From Escherichia phage vB_EcoM_G2285: 64,000 nucleotides of DNA. Positions 1 through 64,000 of this stretch are shown here, piece after piece. The notes beneath the pieces are model-generated. The model did no database searches. It saw only the letters and a list, made by a program, of their open reading frames with translations, and had not been told where the DNA came from. The stretch is from the sequence record MK327933.1; one strand, given 5' to 3'. A program made the position numbers and the translations under genes. Each line of letters begins with the position of its first letter. The first letter of the stretch is position 1.

Positions 1-1
1 T

Positions 2-644
<643 letters not shown>

Positions 645-646
645 TA

Positions 647-874
647 ATGGACGATTTAATTCAAGCTATTAAATCAAACGACCTCGTTGCTACTCGAAAG
701 TTTTTTGAAAGTGCAATGGCAGAAAAAACGGTTCGTTTGATTGAAGCACGCAAAGCAGAAATCGCTTCTCAATTTTTGATTGAAGGCGAAGAACCTGAAG
801 AAGAAGAGAAAGCTTCGGAAGACGACGAAGATGATGACGATGAAGACGAATATGATGATGAGGACGATGAATAA
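647..874 (+). CDS. 67: Prohead core protein gp67 with acidic tail
   Basis: 75-aa ORF with D/E-rich C-terminus, at the T4 gene 67 position. Confidence 0.7.
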
Positions 875-1299
875 TGTATCTTATCCCTGAATCTTATGAA
901 TTGGTACTCGAAAATGTCGAAGCACTTATTCCTGAAGCACAGGGCCGAATCGATGCATTGTCTTCTGCTCTCGATATTGACGATATAAATACTATTATCG
1001 AGAACATGCTTGAAACTGAAACGGATTTAGCTGTTGCAATGGCTTCCATTATTAATGAAGAACAGTTAAATGAGTTTATCGTTAAACATGTTTCTTCTCG
1101 CGGTGAAGTCACTCGCACTAAAGACCGTAAAACTCGTGAACGTAACGCGTTCCAAACCACTGGTCTTTCTAAAGCAAAACGTAGACAAATCGCTCGTAAG
1201 GTCGTTAAAGCTAAAAAAGCTAACCCTTCAGGCCAAGTTAAAGGCTTGCGTAAGCGTAAAAAAGCTCTTAAACGTCGTAAAGCATTAGGATTAAGCTAA
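874..1299 (+). CDS. 68: Prohead core protein gp68
   Basis: 141 aa, basic C-terminus, ATGA-coupled to gene 67; synteny. Confidence 0.7.
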
Positions 1300-1940
1300 T
1301 GAATAAACCCGAGTTACTTATTGAAACTTGGGGTCAACCCGGTGAGATTATTGATGGCGTTCCAATGTTGGAATCTCATGATGGAAAAGATTCTGGCTTA
1401 AAACCAGGGCTTTATATAGAAGGTATTTTTCTTCAGGCAGAGGTTGTTAACCGAAATAAGCGTTTATATCCTAAACGCGTTTTGGAAAAAGCAGTAAGTG
1501 ACTATATTAAAGAACAAGTCGCAACCAAACAAGCCCTTGGAGAATTAAACCATCCACCTCGTGCAAATGTTGACCCCATGCAAGCCGCTATCATTATTGA
1601 AGATATGTGGTGGAAAGGAAACGATGTATATGGACGTGCTAGAATTATTGAAGGCGACCATGGTCCCGGCGATAAATTAGCTGCTAATATACGAGCTGGT
1701 TGGATTCCAGGTGTTTCCTCTCGTGGTCTTGGTTCTTTAACCGACACCAATAAAGGGTACCGTATCGTGAACGAAGGATTTAAATTAACCGTCGGCGTAG
1801 ATGCCGTATGGGGACCTTCTGCTCCAGATGCTTGGGTTACTCCTAAACAAATATCAGAATCAGAGAATTCGGTGGAAATCACCAAAAACAGTGCTGATGA
1901 AGCATTTAAAGCTCTCGCAGAGAGTTTAAAAGCATTATAA
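1299..1940 (+). CDS. 21: Prohead core scaffold protein and protease gp21
   Basis: 213 aa (T4 gp21 about 212); synteny between 68 and 22. Confidence 0.85.
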   Translation: MNKPELLIETWGQPGEIIDGVPMLESHDGKDSGLKPGLYIEGIFLQAEVVNRNKRLYPKRVLEKAVSDYIKEQVATKQALGELNHPPRANVDPMQAAIIIEDMWWKGNDVYGRARIIEGDHGPGDKLAANIRAGWIPGVSSRGLGSLTDTNKGYRIVNEGFKLTVGVDAVWGPSAPDAWVTPKQISESENSVEITKNSADEAFKALAESLKAL

Positions 1941-1943
1941 ATA
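1936..1943 (+). promoter_or_regulatory. Late promoter TATAAATA upstream of gene 22
   Basis: Exact TATAAATA about 30 nt upstream of the gene 22 ATG. Confidence 0.55.
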
Positions 1944-1973
1944 ATAATGTAATCTAAACCACAGGACACTAAA

Positions 1974-2786
1974 ATGATCAAAGAACAACTTTTGAAAGAA
2001 GCTCAGAACATCGAGACTTCAGTTGCTCTTAATAGTGTTTTCGAATCAGTAGAACTGTCTCCGGACGTTAAAGCTAATTTCAGCACTGTATTCGAAGCCA
2101 CCGTTAAGCAGGAAGCAGTCAAACTGGCTGAATCTCATATCAAAGCCATCGCCGAAAAAGCCGAAGAAGAAGTTGAAAAGGCTAAAGAAGATGCTGAAGA
2201 GAAAGCTGATAAAAAATTGGCTGAACAAGCTTCTAAATTCCTAGACCATCTTGCAAAAGAATGGCTCGCAGAAAACCAAATCGCAGTTGATAAAGGCATT
2301 AAAGCTGATTTGTTCGAATCCATGCTTGGTGGTCTGAAAGAACTGTTTGTTGAACATAACGTTGTTGTTCCAGAAGAATCTGTAGATGTTGTAGCAGAAA
2401 TGGAAGAAGAGCTGGCCGAACATAAAGAAGAAACCGCTCGTTTGTTCGAAGAAGTTACCAAACGTGATGCATATATCAATTACGTTCAGCGTGAAACCGC
2501 TATTAATGAAAGCGTAAAAGACCTGACTGAATCTCAGAAAGAAAAAGTTATTGGCCTGGTTGAAGGTATGGATTATTCTGACGCATTTGGTACTAAGTTA
2601 ACTGCTATTGTAGAAATGGTTAAAGGTTCTACTAAAGAAGAAGCCGCTATTACCGAAAGTATAAATACAGTTGACAATGACGCTGCCGGTCTTAATTTTG
2701 TTGCCGAAGCAGTTGACACTACCACAACTCAGGTAGAACAGAATTCTAATGTAAGTTTATATGCGAAAGTCGCATCTCGTTTCTAA
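1974..2786 (+). CDS. 22: Prohead core scaffold protein gp22
   Basis: 270 aa, acidic, coiled-coil-like; synteny. Confidence 0.8.
   Translation: MIKEQLLKEAQNIETSVALNSVFESVELSPDVKANFSTVFEATVKQEAVKLAESHIKAIAEKAEEEVEKAKEDAEEKADKKLAEQASKFLDHLAKEWLAENQIAVDKGIKADLFESMLGGLKELFVEHNVVVPEESVDVVAEMEEELAEHKEETARLFEEVTKRDAYINYVQRETAINESVKDLTESQKEKVIGLVEGMDYSDAFGTKLTAIVEMVKGSTKEEAAITESINTVDNDAAGLNFVAEAVDTTTTQVEQNSNVSLYAKVASRF
2660..2667 (+). promoter_or_regulatory. Late promoter TATAAATA inside the 3' end of gene 22 (P23-like)
   Basis: Exact TATAAATA about 140 nt upstream of the gene 23 start. Confidence 0.5.
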
Positions 2787-2803
2787 TTTAAAGGTTAACA
2801 CAA

Positions 2804-4372
2804 ATGACTACTATCAAAACTAAAGCTCAGCTCGTAGACAAATGGAAAGAACTGCTGGAAGGTGAAGGCCTGCCGGAAATCGCTAATAGCAAGCAGGCTA
2901 TTATCGCTAAAATCTTCGAAAACCAGGAAAAAGATTTCGAAGTATCCCCTGAATATAAAGACGAGAAAATCGCTCAGGCATTTGGTTCTTTCTTGACCGA
3001 AGCTGAAATTGGTGGTGACCATGGTTATAATGCTCAGAACATCGCAGCGGGTCAAACCTCTGGTGCAGTAACCCAAATTGGGCCGGCAGTTATGGGTATG
3101 GTTCGTCGTGCTATTCCTAATCTGATCGCTTTTGATATTTGTGGTGTTCAGCCTATGAACAGCCCTACCGGTCAGGTATTTGCTCTCCGTGCAGTATATG
3201 GTAAAGACCCTATCGCTGCCGGCGCTAAAGAAGCTTTCCATCCGATGTATGCTCCAGACGCGATGTTCTCTGGTCAGGGTGCTGCTAAGAAATTCCCAGC
3301 TCTGGCTGCTAGCACACAAACCACTGTAGGTGATATCTATACTCACTTCTTCCAGGAAACTGGTACTGTATATCTGCAAGCTTCTGTTCAAGTAACAATC
3401 GATGCTGGTGCGACTGATGCTGCTAAATTAGATGCCGAAGTTAAGAAACAAATGGAAGCTGGTGCACTGGTAGAAATCGCTGAAGGTATGGCTACTTCTA
3501 TCGCTGAACTCCAGGAAGGTTTCAACGGTTCTACCGATAACCCATGGAATGAAATGGGCTTCCGTATCGATAAACAAGTTATCGAAGCTAAATCTCGCCA
3601 GCTGAAAGCTGCTTACTCTATCGAATTAGCACAAGACCTCCGTGCAGTACACGGTATGGATGCTGACGCTGAACTGAGCGGTATTCTGGCTACAGAAATT
3701 ATGCTAGAAATCAACCGTGAAGTTGTTGATTGGATTAACTACTCGGCACAGGTTGGTAAATCTGGTATGACCCTGACTCCGGGTTCTAAAGCTGGTGTAT
3801 TTGACTTCCAGGACCCGATTGATATCCGTGGTGCTCGTTGGGCCGGTGAAAGCTTTAAATCTCTGTTGTTCCAGATTGATAAAGAAGCAGTTGAAATTGC
3901 TCGTCAAACCGGTCGTGGTGAAGGTAACTTCATTATCGCTTCCCGTAACGTAGTTAACGTACTGGCTTCAGTTGATACTGGTATTTCTTACGCTGCACAG
4001 GGTCTGGCTTCTGGTTTTAATACCGACACTACTAAGTCTGTATTTGCCGGTGTACTTGGTGGTAAATACCGCGTATACATCGACCAGTATGCTAAACAGG
4101 ATTACTTCACCGTTGGTTACAAAGGCGCTAACGAAATGGATGCAGGTATTTACTATGCTCCTTACGTTGCACTTACCCCACTGCGTGGTTCCGATCCTAA
4201 GAACTTCCAGCCGGTAATGGGCTTTAAAACTCGTTACGGTATCGGTGTTAACCCGTTTGCTGAAAGTTCCCTGCAGGCTCCAGGTGCTCGCATCCAGTCC
4301 GGTATGCCGTCTATCCTGAACAGCCTTGGTAAGAACGCTTACTTTAGACGTGTATATGTAAAAGGCATCTAA
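2804..4372 (+). CDS. 23: Major capsid protein gp23
   Basis: 522 aa (T4 gp23 521); sequence reads as gp23. Confidence 0.95.
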   Translation: MTTIKTKAQLVDKWKELLEGEGLPEIANSKQAIIAKIFENQEKDFEVSPEYKDEKIAQAFGSFLTEAEIGGDHGYNAQNIAAGQTSGAVTQIGPAVMGMVRRAIPNLIAFDICGVQPMNSPTGQVFALRAVYGKDPIAAGAKEAFHPMYAPDAMFSGQGAAKKFPALAASTQTTVGDIYTHFFQETGTVYLQASVQVTIDAGATDAAKLDAEVKKQMEAGALVEIAEGMATSIAELQEGFNGSTDNPWNEMGFRIDKQVIEAKSRQLKAAYSIELAQDLRAVHGMDADAELSGILATEIMLEINREVVDWINYSAQVGKSGMTLTPGSKAGVFDFQDPIDIRGARWAGESFKSLLFQIDKEAVEIARQTGRGEGNFIIASRNVVNVLASVDTGISYAAQGLASGFNTDTTKSVFAGVLGGKYRVYIDQYAKQDYFTVGYKGANEMDAGIYYAPYVALTPLRGSDPKNFQPVMGFKTRYGIGVNPFAESSLQAPGARIQSGMPSILNSLGKNAYFRRVYVKGI

Positions 4373-4396
4373 TCTTAATTGATTAAATCTTATTTT

Positions 4397-4414
4397 GGGA
4401 GACTTCGGTCTCCC
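4397..4414 (+). terminator. Intrinsic terminator after gene 23 (gggagac-ttcg-gtctccc followed by T-run)
   Basis: Perfect 7-bp stem, UUCG loop, then attttt. Confidence 0.7.
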
Positions 4415-4424
4415 ATTTTTGGTT

Positions 4425-4694
4425 TTATTTCTGTGCAATTTCGATGTAAGTTTTCAAAATATTTTGCCAATTAGGCATACCTTCTTGGACATATGCTGGA
4501 GAACAGTCTTTGTTTTTGAATGATGCAAGTTTATCAGTGGCCCAATAACCTTTAGCTCGAGCTTCAGAATCAACTTTCATCCATACTTTGTTGAAGGCGT
4601 TACCATTAACTTTTGCACCATATTTTTCTACTAACTTAACCGCTTCAGCTTCCAGAACTTTTAAAGTATCTCTTAAGAAACGTGCTTTAGTCAT
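4425..4694 (-). CDS. Hypothetical early protein, 89 aa, at the locus where T4 carries segD
   Basis: ATG at 4692-4694 preceded by GAGGAG; early-type promoter just upstream on the same strand; no recognisable motif. Confidence 0.55.
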   Translation of the reverse strand: MTKARFLRDTLKVLEAEAVKLVEKYGAKVNGNAFNKVWMKVDSEARAKGYWATDKLASFKNKDCSPAYVQEGMPNWQNILKTYIEIAQK

Positions 4695-4715
4695 TTTGTT
4701 TACTCCTCTGTAGTT

Positions 4716-4760
4716 GATAAGTCTATAGTATCACATACCAAATACGTTGTAAACAATCTT
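4716..4760 (-). promoter_or_regulatory. T4 early-type promoter (GTTTAC -35, TACTAT-like -10) for the 89-aa ORF
   Basis: Minus strand reads GTTTACAACGTATTTGGTATGTGATACTAT. Confidence 0.5.
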
Positions 4761-4768
4761 TATAAATA
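4761..4768 (+). promoter_or_regulatory. Late promoter TATAAATA for gene 24
   Basis: Exact TATAAATA 28 nt upstream of the gene 24 ATG. Confidence 0.6.
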
Positions 4769-4795
4769 ATCTATATCACATAAGGAAAAAATGCA

Positions 4796-6079
4796 ATGAG
4801 TAAAATCCAAAAATTATTGCGTGAATCTACAACGTCTACTAGCAACTCAATTGGTCGCCCAAATCTCGTTGCTTTGACTCGCGCTACGACTAAATTAATA
4901 TATTCTGACATTGTAGCAACACAAAGAACTAATCAACCTGTTGCTGCTTTTTATGGTATCAAATATCTTAACCCAGACAATGAATTTACATTTAAAACTG
5001 GTGCTACTTATGCTGGCGAAGTTGGATATGTAGACCGAGAAAAAATTACTGAACTCACAGAAGAATCAAAAGTCACACTAAATAAAGGTGATTTTTTCAA
5101 ATATAATAATATCGTTTATAAGGTGTTAGAAGATACACCATTTGCAGATATTCGAGAAAGTGATCTAGAATTAGCTCTTCAGATTGCAGTCGTTCATTTA
5201 AAGGTACGGTTATTTTCAGATGCAGCGGTAACAAGCAAATTTGAAAGCTCTGATAGCGAAATTTCTGATGCAAGATTCCAGATTAATAAATGGCAAACTT
5301 CAGTCAAATCTCGTAAACTTAAAACCGGCCTCACGGTTGAATTAGCGCAAGATTTGGAAGCGAATGGATTTGATGCCCCTAACTTCTTAGAGGATTTGCT
5401 TGCTACTGAAATGGCTGATGAAATTAATAAAGATATTCTTCAGTCTTTAATTACTGTATCGAAACGTTATAAAGTTACTGGAATTACTGACACCGGATTT
5501 ATTGACTTGAGCTATGCATCCGCTCCAGAAGCAGGTCGTTCATTATATCGAATGGTGTGTGAAATGGTATCACACATTCAAAAAGAGACAACTTATACTG
5601 CAACGTTTTGTGTAGCCTCAGCTCGTGCAGCTGCTATTCTTGCTGCTTCTGGTTGGTTAAAACATAAGCCAGAAGATGACAAGTATCTTTCACAAAATGC
5701 TTATGGATTCTTGGCAAATGGATTACCTCTTTACTGCGATACCAACAGTCCATTAGATTATGTTATTGTGGGTGTTGTAGAAAATATCGGCGAAAAAGAA
5801 ATTGTAGGGTCCATCTTTTATGCTCCATACACTGAAGGAGTAGATTTAGATGACCCGGAACATGTCGGTGCTTTTAAAGTTGTAGTTGATCCAGAAAGCT
5901 TGCAACCGTCTATCGGATTATTGGTTAGATATGCTTTATCAGCAAATCCTTACACAGTAGCAAAAGATGAAAAAGAAGCGAGAATAATTGATGGCGGGGA
6001 CATGGATAAAATGGCAGGACGTTCAGACTTGTCTGTTTTACTCGGTGTTAAGCTACCAAAAATTATCATTGATGAATAA
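4796..6079 (+). CDS. 24: Capsid vertex protein gp24
   Basis: 427 aa (T4 gp24 427); gp23-like fold signature. Confidence 0.9.
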   Translation: MSKIQKLLRESTTSTSNSIGRPNLVALTRATTKLIYSDIVATQRTNQPVAAFYGIKYLNPDNEFTFKTGATYAGEVGYVDREKITELTEESKVTLNKGDFFKYNNIVYKVLEDTPFADIRESDLELALQIAVVHLKVRLFSDAAVTSKFESSDSEISDARFQINKWQTSVKSRKLKTGLTVELAQDLEANGFDAPNFLEDLLATEMADEINKDILQSLITVSKRYKVTGITDTGFIDLSYASAPEAGRSLYRMVCEMVSHIQKETTYTATFCVASARAAAILAASGWLKHKPEDDKYLSQNAYGFLANGLPLYCDTNSPLDYVIVGVVENIGEKEIVGSIFYAPYTEGVDLDDPEHVGAFKVVVDPESLQPSIGLLVRYALSANPYTVAKDEKEARIIDGGDMDKMAGRSDLSVLLGVKLPKIIIDE

Positions 6080-6085
6080 AACAAA

Positions 6086-6106
6086 GGGACCTTACGGTCC
6101 CTTTTT
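6086..6106. terminator. Bidirectional hairpin terminator between convergent genes 24 and rnlB
   Basis: gggacc-ttac-ggtccc flanked by an A-run and a T-run. Confidence 0.7.
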
Positions 6107-6108
6107 CG

Positions 6109-7107
6109 TTATGATACTAATTCAATCCATGCAGGACGCAGAACATCTTGCACCATTCGGACTAATTCTTTCTTAACAAGATTCGGATTATCAGATGATG
6201 TTAATACAATACCTTCGCGAGAAGTTTCTTCCAGAATATCTTGAACAGTCAATCCCATCACTTTGCCAAAATCTTTTGGCGTTACATCCCCAATCTTAGA
6301 AATCACATTATTAACACGATTTAATGTAACATAGCAAGCTAGAACATCAAGCAAGTTTTTGTCAATTTCGGTTAATGGAACCTGAGTTTTAATAGGCTTA
6401 TCAGACTTTTTCTTTTCACTGAATTTAGAGTTCTTGCACTTAATAGCTACACGAGTACCGTTTGGCAGCCATTTAGGGAAACAAGGCTTCAGAACATAAC
6501 CTTCTGCTGTATTATTGCCAATAACATTAGCATCAAATACGCAATTATTTGCTTCGACAAGGTCTTCTGACGCAGTAGCATTATAAGCGGCTAAGACGGA
6601 ATCAAGGTCGTTTGGAATCGTGATAAGAGAATCAAATGTTCCACGTCCAAGCATTGGTGCCATTTTAAAACCGAATTCATTACAGAAATCTTGCATTTCG
6701 TAATCGGTCAAATACGTATTATCACCACTTTCTGTATTGATAAGGATATCGAACACATAAAAATCTTTTTCACCGTAGTCAACACCTTTCTGGATTCCAC
6801 CACCAGCGAATTCACCAAAGACCTGATATGATACAGCTCGAGAACTACCCATTACTTCTTGAACGTTTTTAATAGCCTTATCATACTTCTTGAGTACAAT
6901 TTCATAACCATAAAAATCTTCTGCTGGAAGAATAGGGCCTGTGCGCTTGGCGCATGTGACGTTGTCACGTTCAATTATTAACGAGAAGTTGGTCCCATGG
7001 ATTTTCTCACGTGCTACCCAAACACCAGTAGACAAACCATTAGTGTAGAGTTTTTCAATAAACTTAGAGTTATAGTGGTTTTCAAGACTGCTGTATTTCT
7101 TAAACAT
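6109..7107 (-). CDS. rnlB: RNA ligase 2 (Rnl2)
   Basis: 332 aa; nucleotidyltransferase motif I KIHGTN; reads as T4 Rnl2. Confidence 0.9.
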
Positions 7108-7226
7108 AAATCACCATTATAAATAATAATATCAAAATAATTAGCAGAGACTCTATCTCTGGCCCAATGTTTAATTTGAATGGATAGAACCTAGATTCAT
7201 TATACCATCAAAAAATGTAAAGCATA

Positions 7227-7478
7227 TTAGAACTTGATTTCTATCCAGCGCCCATCACGCTGGTCGTGATTAATTTTGTACTGAAAGCCATTATCACGTA
7301 ACCACTGCCCGACTTGCTCGGTGATAGTTAAATCATTCTTTGACGGGTAGTACGTGAATTGTGTCTGGCCTTTGTCAGCGGCTTTCTCTGCCATCGCAGA
7401 GAAGTTAGTAATAAAATCACTCAACAAATTAGCTTTAGTGGCCAGAGCCCTTTCTCTTAATTCCTGTGCAAAACTCAT
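7227..7478 (-). CDS. Hypothetical protein (24.2-like position)
   Basis: 83-aa ORF coupled to neighbours; no motif recognised. Confidence 0.5.
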   Translation of the reverse strand: MSFAQELRERALATKANLLSDFITNFSAMAEKAADKGQTQFTYYPSKNDLTITEQVGQWLRDNGFQYKINHDQRDGRWIEIKF

Positions 7479-7675
7479 TTCTTCACCTTTTTGTTAATCA
7501 AACGTTTACGGTATACAACTTTTTCTTTTGCTTTAAACTTTGACCGAGCTATCTCGGCTTTAGTCCATAGTAATCCAACTTCTTTAGGTTGTAAACCAAT
7601 TTTTTGAGCAATTTCTACGAATGAAAATCCCGCCTCATGTAATGTATAAACTTCAACTTCAGCTCTCATAATCAA
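7475..7675 (-). CDS. Small protein with predicted helix-turn-helix (24.3-like position)
   Basis: 66 aa; segment FSFVEIAQKIGLQPKEVGLLW resembles an HTH; basic C-terminus. Confidence 0.5.
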   Translation of the reverse strand: MIMRAEVEVYTLHEAGFSFVEIAQKIGLQPKEVGLLWTKAEIARSKFKAKEKVVYRKRLINKKVKK

Positions 7676-7750
7676 TCCCGTACTATTTGGTTTGTGCCAT
7701 TATATACATTAATCTCAAGTTGTGTTTTGTATGCTTTAAAAACGAAGAAA

Positions 7751-7764
7751 GGGGCCGAAGCCCC
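7751..7764 (-). terminator. Hairpin terminator downstream of hoc
   Basis: ggggc-cgaa-gcccc with a U-run on the minus strand. Confidence 0.6.
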
Positions 7765-7770
7765 TTACGA

Positions 7771-8901
7771 TTATGGATATGTATAGATGATACCAGTTTC
7801 CAAAGCAGTTTTATGGATGATGTATCCATTACGTGATTCTTGAACATCAACTTCTGGATAGTCTTTCAACATCTTCTGAAGAGTGTAACGATGCAGGTAG
7901 TATTTACTATCCGGATCTTCAGTTTTCCAATCTTTACCTTCTTCAGTCATTTTTTGTATTTCATCCATAACCCACCAACCGCACCAGATGTAAGCTGAAG
8001 TACGATGTGGAAGAGGATGAACATAAGGTAATTCACCTTCTGGTTCTGGAGCAACTTTATCAGTTACCTGAACTTGACCTTCCGCTGTAATAGTTTTGCT
8101 ATCATAATCAGTAGCAGTAACAGTAGCAGTAACTTCAATAGTTTGACTTCCAATAGATGAGGTATCAACGGTATATACATTAGTTGACCCTTCTACAGGA
8201 GAAGAATCTTTCTTCCATGAATACGTAATTTGCGCTTCTTCTGGAGCATCCGTAACATTAGCCGTAAATGTAGCTGAAGCATCTTGCTGAACGTTAATAG
8301 AAGGAGGAGTCAATGTAACCTGTGGATTCATTGTCTTCTTATTAACCGTTAATGATACTTCATTCGAAGTAACTTCCTTTGCATCATAATCTGTCGCGGT
8401 TACTTGGGCTACACATTTAATTCTTTTTACTCCACTTGTAGTTGGAGTATAGCTAAATGTAGAGTTAGTTTCTCCACCAACCTGTGAATCATCTACATAC
8501 CATTGATAAGTAGCGTTTGCGCCCGATGGCTGCGAAGCTAAAGCGGCAGTAAATTCAATAGCTGTTCCGATTACTCCAGCTGAAGGGCTATTAGGAGTTA
8601 CGGCTAAGGTAGTCGACTGTGTCTTATTTTTAACTGTGATAGTTGTTGTCGCTTCAGCCGTTTCCGGGCCTCCTTCAGAAAGTGTATTTGTTGCAACAAC
8701 TTTAATTGTTTTTGTTCCAGCAGGTCCTTTTAACACATAATCAAAAGTTTCTGCCGATCCTACTTGAGGAGCATCGTCTACACTCCATGCATAGGTAATA
8801 GTTCCGCCTCCAGTTTCACCACTGGGTGTAGCAGTAAACTGCTGAGTCTGATCTATAACTCCGGTAGGTGTTTTAGGAGTTATATCAACTGTAAAAGCCA
8901 T
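7771..8901 (-). CDS. hoc: Highly immunogenic outer capsid protein Hoc (Ig-like repeats)
   Basis: 376 aa (T4 Hoc 376); T/S/V-rich beta-type repeats and conserved C-terminal capsid-binding region. Confidence 0.85.
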   Translation of the reverse strand: MAFTVDITPKTPTGVIDQTQQFTATPSGETGGGTITYAWSVDDAPQVGSAETFDYVLKGPAGTKTIKVVATNTLSEGGPETAEATTTITVKNKTQSTTLAVTPNSPSAGVIGTAIEFTAALASQPSGANATYQWYVDDSQVGGETNSTFSYTPTTSGVKRIKCVAQVTATDYDAKEVTSNEVSLTVNKKTMNPQVTLTPPSINVQQDASATFTANVTDAPEEAQITYSWKKDSSPVEGSTNVYTVDTSSIGSQTIEVTATVTATDYDSKTITAEGQVQVTDKVAPEPEGELPYVHPLPHRTSAYIWCGWWVMDEIQKMTEEGKDWKTEDPDSKYYLHRYTLQKMLKDYPEVDVQESRNGYIIHKTALETGIIYTYP

Positions 8902-8910
8902 AAGTTATCC

Positions 8911-9579
8911 TTATTTTAATGTTACGAAAGAAGAATTGCGTGTTTCACGAATTAAAACTGATCCATCGCGATTAATATAATAAATTAAGCTAAATAATGT
9001 TTGGTGAGCAGAAGCGTGCACAAAACTAGTTGGGCGAGATTTCCAATCTGGGGTTTCGGCTATCCATTGATAAATCCACCAAGGAACAGTAACATATCCT
9101 GGGCCTTTGCCTAATTTAATGAGTGTAGGACTAAAATTTTCAGGCAGAACAAATTTTACTTCTTTATTTACCTCTGTCTCAGGCTCTTTTTCAGATTCAA
9201 TAACCTGAGTAATTGCTTCTTCGAATTTATCATGGTCGAATTCTTTTTCTTGTTCGACAACTTCTAATACTTCAACTTGTTCTGTTGGAGAATCAAACAA
9301 CAGAATAGCTTCTTCTTTAACTTCTTCGTTGGTGAAATTAACACCGTCCACATCATCTGCGGCAGTAATTAAATCGGTGATAGATAATCCATCAGTTTCA
9401 GGTAATGGTTCATCAGCCAGTGCGTTAAGAGCTTCTTCGATATCAATAACAATATTATCGAATGATTTTGTTTTCTTAACACTAATGCCAAATTGTTTCG
9501 CATATTCGAACAGTTTAGCTTTGGCTTCCTTTTTATCAGAAAGAGCACGTAACTCTTCAATATAGTCTTTATCGATCAT
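8911..9579 (-). CDS. inh: Inhibitor of prohead protease (Inh)
   Basis: 222 aa at the T4 inh position. Confidence 0.65.
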   Translation of the reverse strand: MIDKDYIEELRALSDKKEAKAKLFEYAKQFGISVKKTKSFDNIVIDIEEALNALADEPLPETDGLSITDLITAADDVDGVNFTNEEVKEEAILLFDSPTEQVEVLEVVEQEKEFDHDKFEEAITQVIESEKEPETEVNKEVKFVLPENFSPTLIKLGKGPGYVTVPWWIYQWIAETPDWKSRPTSFVHASAHQTLFSLIYYINRDGSVLIRETRNSSFVTLK

Positions 9580-9592
9580 GATATTTCCTCAT

Positions 9593-9600
9593 TATAAATA
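9593..9600 (+). promoter_or_regulatory. Late promoter TATAAATA upstream of uvsW
   Basis: Exact TATAAATA 30 nt upstream of the uvsW ATG. Confidence 0.5.
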
Positions 9601-9629
9601 TAACTATATTTATTACATGGTAATTTGAC

Positions 9630-11144
9630 ATGACTGACATTAAAGTACATTTTTATGATTTTAGTCACGTGCGCATTGAATGCGACGAAAGTACGTTTTA
9701 CGAACTTCGTGACTTTTTTAGCTTTGAAGCTGACGGGTATAAATTTAACCCAAAATATCGCTATGGGAACTGGGATGGTAGAATTCGACTTTTAGATTAC
9801 AATCGTTTGTTACCATATGGACTTGTAGGACAAATAAAAAAGTTCTGTAACAATATGAGTTATTCTGTATGGATTGACCCTAAAATCTTTGAGACCGAAG
9901 ACCTTACCAGGGAAGATTTTGACGCATGGCTTTCTAAACAAGAAATTTATTCAGGCAACGCCAAAATCGAACCGCATTGGTATCAAAAAGATGCAGTATA
10001 TGAAGGACTAGTTAATCGTCGTCGAATTTTAAACCTTCCGACATCAGCAGGTAAATCACTAATCCAAGCACTTTTAGCTCGGTATTATCTAGAGAACTAT
10101 GAAGGTAAAATTCTCATTATCGTCCCTACAACAGCATTGACAACCCAGATGGCTAATGATTTTGTTGATTATCGCTTGTTTAGTCATTCGATGATTAAGA
10201 AAATTGGCGGTGGTGCTGATAAAGCGGACAGAGCTAAAAACGACGCTCCAATTATTGTTGGCACATGGCAAACAGTAGTTAAGCAGCCTAAAGAATGGTT
10301 CTCTCAGTTCGGTATGATGATGAACGATGAATGCCACTTAGCAACAGGCAAAAGTATTTCTTCAATCATCTCAGGATTAAATAATTGCATGTTTAAATTC
10401 GGTTTATCCGGCTCATTAAGAGACGGAAAAGCCAATGTAATGCAGTACGTAGGTATGTTCGGTGAAATCTTCCGTCCTGTTAGCACGTCTAAATTAATGG
10501 AAGATGGACAGGTAACTGAGCTTAAGATTAATAGTATTTTCCTTCGTTATCCGGACGAATTCACCATTAAATTAAAAGGTAAAACATACCAAGAAGAAGT
10601 TAAAATTATTACCGGACTAAAACGACGTACAAAGTGGATTGCTCAACTTTCAGTCAAATTGGCTAAGAAAGACGAGAACGCCTTTGTAATGTTTAAACAC
10701 GTTACACACGGTAAAGAAATATTTGAAGCTATTAAAGAGCTTGGATACGAAAAAGTTTATTACGTATCAGGTGAAGTTGATACCGAAACACGTAACGCGC
10801 TTAAAGTCATGGCAGAAAATGGTAAAGGCATTATTATTGTCGCATCATATGGAGTATTCTCTACTGGTATTTCAGTCAAGAATCTTCATCATGTTATTTT
10901 TGCCCATGGTGTTAAATCAAAAATTATCGTACTTCAAACCGTAGGTCGCGTGCTTCGTAAGCATGGTTCTAAAGCTGTTGCTACAGTTTGGGATCTCATC
11001 GATGACGCAGGTGTAAAACCTAAATCATTAAATACTAAAAAGAAGTATACTCATCTTAATTACTTGTTAAAACACGGTATTGATCGTATCCAACGTTACG
11101 CTGATGAGAAATTTAACTATGTAATGAAAACAATTAATTTATAA
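9630..11144 (+). CDS. uvsW: UvsW RNA-DNA and DNA-DNA helicase (SF2)
   Basis: 504 aa; Walker A PTSAGKS and DECH box. Confidence 0.9.
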   Translation: MTDIKVHFYDFSHVRIECDESTFYELRDFFSFEADGYKFNPKYRYGNWDGRIRLLDYNRLLPYGLVGQIKKFCNNMSYSVWIDPKIFETEDLTREDFDAWLSKQEIYSGNAKIEPHWYQKDAVYEGLVNRRRILNLPTSAGKSLIQALLARYYLENYEGKILIIVPTTALTTQMANDFVDYRLFSHSMIKKIGGGADKADRAKNDAPIIVGTWQTVVKQPKEWFSQFGMMMNDECHLATGKSISSIISGLNNCMFKFGLSGSLRDGKANVMQYVGMFGEIFRPVSTSKLMEDGQVTELKINSIFLRYPDEFTIKLKGKTYQEEVKIITGLKRRTKWIAQLSVKLAKKDENAFVMFKHVTHGKEIFEAIKELGYEKVYYVSGEVDTETRNALKVMAENGKGIIIVASYGVFSTGISVKNLHHVIFAHGVKSKIIVLQTVGRVLRKHGSKAVATVWDLIDDAGVKPKSLNTKKKYTHLNYLLKHGIDRIQRYADEKFNYVMKTINL

Positions 11145-11169
11145 GGGCTTCGGCCCTTAGGAGATAAAA

Positions 11170-11400
11170 ATGGTACTTGAATTTAAACAATTTTTATACG
11201 AAGCATCTATTGACGAATTCATGGGTAAAATTGCTAGTTGTCATACCCTAGAAGGGCTTGAAGAATTGGAAGCTTATTATAAGAAACGTATAAAAGAAAC
11301 GGAATTAAAAGATACAGATGATATTTCTGTCAGGGATGCCTTAGCAGGTAAGCGTGCCGAACTTGAAGGCGATGATGAGGATGAGGAAGAAGACTTCTAA
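11170..11400 (+). CDS. uvsW.1: UvsW.1 small acidic protein
   Basis: 76 aa with acidic tail, directly after uvsW. Confidence 0.7.
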   Translation: MVLEFKQFLYEASIDEFMGKIASCHTLEGLEELEAYYKKRIKETELKDTDDISVRDALAGKRAELEGDDEDEEEDF

Positions 11401-11407
11401 TTAAAAA

Positions 11408-11440
11408 AAGGCCCGACCTTTTTGGAAGGGCCAAAAACCA
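11408..11440 (-). terminator. Hairpin with U-run on the minus strand ending the uvsY transcription unit
   Basis: ggccc/gggcc stem next to an A7 run on the plus strand. Confidence 0.45.
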
Positions 11441-11457
11441 TAGGCAAAAAGGTAACA

Positions 11458-11625
11458 CTATAGTAAAAGTTGGGTTTCGTTCAATTGCTCTTCTGAACTT
11501 TCTGAAACCGGCAATTGTTGGACATAATTATAACAAGGACCAGGATGTGCTGGGCCTTTGTCTGTTTCAACAACCAATGCAGAATCGATTGGAGTTTTAC
11601 AGACAACACAAATCTTATCTGACAT
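11458..11625 (-). CDS. Small cysteine-containing ORF (55 aa, not in the track), possible zinc ribbon
   Basis: Hand translation MSDKICVVCKTPIDSALVVETDKGPAHPGPCYNYVQQ...; minus-strand late-promoter motif (TATTTATA on plus at 11655-11662) just upstream. Confidence 0.4.
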   Translation of the reverse strand: MSDKICVVCKTPIDSALVVETDKGPAHPGPCYNYVQQLPVSESSEEQLNETQLLL

Positions 11626-11657
11626 GATTGCCTCCTAAGTTGAAATTACATATCTAT

Positions 11658-11882
11658 TTATACAACTCTCATATGCATATCAATGCCCATATCTTTAGAA
11701 TAAAAATATTCATCAAGATATCCGGCAAATTTTCCTTTAATATAAAGGACGTCTTCACCACACGGGTGGTTCGCCAGAATACGAATATCCTGACGACGTA
11801 GACGATACTTTTCCATTAAGAATTTAATTTCAGTTTCAAATTCTTCGTCATTATTAAAGGCATCTTCAATTGAATAACGCAT
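11658..11882 (-). CDS. Hypothetical protein (uvsY.-1/-2 position)
   Basis: 74-aa ORF coupled to uvsY. Confidence 0.5.
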   Translation of the reverse strand: MRYSIEDAFNNDEEFETEIKFLMEKYRLRRQDIRILANHPCGEDVLYIKGKFAGYLDEYFYSKDMGIDMHMRVV

Positions 11883-12295
11883 TATTGCCCCGCTTCAAAT
11901 TCTCGCATATCCTGGATATGTTTAAGTGCAAAACTACGAGACTTAACTGCGTCAAGTGCACCACTACAGAACTCAAGTAAAATTCCCCAGTATTGTAAAG
12001 TAGTCTCTATTTTAAGCACATCTTTATCTGCAGCCAGGACAGTTTTCATTTCAGATTTCTCATATCGGTCCATACTGAATTCATCACCATCACCTCGTCC
12101 CGAGTAGTAGTCTAATCTTGCTTTTAGAGCAGTTTTCTTCTGAGTCTCTACACGCAACATTTCTTTACGAATAAATGAGTGCTTACGTAGCCATTTGCTG
12201 TATAACTTAACATTATTCGCCGTCTCATATTGCAACTTTGTCGTATCAATAGCTAAGTCTGCGTCTAACTCTTCCTGTAAATCTTCCAGCTTCAT
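11882..12295 (-). CDS. uvsY: Recombination mediator UvsY
   Basis: 137 aa (T4 UvsY 137); synteny. Confidence 0.85.
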   Translation of the reverse strand: MKLEDLQEELDADLAIDTTKLQYETANNVKLYSKWLRKHSFIRKEMLRVETQKKTALKARLDYYSGRGDGDEFSMDRYEKSEMKTVLAADKDVLKIETTLQYWGILLEFCSGALDAVKSRSFALKHIQDMREFEAGQ

Positions 12296-12348
12296 AATAT
12301 TCTCTCTTTAACTAATAATCTCCCGGCTGTATCGGAAGGACCTAAAAC

Positions 12349-12376
12349 CATTATACATAGGTTGCCTTGAAGCATT
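12349..12376 (-). promoter_or_regulatory. Probable MotA-dependent middle promoter for uvsY (MotA box AATGCTTCA plus TATAAT)
   Basis: Minus strand reads AATGCTTCA then, about 12 nt on, TATGTATAAT. Confidence 0.45.
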
Positions 12377-12773
12377 ACACTCTATTGCTTGACGCTAACT
12401 GAAGTTTAATTTGTTCAATATCGTCAGGGTTGTCTACGACTGAAAATCTAATCTCTACTATAACAGTATAGTCATCATATACTGGCGTTACACTTACAGA
12501 AAGTTTGTCGATGCGTGGCTCATAGTTACGAACAGCCGCCTGGATATTACGCTCAATCGTATCGGCTGTAAGTGGTGTCATGTTCTCGAAAAGTTCGTCG
12601 ACCAAATCGCATCCAAATTCAGGGTCGAAGGGGCGTGAGCCTTTTCTAGTTGTCACTATACCAAGAAGACTATTTTTAATAGAACGAAGTCCTACAGAAC
12701 GAGCAACGTCCTTGTTCCAATCCATACGCATTTCTGGGTCGATATCTGAATAAAGTTTATTGATATTAGACAT
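12375..12773 (-). CDS. 25: Baseplate wedge protein gp25
   Basis: 132 aa (T4 gp25 132). Confidence 0.85.
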   Translation of the reverse strand: MSNINKLYSDIDPEMRMDWNKDVARSVGLRSIKNSLLGIVTTRKGSRPFDPEFGCDLVDELFENMTPLTADTIERNIQAAVRNYEPRIDKLSVSVTPVYDDYTVIVEIRFSVVDNPDDIEQIKLQLASSNRV

Positions 12774-13399
12774 TATAGTAACTCAAAGAATTCTTTGAGG
12801 CCTCGTATTGTGTGAACGTGTGACGCCCCACATTTGGGACATTTAATAGGGGTTGCTAGATAAATTGATGGTGATACTAAAAGATTTTTAATATTGATCA
12901 TGTCATCTTCTGTTATAAGGCCGTAAAGGTCGTTTATTTCTGCTTCAGTTAAATCTTCAACAGGGATGGACTCTCCATTGACAAAAACGGCCTCAATACA
13001 TGAAGCAATCATTAATGCGATATTTTTATCGTCAAATAATTTAGGTTGTCGGAACTTAATTTTAATACCGCTGAACGAATACCAGGGATCGGCCTGTTCA
13101 TCTAATTGAGTGTGCAATAAATTCATATAGACTTGAAATGAATGCCCACAGGAACAATTCCAGGTGTGTTCTTGATTCACTTCACCTAATGAATGTGCCC
13201 ACAGATTTACCAACAATAGCTCTGCTTCTTGTTTAGTCAAGTTTTTAGCATTAGAGCAATTAGTGATAATATTGTTCACTGCGGATTCAATAGTACCGGT
13301 AGCCCGCGCACCTATGAGTCCTAAATATTCTTTTAAAGTAAAGGCTCTACAATTCACTTCTTTATCGCCTAAACGTACGGTAAACGTATATTTGTACAT
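12773..13399 (-). CDS. 26: Baseplate hub assembly protein gp26
   Basis: 208 aa (T4 gp26 208). Confidence 0.8.
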   Translation of the reverse strand: MYKYTFTVRLGDKEVNCRAFTLKEYLGLIGARATGTIESAVNNIITNCSNAKNLTKQEAELLLVNLWAHSLGEVNQEHTWNCSCGHSFQVYMNLLHTQLDEQADPWYSFSGIKIKFRQPKLFDDKNIALMIASCIEAVFVNGESIPVEDLTEAEINDLYGLITEDDMINIKNLLVSPSIYLATPIKCPKCGASHVHTIRGLKEFFELL

Positions 13400-13417
13400 G
13401 TTAACTCCTTTATTGTG

Positions 13418-13429
13418 TATTTATAAATA
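13418..13429. promoter_or_regulatory. Overlapping divergent late promoters (TATTTATAAATA) for 26/25 and 51
   Basis: TATTTATA at 13418-13425 and TATAAATA at 13422-13429. Confidence 0.55.
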
Positions 13430-13446
13430 ATAGAAAAGGAGTAATT

Positions 13447-14199
13447 ATGGCTAATATAATTCGTTGTAAATTACCGGATGGTGTTCATCGTTTTAAGCCG
13501 TTCACCGTGGCGGATTATAGAGACTTTTTACTAGTTAGAAATGATATCGAACATCGTTCGCCACAAGAACAAAAAGAAATAATTGCCGATCTGATTGATG
13601 ATTATTTTAACGAATACCCTAAAACATGGCAACCATTTATATTCCTGCAAGTTTTTGCAGGCTCTATAGGCAAAACAAAAGTTCCCGTTATTTTCACTTG
13701 CCCTAAATGCTCTAAAGAAAAAACTGCACCATTTGAGATATATCAAAAAGAACTAGTCGAACCTGAACTTGATGTTGCTGGTATAAAAATACGTTTTTCT
13801 TTCCCTGAAAAGTTTTATGACAACAAAGCATTAATGATAAGTGAAAACATAAAAGAAATATATTATAATGATGAATGGTATCCATGGAATGATTTGACTG
13901 AAGAGAACCAAATCCAAGTAATAGAAGCAATAGACATTGACTCGCTCGAGAAGGTTATTGCTTCTATGAACCCTATTAATTTGACCCTTAGATTAGGTTG
14001 TTGTGAACATCATGTTAAAACATATACTGACATCTTAGAGGTTTTTAAATTGTTAGTTAACCCTGATGAGATTTTTACATTCTATCAGATAAACCATTCA
14101 CTAGTAAAGAGTCAATACACATTGGATTCTATTATGCAAATGATTCCTGTTGAACGTGGTATTGCTTTAACATTAGTAGAAAAGGACCATAAAAAATGA
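13447..14199 (+). CDS. 51: Baseplate hub assembly catalyst gp51
   Basis: 250 aa (T4 gp51 249). Confidence 0.8.
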
Positions 14200-15368
14200 C
14201 AGTATTCCAACGTCCAGGATATCCTAACTTAAGCGTTAAATTATACCAAGATTATTCGGCTTGGCAAGAAAATAGATACGTTGAACTCGCGGCAACAATA
14301 ACAACTTTAACCATGCGAGATTCACTATATGGAAGAAATGAAGGGATTCTTCAATTTTATGACACTAAAAACATCCACACTAAAATGGATGGTAGACAGA
14401 TAGTTCAAATCTCTGTTTCAAATTCAAACACGCCTCTCCAAGTTAGAACTCGAATTTATGGATGTAGACATTATTCTGTGTCTGTGGACTCAAAAGGCGA
14501 CAATATTATTGCAATTGAGCTTGGAACAATACATTCTATAGAGAACCTTAAATTTGGGCGTCCATTCTTCCCAGACGCAGGCGAATCTATACGTGAAATG
14601 TTAGGTGTCATATACAAAGATCGTGCGTTAATTACTCCGCCAATAAACACTATTAATGCTTATGTTCCTGATATCCCTTGGACAAGCACATTTGATGATT
14701 ATTTGGCATATGTCAGAGAATTAGGACTTGCTACAGCGAGTGATAAGTTCGTATTCGTATGGCAAGATATTTTAGGCGTAAACATGATTGACTACGATAC
14801 TCTTATTGGTCAGGAAGGCATTAAGATGGTTGTAGGTGAGCCAAATACCGTAGGTCAGTATATTCAAGAGCTTGAGTATCCATTAGTATGGGATTTCACC
14901 TGGATGACTAAAGCCAACCAATTTACAAGAGACCCTATTAAAAACGCCACAATATTTGCCCATTCATTTTTAGATACATCTATTCCGGTTATTGTTACAG
15001 GCGATGGTGATAATGCTATTCTTGTGTCAAGATCCGGTGGATATTCCGAAATGACCTATCGTAATGGATTTGAAGAAGCAAGTCGTCTTCAGACAATGGC
15101 TCAATATGACGGATATGCTAAATGCACTACTACAGGTAATTTTAACATAACGCCTGCTACTAAAATTATATTTGTTGACCAAAAGAACCAATTCAAATCC
15201 GAATTTTACGTCGATGAAGTTATTCATGAGTTATCAAATAACAACTCACAAACTCATCTGTACATGTTTACCAACTCAATGGTGTTAGAACCTGTTAACC
15301 CAGTTAAGGTTAAAAATGAACTTAAATCTGATTCTACCTCTAAAGAAAATAATTCTACCACAGTCTAA
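14196..15368 (+). CDS. 27: Baseplate hub protein gp27
   Basis: 390 aa (T4 gp27 391). Confidence 0.85.
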
Positions 15369-15849
15369 TAAAAAGGTAATGATTCCCAAATTAGGGCTCA
15401 AACATTATAATCTTTTAAAGGACGTTAAAGGCCCTGATGAAAACATGAAAATCTTAGCTGATTCTATTTGTAAAAATATGAGTCCCGCCGATTTTGATTT
15501 TGCATGTCTACACATATTGGAATTTAATAACAAACTTAAGTCTGAAGTTGAAAAAGATGGATTCACTTATAAACTAGATGACGTCTATGTATGCCAACGA
15601 ACAGAATTCCAATTCCAAGGTAATACTTTTTATTTTAGACCCCCAGGCAAATTTGAACAATTCGCTACAATCAGTGAAATGCTATCAAATTGCTTAATAA
15701 AAGTTAATGACGAAGAGAAAGAAATTTCTTTCCTTGAGATGCCTGCTTTTGTAATCAAATGGGCAGAAGACCTTTCGACAACTATTGCTATTCCAGGCCC
15801 TAATGGCCCTATTAAGGGTATAGCAGAAATTATTGGATTGCTTGAATGA
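15316..15849 (+). CDS. 28: Baseplate hub distal subunit gp28 (real start possibly ATG 15379)
   Basis: Synteny; track start overlaps gp27 by 53 nt, internal ATG at 15379 has AAAGG RBS. Confidence 0.7.
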
Positions 15850-17618
15850 AACCTGAAGAAATGAAATCCATGCGTAGAAATAAGGTCATTGCCGATAATA
15901 AACCACAAAAAGTAGCTGCAACAGCAGCTACCGATTCATTAGAAGCATTGAATGACATTTCATCAAAACTAGACGATGTCCAAGCCGCGTCTGAACTCAC
16001 ATCACAAAGTGTAGAAGATAAAGGCAATGGAATTATTGAATCAATTGGAGACTTAAAGAATTCGACAGATAATACTGCTGAAGGCACAGAGCTTATCGCA
16101 GAAGTTATTGAAAAACAAACTGAAGTCACTAAAAGTATAAACGAAGTTTCTAGTGCAATAAGCTCTAAGTTAGACCGATTAGCTACATTATTAGAGCAAA
16201 AATTACAAACATCTACCGCTATTCAAAATACAGGAGGCACCTCTCTTGAAGTAATTGAGAACGCAATACCTGTTAAAGTGGTTGAGAATGAAACTTCTGA
16301 TGAGCTGTTTAAAGCATTCCCTACACCTGAAAAGATTGATAATAAGCCAGACGAAGATTTCTTCCCGGCCCCGGTTCAAGAAAGTGCTAATTCTACTTCC
16401 GATTCTAAAGGCGGAATTAGCTTTAAATTGAGCGATAAAATTGCAATGCTCACCAAAACAGTTCAAGCAGGGTTTAATAAATCAATATCAATTTCAGACA
16501 GAATTGCTGGAATGCTTTTCAAATACACTATAACGGCTGCTATTGAAGCAGCAAAAATGGCCGCACTTATTCTTGGTATTGTTATCGGTATTGATTTATT
16601 GATAGTCCATTTCAAATATTGGACAGACAAGTTCACTTCTGCCTGGGATTTATTTGATGAAAACTTTACTAAATTCTCCGATGAAGCTAAAGAGTGGGGT
16701 AAATTCTTAAGTGATATATTCACTTCTATTGACTCGATAAAACAATTGTGGGAAGCTGGGGACTGGAGTGGTTTAACCGTTGCTATTGTCAAAGGTGTAG
16801 GAACAGCATTAATGAACTTAGGTGAACTAATTCAATTAGGAATGGCTAAACTCTCTGCGTCTATATTGCGTGCTATAGGTTTTGGCGATACAGCGGACGA
16901 AATAGAAGGACGCGCTTTGGAAGGATTCCAAGAAACTACTGGGAACACATTAAAGAAAGAAGACCAAGAGAAAGTCGCTAAATATCAAATGAAGCGTGAC
17001 GATGGGGAATTAGGAACCGTTTCTAAAGGTCTTGATATGTTACAACGCGGCAAAACATTCGTTACTAACTGGGTTCGTGGTAATGACAATAAAGAAGAGT
17101 TTAGTACAAGCGATGAGCGTGCTGCGGAATCGGCAAAATTAAAAGAGTTACCTGAAGAGGAGCGTAAAGAGGCGTATATAAAAGCTAATGAAACTCGTGC
17201 GGCACTAGTTAGATTTGAGGATTATATCGATAAAATCGATATGACTAATCCGGAAAATGCTAAAAACGTCGAGAAGTCTTATGCTGATTTAAGTAAACTT
17301 ATTAAAGACCCTGAACTTAATAAAACTCCTGTTGTTAAAAAGGAATTAGATGCTAGATTTGAAAAGCTAAATAATAAAATGGCTGAAGCCAAAAAGGCTC
17401 AGACAACAGTTAAGCCTGAATCTTCGTCTAAATCTCCGGAAGCAAAACAAGTTCAGTCAATAGAGAAAGGACGTGCTTCTGAATCTAAACAACAGCAACC
17501 GGTAGCGGCTATTAGTAACACAAATAATGTCGTCAAAAAGAATACCGTAGTCCAGAATATGACCCCTGTAACAAGTACAACGGCTCCTGGAATTTTCCAT
17601 GCCACCGGTGTTAATTAA
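15846..17618 (+). CDS. 29: Baseplate hub and tail-length determinator gp29
   Basis: 590 aa (T4 gp29 590). Confidence 0.85.
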   Translation: MKPEEMKSMRRNKVIADNKPQKVAATAATDSLEALNDISSKLDDVQAASELTSQSVEDKGNGIIESIGDLKNSTDNTAEGTELIAEVIEKQTEVTKSINEVSSAISSKLDRLATLLEQKLQTSTAIQNTGGTSLEVIENAIPVKVVENETSDELFKAFPTPEKIDNKPDEDFFPAPVQESANSTSDSKGGISFKLSDKIAMLTKTVQAGFNKSISISDRIAGMLFKYTITAAIEAAKMAALILGIVIGIDLLIVHFKYWTDKFTSAWDLFDENFTKFSDEAKEWGKFLSDIFTSIDSIKQLWEAGDWSGLTVAIVKGVGTALMNLGELIQLGMAKLSASILRAIGFGDTADEIEGRALEGFQETTGNTLKKEDQEKVAKYQMKRDDGELGTVSKGLDMLQRGKTFVTNWVRGNDNKEEFSTSDERAAESAKLKELPEEERKEAYIKANETRAALVRFEDYIDKIDMTNPENAKNVEKSYADLSKLIKDPELNKTPVVKKELDARFEKLNNKMAEAKKAQTTVKPESSSKSPEAKQVQSIEKGRASESKQQQPVAAISNTNNVVKKNTVVQNMTPVTSTTAPGIFHATGVN

Positions 17619-17626
17619 GGATTATT

Positions 17627-18736
17627 ATGATTAGTGTAAAAGAAATAGTAGTAGATGCAAAGGATTTAAATAAAGCAATCCCAGTCTCAGAAAGTGCTGG
17701 GCAAAGCACTAAAACCGAAACAACTACTAAAACTTATGTTGCTCAATTTCCTACAGGAAGAGCAGCCGGAAATGACTCCACAGGAGACTTCCAGGTAACA
17801 GACCTTTATAAGAATGGATTATTATTTACCGCGTACAATATGTCTGCACGCGATTCAGGATCCCTCAGGAATTTACGTCCGGCATATGCCGGTACTTCAT
17901 CTAATGGTATCATATCAGATTTAACTGATAATGTGAAAGATGCAGTGACTAAATTCTCAAATGGCTTGCTTCCTGCCGGAGCTAATAAGTCTACTATAAA
18001 CAAAACTCCTGTTGCTAATATACTTTTGCCACGTTCCAAATCTGATGTTGATACAACTTCACATCGTTTTAATGATATCGGTGATAGCCTTATTACTAAA
18101 GGTGGAGGTACTGCTACAGGTGTTTTAAGTAACATTGCTTCTACTGCAGTTTTTGGTGCATTAGATTCTATTACTCAAGGGCTTATGGCTGATAATAACG
18201 AGCAGATTTATACGACTTCTCGTAGTATGTATGGCGGTGCTGAGAACCGTACTAAAGTCTTTACATGGGATTTAACTCCTCGTTCAACTGAAGACCTTAT
18301 GGCTATTATAAACATTTACCAGTATTTTAACTATTTCTCATATGGTGAGACCGGTAAATCACAGTACGCCCAAGAGATTAAAAGTTATTTAGACGAATGG
18401 TACCGTTCAACGTTTATTGAGCCTATGACACCAGAAGATGCAGTAAAAAATAAGACATTGTTTGAAAAGATTACTGCGTCATTAACAAATGTATTAGTTG
18501 TAAGCAACCCTACAATTTGGATGGTTAAAAACTTTGGACACACGTCTAAATTTGACGGGTTAACCGATGTATTTGGCCCATGTCAAATTCAAAGCGTACG
18601 TTTTGATAAAACTCCAAATGGACAATTTAATGGTCTTGCTGTTGCTCCTAACTTACCATCAACATTTACGTTAGAGATAACAATGCGAGAAATTATTACA
18701 TTAAACCGTTCTTCACTTTATGCGGGGACTTTCTAA
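17627..18736 (+). CDS. 48: Baseplate tail-tube junction protein gp48
   Basis: 369 aa; synteny. Confidence 0.8.
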   Translation: MISVKEIVVDAKDLNKAIPVSESAGQSTKTETTTKTYVAQFPTGRAAGNDSTGDFQVTDLYKNGLLFTAYNMSARDSGSLRNLRPAYAGTSSNGIISDLTDNVKDAVTKFSNGLLPAGANKSTINKTPVANILLPRSKSDVDTTSHRFNDIGDSLITKGGGTATGVLSNIASTAVFGALDSITQGLMADNNEQIYTTSRSMYGGAENRTKVFTWDLTPRSTEDLMAIINIYQYFNYFSYGETGKSQYAQEIKSYLDEWYRSTFIEPMTPEDAVKNKTLFEKITASLTNVLVVSNPTIWMVKNFGHTSKFDGLTDVFGPCQIQSVRFDKTPNGQFNGLAVAPNLPSTFTLEITMREIITLNRSSLYAGTF

Positions 18737-19698
18737 TGTACTCTTTAGAAGAATTTAATAACCAAGCTATAAATGCAGATTTCCAACGAAACAATATGTT
18801 TAGTTGTGTATTTGCTACTACACCATCAACCAAATCGTCTTCACTAATTTCGTCAATTGGTAGTTTTGCTTATAATAACTTAGGGTTGGATTCCGATTGG
18901 CTAGGATTGACTCAAGGTGATATCAATCAGGGCGTAACAACCCTGATTACAGCAGGAACACAGAAATTAATTCGAAAATCAGGTATAAGTAAATATTTGA
19001 TTGGAGCAATGAGTCAACGTACGGTACAAAGCTTGTTAGGTGAGTTCACAGTAGGATCTTATCTGATAGACTTCTTCAATATGGCATATAATAATACAGG
19101 TTTAATGATTTATTCTGTAAAAATGCCTGAGAACCGATTATCTTATGAAACGGATTTCAACTATAACTCACCGAACATCCGAATTACCGGCCGTGAAATG
19201 GACCCATTAGTAATAAGCTTTAGAATGGATTCCGAAGCATCTAACTTTAGAGCAATGCAAGACTGGGTAAACTCGGTCCAAGACCCTGTAACAGGTCTTC
19301 GTGCTTTACCACAAGACGTCGAAGCAGATATTCAGGTTAATTTACATGCACGAAATGGTTTACCACATACCGCTGTCATGTTCACCGGATGTATTCCTGT
19401 TAGTGTCTCTTCTCCTGAGTTAACGTATGATGGTGATAATCAGATAACAGTTTTTGATGTAACATTTGCTTATCGCGTTATGCAATCAGGTGCTGTAAAT
19501 AGACAGGCTGCTTTAGAATGGCTTGAATCAGGACTTATTAGTAGTGTTTCAGGAATGTTTGGAAATAATCAGAATGATTCTGGTCTAGGAAGTGCAGTAT
19601 CAAGACTTTCTAGATTAGGTGGGACTGCTGGAGGTGTGTCTAATATAAACACATTGACAGGTGTGGTGAATTCTGCGTCAAGAGTTTTAGGACTATAA
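18736..19698 (+). CDS. 54: Baseplate tail-tube initiator gp54
   Basis: 320 aa (T4 gp54 320). Confidence 0.8.
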   Translation: MYSLEEFNNQAINADFQRNNMFSCVFATTPSTKSSSLISSIGSFAYNNLGLDSDWLGLTQGDINQGVTTLITAGTQKLIRKSGISKYLIGAMSQRTVQSLLGEFTVGSYLIDFFNMAYNNTGLMIYSVKMPENRLSYETDFNYNSPNIRITGREMDPLVISFRMDSEASNFRAMQDWVNSVQDPVTGLRALPQDVEADIQVNLHARNGLPHTAVMFTGCIPVSVSSPELTYDGDNQITVFDVTFAYRVMQSGAVNRQAALEWLESGLISSVSGMFGNNQNDSGLGSAVSRLSRLGGTAGGVSNINTLTGVVNSASRVLGL

Positions 19699-19704
19699 GA
19701 AAAA

Positions 19705-19721
19705 GGGAGACAACGTCTCCC
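19705..19721. terminator. Bidirectional hairpin terminator between gene 54 and the alt cluster
   Basis: gggagac-aac-gtctccc followed by a T-run. Confidence 0.65.
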
Positions 19722-19730
19722 TTTAGGGGT

Positions 19731-20024
19731 TTATTTACGGAATGAAAGGAATGCTGGTGCTCGGAATGGAGTATCATCTTTAGAGTATTTAACTAATACG
19801 ACCATTGGTACCTCTGTTTCTAAATGACCCGTCACTACACCCATAAAAATTTGATCGGTGTGTTCAGGGTCACGAAAGTTTTTAAGAGGTTCCATAGCAA
19901 TATGGAATGCACCTGGGAATACTCGATTCAATTCGTCAATCACAGCTTCGTTAAAAACATCATCCGCTGGGATAGCATCTTCAACTACTAGTTCTTGACC
20001 ATTAAAGCGAAGCATAGATTTCAT
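19731..20024 (-). CDS. Hypothetical protein below alt (about 97 aa from ATG 20024; track start at 20096 is TTG)
   Basis: ATG 20022-20024 with GAGGAAAA RBS; early-type promoter 20040-20090. Confidence 0.5.
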   Translation of the reverse strand: MKSMLRFNGQELVVEDAIPADDVFNEAVIDELNRVFPGAFHIAMEPLKNFRDPEHTDQIFMGVVTGHLETEVPMVVLVKYSKDDTPFRAPAFLSFRK

Positions 20025-20082
20025 AACGTTTTCCTCATGTTGTTGATGGGATGATAGTATCACACATCCATGTGTTTGTAAA

Positions 20083-22170
20083 CTATCCTTGGACAAATTT
20101 AAACGGAACCGATTCTAAATCCATTAAAGATGCTAACAGTTTCAATCCTTTAGGTGCACTAGTTTTTTCTATAAATGAGGAGAACGATACCGGCTCATCT
20201 GATTCGATTTCACCCGTCATAGCAACTACCTCGCCTGTTTCCATGAGAACATCACCATCGTAAATGACAGCTTCGTCCAACTGGTCCGAGGACATGACTT
20301 CAGCTTGAATAAATTTAAGGTTGGATTCTAAACCTGCACCAGTGTCAGATGACGCATCTGTAATTTTATTTATCTGCAAGAGAATGCCTCTAGGCAAAAT
20401 AATTTCTTGCTCATTAGGGTGATTACTCAACTGTCCTGGATAAATCACGTTAACTTTATGGGCGCCATCAATAGCCCATCCAACATTAACACGAATTTGT
20501 TCTGGCGCATGCATAGCGGTACGCACCAGACTAGGAGAAATAGTAACACCTTCGTCATTATTGTCAATGTTAAGCTCTTTGCGAACTTCTTCAGGAGCAA
20601 GTCCAAGGGCAACGTTCTCTTTAAACCCACCGAAAATAATAGGAGCTAGTGAAGTGGAAACATAGTTTCTGAAATAGAATACCTTATTTTTAACCATTGC
20701 TTCATAAATAGGCATTCTGATAGACTGAGCTCTATATAACGTTAGTCCTTCAGGTAAACGGTCTCCATTTAAAAACGCCGAATCAAGACCATCAATAGCG
20801 CGTTTAACTTCATCTTCATCTGCAACATCGTAAAAATCTGGTTTATAACGACCTAACAACATATTATTGATATCGGTATACGCGGAAGAGGCATATTCGC
20901 GAATAGCTCGTTTTTCAGCAACAGAGTATTGTTTAGGGTCCCGATTCATTGTTATATTAAAGGTGCCTCTAGCCGATTCTCGTGCATAAGTATACATCAC
21001 ATTAGACAAGAACGCTGATTTACGTTGTTTCCAAGTTTTTTCAGATACTTCAGCTAAAACATCGTCGGCCAGTTGGAAATTATCCCGTCTAAAATCTTCA
21101 AACCATTCGTCTTTAATAGAGTCTGCAATTTCATTTGCAGCTTCAACAAAAGCAGTTAATGCTTTAACAGATGTTGTTTTTCCAGTTTTAATTTTCTTAG
21201 CAAACTTTTCTAAAGTTGGCTTAATAACACTACCATAAGAAACTTCATCAGCAAATCTAAAGGATTCATCAATATGATTATAAATCTTATTTTCGATATC
21301 AGCAACTAAAGTGCCTTTTGCTGTGGATGATGCTTGGGCTAGTACGATTTCATATGCTTCAGGAAGTAATTCGGCTGTAGCCGGGCCACTAACTTCTTTA
21401 GCAGAATTTTCGTATTTCTGGAATAACTCACCTTCTTGGCGGTCAGCTTCTAAAGATTGGCTTGCGGCAATAGCGCGCCGAGAAATTTTAGTACGAGCAA
21501 TAACAGGCTTATCTTTACGTTTTTCTTCTACAGCAGCAATAGAACCAGCGATAGCCGTTTCTTTGGTGACCTTTTCACCAGTCTTTTTACTCACATAAAC
21601 TTCGCCAACATCAGAATCTACTTTCGTGTATAACTCTGTGTTAATGTTAGGGATGCCTTTAATATCTTCAATGTTGGCATTTTTACGAACCATCATCACA
21701 TAGGTGTGTTTACCTGTGAATTGATACATTGCCGACAATACTTTAAAACGACCACCGGTTTTAGTAGAAACTAAACGAGCAAGAAGAGTTTGAAGCTGTT
21801 GTCCACGTCCTTTCAATTTCTTGGTAGGGAATCGGAACAGAACTGCATCCATACGAAGAGCTTTAACTTGTTCATATACTGTATTGAAAATGGTGTTGAT
21901 TGCATCAATAGGAGCAGGACCAAGGCCATTTTTCAATTCGGCGAGATTACCCTTTTCAGACAGACTCATAATAACAACATGAGCGTATTTGTCGCCAAGT
22001 TTAACTTGTTTTACAGCGTCGCCTTCGGAAAGGTAAGAGAATAAACGAACTACAATATTTGTATCGATATCACCAATTTTCCAGACTTGTGGAACTTTAG
22101 CTTTAGGGTTCAAATTGACGACAGGAAGACTGCCTTCAGATTCAAACACTTCATTTAATTGTTCAGACAT
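20083..22170 (-). CDS. alt: Alt, capsid-packaged ADP-ribosyltransferase
   Basis: 695 aa; ART-like R...STS...E-x-E pattern (YRAQSIR, YVSTSL); T4 alt position. Confidence 0.8.
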   Translation of the reverse strand: MSEQLNEVFESEGSLPVVNLNPKAKVPQVWKIGDIDTNIVVRLFSYLSEGDAVKQVKLGDKYAHVVIMSLSEKGNLAELKNGLGPAPIDAINTIFNTVYEQVKALRMDAVLFRFPTKKLKGRGQQLQTLLARLVSTKTGGRFKVLSAMYQFTGKHTYVMMVRKNANIEDIKGIPNINTELYTKVDSDVGEVYVSKKTGEKVTKETAIAGSIAAVEEKRKDKPVIARTKISRRAIAASQSLEADRQEGELFQKYENSAKEVSGPATAELLPEAYEIVLAQASSTAKGTLVADIENKIYNHIDESFRFADEVSYGSVIKPTLEKFAKKIKTGKTTSVKALTAFVEAANEIADSIKDEWFEDFRRDNFQLADDVLAEVSEKTWKQRKSAFLSNVMYTYARESARGTFNITMNRDPKQYSVAEKRAIREYASSAYTDINNMLLGRYKPDFYDVADEDEVKRAIDGLDSAFLNGDRLPEGLTLYRAQSIRMPIYEAMVKNKVFYFRNYVSTSLAPIIFGGFKENVALGLAPEEVRKELNIDNNDEGVTISPSLVRTAMHAPEQIRVNVGWAIDGAHKVNVIYPGQLSNHPNEQEIILPRGILLQINKITDASSDTGAGLESNLKFIQAEVMSSDQLDEAVIYDGDVLMETGEVVAMTGEIESDEPVSFSSFIEKTSAPKGLKLLASLMDLESVPFKFVQG

Positions 22171-22210
22171 AGTGTTTTCCTTTTAGTAATAATTTATATT
22201 TATGCCAAAA

Positions 22211-22226
22211 AGAGCCCGAAGGCTCT
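22211..22226 (-). terminator. Hairpin terminator (agagcc-cgaa-ggctct)
   Basis: Perfect 6-bp stem, CGAA loop, adjacent A-run on plus. Confidence 0.55.
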
Positions 22227-22435
22227 TAATCCACAATCGGAAGCAAAGTACGATAAACTTCAAAATTAGGGCCTTTTTCGTACCCATTAACGTTATCTAC
22301 GAAAACCCGATACGAATTTTCATTAGGAAAATCTAATATAATCTGAGAGCAAGAGGTGGAAACATCTCCACCATCCTTCTTAGCTACAATAACTGTTTCT
22401 AAATAAGCTTTCATTATAAACCTGTCTGGGACCAC
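22226..22435 (-). CDS. Hypothetical protein (alt.1 position)
   Basis: 69-aa ORF between ligase and alt. Confidence 0.4.
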   Translation of the reverse strand: MVPDRFIMKAYLETVIVAKKDGGDVSTSCSQIILDFPNENSYRVFVDNVNGYEKGPNFEVYRTLLPIVD

Positions 22436-23907
22436 GGTCCAAATACGTCTTCAAACGAATCCGCTTCTGTTTTATCAAAACGGAACCCTTTAATAATTGG
22501 AAGGAAAATACCTACAGTACCTTCACGGCCTTTAGAATGAACCCAACCATTACATTCACAATCAGCGATACGTCCAATTAATTTACCTTCACGAGCTTCG
22601 GTCATTAATCGTTCACGGTCTAAATCATGACGCTCGTCTAAAGGAATAAGAACCTTTACACCGTCAACTGTTTTATGAGTTGTATCTTTAAAACCTGAAC
22701 CACAATCGGTTGTAATACGACGACAACGTGATACGAGTTCGACACCACCTAATTTGTTAGGGTCTTTAGAGTGTTCATAGTATCCTACAACTTCTAAAGC
22801 GATATCAATAACTTCTTTAAATTTAATTAGGTTCTTAGAGCGTTTGTTTTCCCAGTATGAATCACGGTTTTTAAGGATAATACCTTCAAGACCTTGGTCA
22901 ACATATTTTTTATAAACCACTTTAGCTTCATCAAGATTACGAACTAACTGGTTTTCGATAGGTTCAATTCGTTTAAAGCCTTCAGCCATATTTTCAAGAG
23001 CAGCAAAACGAACATCGTATTTCTGACCTTTAATTTTGCCATCAGAATAGACTTCATCTAAAGGAACATAGTCCCAGGCTTGAAGAACCATACCTTCCGC
23101 TTCTTTAGGAGAAATAGTCCCTTGAAGAGATTTATTTGCTAAACCATTTGAAGTGCTACGGTCTGCAACTTGCACTTCTTCGGATTCTTCATTATCACCA
23201 AATAAGAACGACAGGTCATTTCCTGAGCTCACAGCCTTTTTAATATCGAATGAATGATAAACTAATTCACCGTCGATTAAAACCCCATTAGGGTGTCTTT
23301 CACGAGCTTCTTTAGTCATTTCCATTAGTTCATCCGCTAATAGAGTAAGACCATGATATTCGTTGCCGGCACGAGAAAAGAATTGAACACCATCATCGCG
23401 AACTTCAGCGAAACAACGAGCACCATCTGCTTTTAATTGGGCAAATGCAGGCCATTTAATATTTTTAGTAATCAATTTCTCATCATATGCAGATGCTAAC
23501 ATCTGTGGTTGCAATTGAATAAGTCCAGGCCACACCTTATTCGCTATAGACACTGAAGCACCTACTTCAAGGTCGCGCATCATTACACGACGAAGGACTT
23601 CTACATCATCAGGTTTACCATCAGCGATATAACCCATGAGCTCTTTAATTGCAGCATTACCAGTGAGTTTACGAGTGGCTAATGTGAACTCAATAAAATC
23701 CAACATGGCATCTAATTCAAGAAGACCATACGCTTGAGACCTTTCACCTGGTCCTGGCCATTTCTTAATATAATACTGGATACCACGTGCATATGTTAAA
23801 CGATACACACGTTCAAGTAATTTGTTGTCCTTATTTTTCTTAAGGATTTCCTGTTTTGTTTTAGTAGAACCGATCGCAGCTATTTGGTTTAAAATATCTA
23901 AAATCAT
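22414..23907 (-). CDS. 30: ATP-dependent DNA ligase gp30
   Basis: 497 aa; ligase motif I KADGAR; T4-ligase-like ends. Confidence 0.9.
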   Translation of the reverse strand: MILDILNQIAAIGSTKTKQEILKKNKDNKLLERVYRLTYARGIQYYIKKWPGPGERSQAYGLLELDAMLDFIEFTLATRKLTGNAAIKELMGYIADGKPDDVEVLRRVMMRDLEVGASVSIANKVWPGLIQLQPQMLASAYDEKLITKNIKWPAFAQLKADGARCFAEVRDDGVQFFSRAGNEYHGLTLLADELMEMTKEARERHPNGVLIDGELVYHSFDIKKAVSSGNDLSFLFGDNEESEEVQVADRSTSNGLANKSLQGTISPKEAEGMVLQAWDYVPLDEVYSDGKIKGQKYDVRFAALENMAEGFKRIEPIENQLVRNLDEAKVVYKKYVDQGLEGIILKNRDSYWENKRSKNLIKFKEVIDIALEVVGYYEHSKDPNKLGGVELVSRCRRITTDCGSGFKDTTHKTVDGVKVLIPLDERHDLDRERLMTEAREGKLIGRIADCECNGWVHSKGREGTVGIFLPIIKGFRFDKTEADSFEDVFGPWSQTGL

Positions 23908-24173
23908 TTGATGTCCTCGATTTTGGTTACGGTTCTATTATAAGCCACTTCATCTAGAAGCGATTTCAGCGTTTTCTGATAAGTGGTAATCCATTTACCG
24001 AGACCTTCAACATAGTATTCTGAAATGTAGATGAACCCTTGTTCAACACACTCTTTAAATATTTCTGCGTCTTTTACTGAACGAAACAATGGCCGGTCTC
24101 GAAAGAACATGTTAACGTGACCGTAGTCACGCGTTGTGTTTTTGCCATCTGTAATATCATGAACTACAAACAT
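23904..24173 (-). CDS. Hypothetical protein (30.1 position)
   Basis: 89-aa ORF coupled to ligase. Confidence 0.5.
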   Translation of the reverse strand: MFVVHDITDGKNTTRDYGHVNMFFRDRPLFRSVKDAEIFKECVEQGFIYISEYYVEGLGKWITTYQKTLKSLLDEVAYNRTVTKIEDIK

Positions 24174-24182
24174 AATTAACCC

Positions 24183-24371
24183 TTAACAATTTATAGACCA
24201 AGTCCATTTAGACGAATCTAAAGGAAAGTTTTGAATCGTCCACCACGGCTGCATATCAGTTGGTCCTGGGGTTCGCCAGGTATATGGAGTACGTGTTGTC
24301 GAGGGGCCACCAATTTGATTAGGCCATGCACCTGGACTTGTTGCACCAGATTCTTTAAGCAAATCCGCCAA
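24183..24371 (-). CDS. Small Pro/Trp-rich ORF of uncertain reality
   Basis: 62-aa ORF filling the gap between two coupled genes; odd composition. Confidence 0.3.
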   Translation of the reverse strand: MADLLKESGATSPGAWPNQIGGPSTTRTPYTWRTPGPTDMQPWWTIQNFPLDSSKWTWSINC

Positions 24372-25007
24372 TCATTTTAAAAGGTCTTCACGATCTGAAT
24401 CTGAATTATGCTCAGGTGGAACCAAACGAGATTCAATATCATCCCACGTGTGTACACGTTGTGCAGTACGAGGAATGGCATCACGTTCACCACGGGCCAA
24501 CCAATAAATCGGTACATTGAGAATTTCTGCCGCATGGTCACAGTGATGAGCTAAATCGTCAACGTAACAAATTACGTTATATTTTGTTTTAGCTAGTTCG
24601 AATAATTGTTCCTTTGACGAATCATGACCACACATCATTACTTCAGAAAAGGCACCTGGGAACAAAGCATTCAAATTAAATTGTCTATTCAATCGAGCAT
24701 CAATTGAATCACCTAGCGCCGTCACGGCTACAAAATTATAGTCTTCTTTTAGTTTATTGATAACTCGAAGAGCATCTGAATAAGGCGCTAAGTAACGAAT
24801 AAAATCAGAGCGATTATATTTTTCTATTAATTGTTTACCAAGGTTATCGTCGGTATTGAATAGTTTACCAGGAGAAATAAATTTTTCATCCTGAATCATT
24901 TTTAAAATATGTTCTAATGGAAGATTATATTTTTGGGCAAAATAAGGAAGTCCAGATTGCCAGCTTAAACATACACCATCAATATCAGTCAAAATAGTAG
25001 GCTTCAT
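24372..25007 (-). CDS. HAD-superfamily phosphatase-like protein (30.2 position)
   Basis: N-terminal DIDGV motif (HAD DxDxV/T). Confidence 0.6.
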   Translation of the reverse strand: MKPTILTDIDGVCLSWQSGLPYFAQKYNLPLEHILKMIQDEKFISPGKLFNTDDNLGKQLIEKYNRSDFIRYLAPYSDALRVINKLKEDYNFVAVTALGDSIDARLNRQFNLNALFPGAFSEVMMCGHDSSKEQLFELAKTKYNVICYVDDLAHHCDHAAEILNVPIYWLARGERDAIPRTAQRVHTWDDIESRLVPPEHNSDSDREDLLK

Positions 25008-25471
25008 AAAGAGTCTCTTAATAGGTTTAACACATCAATAAATTCAGCTTCGGTTAGTATTGTATCATCTTTTGTTAGACCACTGGCCATGCTGTGCTTC
25101 AAAATTTTTCCTTTAGAGGCTTGTAAGGCATCACGAAACCCCTTGTTTTGGATCGCGGCTTCAAAATACGCATTTGTGTATAATTCTTTCCACGCTTCGG
25201 AGTATCTTGAAAACGGAACTCCTAACCAGAAGAGAGTCCCACGGTCCTGAGCTCTTGCATAAGACCTTCCAGCTTGCTGTGCGGCCAGTCCTGACAGCCC
25301 AAATATACGTCTTTGTTGTTCAACATTTTTCACCTTACATCCTTGGAGAAATCCTTCAAGACCTCCGAATTGAATACCATCCATAACAAAAGGCCATTGA
25401 GCAAAGTTACTTAATGCACACGACGGCCACTTGAAATTACTTCTTATTTCTAATTCAGACATCTTTAACAC
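25004..25471 (-). CDS. Possible NADAR/YbiA-like (DUF1768) protein (30.3 position)
   Basis: Pattern LSNF...F..DG..F.G.E...Q..K near the N-terminus resembles NADAR; inference, not verified. Confidence 0.45.
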   Translation of the reverse strand: MLKMSELEIRSNFKWPSCALSNFAQWPFVMDGIQFGGLEGFLQGCKVKNVEQQRRIFGLSGLAAQQAGRSYARAQDRGTLFWLGVPFSRYSEAWKELYTNAYFEAAIQNKGFRDALQASKGKILKHSMASGLTKDDTILTEAEFIDVLNLLRDSL

Positions 25472-25673
25472 TTATAATTTCAACATCAGCCCAATGACCG
25501 TATCCAGGTATACGGTCTTCGATAGATAAATTTCTGACATTTTTAGGCATTTTAATTGACGTAACGTATGGTTCTAAACGGTTTTCCGCGTAATATGGAA
25601 AAACGTCGGTTACACGATAAGTAACTTCAATCATTTCCGTACCAAACAATTTCTGGATTAATTTATTCAACAT
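25455..25673 (-). CDS. Hypothetical protein
   Basis: 72-aa ORF with AAAGGG RBS. Confidence 0.45.
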   Translation of the reverse strand: MLNKLIQKLFGTEMIEVTYRVTDVFPYYAENRLEPYVTSIKMPKNVRNLSIEDRIPGYGHWADVEIISVKDV

Positions 25674-25676
25674 GTT

Positions 25677-25901
25677 TCAACCCTTTAATAGGAGATAACT
25701 CTTTACCCATACGTATGTCAGAAGTCCCATCAACCCATTGAACAGCATACGCTTCATTGACAATTCCAGCGGCGGTTTTAAATTCATATACTGCTCAATT
25801 TCACATACTGAACCATTTTTATGTTTCCATAAGCAAATCGTATCAATAGAACCTGCGATACCGTTAGAAACATATTTGCGTTCGAAGTTGGTGTAGTTCA
25901 T
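25677..25901 (-). CDS. Hypothetical protein
   Basis: 74-aa ORF. Confidence 0.4.
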   Translation of the reverse strand: MNYTNFERKYVSNGIAGSIDTICLWKHKNGSVCEIEQYMNLKPPLELSMKRMLFNGLMGLLTYVWVKSYLLLKG

Positions 25902-26008
25902 TTTATTCTCCAGTTGTTTTATTGATTAGGTGGTACAAGTCTATAGTAACACATCCTACAGGAGAGTAAACATCTTTTTTAAACTTTTTCTGCCCTAAAC
26001 GCACAAAA

Positions 26009-26026
26009 GGGAGACCGAAGTCTCCC
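26009..26026 (-). terminator. Hairpin terminator (gggagac-cgaa-gtctccc)
   Basis: Perfect 7-bp stem with CGAA loop, A-run on plus side. Confidence 0.65.
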
Positions 26027-26031
26027 TAAAA

Positions 26032-26211
26032 TTATGCAACAACCTTTCCAAAACGAGAAGCATCATCTCGAAGAACTGCACGTGCTCTGCGCATGATCTT
26101 CTCAACTGTTTGATTAATACGATAGTTCGACCCACGCTTGTATCCAGCGCGTTTAGAGGTACCATCAACTTTCTTTTCAACTGCTTTCTTTGCTTTAGCT
26201 TGTTTTGCCAT
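26032..26211 (-). CDS. Small basic protein, 59 aa (not in the track)
   Basis: Hand translation MAKQAKAKKAVEKKVDGTSKRAGYKRGSNYRINQTVEKIMRRARAVLRDDASRFGKVVA; AAAGAG RBS; terminator directly downstream. Confidence 0.5.
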   Translation of the reverse strand: MAKQAKAKKAVEKKVDGTSKRAGYKRGSNYRINQTVEKIMRRARAVLRDDASRFGKVVA

Positions 26212-26473
26212 TATAAATTCTCTTTAAATGAAAATGCAGGACTTATTGACATTGCCTGCGCAAGCCCTCAAGGGGAACATAGGTTTTGGATATTTAACGA
26301 CAGGATAACCATAAACCTGTCATCATACCAACCACGACTTAGACAGATAACCTTTTCTGACGCGTGATAGTACAAAATACATTCAAGAGGTACACCGTAA
26401 AACTGCCGTGGTCTTAAAACTATAATGATTCGCAAATCATTAATCAGACAGTTCGACGGCTCCTCGATTTAAC

Positions 26474-26722
26474 TTACTTCAGGGTAATAACAAAATGACG
26501 TACTGCTTTACGAGCTGCAGAAGCCAAAGGCTTAGCATATTTCAGTTCATCTTTTGCTTCCAGTTCAGAGGCCAAAGCTGCCTGTACCGGGTTCAGATGT
26601 TTGAAATAACGCAGGATTTCCAGTGCTTCGGCTTCAACATCAATCGACGCGCCGTAGTTTTCGTGACCGTTATTCCATGCGTTTCGTTGCAGTTCAAGAG
26701 CGTGTTGTAATTGTTTAATCAT
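26474..26722 (-). CDS. rIII: rIII lysis-inhibition accessory protein
   Basis: 82 aa (T4 rIII 82); position below gene 31. Confidence 0.75.
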   Translation of the reverse strand: MIKQLQHALELQRNAWNNGHENYGASIDVEAEALEILRYFKHLNPVQAALASELEAKDELKYAKPLASAARKAVRHFVITLK

Positions 26723-26838
26723 TTTAAATTCTCAATTCGAGATAATATTTAGTAGCCACGTTCGTCTGAATTTCACCTTCTTTCGACAAGTCTCTCAGTT
26801 GTAGGCTACCGCTTAGAAGAGTGTTCTCTTCATATAGT

Positions 26839-26846
26839 TATTTATA
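26839..26846 (-). promoter_or_regulatory. Late promoter for rIII (TATTTATA on plus)
   Basis: Exact match directly below the gene 31 stop. Confidence 0.5.
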
Positions 26847-27179
26847 TCACTTATAAAGACACGGAATAGCTTTATAGTGGCATGTTACGAATTTCTGTTT
26901 AATTTCTTTAGGTTGTTTAAGTCCCAAAGCCACAAATGGATGTGGAACATTTCGAATTTGTCCAACTGGTAGTGGAGTCAAATCACCGACTTCAACAAAA
27001 CCTTCAGGAACATCAGGACCCACAGAATGAACTACACATAGTTCAGGAACTTCACCTTGAACACGTTTACCAATCACAAGTCCTGATTCGGTAACTTCTT
27101 CATCACCTGCTTGAGCGGGTTCAGAAACCAGAATGACATATTCACCAACAGCACGAATTGGGAGTTGTACTTCAGACAT
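26847..27179 (-). CDS. 31: Co-chaperonin gp31 (GroES analogue)
   Basis: 110 aa; reads as T4 gp31. Confidence 0.9.
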
Positions 27180-27236
27180 CTTATTTCCTTGTTGTTTGAC
27201 GATAGATTAATAATACCATACTATTCGTAAAGCATA

Positions 27237-27545
27237 TTACATAAGAAGCAAACGTTCTACCGGAGTACCATCAACCGAAATTACTTTATCAAGGCGGAAA
27301 GAACGCCACTGACCTAACTTGGTATCGAATGCTCGAACTGATTCACGAGGTTCAGAACGAACTTCTGTTGCCGGATTGTTATTTTCATATTTGACTTCAA
27401 GTTCATCGCGGGAGGCAAACATCGTACGAACATCACCGTTAGCCTTTTCAAATACAACACAATGAACGCCTACAGACAGAATAGTTTTAATACGTTCACG
27501 AAGAACCATAGTTTCTTGTTCAGTTAAAATCATATTATTCACCAC
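27237..27545 (-). CDS. Hypothetical protein (31.1 position)
   Basis: 102-aa ORF. Confidence 0.5.
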   Translation of the reverse strand: MVNNMILTEQETMVLRERIKTILSVGVHCVVFEKANGDVRTMFASRDELEVKYENNNPATEVRSEPRESVRAFDTKLGQWRSFRLDKVISVDGTPVERLLLM

Positions 27546-28116
27546 AAAAGTTTCGAATTTGTTCCCAATTCAGAGAACGAAGATTATTACGAGAGTACTG
27601 AATTACTTCAATACCAGCTTGTTTAAGAATGTCTGCCCAATTTTCAGGAGACCGGTCATATAATTCTGCATATACAACCTTTTTAATGCCTGACTGTGTG
27701 ATAGCTTTAGTGCAATCAGGACATGGAGAAAGTGTCGTATACAACGTAGCACCTTCAATAGAATTACCTTTACGAGCTGCAAACAAAATTGCATTCAATT
27801 CAGCATGGATTTCGTTATTAGCAGACCATACACTATGAGCAGCCCGATGTTCTTTAGCCAAAACAAAATTATCTGCCCGTCCAAATGCTGTAGTGCCTTC
27901 TTTATGTCCAGCAACGATGTCCGGGCTTGGTTTATTCTTCAACCAGCCGTTTTCGGATGCATGTTCGCAACAGTTTGTACCACCTGAAGGAGAGCCATTA
28001 TAACCTGTAGAAATAATGCGTCCATCTTTTTCAATGACGGCACCAACTTTCCATGAACAACATTTTGATTCTTGAGAAATCAAATAAGCAATTTGAAGAT
28101 ATGTGCTAGCTTTCAT
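27535..28116 (-). CDS. cd: dCMP deaminase
   Basis: 193 aa (T4 Cd 193); zinc-deaminase motifs HAE and PCxxC. Confidence 0.9.
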   Translation of the reverse strand: MKASTYLQIAYLISQESKCCSWKVGAVIEKDGRIISTGYNGSPSGGTNCCEHASENGWLKNKPSPDIVAGHKEGTTAFGRADNFVLAKEHRAAHSVWSANNEIHAELNAILFAARKGNSIEGATLYTTLSPCPDCTKAITQSGIKKVVYAELYDRSPENWADILKQAGIEVIQYSRNNLRSLNWEQIRNFCGE

Positions 28117-29108
28117 TATTGAACCTTATTAATATAAGTTAACAGCTCTTTAGTTTGTTCCCAACTGATGCACGCATCGGTAACGGAAACGCCATAGGAC
28201 ATATTATCAGAAATTTTTTGATTTCCTTCATGTAGGAATGATTCTATCATAATTCCTTTGACCAAATCATTAGCTGCTAAATTTTTACCAATACCAATTT
28301 GATTGCTATAATGCCCAGCAGCGTTTGCATGGCTACAGTCAACCATTACATAATGATTCAGACCTACTGCACTTGCTTTGTTAGAAGCTTCTTGAATATC
28401 AGAAGAATGATAGTTCGGGCCGTTGGTCCCGCCACGCAATACGATATGCGTATTCTGATTACCTTCAGCTTCAACAATGCCTACAGTACCATCGACGTCC
28501 ATACCCATATACCGATGAGGCCGGGCGGCACTATACATCGCGTCTGTAGCTACTTTAATAGAACCATTGGTCGCGTTCTTGAAGCCTACGCACATCGGTA
28601 GACCTGAAGCAATTTCACGATGTGTCTGACTTTCAGTCGTACGGGCGCCAATAGCAACCCATGAGAAAATACCAGAAAGATACTTAATCGTGAATGGGTC
28701 TAATACTTCAGTTGCTAACGGAAGTCCCATACGTAGAAGTTTACGACACAATGTTCGTGCAACTATAAGACCGTGGTTCATATCAAAACTTCCGTCAAGA
28801 TATGGATCATTTACAAGACCTTTCCAACCTACGGTAGTTCGAGGCTTTTCAAAATAAACGCGCATCACTAACAGAACATTAGGAAGACGAGTTTGAAGTT
28901 CAGCCAGACGTTTGCCGTATTCAACAGCAGCAATAGGGTCATGAATTGAACAAGGACCTACAACAATAAGTTTGCGTGGGTCTTCACCGTTCATAATCGA
29001 ATTAACTTGTTCGCGATGAGAAGCCACTTGTGATGCGTAAGCTTCCGACAAAGGAATAATCTCAGCCAGTTCTTTTGGAGAAATAAGTTTTCTGACGACA
29101 GGTAACAT
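28116..29108 (-). CDS. 3-deoxy-D-arabino-heptulosonate-7-phosphate (DAHP) synthase, class I AroG/AroF/AroH type
   Basis: 330 aa; blocks GPCSIHDP, RVYFEKPRTTVGWKGL, GARTTESQ, GFKN, LRGG, DCSHAN, ESFLHEGNQ and TDACISWE align to E. coli AroG; ATG with AAGGA RBS; stop overlaps cd start. Confidence 0.9.
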   Translation of the reverse strand: MLPVVRKLISPKELAEIIPLSEAYASQVASHREQVNSIMNGEDPRKLIVVGPCSIHDPIAAVEYGKRLAELQTRLPNVLLVMRVYFEKPRTTVGWKGLVNDPYLDGSFDMNHGLIVARTLCRKLLRMGLPLATEVLDPFTIKYLSGIFSWVAIGARTTESQTHREIASGLPMCVGFKNATNGSIKVATDAMYSAARPHRYMGMDVDGTVGIVEAEGNQNTHIVLRGGTNGPNYHSSDIQEASNKASAVGLNHYVMVDCSHANAAGHYSNQIGIGKNLAANDLVKGIMIESFLHEGNQKISDNMSYGVSVTDACISWEQTKELLTYINKVQ

Positions 29109-29116
29109 AACAATCC

Positions 29117-29305
29117 TTAGTAGATATAAACAGATTCTGATTCAACAATACCTTTAACCGGATTAGACAGGCTAAGTTGGTAGTACTCAGATTTATGACC
29201 ATTCTCGATAGTAATGAGATAGCTCTCATTATAGTGTTCCGTATACTCGAGTTGCTTCAACAAGACCATCACTGCATAATTTAAGATTAGTAATTTGGTC
29301 ACCAT
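29117..29305 (-). CDS. Hypothetical small protein (overlaps next ORF; real start may be internal)
   Basis: ORF only. Confidence 0.3.
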   Translation of the reverse strand: MVTKLLILNYAVMVLLKQLEYTEHYNESYLITIENGHKSEYYQLSLSNPVKGIVESESVYIY

Positions 29306-29465
29306 CTTTAGGATTAACGATTATGAGAAAAGAACGTGGAGATTCTTGAATAACTCGTAATGTTGCATCTTGGAAACGTTCAGACACTTTATTGATGAGT
29401 GCTTGAGCAAATTCTTTTACTTTAATCTGAAATTCGTGTACTGTAATTGGGTTTTCACTTAGCAT
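29229..29465 (-). CDS. Hypothetical protein
   Basis: 78-aa ORF just below an early promoter. Confidence 0.45.
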   Translation of the reverse strand: MLSENPITVHEFQIKVKEFAQALINKVSERFQDATLRVIQESPRSFLIIVNPKDGDQITNLKLCSDGLVEATRVYGTL

Positions 29466-29469
29466 TTCT

Positions 29470-29520
29470 ATTTCCTCATTTGTTGGTAGAGTTATAGTAT
29501 CACAACTCCACCATGTTGTA
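29470..29520 (-). promoter_or_regulatory. T4 early-type promoter
   Basis: Minus strand GTTTACAACATGG...TGATACTAT. Confidence 0.5.
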
Positions 29521-29525
29521 AACCA

Positions 29526-29807
29526 TTAAATTGCTTTGCATTCAATTTTTTGTGTACCGAAATTGATATCACATTGGATAACTAAATCGCCGTCAAGATC
29601 AAATACCACGATGACGTGTGCAGACCCAGGGAGAAGAGTAATAGCAATAGAATCTACTTGGTCTGGGAGCAAAGCATTGAGTACATGAGTTAGTTGAGCA
29701 TGAACTCTGAGTTCGGCCGCATTATCAAGCACTTCAAACATATTATTAGCAATAATCTGACTGAAGACTACCTTTACAATTTCAGAATAAGTAGGGAACA
29801 GTTTCAT
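29526..29807 (-). CDS. Hypothetical protein
   Basis: 93-aa ORF. Confidence 0.45.
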   Translation of the reverse strand: MKLFPTYSEIVKVVFSQIIANNMFEVLDNAAELRVHAQLTHVLNALLPDQVDSIAITLLPGSAHVIVVFDLDGDLVIQCDINFGTQKIECKAI

Positions 29808-29814
29808 AATTACC

Positions 29815-30039
29815 TCAGTGTACAGTATTTACTTTAACTCGAACAACAAATCGCTCGGTTGGTTCACCTACAGGAACAAACTCTACATGATATTCGCCTT
29901 TGTAACGAGTATTCAGGTCGTTACGAATTTCGGTAAGCTTGTTGATTAATGTAGAACTCATATTAAGTCCCACTAGTTTACGAAGCATTTTGTATGCTTC
30001 ATCTTCGATTTCATGATGTTTATCGTACATAGTTTTCAT
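29815..30039 (-). CDS. Hypothetical protein
   Basis: 74-aa ORF. Confidence 0.45.
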   Translation of the reverse strand: MKTMYDKHHEIEDEAYKMLRKLVGLNMSSTLINKLTEIRNDLNTRYKGEYHVEFVPVGEPTERFVVRVKVNTVH

Positions 30040-30211
30040 TTAACCATTCAATTGCCTGGTCGACGTTATCAAATATACCGCCGTCCAAACGTTCTTCATG
30101 CTCATAGTCCAGCACATCAATACCGAACTGTCCATTTACTAAAGGCCAGGCAACAAACAAATATTCTTTATGCTGTTCGATGGCCTCAATCACTTCATAT
30201 AATCGTTTCAT
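30020..30211 (-). CDS. Hypothetical acidic protein
   Basis: 63-aa ORF coupled to pseT. Confidence 0.45.
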   Translation of the reverse strand: MKRLYEVIEAIEQHKEYLFVAWPLVNGQFGIDVLDYEHEERLDGGIFDNVDQAIEWLNENYVR

Positions 30212-31298
<1,087 letters not shown>

Positions 31299-31299
<1 letters not shown>

Positions 31300-31598
31300 T
31301 ATTTTATTCCTAAGAAAGTTTCAAGAATACGAATGTTATGCTCGCGCCGGTCTTTATTAATTTCAGCAACGTTTTTATTAATTGACGTACTTCTAACGTT
31401 TGAAGAAATAAATTTAATCATATGACTTTTGAGTTGTTGCAAATCCAACCCTTTTTCTTTAGCAGCTTTACGAAGAGCTTTACCTGCTTCATCTAGTGCC
31501 TTTGCTGCATCTTTGTCATAATTGACAAGTGACATTCCACGGCAGATATCAATATACTCATCAGACCGTTTGATGTAATTCTCTAGTAATGTTTTCAT
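31299..31598 (-). CDS. Hypothetical protein
   Basis: 99-aa ORF below an early promoter. Confidence 0.45.
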
Positions 31599-31604
31599 TT
31601 AGAT

Positions 31605-31660
31605 TTCCTCAATTATCCATAGGAGCATTATACTCTGCTCCCGAGAGTTTGTAAACTATT
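31605..31660 (-). promoter_or_regulatory. T4 early-type promoter; near-identical copy at about 61410-61470
   Basis: gcattatactctgctc...agagtttgta shared by both copies. Confidence 0.5.
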
Positions 31661-31880
31661 TTACTAAAGATTCAATATACTCATGAAGAGCTTTAGTCGC
31701 TACTGCCCACTTATTCTGATATTCATTTTTCAGATTAGCACGAGACTGAACTAACAAGCGGTCATTAGTCGGAGGCAAAGATTCTAATCGTTGAATCTGT
31801 CGCCCATAAATCATAGCCGCCATTTCAGATTCATAGATAAGCCCTTTAACGTGTTCAAGCTGTTCTTTAGTCATTGGCAT
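31656..31880 (-). CDS. Hypothetical protein (pseT.1 position)
   Basis: 74-aa ORF. Confidence 0.45.
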   Translation of the reverse strand: MPMTKEQLEHVKGLIYESEMAAMIYGRQIQRLESLPPTNDRLLVQSRANLKNEYQNKWAVATKALHEYIESLVK

Positions 31881-32161
31881 TTTTCCTCTTTTAAACCACT
31901 ACGATAATAACATAACATAGTCTTCTGGTCATGTACATATCTTTTTACGTCGTTTAACCAGATACGAAATTCTTGAGAGTCTTCAAATGGCATTCCAACC
32001 CACGGATTACCATCAATAACCTTTACTTGCCATTTCTGGTTGTATTCGGAAATAGGCGTAGGCCATGAAGGATGTAAAGTTTCTTTAGGGCTTACTGGCA
32101 CATCCTGAGTACATCCAACTAGGAGACCAATAGATAATACAACTGCGGTTAATTTAATCAT
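31871..32161 (-). CDS. pseT.2: Outer-membrane spanin (o-spanin, lipoprotein)
   Basis: Signal peptide with lipobox LLVGC; adjacent to i-spanin; T4 assignment from memory. Confidence 0.6.
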   Translation of the reverse strand: MIKLTAVVLSIGLLVGCTQDVPVSPKETLHPSWPTPISEYNQKWQVKVIDGNPWVGMPFEDSQEFRIWLNDVKRYVHDQKTMLCYYRSGLKEEKCQ

Positions 32162-32514
32162 TCTGAGAGCTTCCTGAGGTCTTCTGCAAAGGAATCGAAG
32201 GACCTGTTGATTTGTTTTTCAACCAATCCTGGTTTACTTGCCACCACGTTCTTCTTCTTCGAATCCTTACGGAGCTTTTCATTTTCGGCCTTAAGTTGGT
32301 CAACTAAAACACGGTTCTTATAAGTCATTTCTTCGATTGACTGATATTGAACCTTGAAGTCGTCTAATACTTTAGCATTGTTTTTAGCAGTCTCTTTAAC
32401 AGAAGCCAATTCAGTATTCAGCGAATCGACTTTATGGTTCAGAAATGCTATTGTTACAGTAGCAACAACCGCAAAAGCTGCCACTACAATATATGATGCA
32501 TTTACTTTAAGCAT
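32158..32514 (-). CDS. pseT.3: Inner-membrane spanin (i-spanin)
   Basis: N-terminal TM helix then coiled-coil region. Confidence 0.6.
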   Translation of the reverse strand: MLKVNASYIVVAAFAVVATVTIAFLNHKVDSLNTELASVKETAKNNAKVLDDFKVQYQSIEEMTYKNRVLVDQLKAENEKLRKDSKKKNVVASKPGLVEKQINRSFDSFAEDLRKLSE

Positions 32515-33002
32515 GTTTGAATAATCTCAATGATTTCGTCTCGGGATAATCCATTGATAAGAACGGTTTTCAAACCATCACACTGGATTTTGTACGATTC
32601 AAACAATACACACAACTCTTCTGCTGTATGATACGGACTTGAAATTCCGAGGCGGTTGAATTTGTCGGTAAGAGGGTCGCAAATAATGTAGAATTTTATA
32701 CCTGCGATATGTACGTTTGGTTGACTAATATTAATGAACACATTAGCGTCATATTTAGTCAAATTGTTTTGAAGAAATTCTACCATGGCATTAACTGCTT
32801 CCGGCATAGCTTCGCGTTTCTCTTCAGCGTATCGGGTGGAATACTCTTTTTGTTTTACTTTCTTTTTAAGATTTTTGGCCAGTGTAACACGTAGGTCAGT
32901 AAGATAACCAACTGCACGTCCTTTCTTAAAGACCCGGATTCCGTCAGTTGTGTCTCCAAAAGCGGTTACGACCATATCGTTAGTAATCAATTGCATATTC
33001 AT
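32502..33002 (-). CDS. alc: Alc, inhibitor of host transcription (start refined to ATG 33002; track start 33065 over-extended)
   Basis: Internal ATG with GAGGAG RBS gives 166 aa (T4 Alc 167); early promoter occupies 33003-33064. Confidence 0.6.
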   Translation of the reverse strand: MNMQLITNDMVVTAFGDTTDGIRVFKKGRAVGYLTDLRVTLAKNLKKKVKQKEYSTRYAEEKREAMPEAVNAMVEFLQNNLTKYDANVFINISQPNVHIAGIKFYIICDPLTDKFNRLGISSPYHTAEELCVLFESYKIQCDGLKTVLINGLSRDEIIEIIQTCLK

Positions 33003-33064
33003 AATTTTCTCCTCGTGTTGTTGATAAAAGCCATAGTAACACCATCCTTGGTGTTTGTAAACCA
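33003..33064 (-). promoter_or_regulatory. T4 early-type promoter upstream of alc
   Basis: Minus strand GTTTACAAACACCAAGGATGGTGTTACTAT. Confidence 0.5.
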
Positions 33065-34198
<1,134 letters not shown>

Positions 34199-34245
34199 TC
34201 AGTTAGTTTTTTTTAAATTGTACCACAATCCTTGTGGTATGTAAA

Positions 34246-34656
34246 CTACTTTTTCTTATGTTGGATATTCCAAGGCGGGTTGAACTTTTTGATAAAAAGC
34301 GGTTCTTCAAGGTCCATTGTTGCGATGGTCATTGAACCAAGTTCGTTGGTGACTGAAAGGTCAAAACATTGGCGGGCCCAGAATTCAACCTTTTTGCCTT
34401 GCATTAAGGCATCCAAAATCATAAGTGATTTTCTTGAATCTGAAGTCTGGTCTTTTCGATTTATGGCTGTTCGATAATAGTTAATGCGTTTCTTTAAATT
34501 CTTGGTTTTACCAATATACACAAGTTCGTCATCTATAGCAATAGCATATATGACATTTTTCTTATTAGGGACATCGACTGTTTTAATTGTTGCATCTTCT
34601 AATAGCTCCAATTCCGTATATTTAATAAAGGAATATTCGGCGGCGATATCTTTCAT
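34246..34656 (-). CDS. denA: Endonuclease II
   Basis: 136 aa (T4 DenA 136); GIY-YIG-like YAIAIDDELVYIGKT. Confidence 0.8.
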   Translation of the reverse strand: MKDIAAEYSFIKYTELELLEDATIKTVDVPNKKNVIYAIAIDDELVYIGKTKNLKKRINYYRTAINRKDQTSDSRKSLMILDALMQGKKVEFWARQCFDLSVTNELGSMTIATMDLEEPLFIKKFNPPWNIQHKKK

Positions 34657-34664
34657 AATAAAGT

Positions 34665-34679
34665 GGGACCGAAGTCCCG
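34665..34679 (-). terminator. Hairpin (gggac-cgaa-gtccc) between nrdB and denA
   Basis: Perfect stem with CGAA loop. Confidence 0.5.
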
Positions 34680-34682
34680 TCC

Positions 34683-35185
34683 TTAGAAATATTTTTTGTA
34701 CGAATTGATTACATTTTGGTCTACATCATTATCAATTTGTGCGACAAGATAAGAACTGATTTCAACTTCTTGTGGGGCTGCTTGAACCAAATCAGAGTTC
34801 AAATACTCACGAATCCATGGAATAGGATGACGAGTTGATACGTCTTTAAGAGGACATGGCAGACCACAACTACGCATACGAGACACGGTAAGATAATCCA
34901 CAAATTCACTTAGGATTTTAACATTTAGACCTGGAAGAGCACCATCTTTAAACAAGTGTTCAGCCCATTCTTTTTCTTGAGCGTTAACTTCCATGAAAAT
35001 ATCAACTGCTTCTTGTTCACACTCTTGAGCAATTTTGACCCATTCATCACCGTCTTCGCCATCTTGTAAAGCACGAATAATATATTGAGTGCCCTTGAGG
35101 TGGAGCTGTTCATCACGAGCAATGAACTTCATAATCTTGGCATTACCTTCCATGATTTCCATATTCTTGTGGAAGTTAAAGGTAC
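34683..35185 (-). CDS. nrdB: Ribonucleotide reductase small subunit NrdB, exon 2 (track start 35216 is an artefactual TTG)
   Basis: R2 motifs MEGNAKI and IARDE; junction placed by conservation so the Cys codon is split T|GT. Confidence 0.8.
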
Positions 35186-36274
35186 CGTATGTTCGATTGA
35201 GCTCGCTAATTCTCAACCCGTTCTCTTATGAACTGCTGCATGTTACCATGCAGTCCAGACTATATCACAATCCCGGAGGGATTCTCCCCATTTCGAGTCG
35301 CTTGACCCTACGTCCGAAGACTAGTCGTTGAACCTTGTTTTGCAATTGTCGCCGTGCCATCGTTTATATGTTGATGGTGATAAATCTTTCTTATCACAAT
35401 ATGGACAATTCAATTGAATTCTATTTGGATTTAATTTACATCTGTCATTATGTTTTAGATAAAATCCAGGACCTTTACCAATGTGACCACAGAAATCACA
35501 TGTGATTTCTTTTTGTGCAGGATGGGTCCCGTTCTTAACCATTTCTAATGTTTTTGCTGATGTTCTTTTCTTATGGTCTTCTGATAAGAAATGATGTGAA
35601 CCGTCATTTACCCGTTTTGATTGAGTTTCTGACTGCATTTTACCACCGCAAAATACATGAGTACCTTCTTTTATAGCTGCAATATTGCGTTCTTTAACTT
35701 TTGCAATATGCTCAGCTTGTTGAAAATTATGTATACCTAATGCAACTCTATTTAAATTAGATTTACGCTGTATTTCACCATCTAAAAGATGAAATGTACC
35801 ATTTTCTATCTTAGATTTAATAGAGGCAATATTTTTAGCTCGTACTTCAGGGATATTAAAAATCTGGATTTCTCTAGATTTTGCGGCTTTAGAAGCTAAT
35901 TCAGAAATTTCTTCAGGAGAATATTTCATTCTAAGCTTTATAGCATGACAAGCCTGGTAATCTTTTTGAGCTAAATGTATATCATAATGTTCCTGTATAG
36001 AAAGGCACATCAAATTATCTAAATCATTATTTTCACGGTTACCGTCTTTATGATGCATTTCGTATGTTCTTCCATCAGAATCTTTAGGTATAGGTCCGTT
36101 AGCATCTATCCAAATTTTTCTATAGTTCAATTGTGCATCCTCTTAAAAGTATAATCATATTTATATTATACTAATTAAAGGTGCAAGCAAAACCTTGGCT
36201 GCTAGTTTTCCATAAAGGACTTTCCAGCAATTAAAGGAGTTTTCGATAAACGTTACCGTTTAAAGGCGCATTTT
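35186..36274 (-). mobile_element. Group I intron in nrdB (about 1089 nt) containing an intact homing-endonuclease ORF
   Basis: Exon 1 reading frame hits TAA right after the inferred 5' splice site; 3' region shares catgtcaccatgcag/cagactata/tttcgagtc/cttgaccc blocks with the td intron; ends in G. Confidence 0.75.
35321..36130 (-). CDS. I-TevIII: HNH homing endonuclease I-TevIII (full length, 269 aa); start codon here reads TTG
   Basis: HNH motif HHKDGNRENNDLDNLMCLSIQEHYDIH and C-terminal cysteine clusters; lies inside the nrdB intron. Confidence 0.8.
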   Translation of the reverse strand: MNYRKIWIDANGPIPKDSDGRTYEMHHKDGNRENNDLDNLMCLSIQEHYDIHLAQKDYQACHAIKLRMKYSPEEISELASKAAKSREIQIFNIPEVRAKNIASIKSKIENGTFHLLDGEIQRKSNLNRVALGIHNFQQAEHIAKVKERNIAAIKEGTHVFCGGKMQSETQSKRVNDGSHHFLSEDHKKRTSAKTLEMVKNGTHPAQKEITCDFCGHIGKGPGFYLKHNDRCKLNPNRIQLNCPYCDKKDLSPSTYKRWHGDNCKTRFND

Positions 36275-36950
36275 ACGCAAAAGATACATAAAAACGAATA
36301 GCTTCCAATGCGTTGATTACATGGAGGCAAAGGTAAAGAGATTTCATTAAAGCACGTTTAGCTTCGGCTTCTTGTTTAATAGCTCGGTTTAAACGAAAGA
36401 CGGCATCAGGAGATTCTTTAGCTAGTTCTACAAATTCTTTAGCGTTTTCCCAATAACGAGCTTTAACCAGAACATCATCATAATATCGTCCGATAGATTC
36501 GGCACGCTTCATAATAGCTTCATCTAATACAATCTCATCAAACACCTTCGATGGATCTGTATAAAGATTTCGCATAATATGAGTATATGAACGAGAGTGA
36601 ATAGTTTCACTGAAAGTCCATGTAGCAACCCATGTATCTAATGAAGGGTCTGAAAGCAATGACATAAGTACCGCAGATGGTGCTCTACCTTGGATAGAAT
36701 CTAATAATGATTGATACTTAAGGTTGTTGGTAAAGATGTCCTGTTGGAACTGTGGAAGCTTATTAAACTGGGCCGAATCCAACATCAAGTTTACTTCCTC
36801 GGGACGCCAAAAGAACGAGAGCTGCCGCTCAATGAGTTCTTCAAATACTCGATGTCGTTGAATATCATATCGAGCTAAACCTAATCCAGAACCAAAGAAC
36901 ATCGGTTCATTCAAAACATTGACTTGTTGTGTGTTAAAAACTGTACTCAT
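36275..36950 (-). CDS. nrdB: Ribonucleotide reductase small subunit NrdB, exon 1
   Basis: 225 codons ending ...EAIRFYVSFA, conserved R2 iron-centre region. Confidence 0.8.
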
Positions 36951-37003
36951 TATATTTTCTCACTTAGTTTAACTCATCCATGAGTAAATTATAATCAAAA
37001 GTC

Positions 37004-39259
37004 TTAAAGCTTACAAGCAGAACAATCTTCTGCTTTAGGTGTTTCTAATTCATAGTCGTCTGTACCAGACCCATCACGAGTGTTATGATAGTAGAGGTTT
37101 TTTCCGCCAAAGTACCAGAAGTAAAGCAGATCGTCAAGCATTACTGACATTGGCACTTTACCTTTCTCAAATACTGCAGGGTCATAGTAAGTATTAGCAG
37201 AAGCAGATTGACACACCCATTTCAACATGATAGCAACTTGGGTCAAATAAGGTTTATTACCTTTCTTAGCAAGTTTCCACGCATAGTCGTAAAGACTCAT
37301 GTTATGTTCGATATTAGGAACAACCTGACGGAAGTTGCCTTCTTTAGATTCTTTAATACTTACTGGACCACGTGGTGGCTCAATCCCATTTGTAGAGTTA
37401 GATACTTGACTGCTTGACTCACAAGGCATGAGTGCAGACAACGTTGAGTTACGAATTCCATGTTCTTTGAGTTCAGCTCGAAGTTCTTCCCAATCACATA
37501 CGTAGTTCGGGGCTGCGATTTGGTCAATCTTTTTATTGTACCAGTCGATAGGTAATTCGCCTCTAGACCATTTAGTGTCTGAATAATACTCGCAACATCC
37601 TTTTTCTTTGGCGAGTTTGATTGATGCTTTGATAAGGCCATATTGCAATCTCTCAAACAATTCATGAGTCAAATCGTTAGCGTCTTCATATGAAGCAAAG
37701 TTAGAAGCTAACCATGCAGCATAGTTCGTAACACCAACACCAAGATTACGACGCTTTTTGGCTTTTAAAGCTTCTGGAACCGGATAATCTTGATAGTCTA
37801 ACAGGTTATCAAGTGCACGTACTTGTACTTCAGCAAGTTCATTAATTTTATCTTGGTCTTGCCAATCAAATTTATCTAATACAAAGGCAGAAAGAGTACA
37901 GAGGCCCACTTCAGCATCAGGACCATTCACATCATTAGTTGGAATAGCGATTTCACAACATAAGTTACTCTGTCGAATTGGAGCTTTTTCACGAATAAAT
38001 GGAGTGTAGTTATTCGTGTTATCAACAAACTGTGGATAAATTCGAGCAGTACCAGAACGTTCAGTCATGAACAATTCAAAGAGTTCTAGTGCTTTGATTC
38101 TTTTCTTTCTGATTGTTGGGTCTTTTTCAGCTTTCTCATAAAGCTCACGGAATTTATCTTGATCTTCAAAGAATGAGTAATATAGTTCGCCTGACATTTC
38201 GTGAGGGCTAAATAAAGTAATATAATCATTTTTACCAAGGCGTTCCATCATGAGGTCATTAATCTGAATTCCGTAGTCCATATGTCGAATACGGTTTTCA
38301 TCCACGCCTTTGTTATTTTTCAGAACTAATAGGTTCTCTACTTCTAAGTGCCACATCGGATAATACGCTGTAGCAGCACCACCACGAATACCACCTTGAG
38401 AACAAGATTTTACTGCAGTTTGGAAATGTTTCCAGAATGGAATAACACCCGTATGTCGAACTTCACCCATACCGATCTTAGAACCTTCTGCACGAAGCAT
38501 ACCAACGTTGATACCAATACCAGCTCGTTTAGAAATATATTCAATAATTGATGCTGAAGTTTTGTTAATAGATTTTAACGAATCACCGGCTTCAATAACT
38601 ACACAACTAGAGAACTGGCGAGTCGGAGTACGAGCACCTGCCATAATTGGGGTTGGCAATGAAACTTGATGAGTAGAAACGGCATCATAAAAACGAATAA
38701 TATGTTTCAAACGGTCATGAGTTTCGTCTTGGTGTAAGGCCATGCCAATAGCCATGATAGCAAACTGTGGAGTTTCATAAATCTTCCCAGTTGTTTTATC
38801 TTTAACTAGATATTTTTCTTTAAGCTGCATAGCACCAGCATAAGTCAGGTCAAAGTCTCGTTCATGTTTAATCTGTGAATCGAGATAAATGATTTCTTCT
38901 GCAGAATATCTAGACAACAACTCAGGATCGTATTTGCCTTCATTAACACAATACGAGATATGGTCGATAAAAGCAGGCGGTTCAAACTGCCCATATACAT
39001 CTTTACGAAGTGCAAACATTAGCCCTTTGGCGGCGACATACTGATAATCAGGTTCTTCGACAGAAATCGAGTTAGCTGCAACTTTAATACAAATCTTCTG
39101 GATATCTTTGGTGCTCATCCCGTCGACAAGATGGGTCTTAATTTCTTCGTACAATTCATATGGGTCAATTTGTGTTCCTTCACATTGCCAAGTTAAGACT
39201 TGAATAATTTTCTGTGCATCAAAATTTTGGGATACACCACTGCTCTTAGTTACTTGCAT
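37004..39259 (-). CDS. nrdA: Ribonucleotide reductase large subunit NrdA
   Basis: 751 aa (T4 NrdA 754); N-terminal ATP-cone and class I catalytic motifs. Confidence 0.9.
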   Translation of the reverse strand: MQVTKSSGVSQNFDAQKIIQVLTWQCEGTQIDPYELYEEIKTHLVDGMSTKDIQKICIKVAANSISVEEPDYQYVAAKGLMFALRKDVYGQFEPPAFIDHISYCVNEGKYDPELLSRYSAEEIIYLDSQIKHERDFDLTYAGAMQLKEKYLVKDKTTGKIYETPQFAIMAIGMALHQDETHDRLKHIIRFYDAVSTHQVSLPTPIMAGARTPTRQFSSCVVIEAGDSLKSINKTSASIIEYISKRAGIGINVGMLRAEGSKIGMGEVRHTGVIPFWKHFQTAVKSCSQGGIRGGAATAYYPMWHLEVENLLVLKNNKGVDENRIRHMDYGIQINDLMMERLGKNDYITLFSPHEMSGELYYSFFEDQDKFRELYEKAEKDPTIRKKRIKALELFELFMTERSGTARIYPQFVDNTNNYTPFIREKAPIRQSNLCCEIAIPTNDVNGPDAEVGLCTLSAFVLDKFDWQDQDKINELAEVQVRALDNLLDYQDYPVPEALKAKKRRNLGVGVTNYAAWLASNFASYEDANDLTHELFERLQYGLIKASIKLAKEKGCCEYYSDTKWSRGELPIDWYNKKIDQIAAPNYVCDWEELRAELKEHGIRNSTLSALMPCESSSQVSNSTNGIEPPRGPVSIKESKEGNFRQVVPNIEHNMSLYDYAWKLAKKGNKPYLTQVAIMLKWVCQSASANTYYDPAVFEKGKVPMSVMLDDLLYFWYFGGKNLYYHNTRDGSGTDDYELETPKAEDCSACKL

Positions 39260-39346
39260 ATATTCCTCAGTATAGGTTGATAGACATTACTCCAAACGGG
39301 ATAGTATTTATCCCGTTAATTTATTATACACTTTTAAACTGAAGCG

Positions 39347-39601
39347 TTAATTATCCACAGCAATAATTTCTTCATATTCTTTAGGTGTCAAGACTGTGAT
39401 ATCAAAATAAACCAACGGTTCTTTTTCTATACCGAATCCACCACAGAATTCACGATATTCGTAAATTCGTTCATGTGAATAACAAATGAATCGTTCACCT
39501 TTAACTGTGATTTCACTATTTGGTGAAGGGATATCTAGTTCGGTAGGATTTTTCATTTCAAAAATTGTGGTGCCATATGAATTAATAAAACGTAAAATCA
39601 T
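39347..39601 (-). CDS. Hypothetical protein (nrdA.1-like position)
   Basis: 84-aa ORF between td exon 2 and nrdA. Confidence 0.45.
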   Translation of the reverse strand: MILRFINSYGTTIFEMKNPTELDIPSPNSEITVKGERFICYSHERIYEYREFCGGFGIEKEPLVYFDITVLTPKEYEEIIAVDN

Positions 39602-39913
39602 TTATACCGCCATTTTAGCTTTGATAGTTGGATGAGATTCGTAATTTTTAAGAACGAAATCAGAATGTGTCATCGTTCCAGTAACCCAGTCCATTTGGAT
39701 TTTTGTAGGCCAATTCTCAAAATTACTAGGCCAATTAATTTCAAGAGAACATAACTCTTTAGGTTCACGACGAAGAACTTCTTTGCATTGTTCTACATGA
39801 TTGCTGTAGATATGCGTATTGCCGCCTGAGAACACTAAATCACCTGGGATAAGGTTACACATCTTCGCTACAATATGAACTAACGTAGCATATGATGCAA
39901 TATTAAATGGAAG
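39602..39913 (-). CDS. td: Thymidylate synthase, exon 2 (the track's initial M is the intron's terminal AUG)
   Basis: Begins LPFNIASY...; 103 codons; junction matches T4 td splice site (...CAUAAUG|CU...). Confidence 0.85.
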   Translation of the reverse strand, partial: LPFNIASYATLVHIVAKMCNLIPGDLVFSGGNTHIYSNHVEQCKEVLRREPKELCSLEINWPSNFENWPTKIQMDWVTGTMTHSDFVLKNYESHPTIKAKMAV

Positions 39914-40929
39914 CATTATGTTCAGATAAGGTCGTTAATCTTACCCCGGAATTATATCCAGCTGCATGTCACCATGCAGATCAGACTATATCTCCAACTT
40001 GTTAAAGCAAGTTGTCTATCGTTTCGAGTCACTTGACCCTACTCCCCAAAGGGATAGTCGTTAGGCATTTATGTAGAACCAATTCCATTTATCAGATTTT
40101 ACACGATAAGTAACTAATCCAGACGAAATTTTAAAATGTCTAGCTGCATCTGCTGCACAATCAAAAATAACCCCATCACATGAAATCTTTTTAATATTAC
40201 TAGGCTTTTTACCTTTCATCTTTTCTGATATTTTAGATTTAGTTATGTCTGAATGCTTATGATTAAAGAATGAATTATTTTCACCTGAACGATTTCTGCA
40301 TTTACTACAAGTATAAGCAGAAGTTTGTATGCGAACACCGCACTTACAAAACTTATGGGTTTCTGGATTCCAACGCCCGTTTTTACTTCCGGGTTTACTG
40401 TAAAGAGCTTTCCGACCATCAGGTCCAAGTTTAAGCATCTTAGCTTTAACAGTTTCAGAACGTTTCTTAATAATTTCTTCTTTTAATGGATGCGTAGAAC
40501 ATGTATCACCAAACGTTGCATCAGCAATATTGTATCCATTAATTTTAGAATTAAGCTCTTTAATCCAAAAATTTTCTCGTTCAATAATCAAATCTTTCTC
40601 ATATGGAATTTCTTCCAAAATAGAACATTCAAACACATTACCATGTTTGTTAAAAGACCTCTGAAGCTTTATAGAAGAATGGCATCCTTTTTCTAAATCT
40701 TTAAAATGCCTCTTCCATCTCTTTTCAAAATCTTTAGCACTTCCTACATATACTTTATTGTTTAAAGTATTTTTAATCTGATAAATTCCGCTTTTCATAA
40801 ATACCTCTTTAAATATAGAAGTATTTATTAAAGGGCAGTCCTACAATTTAGCACGGGATTGTCTACTAGAGAGGTTCCCCGTTTAGATAGATTACAAGTA
40901 TAAGTCACCTTATACTCAGGCCTCAATTA
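39914..40929 (-). mobile_element. td group I intron (1016 nt) carrying I-TevI
   Basis: Starts UAAUUGAGGCCUGAGUAUAAGG on the minus strand right after exon 1 ...TTCTTGGGT; length equals the T4 td intron. Confidence 0.85.
40061..40798 (-). CDS. I-TevI: GIY-YIG homing endonuclease I-TevI
   Basis: 245 aa; N-terminal GIYQIKNTLNNKVYVGSAKDFEKRW; reads as T4 I-TevI. Confidence 0.9.
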   Translation of the reverse strand: MKSGIYQIKNTLNNKVYVGSAKDFEKRWKRHFKDLEKGCHSSIKLQRSFNKHGNVFECSILEEIPYEKDLIIERENFWIKELNSKINGYNIADATFGDTCSTHPLKEEIIKKRSETVKAKMLKLGPDGRKALYSKPGSKNGRWNPETHKFCKCGVRIQTSAYTCSKCRNRSGENNSFFNHKHSDITKSKISEKMKGKKPSNIKKISCDGVIFDCAADAARHFKISSGLVTYRVKSDKWNWFYINA

Positions 40930-42328
<1,399 letters not shown>

Positions 42329-42374
42329 TTTTATTTGATAGGGCTACTATAACATAACCCTATCTGATTGTACA

Positions 42375-42767
42375 CTACTTTTTAAAAGTTTTTTGCAAAA
42401 GTTTGATGATTTCGTCGACGTTGGTTTCATCTACAATACAATGGATTTTTGTTACACCTAAAGTTATACCTTCGTTAGTAGGTTGAGGCTTTACTAAATC
42501 TACCTCAGTAAAGTATTTGAACTCGTCAGGATAAATCTCAAAATAAGTTTCAATTTCACCACCGGCAGAACATACCGTACCATCTTCCATAGTTACACTT
42601 ACTACGTTTGACGTATCGCTATCATAATCAGGTTCCATTCCGTTTACAACAAAACTAGGCCCGTGGAGTTCAATCAATTTTAACATCTTAGCGTTATTAT
42701 GTGGTGCTTCTTGAACAAAGTCGTCTTTAAATATAAGATTTTCCGATTTCCATTTTGATTTCCTCAT
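42375..42767 (-). CDS. Hypothetical protein (frd.2 position)
   Basis: 130-aa ORF below an early promoter. Confidence 0.45.
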   Translation of the reverse strand: MRKSKWKSENLIFKDDFVQEAPHNNAKMLKLIELHGPSFVVNGMEPDYDSDTSNVVSVTMEDGTVCSAGGEIETYFEIYPDEFKYFTEVDLVKPQPTNEGITLGVTKIHCIVDETNVDEIIKLLQKTFKK

Positions 42768-42769
42768 GT

Positions 42770-42840
42770 TGTTGATAGGTCTATACTAACACATCTAGGG
42801 AAGAAGTAAACAACTTTTTCGGCAATTTACAGATACTCAA
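42770..42840 (-). promoter_or_regulatory. T4 early-type promoter
   Basis: Conserved gttgataggtctatactaacac block on plus. Confidence 0.45.
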
Positions 42841-42842
42841 AA

Positions 42843-42860
42843 GGGAGACCGAAGTCTCCC
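42843..42860 (-). terminator. Hairpin terminator downstream of gene 32
   Basis: gggagac-cgaa-gtctccc with adjacent A-run on plus. Confidence 0.65.
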
Positions 42861-42866
42861 AATTTA

Positions 42867-43766
42867 TTATAGACCAGCTAACAGGTCATCGAGGTCGCCA
42901 TCGTCAGAAGACGAGGAACTCATGAAGTCATCTTCAGTTTTTGCAGAACCAAAGGCTTCCATGTCTTTATCAAAATCGTCAAGGTCAGAAGCAACTTTAT
43001 CTGCAACAGAAGCTGCGGCAGCTGCTGCACCACCAAGAGCGGCAGTACCAAGAACTTGATTAAATTTAGTATTCAATTCTTCAAACGATTTGAACTTATC
43101 TTTAGAAGTCATTTCAGAAAGGTCAACCATTTGTTCGAACAATTCTTTCTGGAAAGATTCATCATCAATGTTTGGAATTGCAGATTGATTCAGGAATTTA
43201 GATTCGTCGTAGTTACTGAAACCAGAAACCTGTTTAACTTTCAGCACGAAGTTAGCACCTTCCCATGGGCAAGTTACATCAACAGGAGTTTCACCCATTT
43301 CAGTATCGACTGCAATCATTGCATTGATTTTGTCCCAAATCTTTTTACCGAAACGATATTTAAATACTTTACCTTCATTATCTGGAGCTTGTGGGTCTTT
43401 AACAACCAGGATATTAGCCCAATAAGAAGTTTTACGTTTCAGTTGAGAATATTCAGTTTTGTTGGTATTGTACAGGTCATTTTTACTAATGTACTGACAT
43501 ACAGGACAAGAGTCATAATCACCGTGTGTAGATGAACAGGTTTCAATATACCATTTACCATTTTTCTTGAACCCGTGGTTAACAAGAATTGTAAACGGAA
43601 GTGCGTCATCTGTTTTCGCCGGCAGGAAACGAATTACCGCTTGACCATTACCGGATGCATCGAGTTTCAGCTTCCATTCACCTTTATCTTCTGAAGAGAA
43701 ACCTTTGTTACCATTCAGTTTAGCCATCTGAGCTGCGAGGTCTGCGGTACTTTTACGTTTAAACAT
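42867..43766 (-). CDS. 32: Single-stranded DNA-binding protein gp32
   Basis: 299 aa; reads as T4 gp32 including Zn site [14 protein letters not shown] and acidic C-terminus. Confidence 0.95.
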
Positions 43767-43860
43767 TTTATTTGCCTTTATTTAGATTATTAATTAAATT
43801 TTACAGTTGGTTGCTACGACACTTATACCTCGTAGCTGGTATGTTTTATTTATACGGTAA
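43767..43860 (-). promoter_or_regulatory. Gene 32 leader: autoregulatory translational operator (hairpin plus A/U-rich tract) and late promoter (TATTTATA on plus at 43847-43854)
   Basis: Hairpin gctacga...tcgtagc and A/U-rich run upstream of the ATG; operator role from T4 knowledge. Confidence 0.55.
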
Positions 43861-43883
43861 TTCTAACACAGATAAAATAAAGC

Positions 43884-44537
43884 TTAATACTTACATGATT
43901 TTATTGTTTCTATGAACAATTTCTTAGCAGCATTTCTATCGATTTGAAGTATTTTTCGATATGCCTTTAATTTGGTAGAATAATTTTGCCAGACTAAGTT
44001 ATCGGTGAGTTCGTCGTGCTTATCTATAATATTCAAAAATGAGTCCAACAATAAGAAAGTCTCAAATGAAATTATATTGCTTTGTAGCAATTTGAATATG
44101 TAGCTCGACTGAACGTTGTTATTATAATCAAATATCTCTTGAAGCGCACTAACTTCAACTTTCTTACTAAAATAGTAGATGTTACGTACGTCTTCAGCAA
44201 ACGTCTCCTTGGCTTGTTTGAGACGTCCAATATATTCCCTATAGAAAACTAATGCATCAGCGTCTGATATCTCACCAATCCATGCGTCTTGGTTAGCAAC
44301 TAAGTTGCTTATGAATATCAAGGTGAGTTCCTTCAATTTATATTTCTCTGCTAGTTTTTCAAAGAAATATTTATCTCGGCGTTTTTGATACGCGTTATCC
44401 GAAACACGCATGCACCAGTTATATTTGATTACGTCATACCGACCACCAAAATGGTTTTTGCACATCAAGTATAGTTTATATACCGATTTTCCATTAATAT
44501 AACGTTCTCCATCAGGAGGCATGCGTATTTTAATCAT
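43884..44537 (-). CDS. 59: Helicase loader gp59
   Basis: 217 aa (T4 gp59 217); sequence matches. Confidence 0.9.
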   Translation of the reverse strand: MIKIRMPPDGERYINGKSVYKLYLMCKNHFGGRYDVIKYNWCMRVSDNAYQKRRDKYFFEKLAEKYKLKELTLIFISNLVANQDAWIGEISDADALVFYREYIGRLKQAKETFAEDVRNIYYFSKKVEVSALQEIFDYNNNVQSSYIFKLLQSNIISFETFLLLDSFLNIIDKHDELTDNLVWQNYSTKLKAYRKILQIDRNAAKKLFIETIKSCKY

Positions 44538-44872
44538 AATAAGAAATCTAACGTATTAGTTTTTTCGCCACGAGCAACTGATGGGCGAAGCATGTTTTCG
44601 TCAATTGCTTCGCTTGTAATTTTTTCAACAATTCCTGTAGGAATAAATTTAGCAAATTGTGTTTCTGGAATAGAATTTTCTTCCAAGAAAGCAGTTGTTG
44701 CTTCTAAATAAGACATACCAAATTGTTCAACCATGGATTCGATAATGAATCCGTTTTCTTGCCGGTCAAGCAATTTAGCGATATCATCTTTATCGTGTTT
44801 TACTGCTAATTCTTGTTCAGATAAACCGGCCTCATCAACCGGTTTAATATCACTTAGTGAAAACTGTGTCAT
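44534..44872 (-). CDS. 33: Late transcription co-activator gp33
   Basis: 112 aa (T4 gp33 112); synteny. Confidence 0.8.
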   Translation of the reverse strand: MTQFSLSDIKPVDEAGLSEQELAVKHDKDDIAKLLDRQENGFIIESMVEQFGMSYLEATTAFLEENSIPETQFAKFIPTGIVEKITSEAIDENMLRPSVARGEKTNTLDFLL

Positions 44873-45137
44873 AAAGCTCGACTACCTCTTCGTTTTCAGC
44901 TTCAAATTGATCACGAGCGTCTTTATGATAAAGAGCTAACAAACGATTAAACATTTTTCCATCGACACCAAGCTCTTCTTTAGCACGAGTACGAATGTCT
45001 TTAATCAGTTCATTATAACCAGAAATTTTAAGTTTGTTATCGGAAGCTTCCTTGACTAGTTTAGCCAGTTCTTCACCATGCACATCTTGATTAAATTCAA
45101 CTGCTTCTTTCTTAGCCATGTTTACCTCAGAATTCAT
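44850..45137 (-). CDS. dsbA: Double-stranded DNA-binding protein DsbA
   Basis: 95-aa ORF between rnh and 33. Confidence 0.65.
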   Translation of the reverse strand: MNSEVNMAKKEAVEFNQDVHGEELAKLVKEASDNKLKISGYNELIKDIRTRAKEELGVDGKMFNRLLALYHKDARDQFEAENEEVVELYDTVFTK

Positions 45138-46044
45138 TAATTACACTTGTTAATTTAGAAAGACCAGATTTTACAAAGTATGAATAAATCTTGCCTTTAG
45201 GTTGTTGTTTATATGAGTTATAATACTCTATAATGGTTGAAGCAATATTATCAGGGATATAATCAAAATCAATGAGAACCAAATTTTCTTGATACCGTTT
45301 ATATTCTTCTGCACTTAATAATACTTCAGCTTGAGAACGGTCATTGGCAATTGCTTCAATAATCGATGTTTTCATACTCGGGGTTCGTTCACCATCAACT
45401 CTGGTAAACCAGAAGTCTCCACGAACTCGAACAGATGCAACACCATCCTTACGGTCACCTTTAAGAATTTTAGTCATGCAATCAATTTCAGCAGAACCAT
45501 TCTTAATTTTAACCCATTTTTTCTGTGGTGGCGACCACTGTTTAACGTTAGGATATTTGTGTAATTGCGTAAAGTCACCATCTGATGCAACAATACATAC
45601 CTTATGACCAGCTAATGACAAATATTTAGTTAATACACCGATATGGTCGTCCGCTTCATACTTGTCAATATCCATTACAACGTATGGCATGTATTTCTTA
45701 ATCTCATCAACAACTTGATGGAGTGCAGTAAAATATCCTTCCCAATCCCACTTTGAAGCTTCACGATCGGTTTTACGATTTTTCTTGTAATAGTAAGCAA
45801 AGTCACGACGCCAATAACCTGAAGTAGCATTATCCATACACAATACAAATTTTGTATAGCCTTGCTTACGGAACATCACTACGTTTTTACGAATTGAATT
45901 CAAGATTACATGTCGAACCATTGGAACAGTAATTTTATCGCCGTCTTCAAAGTTGTTTAATGCGGCCGCCAATGCAATGTTACTAAAGTCGGCAAGTGCA
46001 ATACCTTCTTTGTAATCTTCATCCAACATCATTTCTAAATCCAT
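45127..46044 (-). CDS. rnh: RNase H (5'-3' exonuclease, FEN family)
   Basis: 305 aa (T4 RNase H 305). Confidence 0.85.
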   Translation of the reverse strand: MDLEMMLDEDYKEGIALADFSNIALAAALNNFEDGDKITVPMVRHVILNSIRKNVVMFRKQGYTKFVLCMDNATSGYWRRDFAYYYKKNRKTDREASKWDWEGYFTALHQVVDEIKKYMPYVVMDIDKYEADDHIGVLTKYLSLAGHKVCIVASDGDFTQLHKYPNVKQWSPPQKKWVKIKNGSAEIDCMTKILKGDRKDGVASVRVRGDFWFTRVDGERTPSMKTSIIEAIANDRSQAEVLLSAEEYKRYQENLVLIDFDYIPDNIASTIIEYYNSYKQQPKGKIYSYFVKSGLSKLTSVINEF

Positions 46045-46049
46045 ATGAA

Positions 46050-46105
46050 CCTCTTGTTCAGTTAGTCAACTTGTCTATAGTAACACACTCATTTGAAAGC
46101 GTAAA
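46050..46105 (-). promoter_or_regulatory. T4 early-type promoter upstream of rnh
   Basis: Conserved block cttgtctatagtaacacac on plus. Confidence 0.45.
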
Positions 46106-46109
46106 CTGG

Positions 46110-46117
46110 TATAAATA
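46110..46117 (+). promoter_or_regulatory. Late promoter TATAAATA for gene 34
   Basis: Exact motif 30 nt upstream of the gene 34 ATG. Confidence 0.6.
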
Positions 46118-46147
46118 AGTATTATTGAAACAATAAAGGAAAAACGA

Positions 46148-49100
46148 ATGGCCGACATCAAACGTAAGTTCAGAGCCGAAGACGGTCTGGACGCCGGTGG
46201 CGACAAGATTGTTAACGTAGCATTAGCCGACCGTACAGTAGGTACTGATGGCGTAAACGTTGACTTCCTGGTACAAGAAAACACCGTTCAAGTATATGAT
46301 TCTACGCGTGGATATAACAAAGGATTTGTTGTTCTTTATGACAACCGATTATATCAAGCAATAAATGATATCGTGTCTCCTTCCGGGGCATTTAACCTTT
46401 TACAATGGCGTGCAGTTCGTACCGATGCACAATGGATAACTGTCGCTTCTGGGACTTATCAACTTTCTTCAGGTGAATCGATTTCGGTTAACACTGGTGC
46501 CGGTAATGATATGGTTTTCACATTACCAAATGCGCCGGTTGATGGTGATACTGTTGTTTTGGCTGATATTGGTGGAAGAACCGGGACAGTTAAAGTACAG
46601 ATTAACGCGTCTGTGCAGAGTATTTTAAACTTTAGAGGTGAACAAGTTCGTACAGTTTTAATGACGCGCCCACGTTCACAACTATTGTTTGTGTTTAGTA
46701 ATCGTTTGTGGCAGATGTATATTACCGATTATGGTAAAGAATCAATCACTGTTACACCTGCTGCACCATATCAAGCACAAGCAAATGATTTTATCGTTCG
46801 TCGTTTTACTAGTGCAGCACCAATCAACATTACACTTCCACGTAATGCTAACAATGGTGATATAATCAGCCTAGTCGATTTAGATAAATTAAACCCACTG
46901 TATCATACAATTGTTAAAACATTTGACGATACAACGTCTATTGGTGAAGTCGGGACTCATACTGCCGAAGGCAGAAATGACTCCGACGCGTTTTTTGTTT
47001 TTGATGCTGCAAATAGTTTATGGCGTATATGGGAAGGCGACCAGAAATCGCGTCTTCGTATTATCCGTGCGGATTCAAATATTCGTCCAAATGAAGAAGT
47101 TCTTATTTTTGGCACAAATAACGCTACAGCCGGAACTATTAATCTTACGCTGCCTTCCGGAATTTTGAGTGGTGACACTGTTAAAATTTCAATGAACTAC
47201 ATGCGTAAAGGCCAAACAGTAAAAATTAAAGCTGCCGAAGGTGATACAATTGCTTCTTCTGTTGCATTGCTTCAGTTCCCTAAACGTTCTGAATATCCAC
47301 CTGATGCTCAATGGGTCTCTGTTACTGAACTAGAATTCAATGGCACTACTTCATATGTTCCTGTATTAGAATTATCGTATATCGAAGACACCGTTGCTGG
47401 TACACGTTATTGGGTTGTTCAACAAAACGTCCCTACGGTAGAACGTGTTGATGCTGGAACTGATACAACTAGAGCTCGTGTAGGTGTTATTGCTCTTGCT
47501 ACTCAAGCGCAAGCAAATGTTGATTTAGAGAATACTCCAGCTAAAGAAGTGGCTATTACTCCTGAAACGTTGGCAAATCGTACAGCAACTGAAGCTCGAC
47601 GTGGTATCGCTAAAATTGCTACAACAGCACAAGTTAATCAGAATTCCACAGCATCATTTGTGGACGATACTATTGTTACGCCTAAAAAACTAAATGAGCG
47701 TACAGCAACTGAAACTCGTCGCGGTCTTGCTGAAATTGCTACTCAGGCTGAAACCGATGCTGGTCTTGATGACACAACGATTATTACACCTAAGAAACTG
47801 CAGGCACGTCAGGGTTCAGAAACACTATCTGGTATAGTTAAATATGTATCAACTACTTCTGCTACTCCTGCTGAAACTCGTGGGGCCGCAGGCACTAACG
47901 TTTATAATAAAACCGTAAATAATTTAACTATTTCTCCTAAAGCCCTTGACCAATATAAAGCAACTTATGCTCAACAAGGTGCAGTAATTTTAGCTGTTGA
48001 TAGTGAAGTAATTGCTGGTCAATCCCAAGCAGGTTATTCTCACGCTGTAGTAACTCCTGAAACACTACATAAGAAAACTTCTACTGATGGACGTATTGGT
48101 TTAATTGAAATTGCTACGCAAGCAGAAACTAATGCTGGGACTGATTATACACGTGCAGTAACGCCTAAGACGTTAAATGATAGGAAAGCTACGGAAGGAT
48201 TATCCGGCATAGCCGAACTTGCTACGCAAGTTGAATTTGATACTGGAACTGACGATACTCGTATCTCAACTCCACTGAAAATTAAAACTCATTTTGATTC
48301 TTCTGACCGTACCAGTGTTAATTCTGATTCCGGACTTATTGAAGAAGGAACCTTGTGGAACCATTATACTCTTGATATTTCTAAAGCAAATGAAACACAA
48401 CGTGGTACACTTCGCGTAGCGACCCAGGCAGAATCTAATGCAGGAACTTTAGATGATGTTCTTATTACTCCTAAAAAGCTTTTAGGGACTAAGTCCACTG
48501 AAACGTCTGAAGGCGTAATTAAGGTTGCTACTCAGGCTGAAACTATAACAGGAACTTCTGCTAATACTGCTGTATCTCCTAAGAATTTAAAATGGATTGT
48601 CCAGAATGAACCAACATGGGCTGCTACTACAGCAATTCGTGGATTTGTTAAAACTTCATCTGGTTCAATTACATTCGTTGGTAATGATACAGTTGGTTCA
48701 ACACAACCTTTAGAATCATATGAAAAAAATAGCTATGCTATATCTCCATATGAATTAAACCGTGTACTTGCTAACTACTTGCCATTAAAAGCAAAAGCTG
48801 CTGACGCAAATTTATTAGATGGTCTAGATTCATCTCAGTTCATTCGTAGGGACATTGCACAGACGGTTAATGGTTCACTAACCTTAACCCGACAAACGAA
48901 TCTGAGTGCCCCTCTTGTATCATCTAGTACGGCTACGTTTGGTGGTTCGGTATCTGCTAATAGTACATTAACTATTTCTAATACAGGTGCTTCAACTCGC
49001 TTAATATTTGAAAAAGGTCCACAAACTGGAAACAACCCTGCTCAGGCGATGAATATCCGTGTATGGGGTAACCAATTCGCCGGCGGTTCTGATACATCTC

Positions 49101-50023
49101 GTGCTACGATATTTGAAGTTGGTGATGAAACATCTAACCACTTTTATTCACAACGGGATAACCTTGGTAATATTACTTTCAGCATCAACGGTACAGTTCG
49201 GCCGATTAATGTTAATGCATCCGGAACATTGAATGCTAATGGTGCGGCAACATTTGGACGTTCGGTGACAGCACAGGGTGAATTTATAACCTATAGCGCA
49301 AACGCATTCAGAGCAATTAGTGGTAATTACGGATTCTTTATTCGTAATGATGGCGGCAGCACATATTTTATGCTTACTGCATCTGGTGATCAGACTGGCG
49401 GATTTAATGGATTACGTCCTTTAGCTATTAATAATGCATCCGGCCAAGTAACGATTGGTGAAAGCTTAATCATTGCCAAAGGTGCTACTATAAATTCAGG
49501 TGGTTTAACTGTTAACTCGAGAATTCGTTCTCATGGCACTAAAACCGCTGATTTATACACCCGTGCACCGACATCTGATACTGTAGGATTCTGGTCAATT
49601 GACATTAATGATTCAGCTACTTATAACCAATTCCCGGGTTATTTTAAAATGGTTGAAAAAACTAATGAAGTGACTGGGCTTCCATACTTAGAACGTGGCG
49701 AAGAAGTTAAATCTCCTGGTACATTGACTCAGTTTGGTAATACACTTGATTCACTTTACCAAGATTGGATTACTTATCCAACAACTCCAGACGCACGTAC
49801 CACTCGCTGGACACGTACATGGCAGAAAACTAAAAATTCTTGGTCAAGTTTTGTTCAGGTATTTGATGGTGGAAACCCTCCTCAACCTTCTGATATTGGA
49901 GCTTTACCTTCTGATAATGCAACAATCGGAAACTTGACAATAAGGGATTTCTTAAGGATTGGTAATGTCCGCATTATTCCAGACCCTGTGAATAAATCTG
50001 TTAAATTCGAGTGGATTGAATAA
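46148..50023 (+). CDS. 34: Long tail fibre proximal subunit gp34
   Basis: 1291 aa (T4 gp34 1289); internal fibre repeats. Confidence 0.9.
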   Translation: MADIKRKFRAEDGLDAGGDKIVNVALADRTVGTDGVNVDFLVQENTVQVYDSTRGYNKGFVVLYDNRLYQAINDIVSPSGAFNLLQWRAVRTDAQWITVASGTYQLSSGESISVNTGAGNDMVFTLPNAPVDGDTVVLADIGGRTGTVKVQINASVQSILNFRGEQVRTVLMTRPRSQLLFVFSNRLWQMYITDYGKESITVTPAAPYQAQANDFIVRRFTSAAPINITLPRNANNGDIISLVDLDKLNPLYHTIVKTFDDTTSIGEVGTHTAEGRNDSDAFFVFDAANSLWRIWEGDQKSRLRIIRADSNIRPNEEVLIFGTNNATAGTINLTLPSGILSGDTVKISMNYMRKGQTVKIKAAEGDTIASSVALLQFPKRSEYPPDAQWVSVTELEFNGTTSYVPVLELSYIEDTVAGTRYWVVQQNVPTVERVDAGTDTTRARVGVIALATQAQANVDLENTPAKEVAITPETLANRTATEARRGIAKIATTAQVNQNSTASFVDDTIVTPKKLNERTATETRRGLAEIATQAETDAGLDDTTIITPKKLQARQGSETLSGIVKYVSTTSATPAETRGAAGTNVYNKTVNNLTISPKALDQYKATYAQQGAVILAVDSEVIAGQSQAGYSHAVVTPETLHKKTSTDGRIGLIEIATQAETNAGTDYTRAVTPKTLNDRKATEGLSGIAELATQVEFDTGTDDTRISTPLKIKTHFDSSDRTSVNSDSGLIEEGTLWNHYTLDISKANETQRGTLRVATQAESNAGTLDDVLITPKKLLGTKSTETSEGVIKVATQAETITGTSANTAVSPKNLKWIVQNEPTWAATTAIRGFVKTSSGSITFVGNDTVGSTQPLESYEKNSYAISPYELNRVLANYLPLKAKAADANLLDGLDSSQFIRRDIAQTVNGSLTLTRQTNLSAPLVSSSTATFGGSVSANSTLTISNTGASTRLIFEKGPQTGNNPAQAMNIRVWGNQFAGGSDTSRATIFEVGDETSNHFYSQRDNLGNITFSINGTVRPINVNASGTLNANGAATFGRSVTAQGEFITYSANAFRAISGNYGFFIRNDGGSTYFMLTASGDQTGGFNGLRPLAINNASGQVTIGESLIIAKGATINSGGLTVNSRIRSHGTKTADLYTRAPTSDTVGFWSIDINDSATYNQFPGYFKMVEKTNEVTGLPYLERGEEVKSPGTLTQFGNTLDSLYQDWITYPTTPDARTTRWTRTWQKTKNSWSSFVQVFDGGNPPQPSDIGALPSDNATIGNLTIRDFLRIGNVRIIPDPVNKSVKFEWIE
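47500..48620 (+). repeat. Degenerate tandem protein repeats inside gp34
   Basis: Seven or eight roughly 35-40-aa units of the form (I/V)TPK.L..R.ATE..RG.A.IATQAE. Confidence 0.5.
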
Positions 50024-50031
50024 GAGGTATT

Positions 50032-51159
50032 ATGGAAAAATTTATGGCTAAGTTTGGACAAGGATACGTCCAAACGCCATTTTTATCGGAAAGCAATTCA
50101 GTACGATTTAAATTAAGCATAGCGGGATCTTGCCCGCTATCAACATCTCCTGCTTATATTAAGTTTCAAGATAATCCACTTGGGTCCCAGGTTTTTTCCG
50201 TTGGATTAAACGTTCGTGTAATAAATCCTACAACAGGTGCAGTAGTTGAATCTAAGTCATATAATTTCTCTACTGAAAACGACGCAACGTCAAGTGCATT
50301 TGTTACTTTCATGGACACATATGCTTCAAATTTTATATTTGCTCTTGTTACTAACGCTAAAACAAACTTTCCACCCGAAGTTCTTGCATGGTTTACTAAA
50401 GCTGGGAGTTCTGTTATTCCATTAGCTCAACAAGTTTTAAATATAGTGGACATTTCTTATTCGGCATTTTATATTTCTGGTAAGAATGCTATAGCACTAG
50501 AACATATTAAGTATAGTAATAAGAAAACTTCAACCGACTATAGTACACCACTTGATGTTGTGTACGACATGATCGATGATATTGGTGCTACCGGCTTCCC
50601 TAGACGTACGTATGAATCGTCAGACACATTTTTATCTGCTGTTGGAGGTACTAATAATGAAATTAAAAGGATGCCTACAACGTCCCTTATTACACCTCTC
50701 GCTGGGTATAAATTGAAGCCTGGAGATTTCCTTTATATGAAATTCCAACTAATGGCCGATGCTGATTTGTTAGCACAAGGGACGACACGACTTTCTATTC
50801 GTTTCTTTAAATCTCCTTCTACTTCACCTATTTCATTTAAGGATACAAACTTTGATGGGGTTGCAGGTGAATGGAAGATATATGAAGACTACATAGAAAT
50901 TCCTGCTGGTGCTGACGGGTTCACGATTTATTGTTATCGTACAGCTCCAGTTGGGCAAGGTGGATTAAGAAACGTTATATTCACCGAAGTATCATGTAAT
51001 GGAAGCGTTTCAAAACCTGCTGAGTTTGGTATAAATGGTATTCGTGTAAATTATGTTTCAGAATCTTTAAGTGCTCCAGACATAATGACATTACCTACTC
51101 AATCTTCAACTGATACTGGTAAGGTATTTGGACAAGAATTTAAAGAAGCATCAGAATAA
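50032..51159 (+). CDS. 35: Long tail fibre hinge protein gp35
   Basis: 375 aa; synteny. Confidence 0.8.
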   Translation: MEKFMAKFGQGYVQTPFLSESNSVRFKLSIAGSCPLSTSPAYIKFQDNPLGSQVFSVGLNVRVINPTTGAVVESKSYNFSTENDATSSAFVTFMDTYASNFIFALVTNAKTNFPPEVLAWFTKAGSSVIPLAQQVLNIVDISYSAFYISGKNAIALEHIKYSNKKTSTDYSTPLDVVYDMIDDIGATGFPRRTYESSDTFLSAVGGTNNEIKRMPTTSLITPLAGYKLKPGDFLYMKFQLMADADLLAQGTTRLSIRFFKSPSTSPISFKDTNFDGVAGEWKIYEDYIEIPAGADGFTIYCYRTAPVGQGGLRNVIFTEVSCNGSVSKPAEFGINGIRVNYVSESLSAPDIMTLPTQSSTDTGKVFGQEFKEASE

Positions 51160-51165
51160 ATTTAG

Positions 51166-51183
51166 GGAGACCGAAGTCTCCCA
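51166..51183 (+). terminator. Intrinsic terminator after gene 35
   Basis: gggagac-cgaa-gtctccc followed by atttttg. Confidence 0.7.
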
Positions 51184-51189
51184 TTTTTG

Positions 51190-51197
51190 TATAAATA
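51190..51197 (+). promoter_or_regulatory. Late promoter TATAAATA for gene 36
   Basis: Exact motif 25 nt upstream of the ATG. Confidence 0.6.
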
Positions 51198-51221
51198 TGG
51201 TATACATATAAGGAGACAACT

Positions 51222-51884
51222 ATGGCCGATTTAAAAGCTGGTAGTACAACTGGCGGTGCCGTTATATGGCATCAAGGTAATTTCCCTTTAATGCCAGCAG
51301 GTGATGACGTCCTGTATAAAACGTTTAAACTCTATTCAGAATATAATAAACCACAAGCTGCTGATAACGATTTCGTTTCTAAAGCTAATGGTGGTACTTA
51401 CGCCGTGACCGTTCGATTTAATGGAGGCGTACATGTTCCTACTGTAGGTAGTAGTCAACAGTGTGGTGTTTATCCAGGTAACGGTGATGCAGCTACTTTT
51501 GCTATGGCAAATATAGATATTGTTTCGTGGAATGGTATTGGTTTTAAATCATCGCAAGGTTCAGCAGCTCGAACTGTTGTAATTAATGCACGTAATGGTG
51601 ATATTAATACAAAAGGCGTTGTGTCGGCAGCTGGTCAAGTAAGAAGCGATATGACTGCTCCGGTTGCAGCAAATGATCTCACAAGAAAAGATTATGTTGA
51701 TGGACGAATAAATATTGTTACGGATAACGCAAATTCCCGTGTATTGCGTAAAGGCGATACCATGACTGGTACTTTAACAGCACCAAACTTTTTCTCACAG
51801 AATCCGGCGTCTGAGGCTAATCATGTTCCTCGTTTCGACCAGATTGTAATTAAAGATTCTGTTCAAGATTTCGGCTATTATTAA
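51222..51884 (+). CDS. 36: Long tail fibre distal connector gp36
   Basis: 220 aa (T4 gp36 221). Confidence 0.85.
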
Positions 51885-51892
51885 GAGGACTT

Positions 51893-54800
51893 ATGGCTAC
51901 ATTAAAACAGATACAATTTAAAAGAAGCAAAGTGGCAGGTGCACGTCCTGCTGCTTCAGTATTAGCCGAAGGTGAATTGGCTATAAACTTAAAAGATAGA
52001 ACACTTTTTACTAAAGATGACCTCGGTAATATTATTAGCCTAGGCTTTGCTAAGGGCGGGGATATTAACGGTAATGTAACCCAAAATGGTGGTTATTTAC
52101 AGAACGGTACATATAATCTCAATGGAAATCAGTTTGTTTATGCAGGAAAATATATTGAATTTTTACCTAAAATAGCTGGTAATGGCGCTTGGGTAAATCA
52201 ACACCTAAATAAAGCTCCTATCTTTACAGATTTAAGTTCAACTACTGCTGTTTCAGAATACCATCCGCTGATTAAACAACGCTATAAAGATGGAACTTTT
52301 TCTGCTGGCACATTAGTAAACGAAGGTAGTTTTAAATTCCATTATATTGATGAAACCGGGACTTCAAAATACTGGACTTTTAATAGAAATGGTAATTTCA
52401 TCGTAGATTCTGGCAATATTGAAGTTCGTACCGGTAATATTTCTGCTTCAGGCAATATTAACTCCGCTAATGGTATTATCACCGGGCCTGAAATTGTTAC
52501 CAAAAATATTAATTTCAGTACAAAAACATTTGTCGCTAACGCCAACATCGGGTATGATTGGGTTTCTTTACCTACCTGGGTTTATAATCCGCCAGCTGAT
52601 GGTTCTGATAATACTACTAACGGTTTAAACTATTTGCGTAAATTGCGTGCATCAAGTGCATCAAGTATTTTCCATGAAATTGCTGATTGTCGAAAAGGCA
52701 AGCCGCAAGAAATTTCTTGGTGGACTGGTGTAGGTCCTTCGTCTTTCCAATGGGCGTTTGATACCTCTGGGCGTATTACCGCAGGTAAATCTATTTCAGT
52801 AGGTCTTCCTGATAACGGGGCAAATGGACGTTATCCTTTAGATTCTGCCATTTCTATTGGTATTGCAATTGGTGATAATGACACCGGTATTAAATGGGTC
52901 CGCGACGGTGTTATTGATTTCATGGCTAACGGTATTTCATCCGCTACCATTTTGAATAACGGTATTAACAGCACTAAGAAATTGATGGTCGGTTATAGCC
53001 GCGATTCTGGTACTACTTGGGATTTTCCTAATAATAATCAGGCAATGTTTACAGCAAGAACTGATGTTGATGGAAATAATAACGGTGATGGACAAACTCA
53101 TATCGGTTATAGCAGCAATGCCAAGATGTATCACTATTTCCGTGGTACAGGTCGTATGGCTGTTGGTATGGCAGAAGGTTTAATTGTTGAGCCAGGTATT
53201 TTAGATATTAAAACTGGTTCAAATTCATTAAATTTACGTGCTGATGGAACTATTTCTTCTATTCAAAGAATTAAATTTGATAACGGGGTACTTCTTACCG
53301 GGGCTAGAGCTGACGGTATTCAACTTGATGCGCCTACATCAGTAGATGGCACTAAAACTATACTGTGGGGTGCTGGTACTCGCGCAGGTCAGAATAAAAA
53401 CTATATATCTATTAAAGCGTGGGGTAATTCATTTAATGCCACTGGTGATAAATCTCGTGAAACCGTTTTTGAAGTATCAGATTCACAAGGTTACCATTTT
53501 TATTCTCAGCGAGTTGCTCCTGGTGCAGGTTCTACTGTCGGACCTATTCAATTCCGAGTTAATGGCGGTTTATTAACTTCAGGTAGTATTGTTGCTTCCG
53601 GTTCTATTACAACTGAATCTTCTTTGAGTGTTAATAATGGCATGTCAGTAAACGGCCAAGCTAAATTCGGCGGAACAGCAAACGCATTGAGAATTTGGAA
53701 CGCTGAATATGGCGCTATTTTCCGTCGTTCAGAAACAGCATTGCACATTATTCCTACCCTTAAAGACCAAGGAGAAAATGGTGAAATAGGTAATCTTCGT
53801 CCATTGAGCATCGCACTTCATAACGGTATGGTACAAATGCGTCATTCTGTCACGTTAGGCGATGATGGTAGAGGTGGCAATATGATTACTGTGGACAACG
53901 ATAACAAACGTGTTGTTGTTGCTAGTAATAGTCGTATTTCTCCTAATTACCGTATGCAGATAGGACATTCCGCTTATATTGATGCTGAATGTACTAATAC
54001 TGTTCGACCGGCTGGTGCAGGTTCATTTGCTTCCCAGAATAATGAAGACGTTCGTGCCCCGTTCTATATGAATATTGATAGAACAGATACAAGCGCTTAT
54101 GTTCCTATTGTGAAACAAAGATACGTTCAAAATAATAGTTGTTATTCTATTGGTACTTTAATTAATGGTGGTAACTTTAGAGTTCATTATCATGAAGGTG
54201 GAGACGGTGGTTCGACTGGTGCTGTTATAAAGGATCATGGATGGGAATTTAATAAAAACGGTGATTTTTATTCTCCTGGTAAATTAGGCGCTGGTAATGT
54301 TCGTATTGGTACTGATGGTAACATCACTGGCGGCACTGGTAATTTTGCTAACTTGAATACCACAATAAATAACCTTAAGACGGATATTGTGTCGAGTTAC
54401 CCAATTGGTGCTCCGATTCCTTGGCCTACTGATACACCTCCTGACGGTTACGCTATTATGGAAGGTCAGACCTTTGATAAGTCTGCATATCCAAAGTTAG
54501 CTGTTGCATATCCTAGCGGTGTTATTCCAGATATGCGCGGGCAAACTATCAAGGGTAAACCTAGTGGACGAGCCGTGTTAAGTGCAGAAGCTGATGGTAT
54601 TAAGTCTCATAGCCATAGTGCATCTGCTTCAAGTACTGACTTAGGCACTAAAACCACATCGTCGTTTGATTACGGCACTAAAACCACGAATAACACCGGG
54701 GCGCATACGCACAGTGTGAGCGGTACAGCCGCAAGTGCCGGAAACCATACTCATAGTGTCACAGGCGCATCAGCAGAAAGACGGTACACACCAAATGGGT

Positions 54801-55039
54801 CAACACATGAGGTAGTGGCTGCGGTCAGGGTGAATACAAGTGCTGCAGGAGCGCACACTCATAGTGTCAGCGGCACAGCTGCATCTGCAGGTGCTCACGC
54901 ACATACTGTCGGTATTGGTGCTCATACGCACTCTGTTGCGATTGGCTCACATGGACACACCATCACCGTTAACGCTGCTGGTAACGCGGAAAACACGGTT
55001 AAAAACATTGCTTTTAACTATATCGTTCGTTTAGCATAA
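51893..55039 (+). CDS. 37: Long tail fibre distal subunit gp37 (receptor-binding tip)
   Basis: 1048 aa; conserved N-terminus; C-terminal His-rich HxH repeat block. Confidence 0.9.
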
Positions 55040-55044
55040 GGAGA

Positions 55045-55058
55045 GGGGCTTCGGCCCC
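55045..55058 (+). terminator. Intrinsic terminator after gene 37
   Basis: ggggc-ttcg-gcccc followed by ttttt. Confidence 0.7.
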
Positions 55059-55068
55059 TTTTTATAAT

Positions 55069-55620
55069 ATGAAACTCTATCACTATTATTTTGACACTAA
55101 AGAATTTTACAAAGAAGAAAATTATAAACCATTAAAAGGCGTAGGATTTCCGGCTCATTCGACACCAAAAAAACCTTTAGACCCTAAAGAAGGCTATGCT
55201 GTTTTATTTGATGAACGCGAACAAGAATGGGTATATGTTGAAGACCATCGTGGAAAAACAGTATGGACTTATGATAAGCAAAAAATTGTTATTGACACTC
55301 CGGGTGCTCTTCAAAATGTTACTACGGAAGAACCTGGTGAATTTGACATTTGGACCGACGACGGGTGGAAGGAAGATGAAGCATATAAACGCGTAGTTCA
55401 ACGTGATAAGAAAATTCATGAACTCTATAAATTATTCAGTGTTTTAAGTTCTCTTATTGACGCAGAGGTTGCTAATAGAGAAGAAAAGCGAAAATTTAAA
55501 GAGCTCAAAAAATTCTTTGCCCTTTTAGAAAAACACGAACATCTTGGCGGTGAATTCCCTAAATTCCCTGACCTTGAAAACAAATCTATTGTCAAAACGA
55601 TTATAAATATCTTTAAGTAA
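55069..55620 (+). CDS. 38: Tail fibre assembly chaperone gp38 (T4 type)
   Basis: 183 aa (T4 gp38 183). Confidence 0.85.
   Translation: MKLYHYYFDTKEFYKEENYKPLKGVGFPAHSTPKKPLDPKEGYAVLFDEREQEWVYVEDHRGKTVWTYDKQKIVIDTPGALQNVTTEEPGEFDIWTDDGWKEDEAYKRVVQRDKKIHELYKLFSVLSSLIDAEVANREEKRKFKELKKFFALLEKHEHLGGEFPKFPDLENKSIVKTIINIFK
55602..55609 (+). promoter_or_regulatory. Late promoter TATAAATA for holin t
   Basis: Exact motif inside the 3' end of gene 38, 20 nt upstream of t. Confidence 0.55.
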
Positions 55621-55629
55621 GGAGGTATT

Positions 55630-56289
55630 ATGGCAACACCAAAAGTATCATTTTCGCCTAGTGATATTCTATTTGGGTTGCTAGATCGTATTTTCAAAGA
55701 TAACGCTACTGGAAAGGTTTTAATGTCCCGAGTAGCGGTAATTATTCTTTTGTTCCTAATGGCACTAATATGGTACAAAGGAAGTATTTTGCTGGATTAT
55801 TATGTAAGAGCTAAGTATGATACTTATACTGAAATAATCCAAAAAGAACGAGCTTTACGTTTTGAATCTGCGGCTCTAGAACAACTGCAAATAGTTCATA
55901 TCTCATCTGGTGCAGATTTTAGTGCTGTGTATTCTTTCAGACCTAAAAACTTAAATTATTTTGTCGACCTTATAGCTTATGAAGGCAAACTACCTAGCAC
56001 AATTTCTGAAAAGTCCCTTGGCGGATTCCCAGTGGATAAAACGGCCAATGAATATATAATTCATTTAAGTGGCCGTCATTTCTCATCTAAATCTGAATTT
56101 GCATTTTTGCCTACAAAATCTAAGACTGCCGAACTTTCTTATATGTATAGTTGTCCATACTTTAATTTGGATAACATCTATGCCGGAACTGTGACGATGT
56201 ATTGGTATAAGGGGAGTAATATACTTGAGGAAGATCGCTTAGCGGCTATATGCAACCAAGCGATCCGAATACTAGGAAGGGCTAAATAA
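55630..56289 (+). CDS. t: Holin T
   Basis: 219 aa (T4 T 218); single N-terminal TM helix and large periplasmic domain. Confidence 0.9.
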   Translation: MATPKVSFSPSDILFGLLDRIFKDNATGKVLMSRVAVIILLFLMALIWYKGSILLDYYVRAKYDTYTEIIQKERALRFESAALEQLQIVHISSGADFSAVYSFRPKNLNYFVDLIAYEGKLPSTISEKSLGGFPVDKTANEYIIHLSGRHFSSKSEFAFLPTKSKTAELSYMYSCPYFNLDNIYAGTVTMYWYKGSNILEEDRLAAICNQAIRILGRAK

Positions 56290-56562
56290 TTAGTTGTTAG
56301 AATACATCGCTAAATGACGATAAATATTTTCAAAACCTTCATTGAATTCACTAATCAGTGTTTTCTTTTCTTCGGCAGTTAAATTTGTAATTAGTTTTCT
56401 GAACGAATTCTGATTTAGCTGCCGACCATCTTTTTTAATTCCAATCTCATTCAAGAATCCGATGAAACTTGCTCGGTCTTCAACAATATCTTCCCTAGAG
56501 AATTTAATCAAAATAGAAGCAATAGTAATAATTTCACGTACGATTTCAATATCTTTATTCAT
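56290..56562 (-). CDS. asiA: Anti-sigma-70 factor AsiA
   Basis: 90 aa; reads as T4 AsiA. Confidence 0.9.
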   Translation of the reverse strand: MNKDIEIVREIITIASILIKFSREDIVEDRASFIGFLNEIGIKKDGRQLNQNSFRKLITNLTAEEKKTLISEFNEGFENIYRHLAMYSNN

Positions 56563-56608
56563 AACGTTTTATTCATTCCACTTAGTTGATATGGATATAG
56601 TACCATTA

Positions 56609-56824
56609 TCAGTGTTGATTGTAAACAGCTTTTTCTACGCTTTTAACGTAATTGGTATAGTCTTCCTGTTCGTACGAGTGTAAGGCTAAGAACAGAGCTA
56701 ATAGTTCATTATAGACTAAAGCCTCACGCTCACGTTCGGCCTCTACTACGTTCTGAAGATTATGGCTCATATTGTTCCTTATAACTATCAATGTAGTCCT
56801 GTATGTCAAAGAATGATATTTCAT
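56609..56824 (-). CDS. Hypothetical protein (start uncertain)
   Basis: 71-aa ORF overlapping the next ORF. Confidence 0.3.
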   Translation of the reverse strand: MKYHSLTYRTTLIVIRNNMSHNLQNVVEAEREREALVYNELLALFLALHSYEQEDYTNYVKSVEKAVYNQH

Positions 56825-57146
56825 ATTCTAGGACATTAAGAGCCCGTTCTTCAGTATAGTCAGAACCAAAGACGATAGTGATTTCACCGGGTTTAGAATG
56901 ACTGAAATCAACACTAAACTCAAGTCGAGAGCAGACTTCATCTTCCATATCTATGATAACACTACGATACACTTCTCGGTTAATCTGATAAAGCTCTGCA
57001 AGTTCTTCACAACGAATAACAAGTTCAGTGGCAGGATTTTCTTTGATTTTAGTAAGCATAGTCTTTACCCTTATGTTTTTGTTTACGTTTAGATTGAAGT
57101 TCTGATTTCTTCTTGTCCTTATGGACGGAAGCCTTATTGAAATCAT
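56760..57146 (-). CDS. Hypothetical protein (real start probably internal, near 57059)
   Basis: 128-aa ORF. Confidence 0.4.
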   Translation of the reverse strand: MISIRLPSIRTRRNQNFNLNVNKNIRVKTMLTKIKENPATELVIRCEELAELYQINREVYRSVIIDMEDEVCSRLEFSVDFSHSKPGEITIVFGSDYTEERALNVLEYEISFFDIQDYIDSYKEQYEP

Positions 57147-57361
57147 GTTTTGCTACAAGATTGTTCATAATGCTTTATAACCTCGTTTAAACATTTACTA
57201 GTGAAAGAAAACTTTTTAGCCACAGAACATTCGATAATGTGCTCTTTCAAATCTTTAGAGTCGGTATATCCCATCTCAGTAATAAAGTGGCGAATTAAAG
57301 CTTTATTCTTATCATTAACAGAATTAAAATAATCTGCTTTAGAATCAATTATTCTCATCAT
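57143..57361 (-). CDS. Hypothetical protein
   Basis: 72-aa ORF. Confidence 0.4.
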   Translation of the reverse strand: MMRIIDSKADYFNSVNDKNKALIRHFITEMGYTDSKDLKEHIIECSVAKKFSFTSKCLNEVIKHYEQSCSKT

Positions 57362-57626
57362 CTAATTTCCTTAATTGATATTGCAACGAGCTAATAATTT
57401 CTTCGTTCATTTTAATATACATGTCACGCAAGAAAGGTTTTAACCCATCACGAATAATTGCTAACGTATCACCTTTACATAAATTAACCAAATAAGGATG
57501 GTCTAAAGCGTCCCAACCAGGCTGATTAGCATACATACCATAGTTTTCTTCCATCATATGATTAAGACGTTTGATATCTTGGATACGTGATTCAATAGCA
57601 TCTTTCTGGAGTTGTTTAATATTCAT
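57345..57626 (-). CDS. Hypothetical early protein; size and position compatible with Arn but unverified
   Basis: 93 aa in the asiA-motA island; assignment is weak inference. Confidence 0.3.
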   Translation of the reverse strand: MNIKQLQKDAIESRIQDIKRLNHMMEENYGMYANQPGWDALDHPYLVNLCKGDTLAIIRDGLKPFLRDMYIKMNEEIISSLQYQLRKLDDENN

Positions 57627-58087
57627 TAATAAAGGTCCTCTGAATAAAGTTCTTTCTCACTTCCGCCACGTTCAATACGTACCTGTCCAGCATACGTTGC
57701 AATAATCATTGCTTCTTCGCGAGTCCAGTAATTAGAGTATTGGTCGATAAAGCCTTGGTCGTCACCACAAACTTGTTGTGAGACTAATTGAGGACCAACT
57801 ATATCAAGTACTTCAGCCATATCTTTAGAGTAATGACGAACTCCAGGAATAACCAGAGTTCCACCACTCTTCAATTTAAACCTATTAGCTGCACATACTA
57901 TAACACGTTGAACTTTTTGGTCATTATTCCAATAGCATGTTTGCCAACAGATTTCAGGAACTTCATTCATTATATCATCAGCAGAATAATTATAACCGTA
58001 GGACTGGAATTTTTCTGCTAGACTTTCAGGAGTCTCACGAGACAAGGCCAAATCTAATAGCTCTAAACGTTCTTTAAATGATTTCAT
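57626..58087 (-). CDS. Hypothetical protein, 153 aa
   Basis: Coupled ORF with several cysteines; no motif recognised. Confidence 0.5.
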
Positions 58088-58413
58088 TTAAACCATTCCT
58101 TAATACGTTGCCAAATAGATTTTTGTGCTTGTTTATTTACACCAATCGAACGAATAACCGGTTGTGACTGCTGATATTCTTTATAATCTTCTTTATAGAT
58201 TTCGTAAGCTGCATCAACAAATGAACTGATCGCTGCCATGTAGTTTTTACGAAGGCCGAATGGTGCGTCATTATTTTCACGAATAACCATATATTGGCCT
58301 GCTTTAATCTTTACAATTGTCCCTAAATAAGCCCCGTGGTACCAAATATCCCATCCTTCCTGAGTAGGTTCTGCACATTTACGAAGTTCGTTAATAATAT
58401 TCAGCTTATTCAT
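58084..58413 (-). CDS. Hypothetical protein (motA.1 position)
   Basis: 109-aa ORF. Confidence 0.5.
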
Positions 58414-58423
58414 TATGTATTCC

Positions 58424-59056
58424 TCACAGTACGTTAGTTACAAGGGTAATGATTTCTTTGGACACATTAGGGAAGTCAATGTAAGTATATTTACCACCGA
58501 TCTTAATCTTAACATCATTTTCAAGAGAAGTAAACAGCTTTGATTCAGTTTCTGACATGTTATATGCAAATATTCTAAGACAACCATCTCGACGAATTTC
58601 GATCTGACGAATACCTAGAACTCGTTTTGCAAATCGAACTTCCAAGTTACTACGGTTTTCACCAATTTCTTTAACTTCAACTTTATCTTTAATATTTTCA
58701 AAAACAAAGTTTGCTAGTTCATGCATTTCAGGAGTAACTCCACGTGCTTTTCTAGTGTTACGTTTCTGAAGAAGTTCTGGAGCATTTTCTTGGGCAAAGA
58801 GGTCCGCCGCTTTTTGGATAATATCCATTGCTTCGCCTGTTGCTATAAGTCCATCACCGGATTTTTCGACTAAACCTTTCTTAATCAATACACCAATGTT
58901 AGAGTTAACAACCGATGCATTGTATTCCGCTTCCAGAGCTTCACGGACATTGGCAGCAGTAGTGAAGTTGTTCTTAATGATATAAACCATTATTGCAGCA
59001 GTTTTTTCATTCAGAGCGTTTTCAGAAGCTTTGATGATGTAAGTAACTTTAGACAT
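58424..59056 (-). CDS. motA: Middle-transcription activator MotA
   Basis: 210 aa (T4 MotA 211); N-terminus MSKVTYIIKAS matches. Confidence 0.9.
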   Translation of the reverse strand: MSKVTYIIKASENALNEKTAAIMVYIIKNNFTTAANVREALEAEYNASVVNSNIGVLIKKGLVEKSGDGLIATGEAMDIIQKAADLFAQENAPELLQKRNTRKARGVTPEMHELANFVFENIKDKVEVKEIGENRSNLEVRFAKRVLGIRQIEIRRDGCLRIFAYNMSETESKLFTSLENDVKIKIGGKYTYIDFPNVSKEIITLVTNVL

Positions 59057-59059
59057 TTT

Positions 59060-59130
59060 ATTTCTCCAATTTGGTTGTTTTGTTTTGATAGGTCTATAAT
59101 ATCATGTTTGAAGCACATGTAAACTGTTTT
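59060..59130 (-). promoter_or_regulatory. T4 early-type promoter upstream of motA
   Basis: Minus strand GTTTACATGTGCTTCAAACATGATATTAT. Confidence 0.55.
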
Positions 59131-59152
59131 GTGAGAAAAAATGCACAAAAAG

Positions 59153-59168
59153 GAACCCGAAGGTTCCT
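59153..59168 (-). terminator. Hairpin terminator after the gene 52 unit
   Basis: ggaacc-cgaa-ggttcc flanked by A-run and T-run. Confidence 0.6.
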
Positions 59169-59272
59169 TACTTTTTAAAGTGGGCTGCTATTAAACCTAT
59201 AGCTAAGCCTGTCGCCAGGCCTAGAATAACAGCAAAGATACATAGTAACAAGAACTCGACTCCAAGGCTCAT
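59168..59272 (-). CDS. Small hydrophobic peptide, 34 aa (not in the track)
   Basis: Hand translation MSLGVEFLLLCIFAVILGLATGLAIGLIAAHFKK; ATG overlaps the gene 52 stop (ATGA). Confidence 0.4.
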   Translation of the reverse strand: MSLGVEFLLLCIFAVILGLATGLAIGLIAAHFKK

Positions 59273-60594
59273 AGAGCCTCCAAATCTTTAACATACTCAG
59301 TTACCACATCAGTAGACTTCCAATACTCATTTTCTTCTTTCTTAGCCTTAGCTTCTTCCGCTAGTTTACGTGCTTCATCGGAAGTGATATGGAAGATGTT
59401 AAGGCCTACCAGTTTATCGACATGTTCTTTATACATTTCGATTTGTGCTAGCTCTTCAGTCAAAGCTTTACGTGTCTTGCCCTGAATCACAATTTCGCCA
59501 CTGATAACTTTTTTGATGAAGTGTGCCTTAGCAAAAGCAAGTTTAAATGCTTTTTCAGATTCAAGGATTTTGTTGTCAATACGTTTCTGAACGTAAGTCT
59601 TACGGACTTCAACAAAATCTTTGATTAAGTCCACTACGTTATCGTAGACCGCTAATTTACCCTTTTCATTAATAACTGTGATGTTTTGTGAACGACGTTC
59701 GATGAGACTGAAATCTTTCATGATTTTTTCATGACGTAGCTCTTCATCATCAGGAAGCGAGTACTCTTTACGGAACTTCACCTTAAACCCAAAGCCGTGT
59801 TCACCACAATCATCTTCCCATGAGATTAGACCTTTGTCTTCCAATGGGTCAAGAACCTTACTCACATACGTTTCACGGTCGAATTTATATGGGATTTCAG
59901 TTATCTGCATTTGAGTGCGAGATGTGAACTTATATGTTCCGTGAATCTCATAACGCCCATCAACTTCATGTACTTCACCACGGAATTCCGGGAATTCAAC
60001 TTTTGGCTTAGTGACATTTTTACCTTGAAGAGCTTGTAATACAGCCTTTTTGACTGATTTAAAACTATGAGGCAGAATATTTGTTGCGTAACCGGTTGCA
60101 ATACCAGATACACCATTCAAAAGAACTGTCGGAATAATAGGAAGATAGAATTTTGGTGGAATGTGTTCTTTATCTTCATGAGCTGGAGCATATTCAGTAT
60201 CTTTATATACGTTATAGAAATTTTTACTTACACGAGCAAAAATATAACGAGATGCTGCAGCTTTTTGGACTGTTCTAGAACCAAAGTTGCCTTGGCCATC
60301 TAACAGTGGATAGTTGTTGTTCCATGTGTTAGCCATCAATGCACCTGCATCTTGTGCAGAAGATTCACCATGGTGATAACCTAAATCTGCAACGCCGCCT
60401 GCAATTGACGCAAGTTTATGAAATTTTTCTTTATTACCACGAGCCAAATCTAACGCACGATGGACCACAAAACGTTGAACCGGCTTAAATCCATCAATCA
60501 TGTTTGGGATTGCACGGTTTTCAACGGTGTACATCGCATATGCTAAGGCTTCGTTATCAATAATACTTTTTAGATTACGAGAATTAAATTGCAT
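59269..60594 (-). CDS. 52: DNA topoisomerase II medium subunit gp52
   Basis: 441 aa (T4 gp52 442); GyrA-like N-terminus with catalytic-Tyr region. Confidence 0.9.
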   Translation of the reverse strand: MQFNSRNLKSIIDNEALAYAMYTVENRAIPNMIDGFKPVQRFVVHRALDLARGNKEKFHKLASIAGGVADLGYHHGESSAQDAGALMANTWNNNYPLLDGQGNFGSRTVQKAAASRYIFARVSKNFYNVYKDTEYAPAHEDKEHIPPKFYLPIIPTVLLNGVSGIATGYATNILPHSFKSVKKAVLQALQGKNVTKPKVEFPEFRGEVHEVDGRYEIHGTYKFTSRTQMQITEIPYKFDRETYVSKVLDPLEDKGLISWEDDCGEHGFGFKVKFRKEYSLPDDEELRHEKIMKDFSLIERRSQNITVINEKGKLAVYDNVVDLIKDFVEVRKTYVQKRIDNKILESEKAFKLAFAKAHFIKKVISGEIVIQGKTRKALTEELAQIEMYKEHVDKLVGLNIFHITSDEARKLAEEAKAKKEENEYWKSTDVVTEYVKDLEAL

Positions 60595-60739
60595 ATTTTC
60601 ACCATACTAATGAACGAATAACCATTATAACATCCGAAATGAAAAGCACTACTTGGATTAGCCCAAACATCACACCGTAGTACAGAACAGTAAGCAACAA
60701 CAAGAGCCCGAAGGCTCCTGCTAAGATTTTCTTAATCAT
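60584..60739 (-). CDS. Small membrane protein, 51 aa, possibly ac (not in the track)
   Basis: Hand translation MIKKILAGAFGLLLLLTVLYYGVMFGLIQVVLFISDVIMVIRSLVW; length equals reported T4 Ac; assignment unverified. Confidence 0.4.
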
Positions 60740-60884
60740 TGCTCGCCTTTAACACGTTAAGAAGAGCTAAGACCGCTAAGGTACCTTGTGATACCGCCTG
60801 TTGAAATACTGTTGTTTCGCCTGTAACTAAAGTGCTAACGAATAAAAACGACCAACACAGCAATGCAATAATCCATGCTACCAT
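60732..60884 (-). CDS. Small membrane protein, 50 aa (not in the track)
   Basis: Hand translation MVAWIIALLCWSFLFVSTLVTGETTVFQQAVSQGTLAVLALLNVLKASND; GAGG RBS; stop overlaps next start. Confidence 0.4.
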   Translation of the reverse strand: MVAWIIALLCWSFLFVSTLVTGETTVFQQAVSQGTLAVLALLNVLKASND

Positions 60885-60936
60885 TTTAATTACCTCAAAA
60901 ATAAATTAAAGGCCCAACTTAATAGGCCTATATAAA

Positions 60937-61383
60937 TTAGTAACTCTGCAGAATGAATTTGAAATTATCTGCCAGAAGACGGTTCATTTCAGTGAGTGTT
61001 TGATATTCTGATGTATGATTGCGAGTGAATGCCAGAGCCAATTGACCTTTACCGTAACCAGTGGTCAGTGGTTTCATGTTCTTAGCTGCAACAAAGATTA
61101 CATCATATTCAATATTGTTAGTGCCCATGGTACGGGCTAGTTGCGAACGGCCTTGACGAATGTGAGAAAGAATTGCATCCAACCCTTGTTTAGAACGTTG
61201 ACGTCCTACAAAGAATCGTGCTGCTACTTGTCGCCAATCAGATGAACCTTTAACAAAGAAGTAAAAACCTTCACGAGAACGAAACTCTTTAGAAACTTCA
61301 GAACCGTATTCACCATTACGAACTACTGCAACAACTTCACCGCCAACTGCCAGAAGGTCTTTACGAGTTAAATATTTGGACAT
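60937..61383 (-). CDS. ndd: Nucleoid disruption protein Ndd
   Basis: 148 aa; C-terminal [20 protein letters not shown]...NFKF matches T4 Ndd. Confidence 0.8.
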
Positions 61384-61389
61384 GCTAAT

Positions 61390-61459
61390 TTCCTCAATTG
61401 ATTAATGTTTTTGTAATCCATGAGAGCATTATACTCTGCTCTCAAGAGTTTGTACAATT
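61390..61459 (-). promoter_or_regulatory. T4 early-type promoter upstream of ndd (copy of the 31605-31660 element)
   Basis: Near-identical roughly 45-nt block. Confidence 0.5.
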
Positions 61460-61660
61460 TTATTCAGCTATATCAGAACGTTCAAAAAGCTCTTCAACAG
61501 TTAAACATTCAGTGTCATCTTCAATAAAGAATCGAGTCCAACACGTTGGGGCGATACAGTTATGAGTTTGTCCGGCGATAGAAGCTACACGAATAAGCTG
61601 CTGGCCATTATTCAGAACAAATTTTTCACCAATTTCAACATCTTTAAAAAGCTTAGCCAT
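61460..61660 (-). CDS. Hypothetical protein
   Basis: 66-aa ORF between two early promoters. Confidence 0.45.
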   Translation of the reverse strand: MAKLFKDVEIGEKFVLNNGQQLIRVASIAGQTHNCIAPTCWTRFFIEDDTECLTVEELFERSDIAE

Positions 61661-61910
61661 TTTGTGTTCCTCATATTTTGATAGGACTACTATACCATAA
61701 TCCTACCTTGATGTAAACAATTAAATTACATTAAAATACGTTAAAGCCAACCATGTTCCAGTGAACGAACATGCGATGTAAAAACCCGTATCACAAATTG
61801 TTCTTAGTACAATAAGAAGTGCATTTTTCATAAGTACCTCAATGCAATTGAAAATATTATACAAATCATAGGGATACTAAGCAACCATATTCCGATCCAC
61901 ATTTTAGAGC

Positions 61911-62174
61911 TCATATCTCAACTTCCGCGAGTTCCATATATCCTTTGTTGATAACCTCTTTAAGGTCTTTAGAAAGAATAACATTAAAATGGTCGTTCAT
62001 ATGTCCATTAACCAGACGAGTTATTTCGGCTTCAGATGACATATAAGGCACGTCTGAGTCCCAATGAGATAGGCCTAAATGGGTATAAATCATCCCTTCG
62101 TCATCTGCAGTGTTGTACATTGAAACAAATTCGCCTGTTACTTTATGTTTTGCGTAGAAAAATTTAAATTTCAT
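61911..62174 (-). CDS. Hypothetical protein
   Basis: 87-aa ORF below an early promoter. Confidence 0.45.
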   Translation of the reverse strand: MKFKFFYAKHKVTGEFVSMYNTADDEGMIYTHLGLSHWDSDVPYMSSEAEITRLVNGHMNDHFNVILSKDLKEVINKGYMELAEVEI

Positions 62175-62242
62175 GATGTTATCCTCTTTTAGATAGGACT
62201 ACTATATCATAGTCCTACTTAGTTGTAAACACTTTTGTGAAA

Positions 62243-62800
62243 TTAAAGATGAAGATACCACCCGTTGTAGTTGCTCTTGCGGACGATTTTCTTTAGGTCT
62301 TCATGGTCTCCCACGAACTTTATAGAATAAGAGAAGACGTCAGGTGAGGTTTCTTTGACATCTAATATAATAATGCAATCTGCGACTCGATGGTTCAAGA
62401 AGGGCCCTATATTGATTCCATTACCACCCGGATAATCACCACTGTATCCTGTGGTAACCGAAATCCATTTCGAATCCATCTGATGGGTCTTTACTTCTAC
62501 GCGTAGACCACAGTACTTAGGATGAGCTAAAACGTCCCATGCATACGTGTACGGGTCTTCTACATCTTCAATACCTTTATTAACATATCCATCTAGCCAA
62601 TTTGCTACTACATACTCTGCAAAGACCGCAACCTTACAACGTCGAACTACATCTTCTTTGTTTTGGCCAGGATTTTGGCTCAGGGAATACCGAGCAGTGT
62701 CAGCAATCTTCACCTTCATTTCACTAGTCAAAAACTCATTCGACAGGATAAATGTCGGAAGACTCTTCAGCCTCAACAGTCCCAAGTTCGTCTTTACCAT
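62243..62800 (-). CDS. denB: Probable endonuclease IV DenB (start refined to ATG 62800)
   Basis: Internal ATG with GAGG RBS gives 185 aa, the T4 DenB length; position next to rIIB; no motif verified. Confidence 0.5.
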   Translation of the reverse strand: MVKTNLGLLRLKSLPTFILSNEFLTSEMKVKIADTARYSLSQNPGQNKEDVVRRCKVAVFAEYVVANWLDGYVNKGIEDVEDPYTYAWDVLAHPKYCGLRVEVKTHQMDSKWISVTTGYSGDYPGGNGINIGPFLNHRVADCIIILDVKETSPDVFSYSIKFVGDHEDLKKIVRKSNYNGWYLHL

Positions 62801-63023
62801 AGATACCTCTGATGTGTAGTTCGCCAAAATAAATGCGGTCACCTTCTTCAAGATATTCTGCATCTACAGGCGGAATTTCAATAACAACTTCGTCACATTC
62901 TAACCAGCCGTAGTGTGCATCGCCAGGATGTTTTACCAATTTAGCACAATAAACTGATTTACACTTATGATGACCACGAAGATTAGCAATTTTGGATTCT
63001 GATACGTCAAATGGATGAATCAT
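62736..63023 (-). CDS. Hypothetical protein (rIIB-proximal)
   Basis: 95-aa ORF overlapping the refined denB start by 65 nt. Confidence 0.4.
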   Translation of the reverse strand: MIHPFDVSESKIANLRGHHKCKSVYCAKLVKHPGDAHYGWLECDEVVIEIPPVDAEYLEEGDRIYFGELHIRGIYGKDELGTVEAEESSDIYPVE

Positions 63024-63044
63024 AATTACCCCTAAAGAAAAAAA

Positions 63045-63059
63045 GGGACCGAAGTCCCC
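63045..63059 (-). terminator. Hairpin downstream of rIIB
   Basis: gggac-cgaa-gtccc next to an A-run on plus. Confidence 0.55.
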
Positions 63060-63064
63060 AATTA

Positions 63065-63991
63065 TTATTCTGCAAACAATTCAGTAACGTCTGAAATTAC
63101 TTCATAACGACATGTACGCATCTTAGCATCACCATAGTCAACCGGGATGGATACAACATCACGTGGATGAACTTTAACCTTAACAACTTTATCTGAGCTA
63201 GAACCAAAGTAACGAATATATGATTTAGCACAAACATGTAGACCACGGGAGCAGGTTTGAGTATCATCATCGTTAACACGAGTACGAGGCATTGAAACAA
63301 CTTTACCAGGCGAGTTATCAAATGTGCCACTATAACAGTCTAAATAGTCCTTACGAACTACTTTCCATGCGTAGAAATGTCCGTCTTCAGTAATTTCAAT
63401 ATCATTTGCAACCAAGAAGTCGAATAAACGTTGTACAGCTTTTTCGCTTGGGTTTTCTAACAGGTTTTCAAGGAATGGCAGATAGAATTTAAAGTCTTCA
63501 CCTTTTTCCATGGAATCAATAATACGGTTAACCAGCCCTGAACGAATCTCTATACCTTGATAAAATAAACTACCACCTTCAATAGTAACATTACCATCAA
63601 CAAACTTAGTAATAGCTTTCTTGATGTTAATAAGTTCGACAGCTTTACTAAGGTTTCCTGCGACCAGATTAGCTTTAATTTCTTCAAAATTTGCATGACT
63701 TGATGGGGTCGCATTGTATGCTACGCGTCCTTCAATAATTGAAATAAATTTAGATGACGCGTTCCATACGATTTCAGGACGATGGCCGCCGATAATAGGT
63801 TCATCATTTTCTGGAACTTCTTCAACTTTCGAAGTCTCATCTTCGGCTTTAAAATTCTTAACAATCTTACGAAGAGTATCTGTTGAAATGTCGAAGTAAT
63901 CAGCAATTTCCCGACGGGTCCATTGACCTGATTCAACCAGTCTGTAAGCTTCTAACTGTTCTTCTTTGGACAAGCATTTGATATTGTACAT
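63065..63991 (-). CDS. rIIB: rIIB membrane-associated protector from prophage-induced early lysis
   Basis: 308 aa; C-terminal two-thirds reads as T4 rIIB (…FLENLLENPS…FDFLVANDIEITEDG…RTCRYEVI…). Confidence 0.9.
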   Translation of the reverse strand: MYNIKCLSKEEQLEAYRLVESGQWTRREIADYFDISTDTLRKIVKNFKAEDETSKVEEVPENDEPIIGGHRPEIVWNASSKFISIIEGRVAYNATPSSHANFEEIKANLVAGNLSKAVELINIKKAITKFVDGNVTIEGGSLFYQGIEIRSGLVNRIIDSMEKGEDFKFYLPFLENLLENPSEKAVQRLFDFLVANDIEITEDGHFYAWKVVRKDYLDCYSGTFDNSPGKVVSMPRTRVNDDDTQTCSRGLHVCAKSYIRYFGSSSDKVVKVKVHPRDVVSIPVDYGDAKMRTCRYEVISDVTELFAE

Positions 63992-64000
63992 AATGTTTCC

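Follow-up and report, generated by a model that had tools for sequence, protein, structure and literature searches.

The long tail fibre protein gp37 of Escherichia phage vB_EcoM_G2285 (MK327933.1), analysed here in a window of 64,000 nucleotides, appears from its sequence to end in a histidine-rich, T4-type iron-binding receptor needle in which approximately 340 nt (aa 920-1035, covering the entire tip and every HxH motif but the first) were recently acquired from the side tail fibre gene (stf) of a lambdoid E. coli prophage. The full explanation, namely a Mosigvirus gp37 needle, the capture of stf DNA, and an apex that was either rewritten or came from an unsampled donor, is in our judgement very probably right. 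The tract is foreign to all other T4-like phages that were searched, the tip sequence is present in no collection searched, and the recombinant allele is a singleton. The HxH iron needle, the mosaicism between T4 and lambda, and variable tip cassettes between conserved frames have been known for decades, and the gp37 tip described here would represent an unsampled host-range allele within this known tail-fibre mosaicism.

Gene 37 and its Stf-like tract

Judged by ORF sizes and order, the long tail fibre genes of the window are arranged as in T4: gp34, gp35, gp36 (which matches PF03903 in Pfam), gp37, a 183-aa T4-type gp38, and the holin t. Only 2 Pfam domains, Collar (PF07484) and Phage_fiber (PF03335), were found in gp37. 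Flanking DNA is 95-98% identical to that of Mosigvirus G2469, JM17 and their relatives, positions 55040-58500 are 98% identical to G2469 at the nucleotide level, and we assign the window to a Mosigvirus (an RB69-like, T4-type phage). The features of gene 37 and its surroundings are the following:

51893-55039, plus strand: gene 37, long tail fibre distal subunit of 1048 aa (ORF, T4 synteny, alignment with T4 gp37, Pfam PF07484 and PF03335)
54407-54550, plus strand: phage tail collar domain, aa 839-886, native T4-like (PF07484, E 2.6e-11, 43.7 bits against a cutoff of 24)
54637-54687, plus strand: 2 copies of a 10-aa (D/Y)(L/Y)GTKTT repeat, with the 5' crossover falling between the copies
54650-54996, plus strand: putative imported prophage stf tract, aa 920-1035 (minimum 54661-54988), carrying HxH 2-7, both stem halves and the tip (site switch, nucleotide identity, GC)
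54997-55039, plus strand: last 13 codons and stop codon, native T4-like DNA (identical to T4 and F26, 10 nt unlike Stf)
55045-55063, plus strand: intergenic stem-loop (genes 37/38), GGGGC-TTCG-GCCCC, with a T run after it (read from the sequence)
55069-55620, plus strand: gene 38, T4-type tail fibre assembly chaperone of 183 aa (PF02413; 67% identity to T4 gp38)

The stem-loop 3' of gene 37 was missed by the terminator scan; its homologous site in G2469 carries a putative terminator annotation.

The change from T4-like to Stf-like informative sites falls between 54649 and 54661, and the return to T4-like sites between 54988 and 54997. Up to 54660 the gp37 DNA is identical to that of Tequatrovirus F26, and up to 54649 it differs from Stf; over 54650-54996 it is identical to Stf except at 15 nt, and from 54989 it is again identical to T4 and F26. 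The amino acids encoded by the last 13 codons are the same in T4, F26 and Stf. Over its 347 nt, the tract is 95.7% identical to stf of phage 2H10 and 95.1-95.7% identical to lambdoid stf genes as a group, with zero synonymous differences over about 115 codons. The 72 nt encoding aa 934-957 are 100% identical to 3 stf genes and 46-51% identical to T4-like genes, and across the tract the nucleotide identity to other T4-like phages is 46-73%. GC content is 53.3% in the tract, 39.3% in the rest of gp37, and 34.6% in gp38. As to the direction of transfer, megablast of the tract matched 21 phage records, 19 of which are either the size of temperate phages (26-50 kb) or short fragments; just 2 matches are T4-like, and they cover 56 nt at 87.5%. 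Of 5426 complete E. coli genomes, 752 (approximately 14%) carry the cassette under stf or prophage tail fibre annotations. A first-pass annotation of this DNA had overlooked the apparent recent import of the needle from a prophage stf gene.

The crossovers fall in the GTKTT repeat and in GNAENT, outside the His boxes, and the reading frame is unbroken through both junctions, at which the sequence common to the parental types amounts, relative to F26, to 11 nt (5') and 8 nt (3'). We read gp37 as a chimera and not as an Stf because its N-terminus and shaft, and also its genomic context, are T4-like; neither an Stf N-terminal/shaft part nor the lambdoid context of 2H10 (J, lom, stf, tfa) was found here. 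Approximately 340 nt of lambdoid prophage stf were thus very probably captured into gene 37 through 2 crossovers, each within a short sequence that gp37 and stf have in common, and the resident T4-type gp38 would fold the chimeric needle. In T4, the C-terminus of g37 together with g38 is of lambda-like origin, with crossovers at conserved motifs (PMC3157838). Moreover, lambda stf can stand in functionally for the receptor part of T4 gp37, as can tfa for gp38 (Montag 1989, as cited in PMC9659904).

The tip apex and the origin of the allele

Differences between the tract and the prophage allele are concentrated at the end of the tip, for which 2 features were delimited:

54755-54835, plus strand: tip subdomain, aa 955-981, equivalent to T4 932-959 (2XGF alignment; limits from PMC6957217)
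54776-54829, plus strand: putatively remodelled apex, aa 962-979, with 11 aa and 14 nt unlike the prophage allele, all nonsynonymous (codon table, clustering)

Fourteen of the 15 nt differences lie within 53 of the 347 nt, at the apex (P about 5e-11), and the tract protein is identical to Stf outside aa 931 and 962-979. The ratio of nonsynonymous to synonymous changed codons is 12:0 in the tract versus 2:24 in the flanking sequence (Fisher 3e-8). Among prophages the tip hardly varies, by 1 aa at most; it has the sequence SVTGASAVSQWSQNGSVHKVVSAASVNTS and reads VSQWSQNGSVHKVVSAAS at the positions of aa 962-979. An alignment with almost no identity in the tip underlies the residue-level mapping onto T4, by which 1 of the 11 T4 residues that contact LPS or OmpC (S947 only) is conserved in gp37 of the window. 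Tip cassettes located between conserved His-box frames vary (28-49 aa).

Searches for this allele covered DNA, protein and literature. The tip peptides (13 aa and 11 aa), searched as degenerate DNA patterns, gave 0 matches in IMG/VR, GTDB genomes and JGI metagenomes, and exact 38-39-nt junction patterns gave 0 matches as well (both junctions against IMG/VR, and the 5' junction also against JGI metagenomes). An exact look-up of the gp37 protein returned no record, a search with the 76-aa tip protein returned short prophage fragments only, and in a search with 159 aa the best identity, 91%, was to the common prophage allele. A literature search for the receptor of Stf of the 2H10/PhiR29 type produced nothing relevant.

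The 18-residue apex may have been rewritten after the capture by 14 exclusively nonsynonymous substitutions; alternatively, an unsampled donor may already have borne these changes. Either origin would give the fibre a receptor specificity unlike that of T4 and unlike that of the common prophage allele. A more specific proposal is that an intense adaptive burst at the apex followed the prophage capture and produced a receptor specificity unseen elsewhere in public data; we hold this to be tentative and lean slightly against it. If it were true, the allele would be a natural snapshot of the capture and subsequent retuning of a receptor-binding tip, and the swap points at aa 920-923 and 1033-1035 would be usable for engineering. 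With regard to such a burst, no neutral change is found elsewhere in the 347-nt tract.

An assembly artefact, in which stf reads from a prophage of the propagation host became joined to gene 37 where the sequence is conserved, would also leave the allele as a singleton in all the collections searched; lysates do contain host DNA, and the donor cassette is common in E. coli. However, the frame is intact across both junctions, and the junction identity of only 11 and 8 nt (relative to F26) is below the usual assembly k-mers. In addition, the 14 apex substitutions are absent from all 752 cassette-bearing E. coli genomes, and the tract is therefore not the common host allele. We consider such an artefact improbable, and judge in the same way a laboratory product, whether made by engineering a tip swap, by directed evolution of the apex, or by both. 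Fourteen all-nonsynonymous changes confined to a receptor-contact loop with clean flanks do resemble targeted mutagenesis, and swaps of the tip between T4 and lambda have a laboratory precedent (Montag 1989, via PMC9659904), but neither scars nor tags nor restriction sites were noted at the junctions, the codons that changed do not follow the NNK scheme (GAA, AGA, ACA and CCA end in A), and the remainder of gp37, outside the tract, is naturally mosaic too. An NNK-library origin of the apex was rejected on its substitution pattern.

The likeness to stf could in principle be old T4/lambda homology, inherited vertically and without recent transfer, as T4 gp37 and lambda Stf have their last approximately 215 aa in common (PMC9659904) and the family as a whole is highly conserved at the amino-acid level. 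Yet old homology predicts saturated synonymous sites, such as those of the collar: the segment enclosing this domain (aa 834-905, 54392-54607) is 93% identical in nucleotide sequence to F26 and 67% to Stf, and the third-position identity of the collar to Stf is 31%. The zero synonymous differences in the tract, its sharp boundaries, the 14-point jump in GC content, and the 46-73% identity of other T4-like phages in the same stretch make this explanation highly improbable and argue for the recent acquisition of prophage DNA.

The HxH needle and its repeated block

The 7 HxH motifs and the repeated block are located as follows:

54608-54616, plus strand: HxH 1, HSH (H906-S-H908), outside the imported tract, aligned with T4 H883/H885, codons unlike Stf
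54698-54742, plus strand: repeated 15-aa block, copy 1 (aa 936-950), ascending stem side, including HxH 2; 100% nucleotide-identical to Stf genes
54704, plus strand: HxH 2, HTH, aa 938
54746-54754, plus strand: HxH 3, HTH (H952/H954), equivalent to T4 H929/H931, the iron site adjoining the tip (PMC6957217)
54848-54892, plus strand: repeated 15-aa block, copy 2 (aa 986-1000), descending stem side, including HxH 4; nucleotide-identical to 2H10 stf
54854, plus strand: HxH 4, HTH, aa 988
54896-54958, plus strand: HxH 5, HAH, aa 1002 (54896), HxH 6, HTH, aa 1011 (54923), and HxH 7, HGH, aa 1020 (54950), descending stem

The first-pass annotation had recognised repeated HxH motifs and a T4-type receptor-binding needle in the C-terminus of gp37, and our analysis bears this out. 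The 3 peptide strings that it quoted are all present in the ORF translation, 7 HxH motifs lie within the last 143 aa, and 15 of the 29 His residues of gp37 are within the last 150 aa. When the last 143 residues were shuffled, the mean was 1.46 HxH motifs, and at least 7 were obtained in 3 of 100,000 shuffles. The C-terminal 240 aa align with T4 gp37 785-1026 in PDB 2XGF with an E of 1.5e-105 and one 1-aa gap (phmmer against PDB: 2xgf_A, query 40-279 against chain 2-242). All 7 motifs are at equivalent positions, starting at 906/938/952/988/1002/1011/1020 in gp37 and at 883/915/929/966/980/989/998 in T4, and the spacing of 32/14/~36/14/9/9 is common to both proteins. Together with the collar upstream, a gp38/Tfa-type chaperone immediately downstream, and the order 34-35-36-37-38-t, these features agree with a T4-type gp37 bearing such a needle. 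In T4, the needle consists of domains D10 and D11, with the stem at 882-931 and 960-1009; 7 iron atoms are bound by HxH motifs along its length, and the tip subdomain (932-959), located between HxH motifs, bears the residues that contact LPS and OmpC (PMC6957217), as the annotation had stated for the iron-binding histidines and, in part, with its neighbouring loops that set receptor specificity.

An AF2 monomer of aa 809-1048, obtained with a 42-sequence alignment, had a pLDDT of 53.5 and a pTM of 0.19, too low for use, as expected for an obligate intertwined metal-bound trimer. The 2XGF paper reportedly describes 2 His per chain and a 6-ligand geometry for each iron. By homology with T4 gp37 (2XGF), 3 gp37 chains would intertwine, each ascending the stem, forming the tip subdomain and then descending; at each HxH motif, His ligands from the 3 chains would bind one iron, and 7 metal sites would staple the needle.

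The 15-aa block occurs exactly twice in gp37, as had been noted before, and this had been taken to imply a local duplication at the DNA level. A recent duplication in gene 37 that lengthened the host-range region would account for the exact repetition of the peptide, and the alleles of G2469 and JM17 do have one more VGIGAHTH unit and one more GTK repeat (3 copies of the GTKTT-type repeat). Duplications between His boxes are also said to expand the host range of T4 (Tetart 1996). However, the two 45-nt copies are identical at only 34 of 45 nt and at 6 of 15 third positions, Tandem Repeats Finder reported no repeats in 54300-55100, and both blocks pre-exist in lambdoid Stf proteins, with identical DNA in prophage stf. 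T4 has the same two-plus-two layout, with 14 residues between HxH motifs on each side of the tip; this is also the distance between the 2 motifs of each stem side here and the repeat period of PF03335, which matches a 14-aa repeat at aa 933-946. One copy of the block lies on the ascending side of the stem framing the tip and the other on the descending side. Nor does length favour a duplication: gp37 is indeed 1048 aa long against 1026 for T4, but the net 22 additional residues arise from indels in the N-terminal and shaft part, with the C-terminal 240 aa falling one residue short of their T4 counterpart. Recent duplication is thus very unlikely. The proposal that the host-range region is a variant holds for the tip itself, which is far from identical to that of T4, but not for the argument from length, since the length difference lies elsewhere. 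Targeted diversification of the apex, for instance by a diversity-generating retroelement, would fit mutations so extremely localised in a receptor-binding loop but is scarcely credible, as neither another copy of the tract nor a template repeat for it exists in the window (best secondary matches of at most 14 nt) and the substitutions are not adenine-specific in either direction.

Significance and comparison with known systems

Typing by gene length or by similarity to T4 would mis-type this fibre, the specificity part of which appears to be an Stf cassette with a unique apex; therefore, neither T4 (OmpC/LPS) nor the closest Mosigvirus relatives would predict its receptor. Its zero synonymous differences make the tract direct evidence of continuing recruitment, by virulent T4-like phages, from the tail fibre pool of host prophages. 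Assuming that the fibre is functional, the 2 in-frame crossovers and the retained gp38 would also mark naturally tolerated junctions for the construction of chimeric T4-type fibres.

The gp37 of the window resembles the T4 gp37 needle (2XGF) in its length (240 versus 241 aa, with one gap), its 7 equivalent HxH motifs, its collar domain, its identical extreme C-terminus, and the T4-type gp38 chaperone encoded downstream. It differs from T4 in having a stem and tip of the prophage Stf type (46% amino-acid identity in the ascending stem and approximately 6% in the tip) and in keeping 1 of the 11 LPS/OmpC contact residues. With lambdoid Stf (2H10, PhiR29_1/2 and stfR-annotated genes) it shares the tract, at 95.1-95.7% nucleotide identity over the 347 nt, but it is without the Stf N-terminal part, its collar DNA is only 67% identical, its apex differs at 11 of 18 residues, and its chaperone is gp38 and not Tfa (32% identity to 2H10 Tfa). 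A fibre of the T2/T6 type, with a separate gp38 adhesin of approximately 260 aa that contains glycine-rich motifs and caps gp37, was rejected, as gp38 here is a 183-aa T4-type chaperone. Tetart et al. reportedly described in 1996 and 1998 the shuffling of gp37 at conserved motifs ('His boxes') and duplication in this protein. As in that system, variable tip cassettes are found here between conserved frames and the crossovers are in conserved sequence (PMC3157838), but they lie outside the His boxes and the outcome is replacement and not duplication. Finally, the T4-lambda hybrids of Montag, Schwarz and Henning (1989) exchanged the same 2 gene families, as cited in PMC9659904; in contrast to these hybrids, the allele of the window is without sign of engineering, its exchange is limited to approximately 340 nt of gene 37, and it keeps the resident gp38, which tfa replaces in the hybrids.

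Gene 37 and its C-terminal needle

The tail-fibre genes of the window follow the T4 order 34-35-36-37-38-t, and the sizes of their products are nearly those of T4 (gp34, 1291 aa; gp35, 375 aa; gp36, 220 aa, which matches Pfam Phage_T4_gp36; gp38, 183 aa; holin, 219 aa). The gene for the distal subunit of the long tail fibre is located as follows:

51893-55039, + strand: gene 37, an open reading frame of 1048 codons with the needle at its 3' end

On both sides, the DNA flanking gene 37 is 95-98% identical to that of Mosigvirus vB_EcoM_G2469, JM10/JM17 and AV116. Matches of the gene itself to phage records are patchy, any record covering 65-93% of it at 78-87% identity. The shaft (51893-54300) is strongly mosaic, with stretches that have no match in BLAST comparisons against T4, G2469, JM17 and the Tequatrovirus F26 (e.g., approximately 52080-52616 and 53810-54290). 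An antisense open reading frame of 87 aa inside the gene (53548-53811, - strand) is presumably spurious. Between genes 37 and 38, a GGGGC-TTCG-GCCCC stem-loop is followed by TTTTT (55045-55063); the G2469 annotation lists its equivalent as a putative terminator, and a terminator scan of the window made no call there.

Repeated HxH (His-x-His) motifs near the gp37 C-terminus and a 15-aa block present twice, both proposed in the first-pass annotation, were indeed found. Seven HxH motifs start at aa 906, 938, 952, 988, 1002, 1011, and 1020; shuffling the last 143 residues produced a mean of 1.46, and 7 or more in only 3 of 100,000 shuffles. The block occupies aa 936-950 and 986-1000. The last 240 residues of gp37 align with the T4 needle structure PDB 2XGF (T4 gp37 residues 785-1026) with an E-value of 1.5e-105 and one single-residue gap, and the HxH motifs pair one-to-one with those at T4 positions 883, 915, 929, 966, 980, 989, and 998. 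The T4 needle coordinates seven iron atoms along its length; its stem comprises residues 882-931 and 960-1009, and its tip residues 932-959 (PMC6957217). Because the needle is an antiparallel beta structure of six strands in which three chains are intertwined (PMC9659904), each chain runs up, makes the tip and returns. One copy of the block lies on the ascending and the other on the descending side of the tip. Each side carries two HxH motifs 14 residues apart, as in T4, and this spacing is the period of Pfam PF03335, which matches aa 933-946. By homology to 2XGF, on which every structural statement made here on the gp37 needle rests, the C-terminal end of gp37 is predicted to be a T4-type iron needle.

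The greater length of the gene had also been taken as a sign of a variant tip. This inference is invalid because the net 22 additional residues relative to T4 gp37 lie outside the needle, in indels of the N-terminal and shaft part (full-length alignment); the needle is in fact one residue shorter than that of T4. The tip region is nevertheless a variant relative to T4, for a reason other than gene length.

The lower stem contains a 10-aa unit, (D/Y)(L/Y)GTKTT(S/N)(S/N)F, that occurs twice (54637-54687, 21-nt cores 86% identical). Three copies of this type of unit are present in G2469 and JM17, so its copy number differs among Mosigvirus alleles. In these two closest genomic relatives, the gene 37 C-terminus has eight HxH motifs because of an additional VGIGAHTH unit, so the number of putative iron sites varies within the genus, and the tip cassette is 49 aa long, versus 29 aa in the window.

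Origin and boundaries of the imported tract

Among phage records, the tblastn matches of the 75-aa tip region were led, at 80% identity, by tail-fibre genes from the lambdoid phages 2H10 and PhiR29_1/2 and from Salmonella phage SPF_0923; T4-like phages provided no match except one at 45%. At the nucleotide level, two segments of gene 37 compare with prophage side tail fibre (stf) genes and T4-like genes as follows:

aa 834-905 (collar region): 67% to stf genes, with third positions at 31%; 93% to Tequatrovirus F26
aa 934-957 (72 nt): 100% to three stf genes; 46-51% to T4-like genes

Multiple alignment of the nucleotide sequences shows the informative sites changing from T4-like to Stf-like between 54649 (last Stf difference on the 5' side) and 54661 (first F26 difference), and back again between 54988 (last F26 difference) and 54997 (first renewed Stf difference). 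The imported tract thus spans at least 54661-54988 and at most 54650-54996 (aa 920-1035). The 5' crossover lies in AAAACCACATC, within the GTKTT repeat and between both copies of the 10-aa unit, and the 3' crossover in GAAAACAC (GNAENT). Within the tract lie six of the seven HxH motifs, the entire tip and the two copies of the 15-aa block. The GC content of the tract is 53.3%, versus 39.3% for gene 37 outside it and 34.6% for gene 38. On this sequence evidence, the gp37 needle was very probably acquired from a prophage stf gene, and recently.

The local DNA duplication that had been suggested as the source of the 15-aa block did not hold up. Of the 45 nt of each copy, 34 are shared between the two, with 14 of 15 matches at each of codon positions 1 and 2 and only 6 of 15 at position 3; Tandem Repeats Finder reported no tandem array in the gene 37 3' region (54300-55100), and prophage stf genes already contain both copies, identical in DNA sequence. 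The 34/45 identity and the pre-existing stf copies rule out a recent duplication.

By megablast, the tract alone matched 21 phage records. Five temperate-phage records matched over the full length at 95.1-95.7% (2H10 twice, PhiR29_1/2 and SPF_0923), 14 matched the stems only (26-50-kb phages and one 1.7-kb fragment), and the only T4-like matches, AV116 and AV118, covered 56 nt at 87.5%. The cassette was found in 752 of 5426 complete E. coli genomes (at least 80% of its length matched), annotated as stfR or prophage tail fibre. Among the best 80 IMG/VR loci, nearly all contigs were shorter than 60 kb and none exceeded 118 kb, and the 29 loci at 88-90% identity were all on contigs of at most 54 kb. 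Because the tract matches temperate phages, E. coli prophages and short contigs and its T4-like matches are minimal, the direction of transfer is read as prophage to phage.

At the donor-type loci of phage 2H10 (5321-5911) and E. coli 2014C-3061 (2523-3113), stf and the chaperone gene tfa are followed by an opposite-strand gene of the invertase/recombinase family, a layout resembling invertible tail-fibre segments. In the 35-kb record of SPF_0923, the manganese-transporter genes sitB, sitC, and sitD directly follow the tail-fibre assembly gene (4651-7165); this record probably includes host chromosome beside the prophage.

Upstream of the tract, the stretch 54500-54660, which holds the first HxH and the last part of the collar region, is almost identical in nucleotide sequence to Tequatrovirus vB_Eco_F26. 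For the aa 834-905 segment, identity to Mosigvirus G2469 is 79%, versus 93% to F26, and the downstream gp38 is 98% Mosigvirus-like, which suggests a second, between-genus exchange within gene 37.

The altered apex

The 347-nt tract differs from the 2H10 stf gene at 15 nt. One difference is isolated (54683, T931 versus S in 2H10); the other 14 are clustered at 54777-54829 (binomial P approximately 5e-11) and alter 11 of the 18 apex residues (aa 962-979; stf version, VSQWSQNGSVHKVVSAAS). The altered codons of the tract comprise 12 nonsynonymous and 0 synonymous changes, versus 2 and 24 when the flanks are set against that stf gene (Fisher, 3e-8). As approximately 74% of tract sites are nonsynonymous, neutral change would yield 14 of 14 with a probability of roughly 0.735^14, approximately 0.013. 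The seven unaltered apex codons are nucleotide-identical to the prophage cassette, indicating that the apex arose from it by point substitution and ruling out a second divergent cassette. Diversification by a DGR was also rejected because the 64-kb window has no template copy and the substitutions are not adenine-specific.

The prophage version of the tip is nearly invariant. Its variants in IMG/VR and protein clusters are at most one residue apart, and the 96-nt tip query has matches covering at least 80% of it in 751 E. coli genomes, with the 15 best of those listed at 85.4-86.5% and all records but one in the 80-90% band. The window apex was not found in 50,697 phage records (tblastn), nor, as a degenerate peptide pattern, in IMG/VR, GTDB genomes or JGI metagenomes. 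It was also absent from a protein collection of 5.8 billion clusters, in which the top match, at 91% identity, was the common prophage allele, and an exact look-up of the gp37 protein found it not on record. The recombinant allele is thus a singleton in the collections searched, and exact patterns spanning the junctions had 0 matches in IMG/VR or metagenomes. Both observations would fit an assembly chimera, which we consider very improbable. They would equally fit a laboratory origin of the allele, for which we see just as slight a chance, but the altered apex codons are not of the NNK type. We retain the import from a prophage.

Receptor specificity, chaperone and relation to known mosaics

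The altered apex positions map to T4 residues 939-957, an approximate placement since very few residues are identical there. Among the positions altered are, in that alignment, the counterparts of G940, G942, and G943, which in T4 line a distal cavity where LPS glucose and OmpC are bound (PMC6957217). Only one of the 11 T4 contact residues, S947, is conserved. We infer a fibre that would not have the exact specificity of T4 and would differ from the prophage allele too. A literature search on the receptor of the 2H10/PhiR29-type Stf class found nothing relevant. In the Stf proteins of E. coli prophages, the same His-box frames enclose different tip cassettes, of which there are at least a dozen (28-49 aa); this is a known design of conserved scaffold and variable insert.

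The gp38 protein shares 67% identity with T4 gp38 but just 32% with the donor-type Tfa, so the chimeric needle would have to be folded by a T4-type chaperone. Folding of an Stf-type needle by such a gp38 is plausible because lambda Tfa and gp38 are interchangeable, according to the part of PMC9659904 that cites Montag 1989.

The C-terminus of gene 37 and gene 38 of T4 itself originate from a lambda-like phage, and tail-fibre exchanges happen at conserved motifs (PMC3157838); the last approximately 215 aa form a receptor-binding family common to T4 and lambda, which has a conserved chaperone (PMC9659904). The locus described here is one more instance of that established mosaicism, of the same kind but unusually fresh, in a Mosigvirus, and with an apex that is private to it.

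Follow-up and report, generated by a model that had tools for sequence, protein, structure and literature searches.

A probable RB69-type allele of the T-even arn operon with a cryptic, highly diverged Arn

The window analysed here, a 64-kb stretch of DNA, comes from a Mosigvirus (RB69-like) genome; over 2.9 kb it shares 98% DNA identity with other genomes of this kind. Between its motA and asiA genes lies an island of small ORFs, all on the minus strand. A preliminary description of this DNA had placed six minus-strand ORFs here (56609-56824, 56760-57146, 57143-57361, 57345-57626, 57626-58087 and 58084-58413), and each was recovered at these coordinates. Its description of the ORFs as coupled also held, as stop and start codons overlap throughout the string, indicating translational coupling. 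The count did not: a seventh ORF of 39 aa had been missed, and the starts of two others were corrected. Read from motA to asiA, the order is arn.4, arn.3, arn.2, arn.1, a 39-aa DUF7230 gene, a diverged arn and asiA.1, with successive overlaps of 4, 1, 17, 26, 11 and 11 nt. The flanking genes had been named correctly. The first gene of the string, motA (58424..59056, minus strand), matches Pfam MotA_activ (1.1e-39) and MotCF (3.2e-8) and is 51% identical to T4 MotA, and asiA (56290..56562, minus strand) matches Pfam AsiA (2.4e-32) and is 73% identical to T4 AsiA.

The region had been regarded as a hyperplastic island whose ORFs were only weakly assignable. Our analysis instead revealed a conserved arn operon in which every ORF has a T4 counterpart. 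[quoted passage not shown] The genes follow the order and strand of the T4 and T2 arn operon and have the same neighbours (motA upstream, with asiA and the holin gene t downstream); Arn.4, Arn.3 and Arn.1 are 75-76% identical and Arn.2 41% identical. By contrast, the arn and asiA.1 of the window have diverged almost past sequence recognition. Its arn.2 and arn.1 also overlap by 17 nt without an annotated intergenic region, and arn.4 and arn.1, full length at 109 and 72 aa, are annotated in T4 as only 68 and 43 aa. The region is likely to be the form that this conserved T-even operon takes in Mosigvirus (RB69-type) phages, comprising seven coupled ORFs with a 99-aa ORF as its cryptic Arn.

The arn.4 orthologue (58084..58413, minus strand) encodes a basic protein (pI 9.2) and starts behind a GAGGAA within the 10-nt gap after the motA stop. 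Identity to T4 Arn.4 is 75% over residues 42-109, and the protein matches phrog_1594 (1.1e-52). Homologues were found in 1003 phage records, and in 994 of these the match spans 80% or more of the 109-aa query, indicating that the 68-aa annotation of T4 is the exception. The arn.2 orthologue (57345..57626, minus strand) matches T4 Arn.2 (41% identity, E 3.5e-21) and phrog_1844 (1e-40), and has homologues in 942 phage records. The full-length arn.1 orthologue (57143..57361, minus strand; phrog_4452, 1.2e-39) is 76% identical to a TTG-initiated 72-aa T4 ORF, of which the T4 annotation holds only the C-terminal 43 aa. Of its 806 homologous records, 800 cover at least 80% of the query. The asiA.1-like ORF (56609..56770, minus strand; phrog_5245, 2.8e-30) adjoins asiA as in T4. 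Over its first 20 residues it shares 50% identity with T4 AsiA.1, which itself matches phrog_5245 at 2.6e-4 over residues 1-28. The 53-aa form, from an internal ATG, is the most likely product since the longer reading frame matches phrog_5245 only from its residue 19 onwards, and the 71-aa form (56609-56824) was rejected accordingly. Sequence searches of the PDB with the 99-, 153-, 93-, 109- and 72-aa ORFs, Arn.4 included, returned no relatives. Weak profile matches to DUF2145, DUF4276, Hp1, REase_II and MphB were judged to be chance. T4 Y16Q, known from the literature, is a separate 64-aa T4 protein (Sequestin) unrelated to the island.

The seventh ORF (57049..57168, minus strand) encodes a very basic 39-aa peptide, MNNLVAKHDFNKASVHKDKKKSELQSKRKQKHKGKDYAY, which matches Pfam DUF7230 (PF23876) at 49.3 bits against a gathering cut-off of 27 and phrog_1359 over its full length (3.8e-22). 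It overlaps the 3' end of arn.1 by 26 nt and the 5' end of the Arn homologue by 11 nt. An orthologous ORF is present in T4, though the T4 reference annotation omits it. The DUF7230 ORF occurs in about 1485 phage records, including Straboviridae of Vibrio, Aeromonas and Klebsiella, and its gene is the best conserved stretch of DNA in the island. Between the window and T4, differences at the three codon positions number 6, 5 and 17; of the codons that differ, 14 are changed synonymously and 8 non-synonymously. This third-position bias indicates that the ORF is coding and under purifying selection. The ribosome-rescue factor ArfA was considered as an identity for the peptide and rejected: hhalign against what we take to be the E. 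coli ArfA sequence gave P 0.34 over 8 columns, the PDB profile search returned no ArfA chain and there was no Pfam ArfA match at E<=10.

We also checked the island for promoters. The best sigma-70-like candidate for the motA-arn string lies upstream of motA (59096..59123, minus strand), with TTTACA, a 16-nt spacer, TATTAT and an extended -10 TG (10/12 matches). No MotA-box middle-promoter consensus was found within 56200-59400, and promoter-like sites inside the island were not in excess (7 found against 11.2 expected from shuffled sequence). The seven ORFs and motA probably share one transcript that starts at the early promoter preceding motA, as judged only from the lack of consensus promoters inside the island. 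In T2 the arn genes form a single transcript (bioRxiv 10.64898/2026.06.19.733364). Pairing of ArcZ has been reported for T2 at the arn.2 3' end, where the T4 sequence is CCAGGGAAAT. At the homologous position of the window CCAGGGAAAT is not conserved, in a comparison using what is presumably the ArcZ sequence.

The arn slot, between asiA.1 and arn.1/DUF7230, is occupied by the 99-aa ORF (56760..57059, minus strand). On either side of the slot, the DUF7230 ORF and the start of asiA.1 can be aligned between T4, Mosigvirus and Dhakavirus. An internal ATG is the most likely start, as the PHROG profile begins at residue 30 of the long ORF, homologues are 95-104 aa in length (mostly 99) and AAGGG precedes it; the 128-aa form (56760-57146) was rejected on the same grounds. 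The product is strongly acidic, with pI 4.22, 23 D+E residues and a net charge of -14, compared with pI 4.55 and -9 for T4 Arn. Its AlphaFold (AF2) model (pLDDT 82, pTM 0.69) was built without templates from a shallow alignment of 7 sequences (76-97% identity, none of the T4 Arn family), and AlphaFold training included 3WX4. When this model was compared by Foldseek with 350,542 PDB chains, the top match was T4 Arn itself (3WX4; prob 1.00, TM 0.70/0.71 over 90 columns), and the next reached only TM 0.39.

Profile comparisons connect the two families as well. Hhalign of the 99-aa family against T4 Arn gave P 4.7e-4 over 79 collinear columns, end to end, at a probability of just 33%. T4 Arn matches phrog_8202, the family of the 99-aa ORF, at E 0.0054, and a Dhakavirus member of phrog_8202 matches the Arn family phrog_3151 at E 3e-5. 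The window's own 99-aa protein had no match to phrog_3151 at E<=0.01. No T4-type Arn sequence was found elsewhere in the 64-kb window. Slot, predicted fold and profile links mark the 99-aa ORF as a probable remote relative of T4 Arn. It resembles T4 Arn in position, length (99 vs 92 aa), predicted fold, order of secondary structure, acidity and a C-terminal (D/E)(I/L)xDY(I/F)(D/E) motif, but is only 17-18% identical to it, is more acidic and belongs to a separate PHROG. T4-type Arn occurs in 485 records, all at least 88% identical. The 99-aa family occurs in 178, mostly named Escherichia, Shigella or Enterobacteria phages, and is a 'hypothetical protein' in every record inspected, with the PHROG label 'unknown function'.

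Two other accounts of where Arn lies were weighed. The preliminary description had proposed the 93-aa ORF (57345-57626) as Arn, the anti-McrBC DNA mimic, on its size (93 vs 92 aa) and its position inside the asiA-motA cluster. This is highly improbable, and orthology and synteny refute it: its best match to T4 Arn spans 7 residues at E 21, far short of its match to T4 Arn.2, and it sits in the arn.2 slot directly after arn.3. It is also less acidic than Arn (pI 5.3 vs 4.55) and falls in phrog_1844, whilst Arn is in phrog_3151. The name belongs instead to the 99-aa ORF, two genes downstream. In the other account, arn was replaced non-homologously by an unrelated acidic protein, the 99-aa product, which might be an analogue of Arn or something quite different, and the fold match is an AlphaFold artefact. 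In line with this, BLASTP detected no significant similarity to T4 Arn (E 0.47), T-even accessory slots are known to exchange their contents, and Tequatrovirus phiD1 bears the whole Mosigvirus-type cassette, indicating that the region recombines between genera. Against it, three independent signals converge on the same family, namely the top structural match, the collinear full-length profile alignment and the Dhakavirus bridge to both PHROGs, and the shared length, secondary-structure order and C-terminal motif point the same way. We regard such a replacement as rather unlikely and remote homology to Arn as the better account of the 99-aa ORF.

T4 Arn is the textbook DNA-mimic inhibitor of McrBC, and H-NS and PUA-Cal-HAD are further reported targets. 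By analogy, the 99-aa protein would act as a small, strongly negative DNA mimic that blocks DNA-recognising host defence proteins, and both DNA mimicry and anti-restriction activity would be expected of it on these grounds. Its target spectrum has probably shifted relative to that of T4 Arn; such a shift would explain its extreme sequence divergence. In T4 Arn, N70S alone abolishes inhibition of PUA-Cal-HAD (bioRxiv 10.64898/2026.01.15.699771), which we take as a sign of arms-race pressure on the protein. In Mosigvirus DNA the modified base is arabinosyl-hydroxymethylcytosine instead of glucosyl-hydroxymethylcytosine (PMC8594841), and the restriction enzymes that matter here may therefore be different ones.

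The 153-aa ORF (57626..58087, minus strand), previously thought to match nothing, is the arn.3 orthologue, 76% identical to T4 Arn.3 over its full length (E 7.6e-90; phrog_839, 2.3e-70). Its AF2 model (pLDDT 88, pTM 0.82) has N-terminal helices at residues 4-8 and 20-29. [quoted passage not shown] The invariant residues of the core are polar. The cysteines, singled out earlier as a feature of this ORF, are not among the invariant columns. The core is very widespread among large virulent phages and has no match among solved structures; precomputed labels, available for homologues only, assign these to PF26092. Ten long proteins with the Arn.3 domain yielded no informative fusion partner in Pfam or PHROGs. 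An Arn.3-like fold also lies inside proteins annotated with a large-polyvalent-protein-associated domain, a class linked to host conflict (PMC5512222). In Stephanstirmvirinae the core adjoins a phosphoesterase and an RNA ligase, a hint of RNA-directed activity.

Pfam, NCBIfam and PADLOC scans of all ORFs produced one useful match, between residues 1-30 of Arn.3 (57998..58087, minus strand) and positions 1-30 of the 77 in the PADLOC HMM PD-T4-9_B (E 1.9e-7). Nine of ten other Arn.3 N-termini matched the same model, the best at 1.2e-9 and T4 Arn.3 most weakly at 0.0026. HMM positions 32-77 were unmatched in Arn.3, where a folded domain ending in SEDLY follows. The neighbouring arn.4 and arn.2 had no PADLOC match at E<=1e-3, only weak ones to REase_II (0.0017) and Hp1 (0.0021). 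PD-T4-9_B presumably represents CmdA, the antitoxin component of the toxin-antitoxin-chaperone defence CmdTAC (PD-T4-9). CmdA comprises two N-terminal helices and an unstructured tail (PMC11618068). Arn.3 would thus share with CmdA some 30 matching N-terminal positions and a predicted N-terminal helix pair. Arn.3 lacks the unstructured chaperone-addiction tail and LAA degron, however, and has an unrelated 110-aa domain in their place; nor is it beside a toxin or SecB-like chaperone, whereas the CmdA gene has that of an ADP-ribosyltransferase toxin on one side and that of a SecB-like chaperone on the other.

It is conceivable, though we hold it improbable, that in T-even phages of E. coli Arn.3 serves counter-defence as a modular protein, with phage-captured CmdA toxin-binding helices fused to the Arn.3 core. 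It would bind CmdT-like mRNA ADP-ribosyltransferases, either neutralising these enzymes or reversing the damage that they do to RNA. There is precedent in AdfN (T4 gp30.3), an orphan, antitoxin-derived counter-defence protein of a lytic T-even phage that acts against an ADP-ribosyltransferase toxin-antitoxin defence (PMC11257639). AdfN differs in being a whole NADAR enzyme homologous to DarG1, whilst Arn.3 has only a short CmdA-like module, presumably toxin-binding. The Arn.3 core so described combines a fold absent from solved structures with polar residues at its invariant positions and a C-terminus that has to stay free. Among BASEL Tevenvirinae, 2 of the 12 tested escape CmdTAC, namely Bas35 and Bas38; as these are the sole escapers, Mosigvirus Bas45-47 are presumably restricted. 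The Arn.3 N-terminus proved uninformative as a correlate of escape, as a window-like N-terminus is found in the escaper Bas35 and yet Bas45-47 are presumably restricted.

The asiA-motA cluster is the site of Arn in T-even phages, as the preliminary description had it, and the majority of its products still await characterisation; a T2 preprint of June 2026 (bioRxiv 10.64898/2026.06.19.733364) describes those of arn.1-arn.4 as functionally uncharacterised. Orthology to characterised T4 proteins had been expected to argue against anti-defence candidates here. Orthology was found throughout, but of the T4 counterparts only Arn is characterised. An anti-defence role for the genes other than arn is plausible. 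The cluster might instead serve host takeover, its products acting with AsiA and MotA to tune the host nucleoid or transcription, with H-NS binding as one possible route. It adjoins, and is probably co-transcribed with, two RNA-polymerase reprogramming factors, H-NS binding by T4 Arn is reported in the title of Ho et al. 2014, and conservation of the backbone genes is strong, an uncommon trait among anti-defence genes. However, a CRISPRi-ART screen of T4 scored frd.2 as Fit but no other T4 gene of unknown function (PMC11879866, whose main text does not name the arn genes), suggesting that arn.1-arn.4 are dispensable in the laboratory host. The PD-T4-9_B-like module of Arn.3, homologous to a defence-system antitoxin, and the host-conflict class in which its fold recurs also speak against host takeover, which we consider unlikely as the main role of the cluster.

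These findings bear on annotation as well as biology. In many GenBank records 'anti-restriction nuclease' is attached to arn.1-arn.4, whilst the actual Arn homologue goes unlabelled. The 39-aa gene lies in a region that is now under study as an RNA regulatory sequence. The match between the Arn.3 N-terminus and PD-T4-9_B provides a specific starting point for work on a domain that, among the uncharacterised ones of large virulent phages, is one of the most widespread. Finally, the diverged Arn of RB69-type and Dhakavirus phages, so far a 'hypothetical protein', offers a natural variant series for the retargeting of a DNA mimic.

The 2.9 kb surrounding the island shares 97-98% identity with many Escherichia phages. 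One of them, ATK47, is assigned to Mosigvirus (the RB69-like genus of T-even phages). All island genes lie on the minus strand. They are flanked by motA (58424-59056, minus strand; Pfam MotA_activ, 1.1e-39), with DNA topoisomerase gene 52 beyond it, and by asiA (56290-56562, minus strand; Pfam AsiA, 2.4e-32), with holin t on the same side. The six ORFs which a preliminary description placed here were all found, packed head to tail. A 10-nt gap containing GAGGAA separates the motA stop from the start of the 109-aa ORF, which overlaps the 153-aa ORF by 4 nt (ATGA); the 153-aa and 93-aa ORFs then overlap by 1 nt (TAATG), the 93-aa and 72-aa ORFs by 17 nt, the 72-aa and 39-aa ORFs by 26 nt, and the 39-aa/99-aa and 99-aa/53-aa pairs by 11 nt each. 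Two mechanically called ORFs of 71 and 128 aa were too long and were replaced by ORFs of 53 aa (56609-56770, minus strand) and 99 aa (56760-57059). These starts were chosen because the PHROG profiles begin at residues 19 and 30, respectively, five of six homologue clusters of the 99-aa ORF are 95-99 aa long (the sixth is 104 aa), and an internal ATG is preceded by a Shine-Dalgarno-like AAGGG.

Each ORF was compared with the T4 region lying between t and gene 52. The 109-aa ORF (58084-58413, minus strand) is Arn.4, with 75% identity across the 68 residues annotated in T4. The 153-aa ORF (57626-58087, minus strand), previously said to match nothing recognisable, has 76% identity to T4 Arn.3 over its full length (E 7.6e-90), and the 93-aa ORF (57345-57626, minus strand), previously proposed as Arn, has 41% identity to T4 Arn.2 (E 3.5e-21). 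The unmatched ORF is therefore Arn.3 and the Arn candidate Arn.2. The 72-aa ORF (57143-57361, minus strand) is 76% identical to a TTG-initiated 72-aa T4 ORF, of which the T4 arn.1 annotation covers only the last 43 residues. The 53-aa ORF resembles T4 AsiA.1 at the N-terminus only (E 0.002), and T4 AsiA.1 matches its PHROG at 2.6e-4. The island is a known operon; the preliminary description had its location right and its detailed assignments wrong. In T4, only the C-terminal 68 aa of Arn.4 are annotated, leaving a 133-nt gap after motA (3035-3167 of the extracted T4 segment; window 58290-58413, minus strand), whereas of the 1003 phage records that match the 109-aa query, 994 do so over at least 80% of its length. 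The short T4 form is either a T4-specific truncation or frameshift, or an annotation error. The product name 'anti-restriction nuclease' sits on arn.1 (PHROG 4452) and in many GenBank records has spread to arn.2, arn.3 and arn.4, seemingly just because of the gene names; in Mosigvirus, the true Arn homologue goes under 'hypothetical protein'.

That homologue is the 99-aa ORF, which occupies exactly the T4 arn slot, with asiA.1 on one side and arn.1 on the other. Pairwise similarity to T4 Arn was not significant (18% identity, E 0.47), no significant similarity to PDB sequences was found, and the window contains no T4-type Arn sequence elsewhere. The structure was predicted without templates from seven sequences, each a close relative (76-97% identical) and none belonging to the T4 Arn family (pLDDT 82, pTM 0.69). 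In a Foldseek search of 350,542 PDB chains, this model retrieved the T4 Arn crystal structure, 3WX4, as top match (probability 1.00; TM 0.70/0.71 across 90 columns, against 0.39 for the runner-up). The family profile aligned with T4 Arn end to end in hhalign (79 columns, P 4.7e-4, probability only 33%). T4 Arn matches phrog_8202, the PHROG of the 99-aa family, at E 0.0054, and almost the whole of a Dhakavirus member matches the Arn PHROG 3151 ('inhibitor of MrcBC restriction'; E 3e-5). The 99-aa protein exceeds T4 Arn in acidity (net charge -14, against -9) and has a C-terminal (D/E)(I/L)xDY(I/F)(D/E) motif in common with it. Predicted structure, profile alignment, cross-family PHROG matches and composition together identify the 99-aa ORF as a putative remote homologue of Arn, and most likely an acidic DNA mimic too.

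The family itself is narrow. It forms six clusters in a large protein collection, all with at least 78% identity, and occurs in 178 phage records, most with at least 80% identity and named as Escherichia, Shigella or Enterobacteria phages. Thirteen of the 178 fall below 60%; three are listed at 32-36%, and the one of these inspected, IME341, is a Dhakavirus. T4-type Arn occurs in 485 records, every one with at least 88% identity. A single N70S change in T4 Arn abolishes inhibition of the PUA-Cal-HAD defence (bioRxiv 10.64898/2026.01.15.699771), making strong diversifying pressure plausible. Mosigvirus DNA is arabinosyl-hydroxymethylated, not glucosyl-hydroxymethylated (PMC8594841).

When the region was aligned between the window, T4 and one Dhakavirus, conservation across the island peaked in the ~110 nt directly upstream of the arn start. 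This stretch holds a seventh gene for a very basic 39-aa protein (57049-57168, minus strand), whose ORF overlaps the Arn homologue at its start and, in a different frame, the 3' end of arn.1. Counted by codon position (1/2/3), the window and T4 differ at 6/5/17 sites; of the codon changes, 14 are synonymous and 8 non-synonymous. The ORF scores 49.3 bits against Pfam DUF7230 (cut-off 27), matches phrog_1359 over its full length and is found in 1485 phage records, among them Straboviridae of Vibrio, Aeromonas and Klebsiella; the records inspected place it in the corresponding early region. Codon-position bias, profile matches and spread all speak for a real gene. In T4 the ORF is intact (about 1780-1899 of the T4 segment, minus strand) yet missing from the NC_000866 annotation. 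It is likewise unannotated in Aeromonas phage 31.2 and BASEL phage WilhelmHis. A likeness to ArfA was unsupported (hhalign P 0.34), and no paper on DUF7230 was found in the literature.

Arn.3 has two parts. Conservation of its core (about residues 45-153) extends well beyond the T-even phages, with 4975 clusters at 50% identity (E<=1e-3) and 1599 phage records, those inspected including Stephanstirmvirinae, Vequintavirinae, Ackermannviridae and a Phikzvirus jumbo phage. Matches nearly always finish at the protein C-terminus. Across 41 diverse members A66, A67, N68, R84, H85, Q111, G112, F113, D115, R123, A126, Q135, L147, S149, E150 and Y153 are invariant; none of the cysteines singled out earlier is. 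AF2 modelled Arn.3 with high confidence (pLDDT 88, pTM 0.82), and the core had no match among solved structures (best profile E against PDB sequences 0.44). Among predicted viral structures, the fold also matches uncultured-phage proteins annotated with a large-polyvalent-protein-associated domain (probability 0.99-1.0, 23-26% identity), a class tied to host conflict (PMC5512222). In two Stephanstirmvirinae genera the core gene is translationally coupled with a (metallo)phosphoesterase and an RNA ligase (segment positions 1480-3321 in one locus, 1980-3824 in the other), so it may have a role in RNA end-processing or repair. Its neighbour is topoisomerase II in a Kuttervirus and GTP pyrophosphokinase in the Phikzvirus phage.

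The N-terminal 30 residues of Arn.3 are confined to E. coli-type T-evens. In PADLOC, they hit the first 30 positions of model PD-T4-9_B (E 1.9e-7), as do nine of ten further Arn.3 proteins (best 1.2e-9); the diverged N-terminus of T4 Arn.3 gives the weakest match (0.0026). PD-T4-9 is CmdTAC, whose proteins are listed in the order of their genes (RCP66309, RCP66310, RCP66311); from this we infer component B to be CmdA, the antitoxin. CmdA is described as two helices at the N-terminus followed by an unstructured tail (PMC11618068), and the Arn.3 model likewise opens with two helices. Unlike CmdA, however, Arn.3 lacks the chaperone-addiction tail and degron, and arn.3 has no toxin or chaperone neighbour; thus Arn.3 is not a CmdA. 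The match instead suggests that a phage captured part of the antitoxin as an N-terminal module, for which AdfN is a precedent (PMC11257639). CmdTAC restricts 10 of 12 BASEL Tevenvirinae 100- to 100,000-fold, and the Arn.3 N-terminus of the escaper Bas35 resembles that of the window, which together disfavour a simple protective role for the module.

Sigma-70-like sites were not in excess in the island (7, against 11.2 expected in shuffled sequence), and the best lies upstream of motA (59123-59096). The MotA-box middle-promoter consensus (TGCTTNA, 11-13 nt, TANNNT) occurred 15 times in the window against 3.8 expected, 14 on the minus strand, with none in the motA-asiA cluster (0 within 56200-59400). 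The simplest reading of these signals is that the island would be co-transcribed with motA. A T2 preprint (June 2026; bioRxiv 10.64898/2026.06.19.733364) treats arn.4-arn.3-arn.2-arn.1-arn as a single transcript and, among the operon's products, gives a known function for Arn only.

The 70-nt arn.2-arn.1 'intergenic region' of the T2 ArcZ/RNase E study is the N-terminal coding part of the 72-aa Arn.1 (corresponding sites: window 57330-57400, minus strand; T4 segment 2007-2093, minus strand). This long form is kept at full length in ~800 phages, starting with ATG here and TTG in T4. T4 CCAGGGAAAT is replaced by ATGAGAATAA at the homologous window position. If CCAGGGAAAT is the ArcZ pairing site, as we believe from the ArcZ sequence, Mosigvirus may not be under ArcZ control.

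The island is not 'hyperplastic', as had been suggested. Variation is limited to divergence of arn and asiA.1, its strongly diverged members, to occasional small insertions and to whole-cassette exchange. The only true insertions seen, both at the arn.4-arn.3 junction, are a 51-aa ORF in Bas35 (phrog_15636; locus 1109-1264) and a 112-aa ORF in IME341 (phrog_14178; locus 1307-1645). Yersinia phage phiD1, a Tequatrovirus (NC_027353.1, 157470-161360), has a complete Mosigvirus-type cassette with the 93-aa arn.2, 99-aa Arn homologue and 53-aa asiA.1, which indicates that the motA-asiA module has been exchanged between genera as a unit. Separately, G+C rises locally to 0.47-0.52 at 54450-55050, where the background is about 0.35. 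The peak is immediately upstream of a 183-aa ORF (55069-55620) which corresponds by position to the phiD1 gene labelled 'tail fiber assembly', and so is presumably inside the distal tail-fibre or adhesin gene.

New here are the hidden Arn homologue, an overlooked and widely conserved 39-aa gene, and a two-part Arn.3 in which one module matches the N-terminus of PD-T4-9_B and the core fold has no solved structure. Of the T4 genes of unknown function, a CRISPRi-ART screen scored frd.2 alone as Fit (PMC11879866); arn.1 to arn.4 do not appear by name in its main text and by inference are dispensable on the laboratory host, which fits an accessory role. Homology gives the predicted anti-defence function of the Arn homologue a good foundation, and it is a reasonable hypothesis that the remaining island genes may also act against host defences.

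Follow-up and report, generated by a model that had tools for sequence, protein, structure and literature searches.

The window analysed here, 64,000 nt of Escherichia phage vB_EcoM_G2285 (MK327933.1), derives from a Mosigvirus-type T-even phage, and the features described below are all on its minus strand. Gene 52 (59269..60594), an ORF annotated in relatives and in T4 as the medium subunit of topoisomerase II (441 aa), is directly followed by a 34-codon ORF (59168..59272) encoding MSLGVEFLLLCIFAVILGLATGLAIGLIAAHFKK, a predicted single-span membrane peptide of phrog_16377 that we refer to as the type B occupant of the motA.1 slot. Read along the minus strand, gene 52 ends with ...GAG GCT CTA TGA, and the ATG of the 34-codon ORF (59272-59270, within ctATGAgc) overlaps the gene 52 TGA (59271-59269), such that the four bases ATGA are shared. 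A GGAGG Shine-Dalgarno sequence (SD; 59277..59281) is positioned 4 nt 5' of this ATG, inside gene 52, whose last codons (K D L E A L) contain it. The minus-strand sequence thus bears out both the overlap and the stop/start coupling geometry proposed in a first-pass annotation of the window.

The TAA stop of the 34-codon ORF (59170-59168) is followed by a terminator-type hairpin with a U-tract, AAGGAACC-UUCG-GGUUCCUU (59145..59169; as DNA AAGGAACC-TTCG-GGTTCCTT, 59169-59150, and then a T-run). The first two bases of the stem are the last two A's of the TAA and the ORF does therefore end inside the terminator hairpin, as had been claimed. In the T4-type phage UFV13 the corresponding position carries the terminator label 'motA.1' (PMC5931544), and this label was the one, incidental, mention of motA.1 that our literature search returned. 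Further downstream are the motA early promoter (TTTACA-N16-TATTAT; 59096..59123), which together with the hairpin constitutes a PeSL-type element (stem-loop plus early promoter), and, as the next gene, motA itself (activator of middle transcription, 210 aa; 58424..59056; phrog_1345). An E-value-based Rfam scan of 58900-62000 revealed no known RNA element and no antisense RNA.

The first-pass annotation also listed similar tiny membrane peptides upstream of gene 52 as candidates. The ORFs do exist, with slightly different sizes and coordinates, and they correspond to known genes: a homologue of T4 gp52.1, a predicted membrane protein (60599..60739; 46 aa from its ATG and not 51; phrog_3595, the family of T4 52.1), a homologue of T4 Ac, which is involved in acridine resistance/uptake (60732..60884; 50 aa; phrog_2501, the family of T4 ac), a hydrophobic ORF in the position of T4 ndd.5 (61721..61831; 36 aa from its ATG; phrog_18561), and a hydrophobic T4 ndd.6-like ORF (61828..61914; 28 aa; phrog_8851) whose start shares an ATGA with the stop of the 87-aa ORF before it. 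Consequently, the acriflavine test suggested for a '51-aa ORF' re-describes ac, here the 50-aa ORF.

The gene 52 junction and predicted translation of the 34-codon ORF

An RNA hairpin of 12 bp predicted at the junction (59258..59286; -17 kcal/mol; z = -2.83, 3/200 shuffles) encloses the SD, the AUG of the mini-ORF and the gene 52 UGA, which suggests that translation of the 34-codon ORF is obligatorily coupled to that of gene 52. According to this model the hairpin masks the SD and the AUG, and free ribosomes would rarely start on the 34-codon ORF; ribosomes ending gene 52 would melt the hairpin and reinitiate on the mini-ORF, and reinitiation would tie the output of the 34-mer to that of gp52. 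Natural variants retain 96% of the hairpin pairing (counted as alignment cells) and include no double compensatory changes, the alignment being too invariant for the shuffle controls, which all tie. Comparable junction hairpins are present with the type C and type D occupants of the slot. The gene 52/motA.1 junction of T4 is unstructured, i.e. has no start-sequestering hairpin, and sequestration of the start is therefore not universal.

A frameshift fusion between gp52 and the peptide was judged unlikely by inspection: relative to gene 52 the mini-ORF lies in the -1 frame, and no slippery heptamer was seen at GCT CTA TGA or at the T4 sequence ATC AAA TGA. Type C carries a prfB-like GGAGG-CA-CTT-TGA motif, at which a shift would enter the +1 frame and not the peptide frame.

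With respect to timing, the transcript of T4 motA.1 is classed as early (PMC9697503 Table S2), and by analogy the 34-codon ORF is probably expressed early from the gene 52 mRNA. Our literature search found no ribosome-profiling study of T4, and none of the T4 proteins MotA.1, gp52.1 and Ac was detected by mass spectrometry, as would be expected of tiny hydrophobic peptides.

Selection on the reading frame and predicted properties of the peptide

The first-pass annotation had stated that a lack of conservation in relatives would count against the ORF, and here conservation held up: the frame is intact in all 13 nucleotide haplotypes, each keeping 34 codons, and shows the marks of purifying selection. 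Specifically, 18 of the 24 variant alleles in these haplotypes are synonymous and six non-synonymous (P = 1.9e-6 given an expected synonymous fraction of 0.28). They are distributed 7/0/17 over the three codon positions, i.e. there is not a single second-position change, and the replacements are all conservative (L3F, V5I, V15I, L23I, H31N and K34N). For the other two frames over the same stretch the synonymous/non-synonymous counts are 8/17 and 1/23; the latter frame is that of an overlapping 39-aa ORF (59175-59294), which we rejected as a true gene on this count. Using the Nei-Gojobori method we obtained a dN/dS of 0.062 with a dS of 0.24 for the 34-codon ORF, and from the same set of genomes the 3'-terminal 99 codons of gene 52 gave a dN/dS of 0.031. 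IME540 is not a natural knock-out: its short tblastn match arose from filtering, and it has an intact ORF. Since selection is seen on this frame only, codon-level conservation argues that the ORF is more than chance, and on these grounds we regard it as established that strong purifying selection maintains a real gene here.

The 34-mer has a GRAVY of 1.79 and its best 19-residue window reaches a Kyte-Doolittle value of 2.76, the highest among the 285 ATG-ORFs of 25-80 aa in the six frames of the whole window. As a single span we counted a hydrophobic segment of at least 19 residues that is well over Kyte-Doolittle 1.6 and predicted to be helical. AlphaFold2 models the 34-mer as one helix covering residues 3-32 (pLDDT 92), and the summed insertion energy is about -3.9 kcal/mol (-3.85; Hessa scale). 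The single transmembrane helix that had been proposed is accordingly what the predictions return, and the 34-mer is most simply described as a predicted single-helix inner-membrane peptide. Following the positive-inside rule the C-terminal KK should remain cytoplasmic, giving an N-out/C-in topology. With a length of only 34 residues the peptide would leave the ribosome before it had emerged in full, and its membrane insertion would therefore be post-translational.

The ORF is less novel than first presented. The 34-mer matches phrog_16377 over its full length (E = 2.3e-21; residues 1-34 on profile positions 1-34 of 34), an identical 34-aa protein has been deposited for MX01, E33, KIT01 and others, many GenBank records list it as 'hypothetical protein', and the slot is that of a named T4 gene, motA.1. 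It is, in other words, a genuine and already catalogued accessory gene. Approximately half of the GenBank records having the 34-codon ORF nevertheless leave it uncalled, from which it follows that pipelines discarding ORFs below about 40 codons lose real T-even genes. Beyond its own family the peptide appears isolated: phmmer against 1.84 billion (1.84e9) representatives matched its own cluster only, and queries with the 34-mer against Pfam (nothing above threshold), defence/anti-defence libraries (PADLOC) and PDB gave no match.

Turnover of the post-52 slot

The cassette is present in 54 phage records, approximately 50 from Dhakavirus and three from Mosigvirus, and in 150 Mosigvirus records the slot is occupied by a different ORF, of 26 codons (type C). 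In the window a stretch of approximately 165 nt (59145..59314), comprising the final 12-15 or so codons of gene 52 together with the mini-ORF and the hairpin belonging to it, resembles Dhakavirus, and the sequence to either side resembles Mosigvirus; the alignment places the crossovers at 59305-59314 (left) and at about 59145-59152 (right). Relative to Dhakavirus the gene 52 3' end shows approximately 73% identity (pS 0.64-0.85) and the 34-codon ORF 90-98% identity (pS 0.08-0.36). Judging from these contrasts in identity and pS, the Mosigvirus lineage of the window acquired the module horizontally from a Dhakavirus-type phage. Recombination took place within the conserved gene 52 3' end and within the PeSL-type stem-loop/early-promoter element before motA.

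Across T-even genera the slot is occupied by hydrophobic peptides of six or more unrelated types (23-77 aa), which differ in length, number of hydrophobic segments and charge placement, and in some genera it is empty; CC31-type and Acinetobacter phages, for example, have gene 52 without such a downstream ORF. Near-identical gp52 proteins (approximately 99%) are accompanied by unrelated peptides, the 34-mer or the 26-mer, and genomes that are 98% identical differ in having type B or type C in the slot. Selection tests on types C and E gave either too few variants or no signal. For type C there is no demonstrable selection and two alleles are broken, such that the slot evidently can be empty or decaying without obvious cost. 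The stop codon is 0-5 nt from the terminator hairpin, or inside it, in types A, B and C, and the hairpin is farther from the stop in types D and E.

We tentatively propose a broader reading of these data, in which the end of gene 52 may act as a fixed 'expression dock', such that anything located between the dock and the terminator is translated, and the locus would be a cradle and exchange point for host-adapting membrane mini-proteins. The constant features of such a dock are the conserved last codons KDLE-A/E-L, which encode the SD, a stop usually placed within an NTGA start/stop overlap, and a junction-spanning hairpin present even where no ORF follows (CC31). According to this proposal unrelated membrane peptides of one or two helices (at least six types, 23-77 aa) would have arisen in the slot, or been captured by it, again and again. 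Their later fates would differ: retention by selection (types A and B), decay (type C), or transfer between genera along with the terminator of each. If correct, the locus would offer a tractable example of how new viral membrane mini-proteins originate and spread.

Role of the peptide and comparison with known systems

The explanation that we favour, and consider rather probable, is that the 34-codon ORF is a real mini-gene for an early, single-helix inner-membrane peptide, which would act as a non-essential accessory factor at the host inner membrane. The evolutionary behaviour of the peptide, taken by itself, leads us to infer action on a host membrane target. Least certain is this functional role, in which the 34-mer would pay off only on some hosts or under some conditions and would not be a component of the topoisomerase; the plastic ORFans that PeSLs shuffle in T4-type phages would be expected to behave in this way. 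The first-pass annotation had suggested a host-takeover or resistance determinant, for which we found no direct support. In T4 the slot counterpart motA.1 is dispensable in the laboratory according to two genome-wide screens: CRISPRi-ART scored it 'Not Fit' (-0.09, P = 0.33; gene 52, 2.17), and by transposon sequencing insertions were tolerated at 11 of 11 motA.1 sites, with motA being essential. In one HIDEN-SEQ comparison motA.1 likewise had no significant effect (log2FC -0.26, P = 0.70). These data concern a peptide that is non-homologous to the 34-mer, and the dispensability of the T4 counterpart makes the practical importance of the gene modest.

There are long-standing reports that replication proteins of T4 associate with the inner membrane, and the peptide might be a topoisomerase partner or membrane anchor that tethers or modulates gp39/gp52/gp60 there. 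The obligatory-looking translational coupling to gene 52, the presence of a hydrophobic ORF 3' of gene 52 in most of the enterobacterial T-even genera surveyed, and a constraint on the 34-mer nearly as tight as that on gp52 would all fit. We nevertheless regard such a role as unlikely, in view of the pairing of approximately 99% identical gp52 proteins with the unrelated 34-mer or 26-mer, the variation among the six peptide types in length (23-77 aa), hydrophobic segments and charge placement, the CC31-type and Acinetobacter phages that keep gene 52 without the ORF, and the T4 screens, in which knock-down or disruption of motA.1 had no fitness effect whereas knock-down of gene 52 had one.

Equally improbable in our view is a membrane-active, toxin-like peptide that perturbs membrane potential or permeability for host shut-off, phage exclusion or lysis timing. 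Type I toxins and small holin/antiholin-like peptides are about 30 aa, with one helix and a basic C-terminus, and the hydrophobic helix and C-terminal KK of the 34-mer resemble them. Moreover, the neighbours ac and 52.1 encode small membrane proteins, one of which alters dye uptake, and sequestration of the start or tight coupling would suit a dose-limited product. Against this, no relation was found outside the peptide's own cluster among the 1.84 billion representatives, nor in Pfam, PADLOC or PDB, and Rfam revealed neither an antisense RNA nor a known RNA element in 58900-62000.

Slightly less probable again is that translation and not the peptide matters, with ribosomes being carried from the gene 52 stop to the terminator hairpin, where they would tune termination or read-through into motA or shield the 3' end of the gene 52 mRNA; hydrophobicity would then be a T-rich by-product. 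The stop of types A, B and C is within the footprint of a terminating ribosome on the hairpin, the ORF and the hairpin travel as one module, and across genera the unrelated peptides have only position and hydrophobicity in common. The amino acids are, however, strongly constrained with synonymous sites free (dN/dS 0.06, dS 0.24), which is not expected of a pure 'spacer' ORF. In addition, motA has its own early promoter directly downstream, transposon insertions are tolerated throughout T4 motA.1 despite motA being essential, and the hairpin is more distant from the stop in types D and E.

Finally, that this is a functionless chance ORF in a 3' untranslated spacer is barely credible, for even if 34-codon open frames are not rare in AT-rich DNA, T-rich sequence tends to translate into hydrophobic peptides, the Mosigvirus type C ORF shows no clear selection and has broken alleles, and several annotators left the 34-codon ORF out, this reading is already largely refuted by the frame-specific synonymous excess (P = 2e-6) with no second-position change and 13/13 haplotypes intact, by the dN/dS of 0.06, and by a hydrophobicity ranking 1 of 285 among the small ORFs in the window. 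It can be taken as settled that the ORF is a true gene, under a constraint nearly equal to that on the adjacent essential enzyme gene. Near-identical phages differing only in the post-52 peptide represent a compact natural experiment, and isogenic swaps could show what role such peptides have, for example in host range, exclusion or envelope physiology.

The closest counterpart is T4 motA.1 (NP_049874; UniProt P39512, 'Uncharacterized 4.8 kDa protein in motA-Gp52 intergenic region'; phrog_3487). It occupies the same slot, its ATG overlaps the gene 52 TGA (ATGA), its product is small and hydrophobic, and a terminator hairpin and the motA early promoter follow 3'. It is also under purifying selection, with 6 synonymous and 1 non-synonymous changes among T4-likes and 44 and 20, respectively, in the CIP9/PEi20 group (P = 2e-11). 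It differs in being 49 aa, Gly/Ala-rich, annotated as 'periplasmic' and far less hydrophobic, with a Hessa value of +1.0 compared to -3.9 for the 34-mer. We considered whether the 34-mer is homologous to T4 motA.1 or to other slot peptides and rejected this: the two belong to separate PHROG families, the 34-mer has no match to phrog_3487 at E ≤ 1, there are no PHROG cross-family matches, and phmmer recovers its own cluster only. A very old common ancestry may still underlie such short hydrophobic sequences. Ac and gp52.1, encoded in the same transcription unit, are likewise small (46-51 aa) and hydrophobic, and their neighbouring genes are tightly packed or overlap, are early and proved non-essential in the T4 screens; they differ in that they are homologous families common to T4 and the window, whereas the post-52 slot holds unrelated sequences in different genera.

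Bacterial small inner-membrane proteins and type I toxins are about 20-50 aa with a single helix, and the 34-mer is like them in size, predicted helix, end charges and likely post-translational insertion. It differs from them in that no sequence relationship, antisense RNA or known RNA element was found for it, and in that it would be expressed by coupling to an upstream enzyme gene.

The locus also resembles the PeSL cassettes whose shuffling has been described for T4-type phages (Arbiol et al. 2010, PMC2839356; Comeau et al. 2014, PMC4122927), which likewise consist of a stem-loop terminator and then an early promoter matching TTTACW...TAYWAT. For the T4/PST group the definition is TTTACW-N17-TAYWAT (PMC4122927), and the element before motA agrees with it except for a spacer of 16 instead of 17; excised mini-circles, detected by inverse PCR, are an experimental criterion (PMC2839356). 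As with PeSLs, close relatives differ at this locus by ORFs that have been replaced, inserted or deleted, and where relatives have additional ORFs downstream, duplicated copies of the promoter lie on both sides of the insert as direct repeats (36-55 nt long and 300-345 nt apart). It differs from PeSL cassettes in that only the right crossover is in a PeSL-type element, the left one being in the gene 52 3' end with no second PeSL, and in that the swapped 34-codon ORF has no promoter of its own and relies on gene 52 for its transcription and probably also for its translation.

Position and gene context of the 34-codon ORF

Mosigvirus-type T-even phages, e.g. HY126, share 98% identity with the region, whose genes run in the T4 order: denB - small ORFs - ndd - ac - 52.1 - 52 - mini-ORF - motA. 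Gene 52 (59269-60594, minus strand; 441 aa) ends with ...AAA GAT TTG GAG GCT CTA TGA, and the ATG of the mini-ORF (59168-59272, minus; 34 codons; product MSLGVEFLLLCIFAVILGLATGLAIGLIAAHFKK, the "34-mer") starts at 59272, taking its A from the final base of CTA and its TG from the gene 52 stop, so that start and stop overlap as ATGA. The final two bases of its TAA stop (59170-59168) open the stem of a terminator-type hairpin, AAGGAACC-UUCG-GGUUCCUU (59169-59150, minus), directly followed by a U-run; the motA early promoter, TTTACA-N16-TATTAT (59123-59096, minus), lies ~25 nt further on and precedes the next gene, motA (58424-59056, minus). The first-pass annotation, in which the ORF was stop/start-coupled to gene 52 and ended inside the terminator hairpin, is accurate since the overlap, the stop within the stem and the downstream layout all read directly on the minus strand as claimed.

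A 45-aa TTG-started ORF (59011-59148, minus; 3429-3566 in the comparison locus L001), which the NRG-P0074 record calls a hypothetical protein, spans the motA promoter and the motA start; it is probably a spurious call because its product is not hydrophobic and it overlaps regulatory sequence.

Tiny peptides had also been described as tiled upstream of gene 52. These ORFs are present, but one is 46 aa and not 51, and judged by family match and position they are known genes: the T4 gp52.1 family (phrog_3595; 60599-60739, minus; 46 aa), the T4 Ac acridine-resistance family (phrog_2501; 60732-60884, minus; 50 aa), an ndd.6-like ORF (phrog_8851; 61828-61914, minus; 28 aa, hydrophobic) and, in the ndd.5 position, phrog_18561 (61721-61831, minus; 36 aa). 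The start of the ndd.6-like ORF overlaps, again as ATGA, the stop of an 87-aa ORF just ahead of it (61911-62174), and the peptide begins with "MS" like the 34-mer, hence the stop/start-coupled mini-membrane-ORF design recurs in the early region. T4 stp, whose 26-aa product activates the PrrC anticodon nuclease of the host, is missing here from its T4 position between ndd (60937-61383) and ac, and this gap (60885-60936) holds only a hairpin (60910-60929).

Coding evidence and predicted products

The mini-ORF is a genuine gene, its product a predicted membrane peptide with one helix. The window, HY126 and Dhakavirus genomes gave 13 distinct nucleotide haplotypes of the cassette (i.e., gene 52 end, mini-ORF and its own hairpin); all 13 keep the 34 codons, and the 24 variant alleles fall on first, second and third codon positions 7, 0 and 17 times, respectively. 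In the mini-ORF frame 18 are synonymous and six non-synonymous, vs. 28% synonymous expected (binomial P=1.9e-6), with ratios of 8/17 and 1/23 in the two alternative frames; the replacements are all conservative (L3F, V5I, V15I, L23I, H31N and K34N). Nei-Gojobori dN/dS for Dhakavirus pairs is 0.062 (dS 0.24); the final 99 gene 52 codons of these genomes give 0.031 (dS 0.39). The conservation among T-even relatives that the first-pass annotation had put forward as a check thus holds, with purifying selection on the amino-acid sequence almost matching that on the topoisomerase subunit and the RNA free to drift at silent sites. The T4 motA.1 family also gives a positive result in this test (P=0.003 and 2e-11). 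An overlapping 39-aa ORF was rejected as a gene, being non-coding in the frame test.

The suggested single transmembrane helix is borne out by prediction: the best 19-residue Kyte-Doolittle window (2.76) ranks first when all six frames of the window are scanned for ATG-ORFs of 25-80 aa (285 in total), the Hessa-scale energies sum to approximately -3.9 kcal/mol, and AlphaFold2 gives one unbroken helix over residues 3-32 (mean pLDDT 92). E6 near the N-terminus and the C-terminal KK suggest, by the positive-inside rule, an N-out/C-in topology.

The 34-mer is already in the databases as an uncharacterised protein. Its full length matches phrog_16377 (E=2e-21), it is present in UniRef, and an identical "hypothetical protein" is deposited for MX01, E33, KIT01, HY126 and others; many records, including JS98, JS10, IME08, Bp7 and VR5, have the same DNA but leave the ORF uncalled. 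No relatives were detected in Pfam, PADLOC or the PDB, and HMMER, run exhaustively over 1.84 billion representatives, returned its own cluster only.

With respect to expression, a GGAGG Shine-Dalgarno (SD) sequence is positioned 4 nt 5' of the ATG within the gene 52 codons for L-E-A. For 56 nt at the junction a 12-bp hairpin is predicted (59258-59286; -17 kcal/mol, z = -2.83, matched by 3/200 shuffles), which would enclose the SD, the mini-ORF AUG and the gene 52 UGA. A ribosome finishing gene 52 would have to melt it, and the design fits termination-reinitiation coupling in which independent initiation would be scarce. Across seven distinct sequences 96% of the pairs are kept, via G-C/G-U and U-G/U-A changes; the hairpin stays a prediction since these sequences contain no double compensatory change and their alignment lacks statistical power.

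Exchange of peptides behind gene 52

The slot runs from the gene 52 stop to the hairpin that follows; surveyed in 38 IMG/VR loci found via gp52 plus phage records, it is occupied by different hydrophobic ORFs in different lineages. Type A is motA.1 (49 aa) of Tequatrovirus, of which Enterobacter phage CIP9 and Edwardsiella phage PEi20 have diverged homologues; type B, the 34-mer, belongs to Dhakavirus plus a small number of Mosigvirus; most Mosigvirus, RB69 included, have type C (26 codons, TTGA-overlap start; 150 records); and Citrobacter phages Merlin and Moon and Salmonella phage CGG4-1 have type D (45-46 aa, with a start 7 nt ahead of the stop). Types E and F have 23 aa and 77 aa (at least two hydrophobic segments), respectively. 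A, B and D are separate PHROG families, and C, E and F have none. Selection on type C is not demonstrable (5 synonymous/5 non-synonymous, P=0.10), and this ORF is broken in two of 11 sampled genomes, by a 5-nt duplication in JQD51 (L050) and a 1-nt deletion in phiEC1 (L053); the latter may be a sequencing error as the record is "UNVERIFIED". Junction hairpins similar to that of type B are predicted for types C (-15.3 kcal/mol) and D (-15.5), and none comparable for T4 and two other cassette types.

CC31-type loci and others that we take to be from Acinetobacter phages have no slot ORF. Both flanks persist in CC31, the hairpin at the stop codon and, further downstream, the one found behind type D in Merlin, with no ORF between. 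The hairpin across the gene 52 stop in this group (L019, L021; GAGGCUCUGUAAGAGCUUC) has a 3' arm matching the opening codons of type B in VR5 and ESCO10, a hint that the hairpin at the junction is older than the ORF. The CIP9/PEi20 group (L012-L014, L041) has a second, very hydrophobic 26-aa ORF (MMTIYGLFVGMIFFLWIIYLVIEYFF) directly after the motA.1 homologue, overlapping its stop in PEi20, i.e., two coupled mini-ORFs in tandem behind gene 52. Several GenBank records misname T4-type motA.1 proteins "flagellar motor protein MotA" or "transcriptional regulator", the name having propagated from "motA.1", and in the ESCO10 record gene 52 and motA alike carry the label "endonuclease subunit".

The window and Dhakavirus are ~73% identical over the last 300 nt of gene 52 (pS 0.64-0.85, near saturation) and 90-98% identical over the mini-ORF (pS 0.08-0.36). 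Alignment across the breakpoints (A1) is Mosigvirus-like up to ...ACTGATGT (left crossover 59305-59314), Dhakavirus-like through the mini-ORF and the GGAACC/GGTTCC hairpin, and Mosigvirus-like again in the U-tract (about 59145-59152). By this identity contrast and these breakpoints the window's copy is a horizontal acquisition. Only three Mosigvirus records have the type B arrangement (HY126, pEK20 and 348Ecol098PP), and their 100% identical cassettes are consistent with a single event. Every cassette type has its own hairpin.

The right-hand crossover sits in a stem-loop plus early-promoter element of the promoter-early stem-loop (PeSL) type, which mediates ORFan shuffling in T4-type phages (PMC2839356, PMC4122927). 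Some relatives have an extra 71-93-aa ORF between the post-52 terminator and motA (L003 3522-3737, L010, L011, L006/L007/L015 and L042); at least three are unrelated, and each insert lies between two copies of the motA early promoter element (36-55 nt, spaced 300-345 nt apart), the signature of PeSL.

Function and comparison with T4

In T4 the slot occupant is dispensable under laboratory conditions, as seen in two genome-wide screens. CRISPRi-ART scored motA.1 at -0.09 (P=0.33, "Not Fit") vs. 2.17 for gene 52 ("Fit") (PMC11879866 supplementary data), and HIDEN-SEQ gives motA.1 insertions at 11/11 sites ("Non-essential"; motA essential) and, in one conditional comparison, a log2FC of -0.26 (P=0.70) (bioRxiv 10.1101/2025.11.20.689424). 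Since motA.1 is non-homologous, these screens inform on the 34-mer by analogy only. The motA.1 transcript is early and its protein undetected by mass spectrometry, as are those of 52.1 and ac (PMC9697503 Table S2).

Strong purifying selection in nature together with laboratory dispensability, unrelated replacements beside near-identical gp52, absence in some genera and horizontal movement lead us to propose, as the least certain part of our explanation, that the 34-mer is an accessory inner-membrane factor with a host- or condition-specific benefit. The slot itself might act as an expression dock, or cradle, for new membrane mini-proteins, a possible but doubtful reading. An obligatory topoisomerase partner is unlikely considering that unrelated peptides lie beside almost identical gp52, that some genera lack a slot ORF entirely, and that the cassette moves horizontally and its T4 occupant is dispensable. 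We likewise give little credence to a toxin-like membrane activity of the 34-mer. A purely translational role, the ORF being a mere spacer, is also unlikely given the strong purifying selection, the pattern of replacement, loss and transfer, a motA driven by its own promoter and the tolerance of T4 for transposons in motA.1.

The mini-ORF was known as a catalogued hypothetical protein; new here are the quantified selection, the predicted start-masking hairpin and the post-52 slot as a cassette-exchange point for at least six unrelated peptides. T4 motA.1 shares with the 34-mer the slot, a start that overlaps the stop of gene 52 as ATGA, and the terminator and motA promoter that follow, but differs in length (49 aa) and label ("hypothetical predicted periplasmic protein") and shows no detectable homology. 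The mini-ORF belongs to a well-known class, the small, plastic early ORFs of T-even phages.
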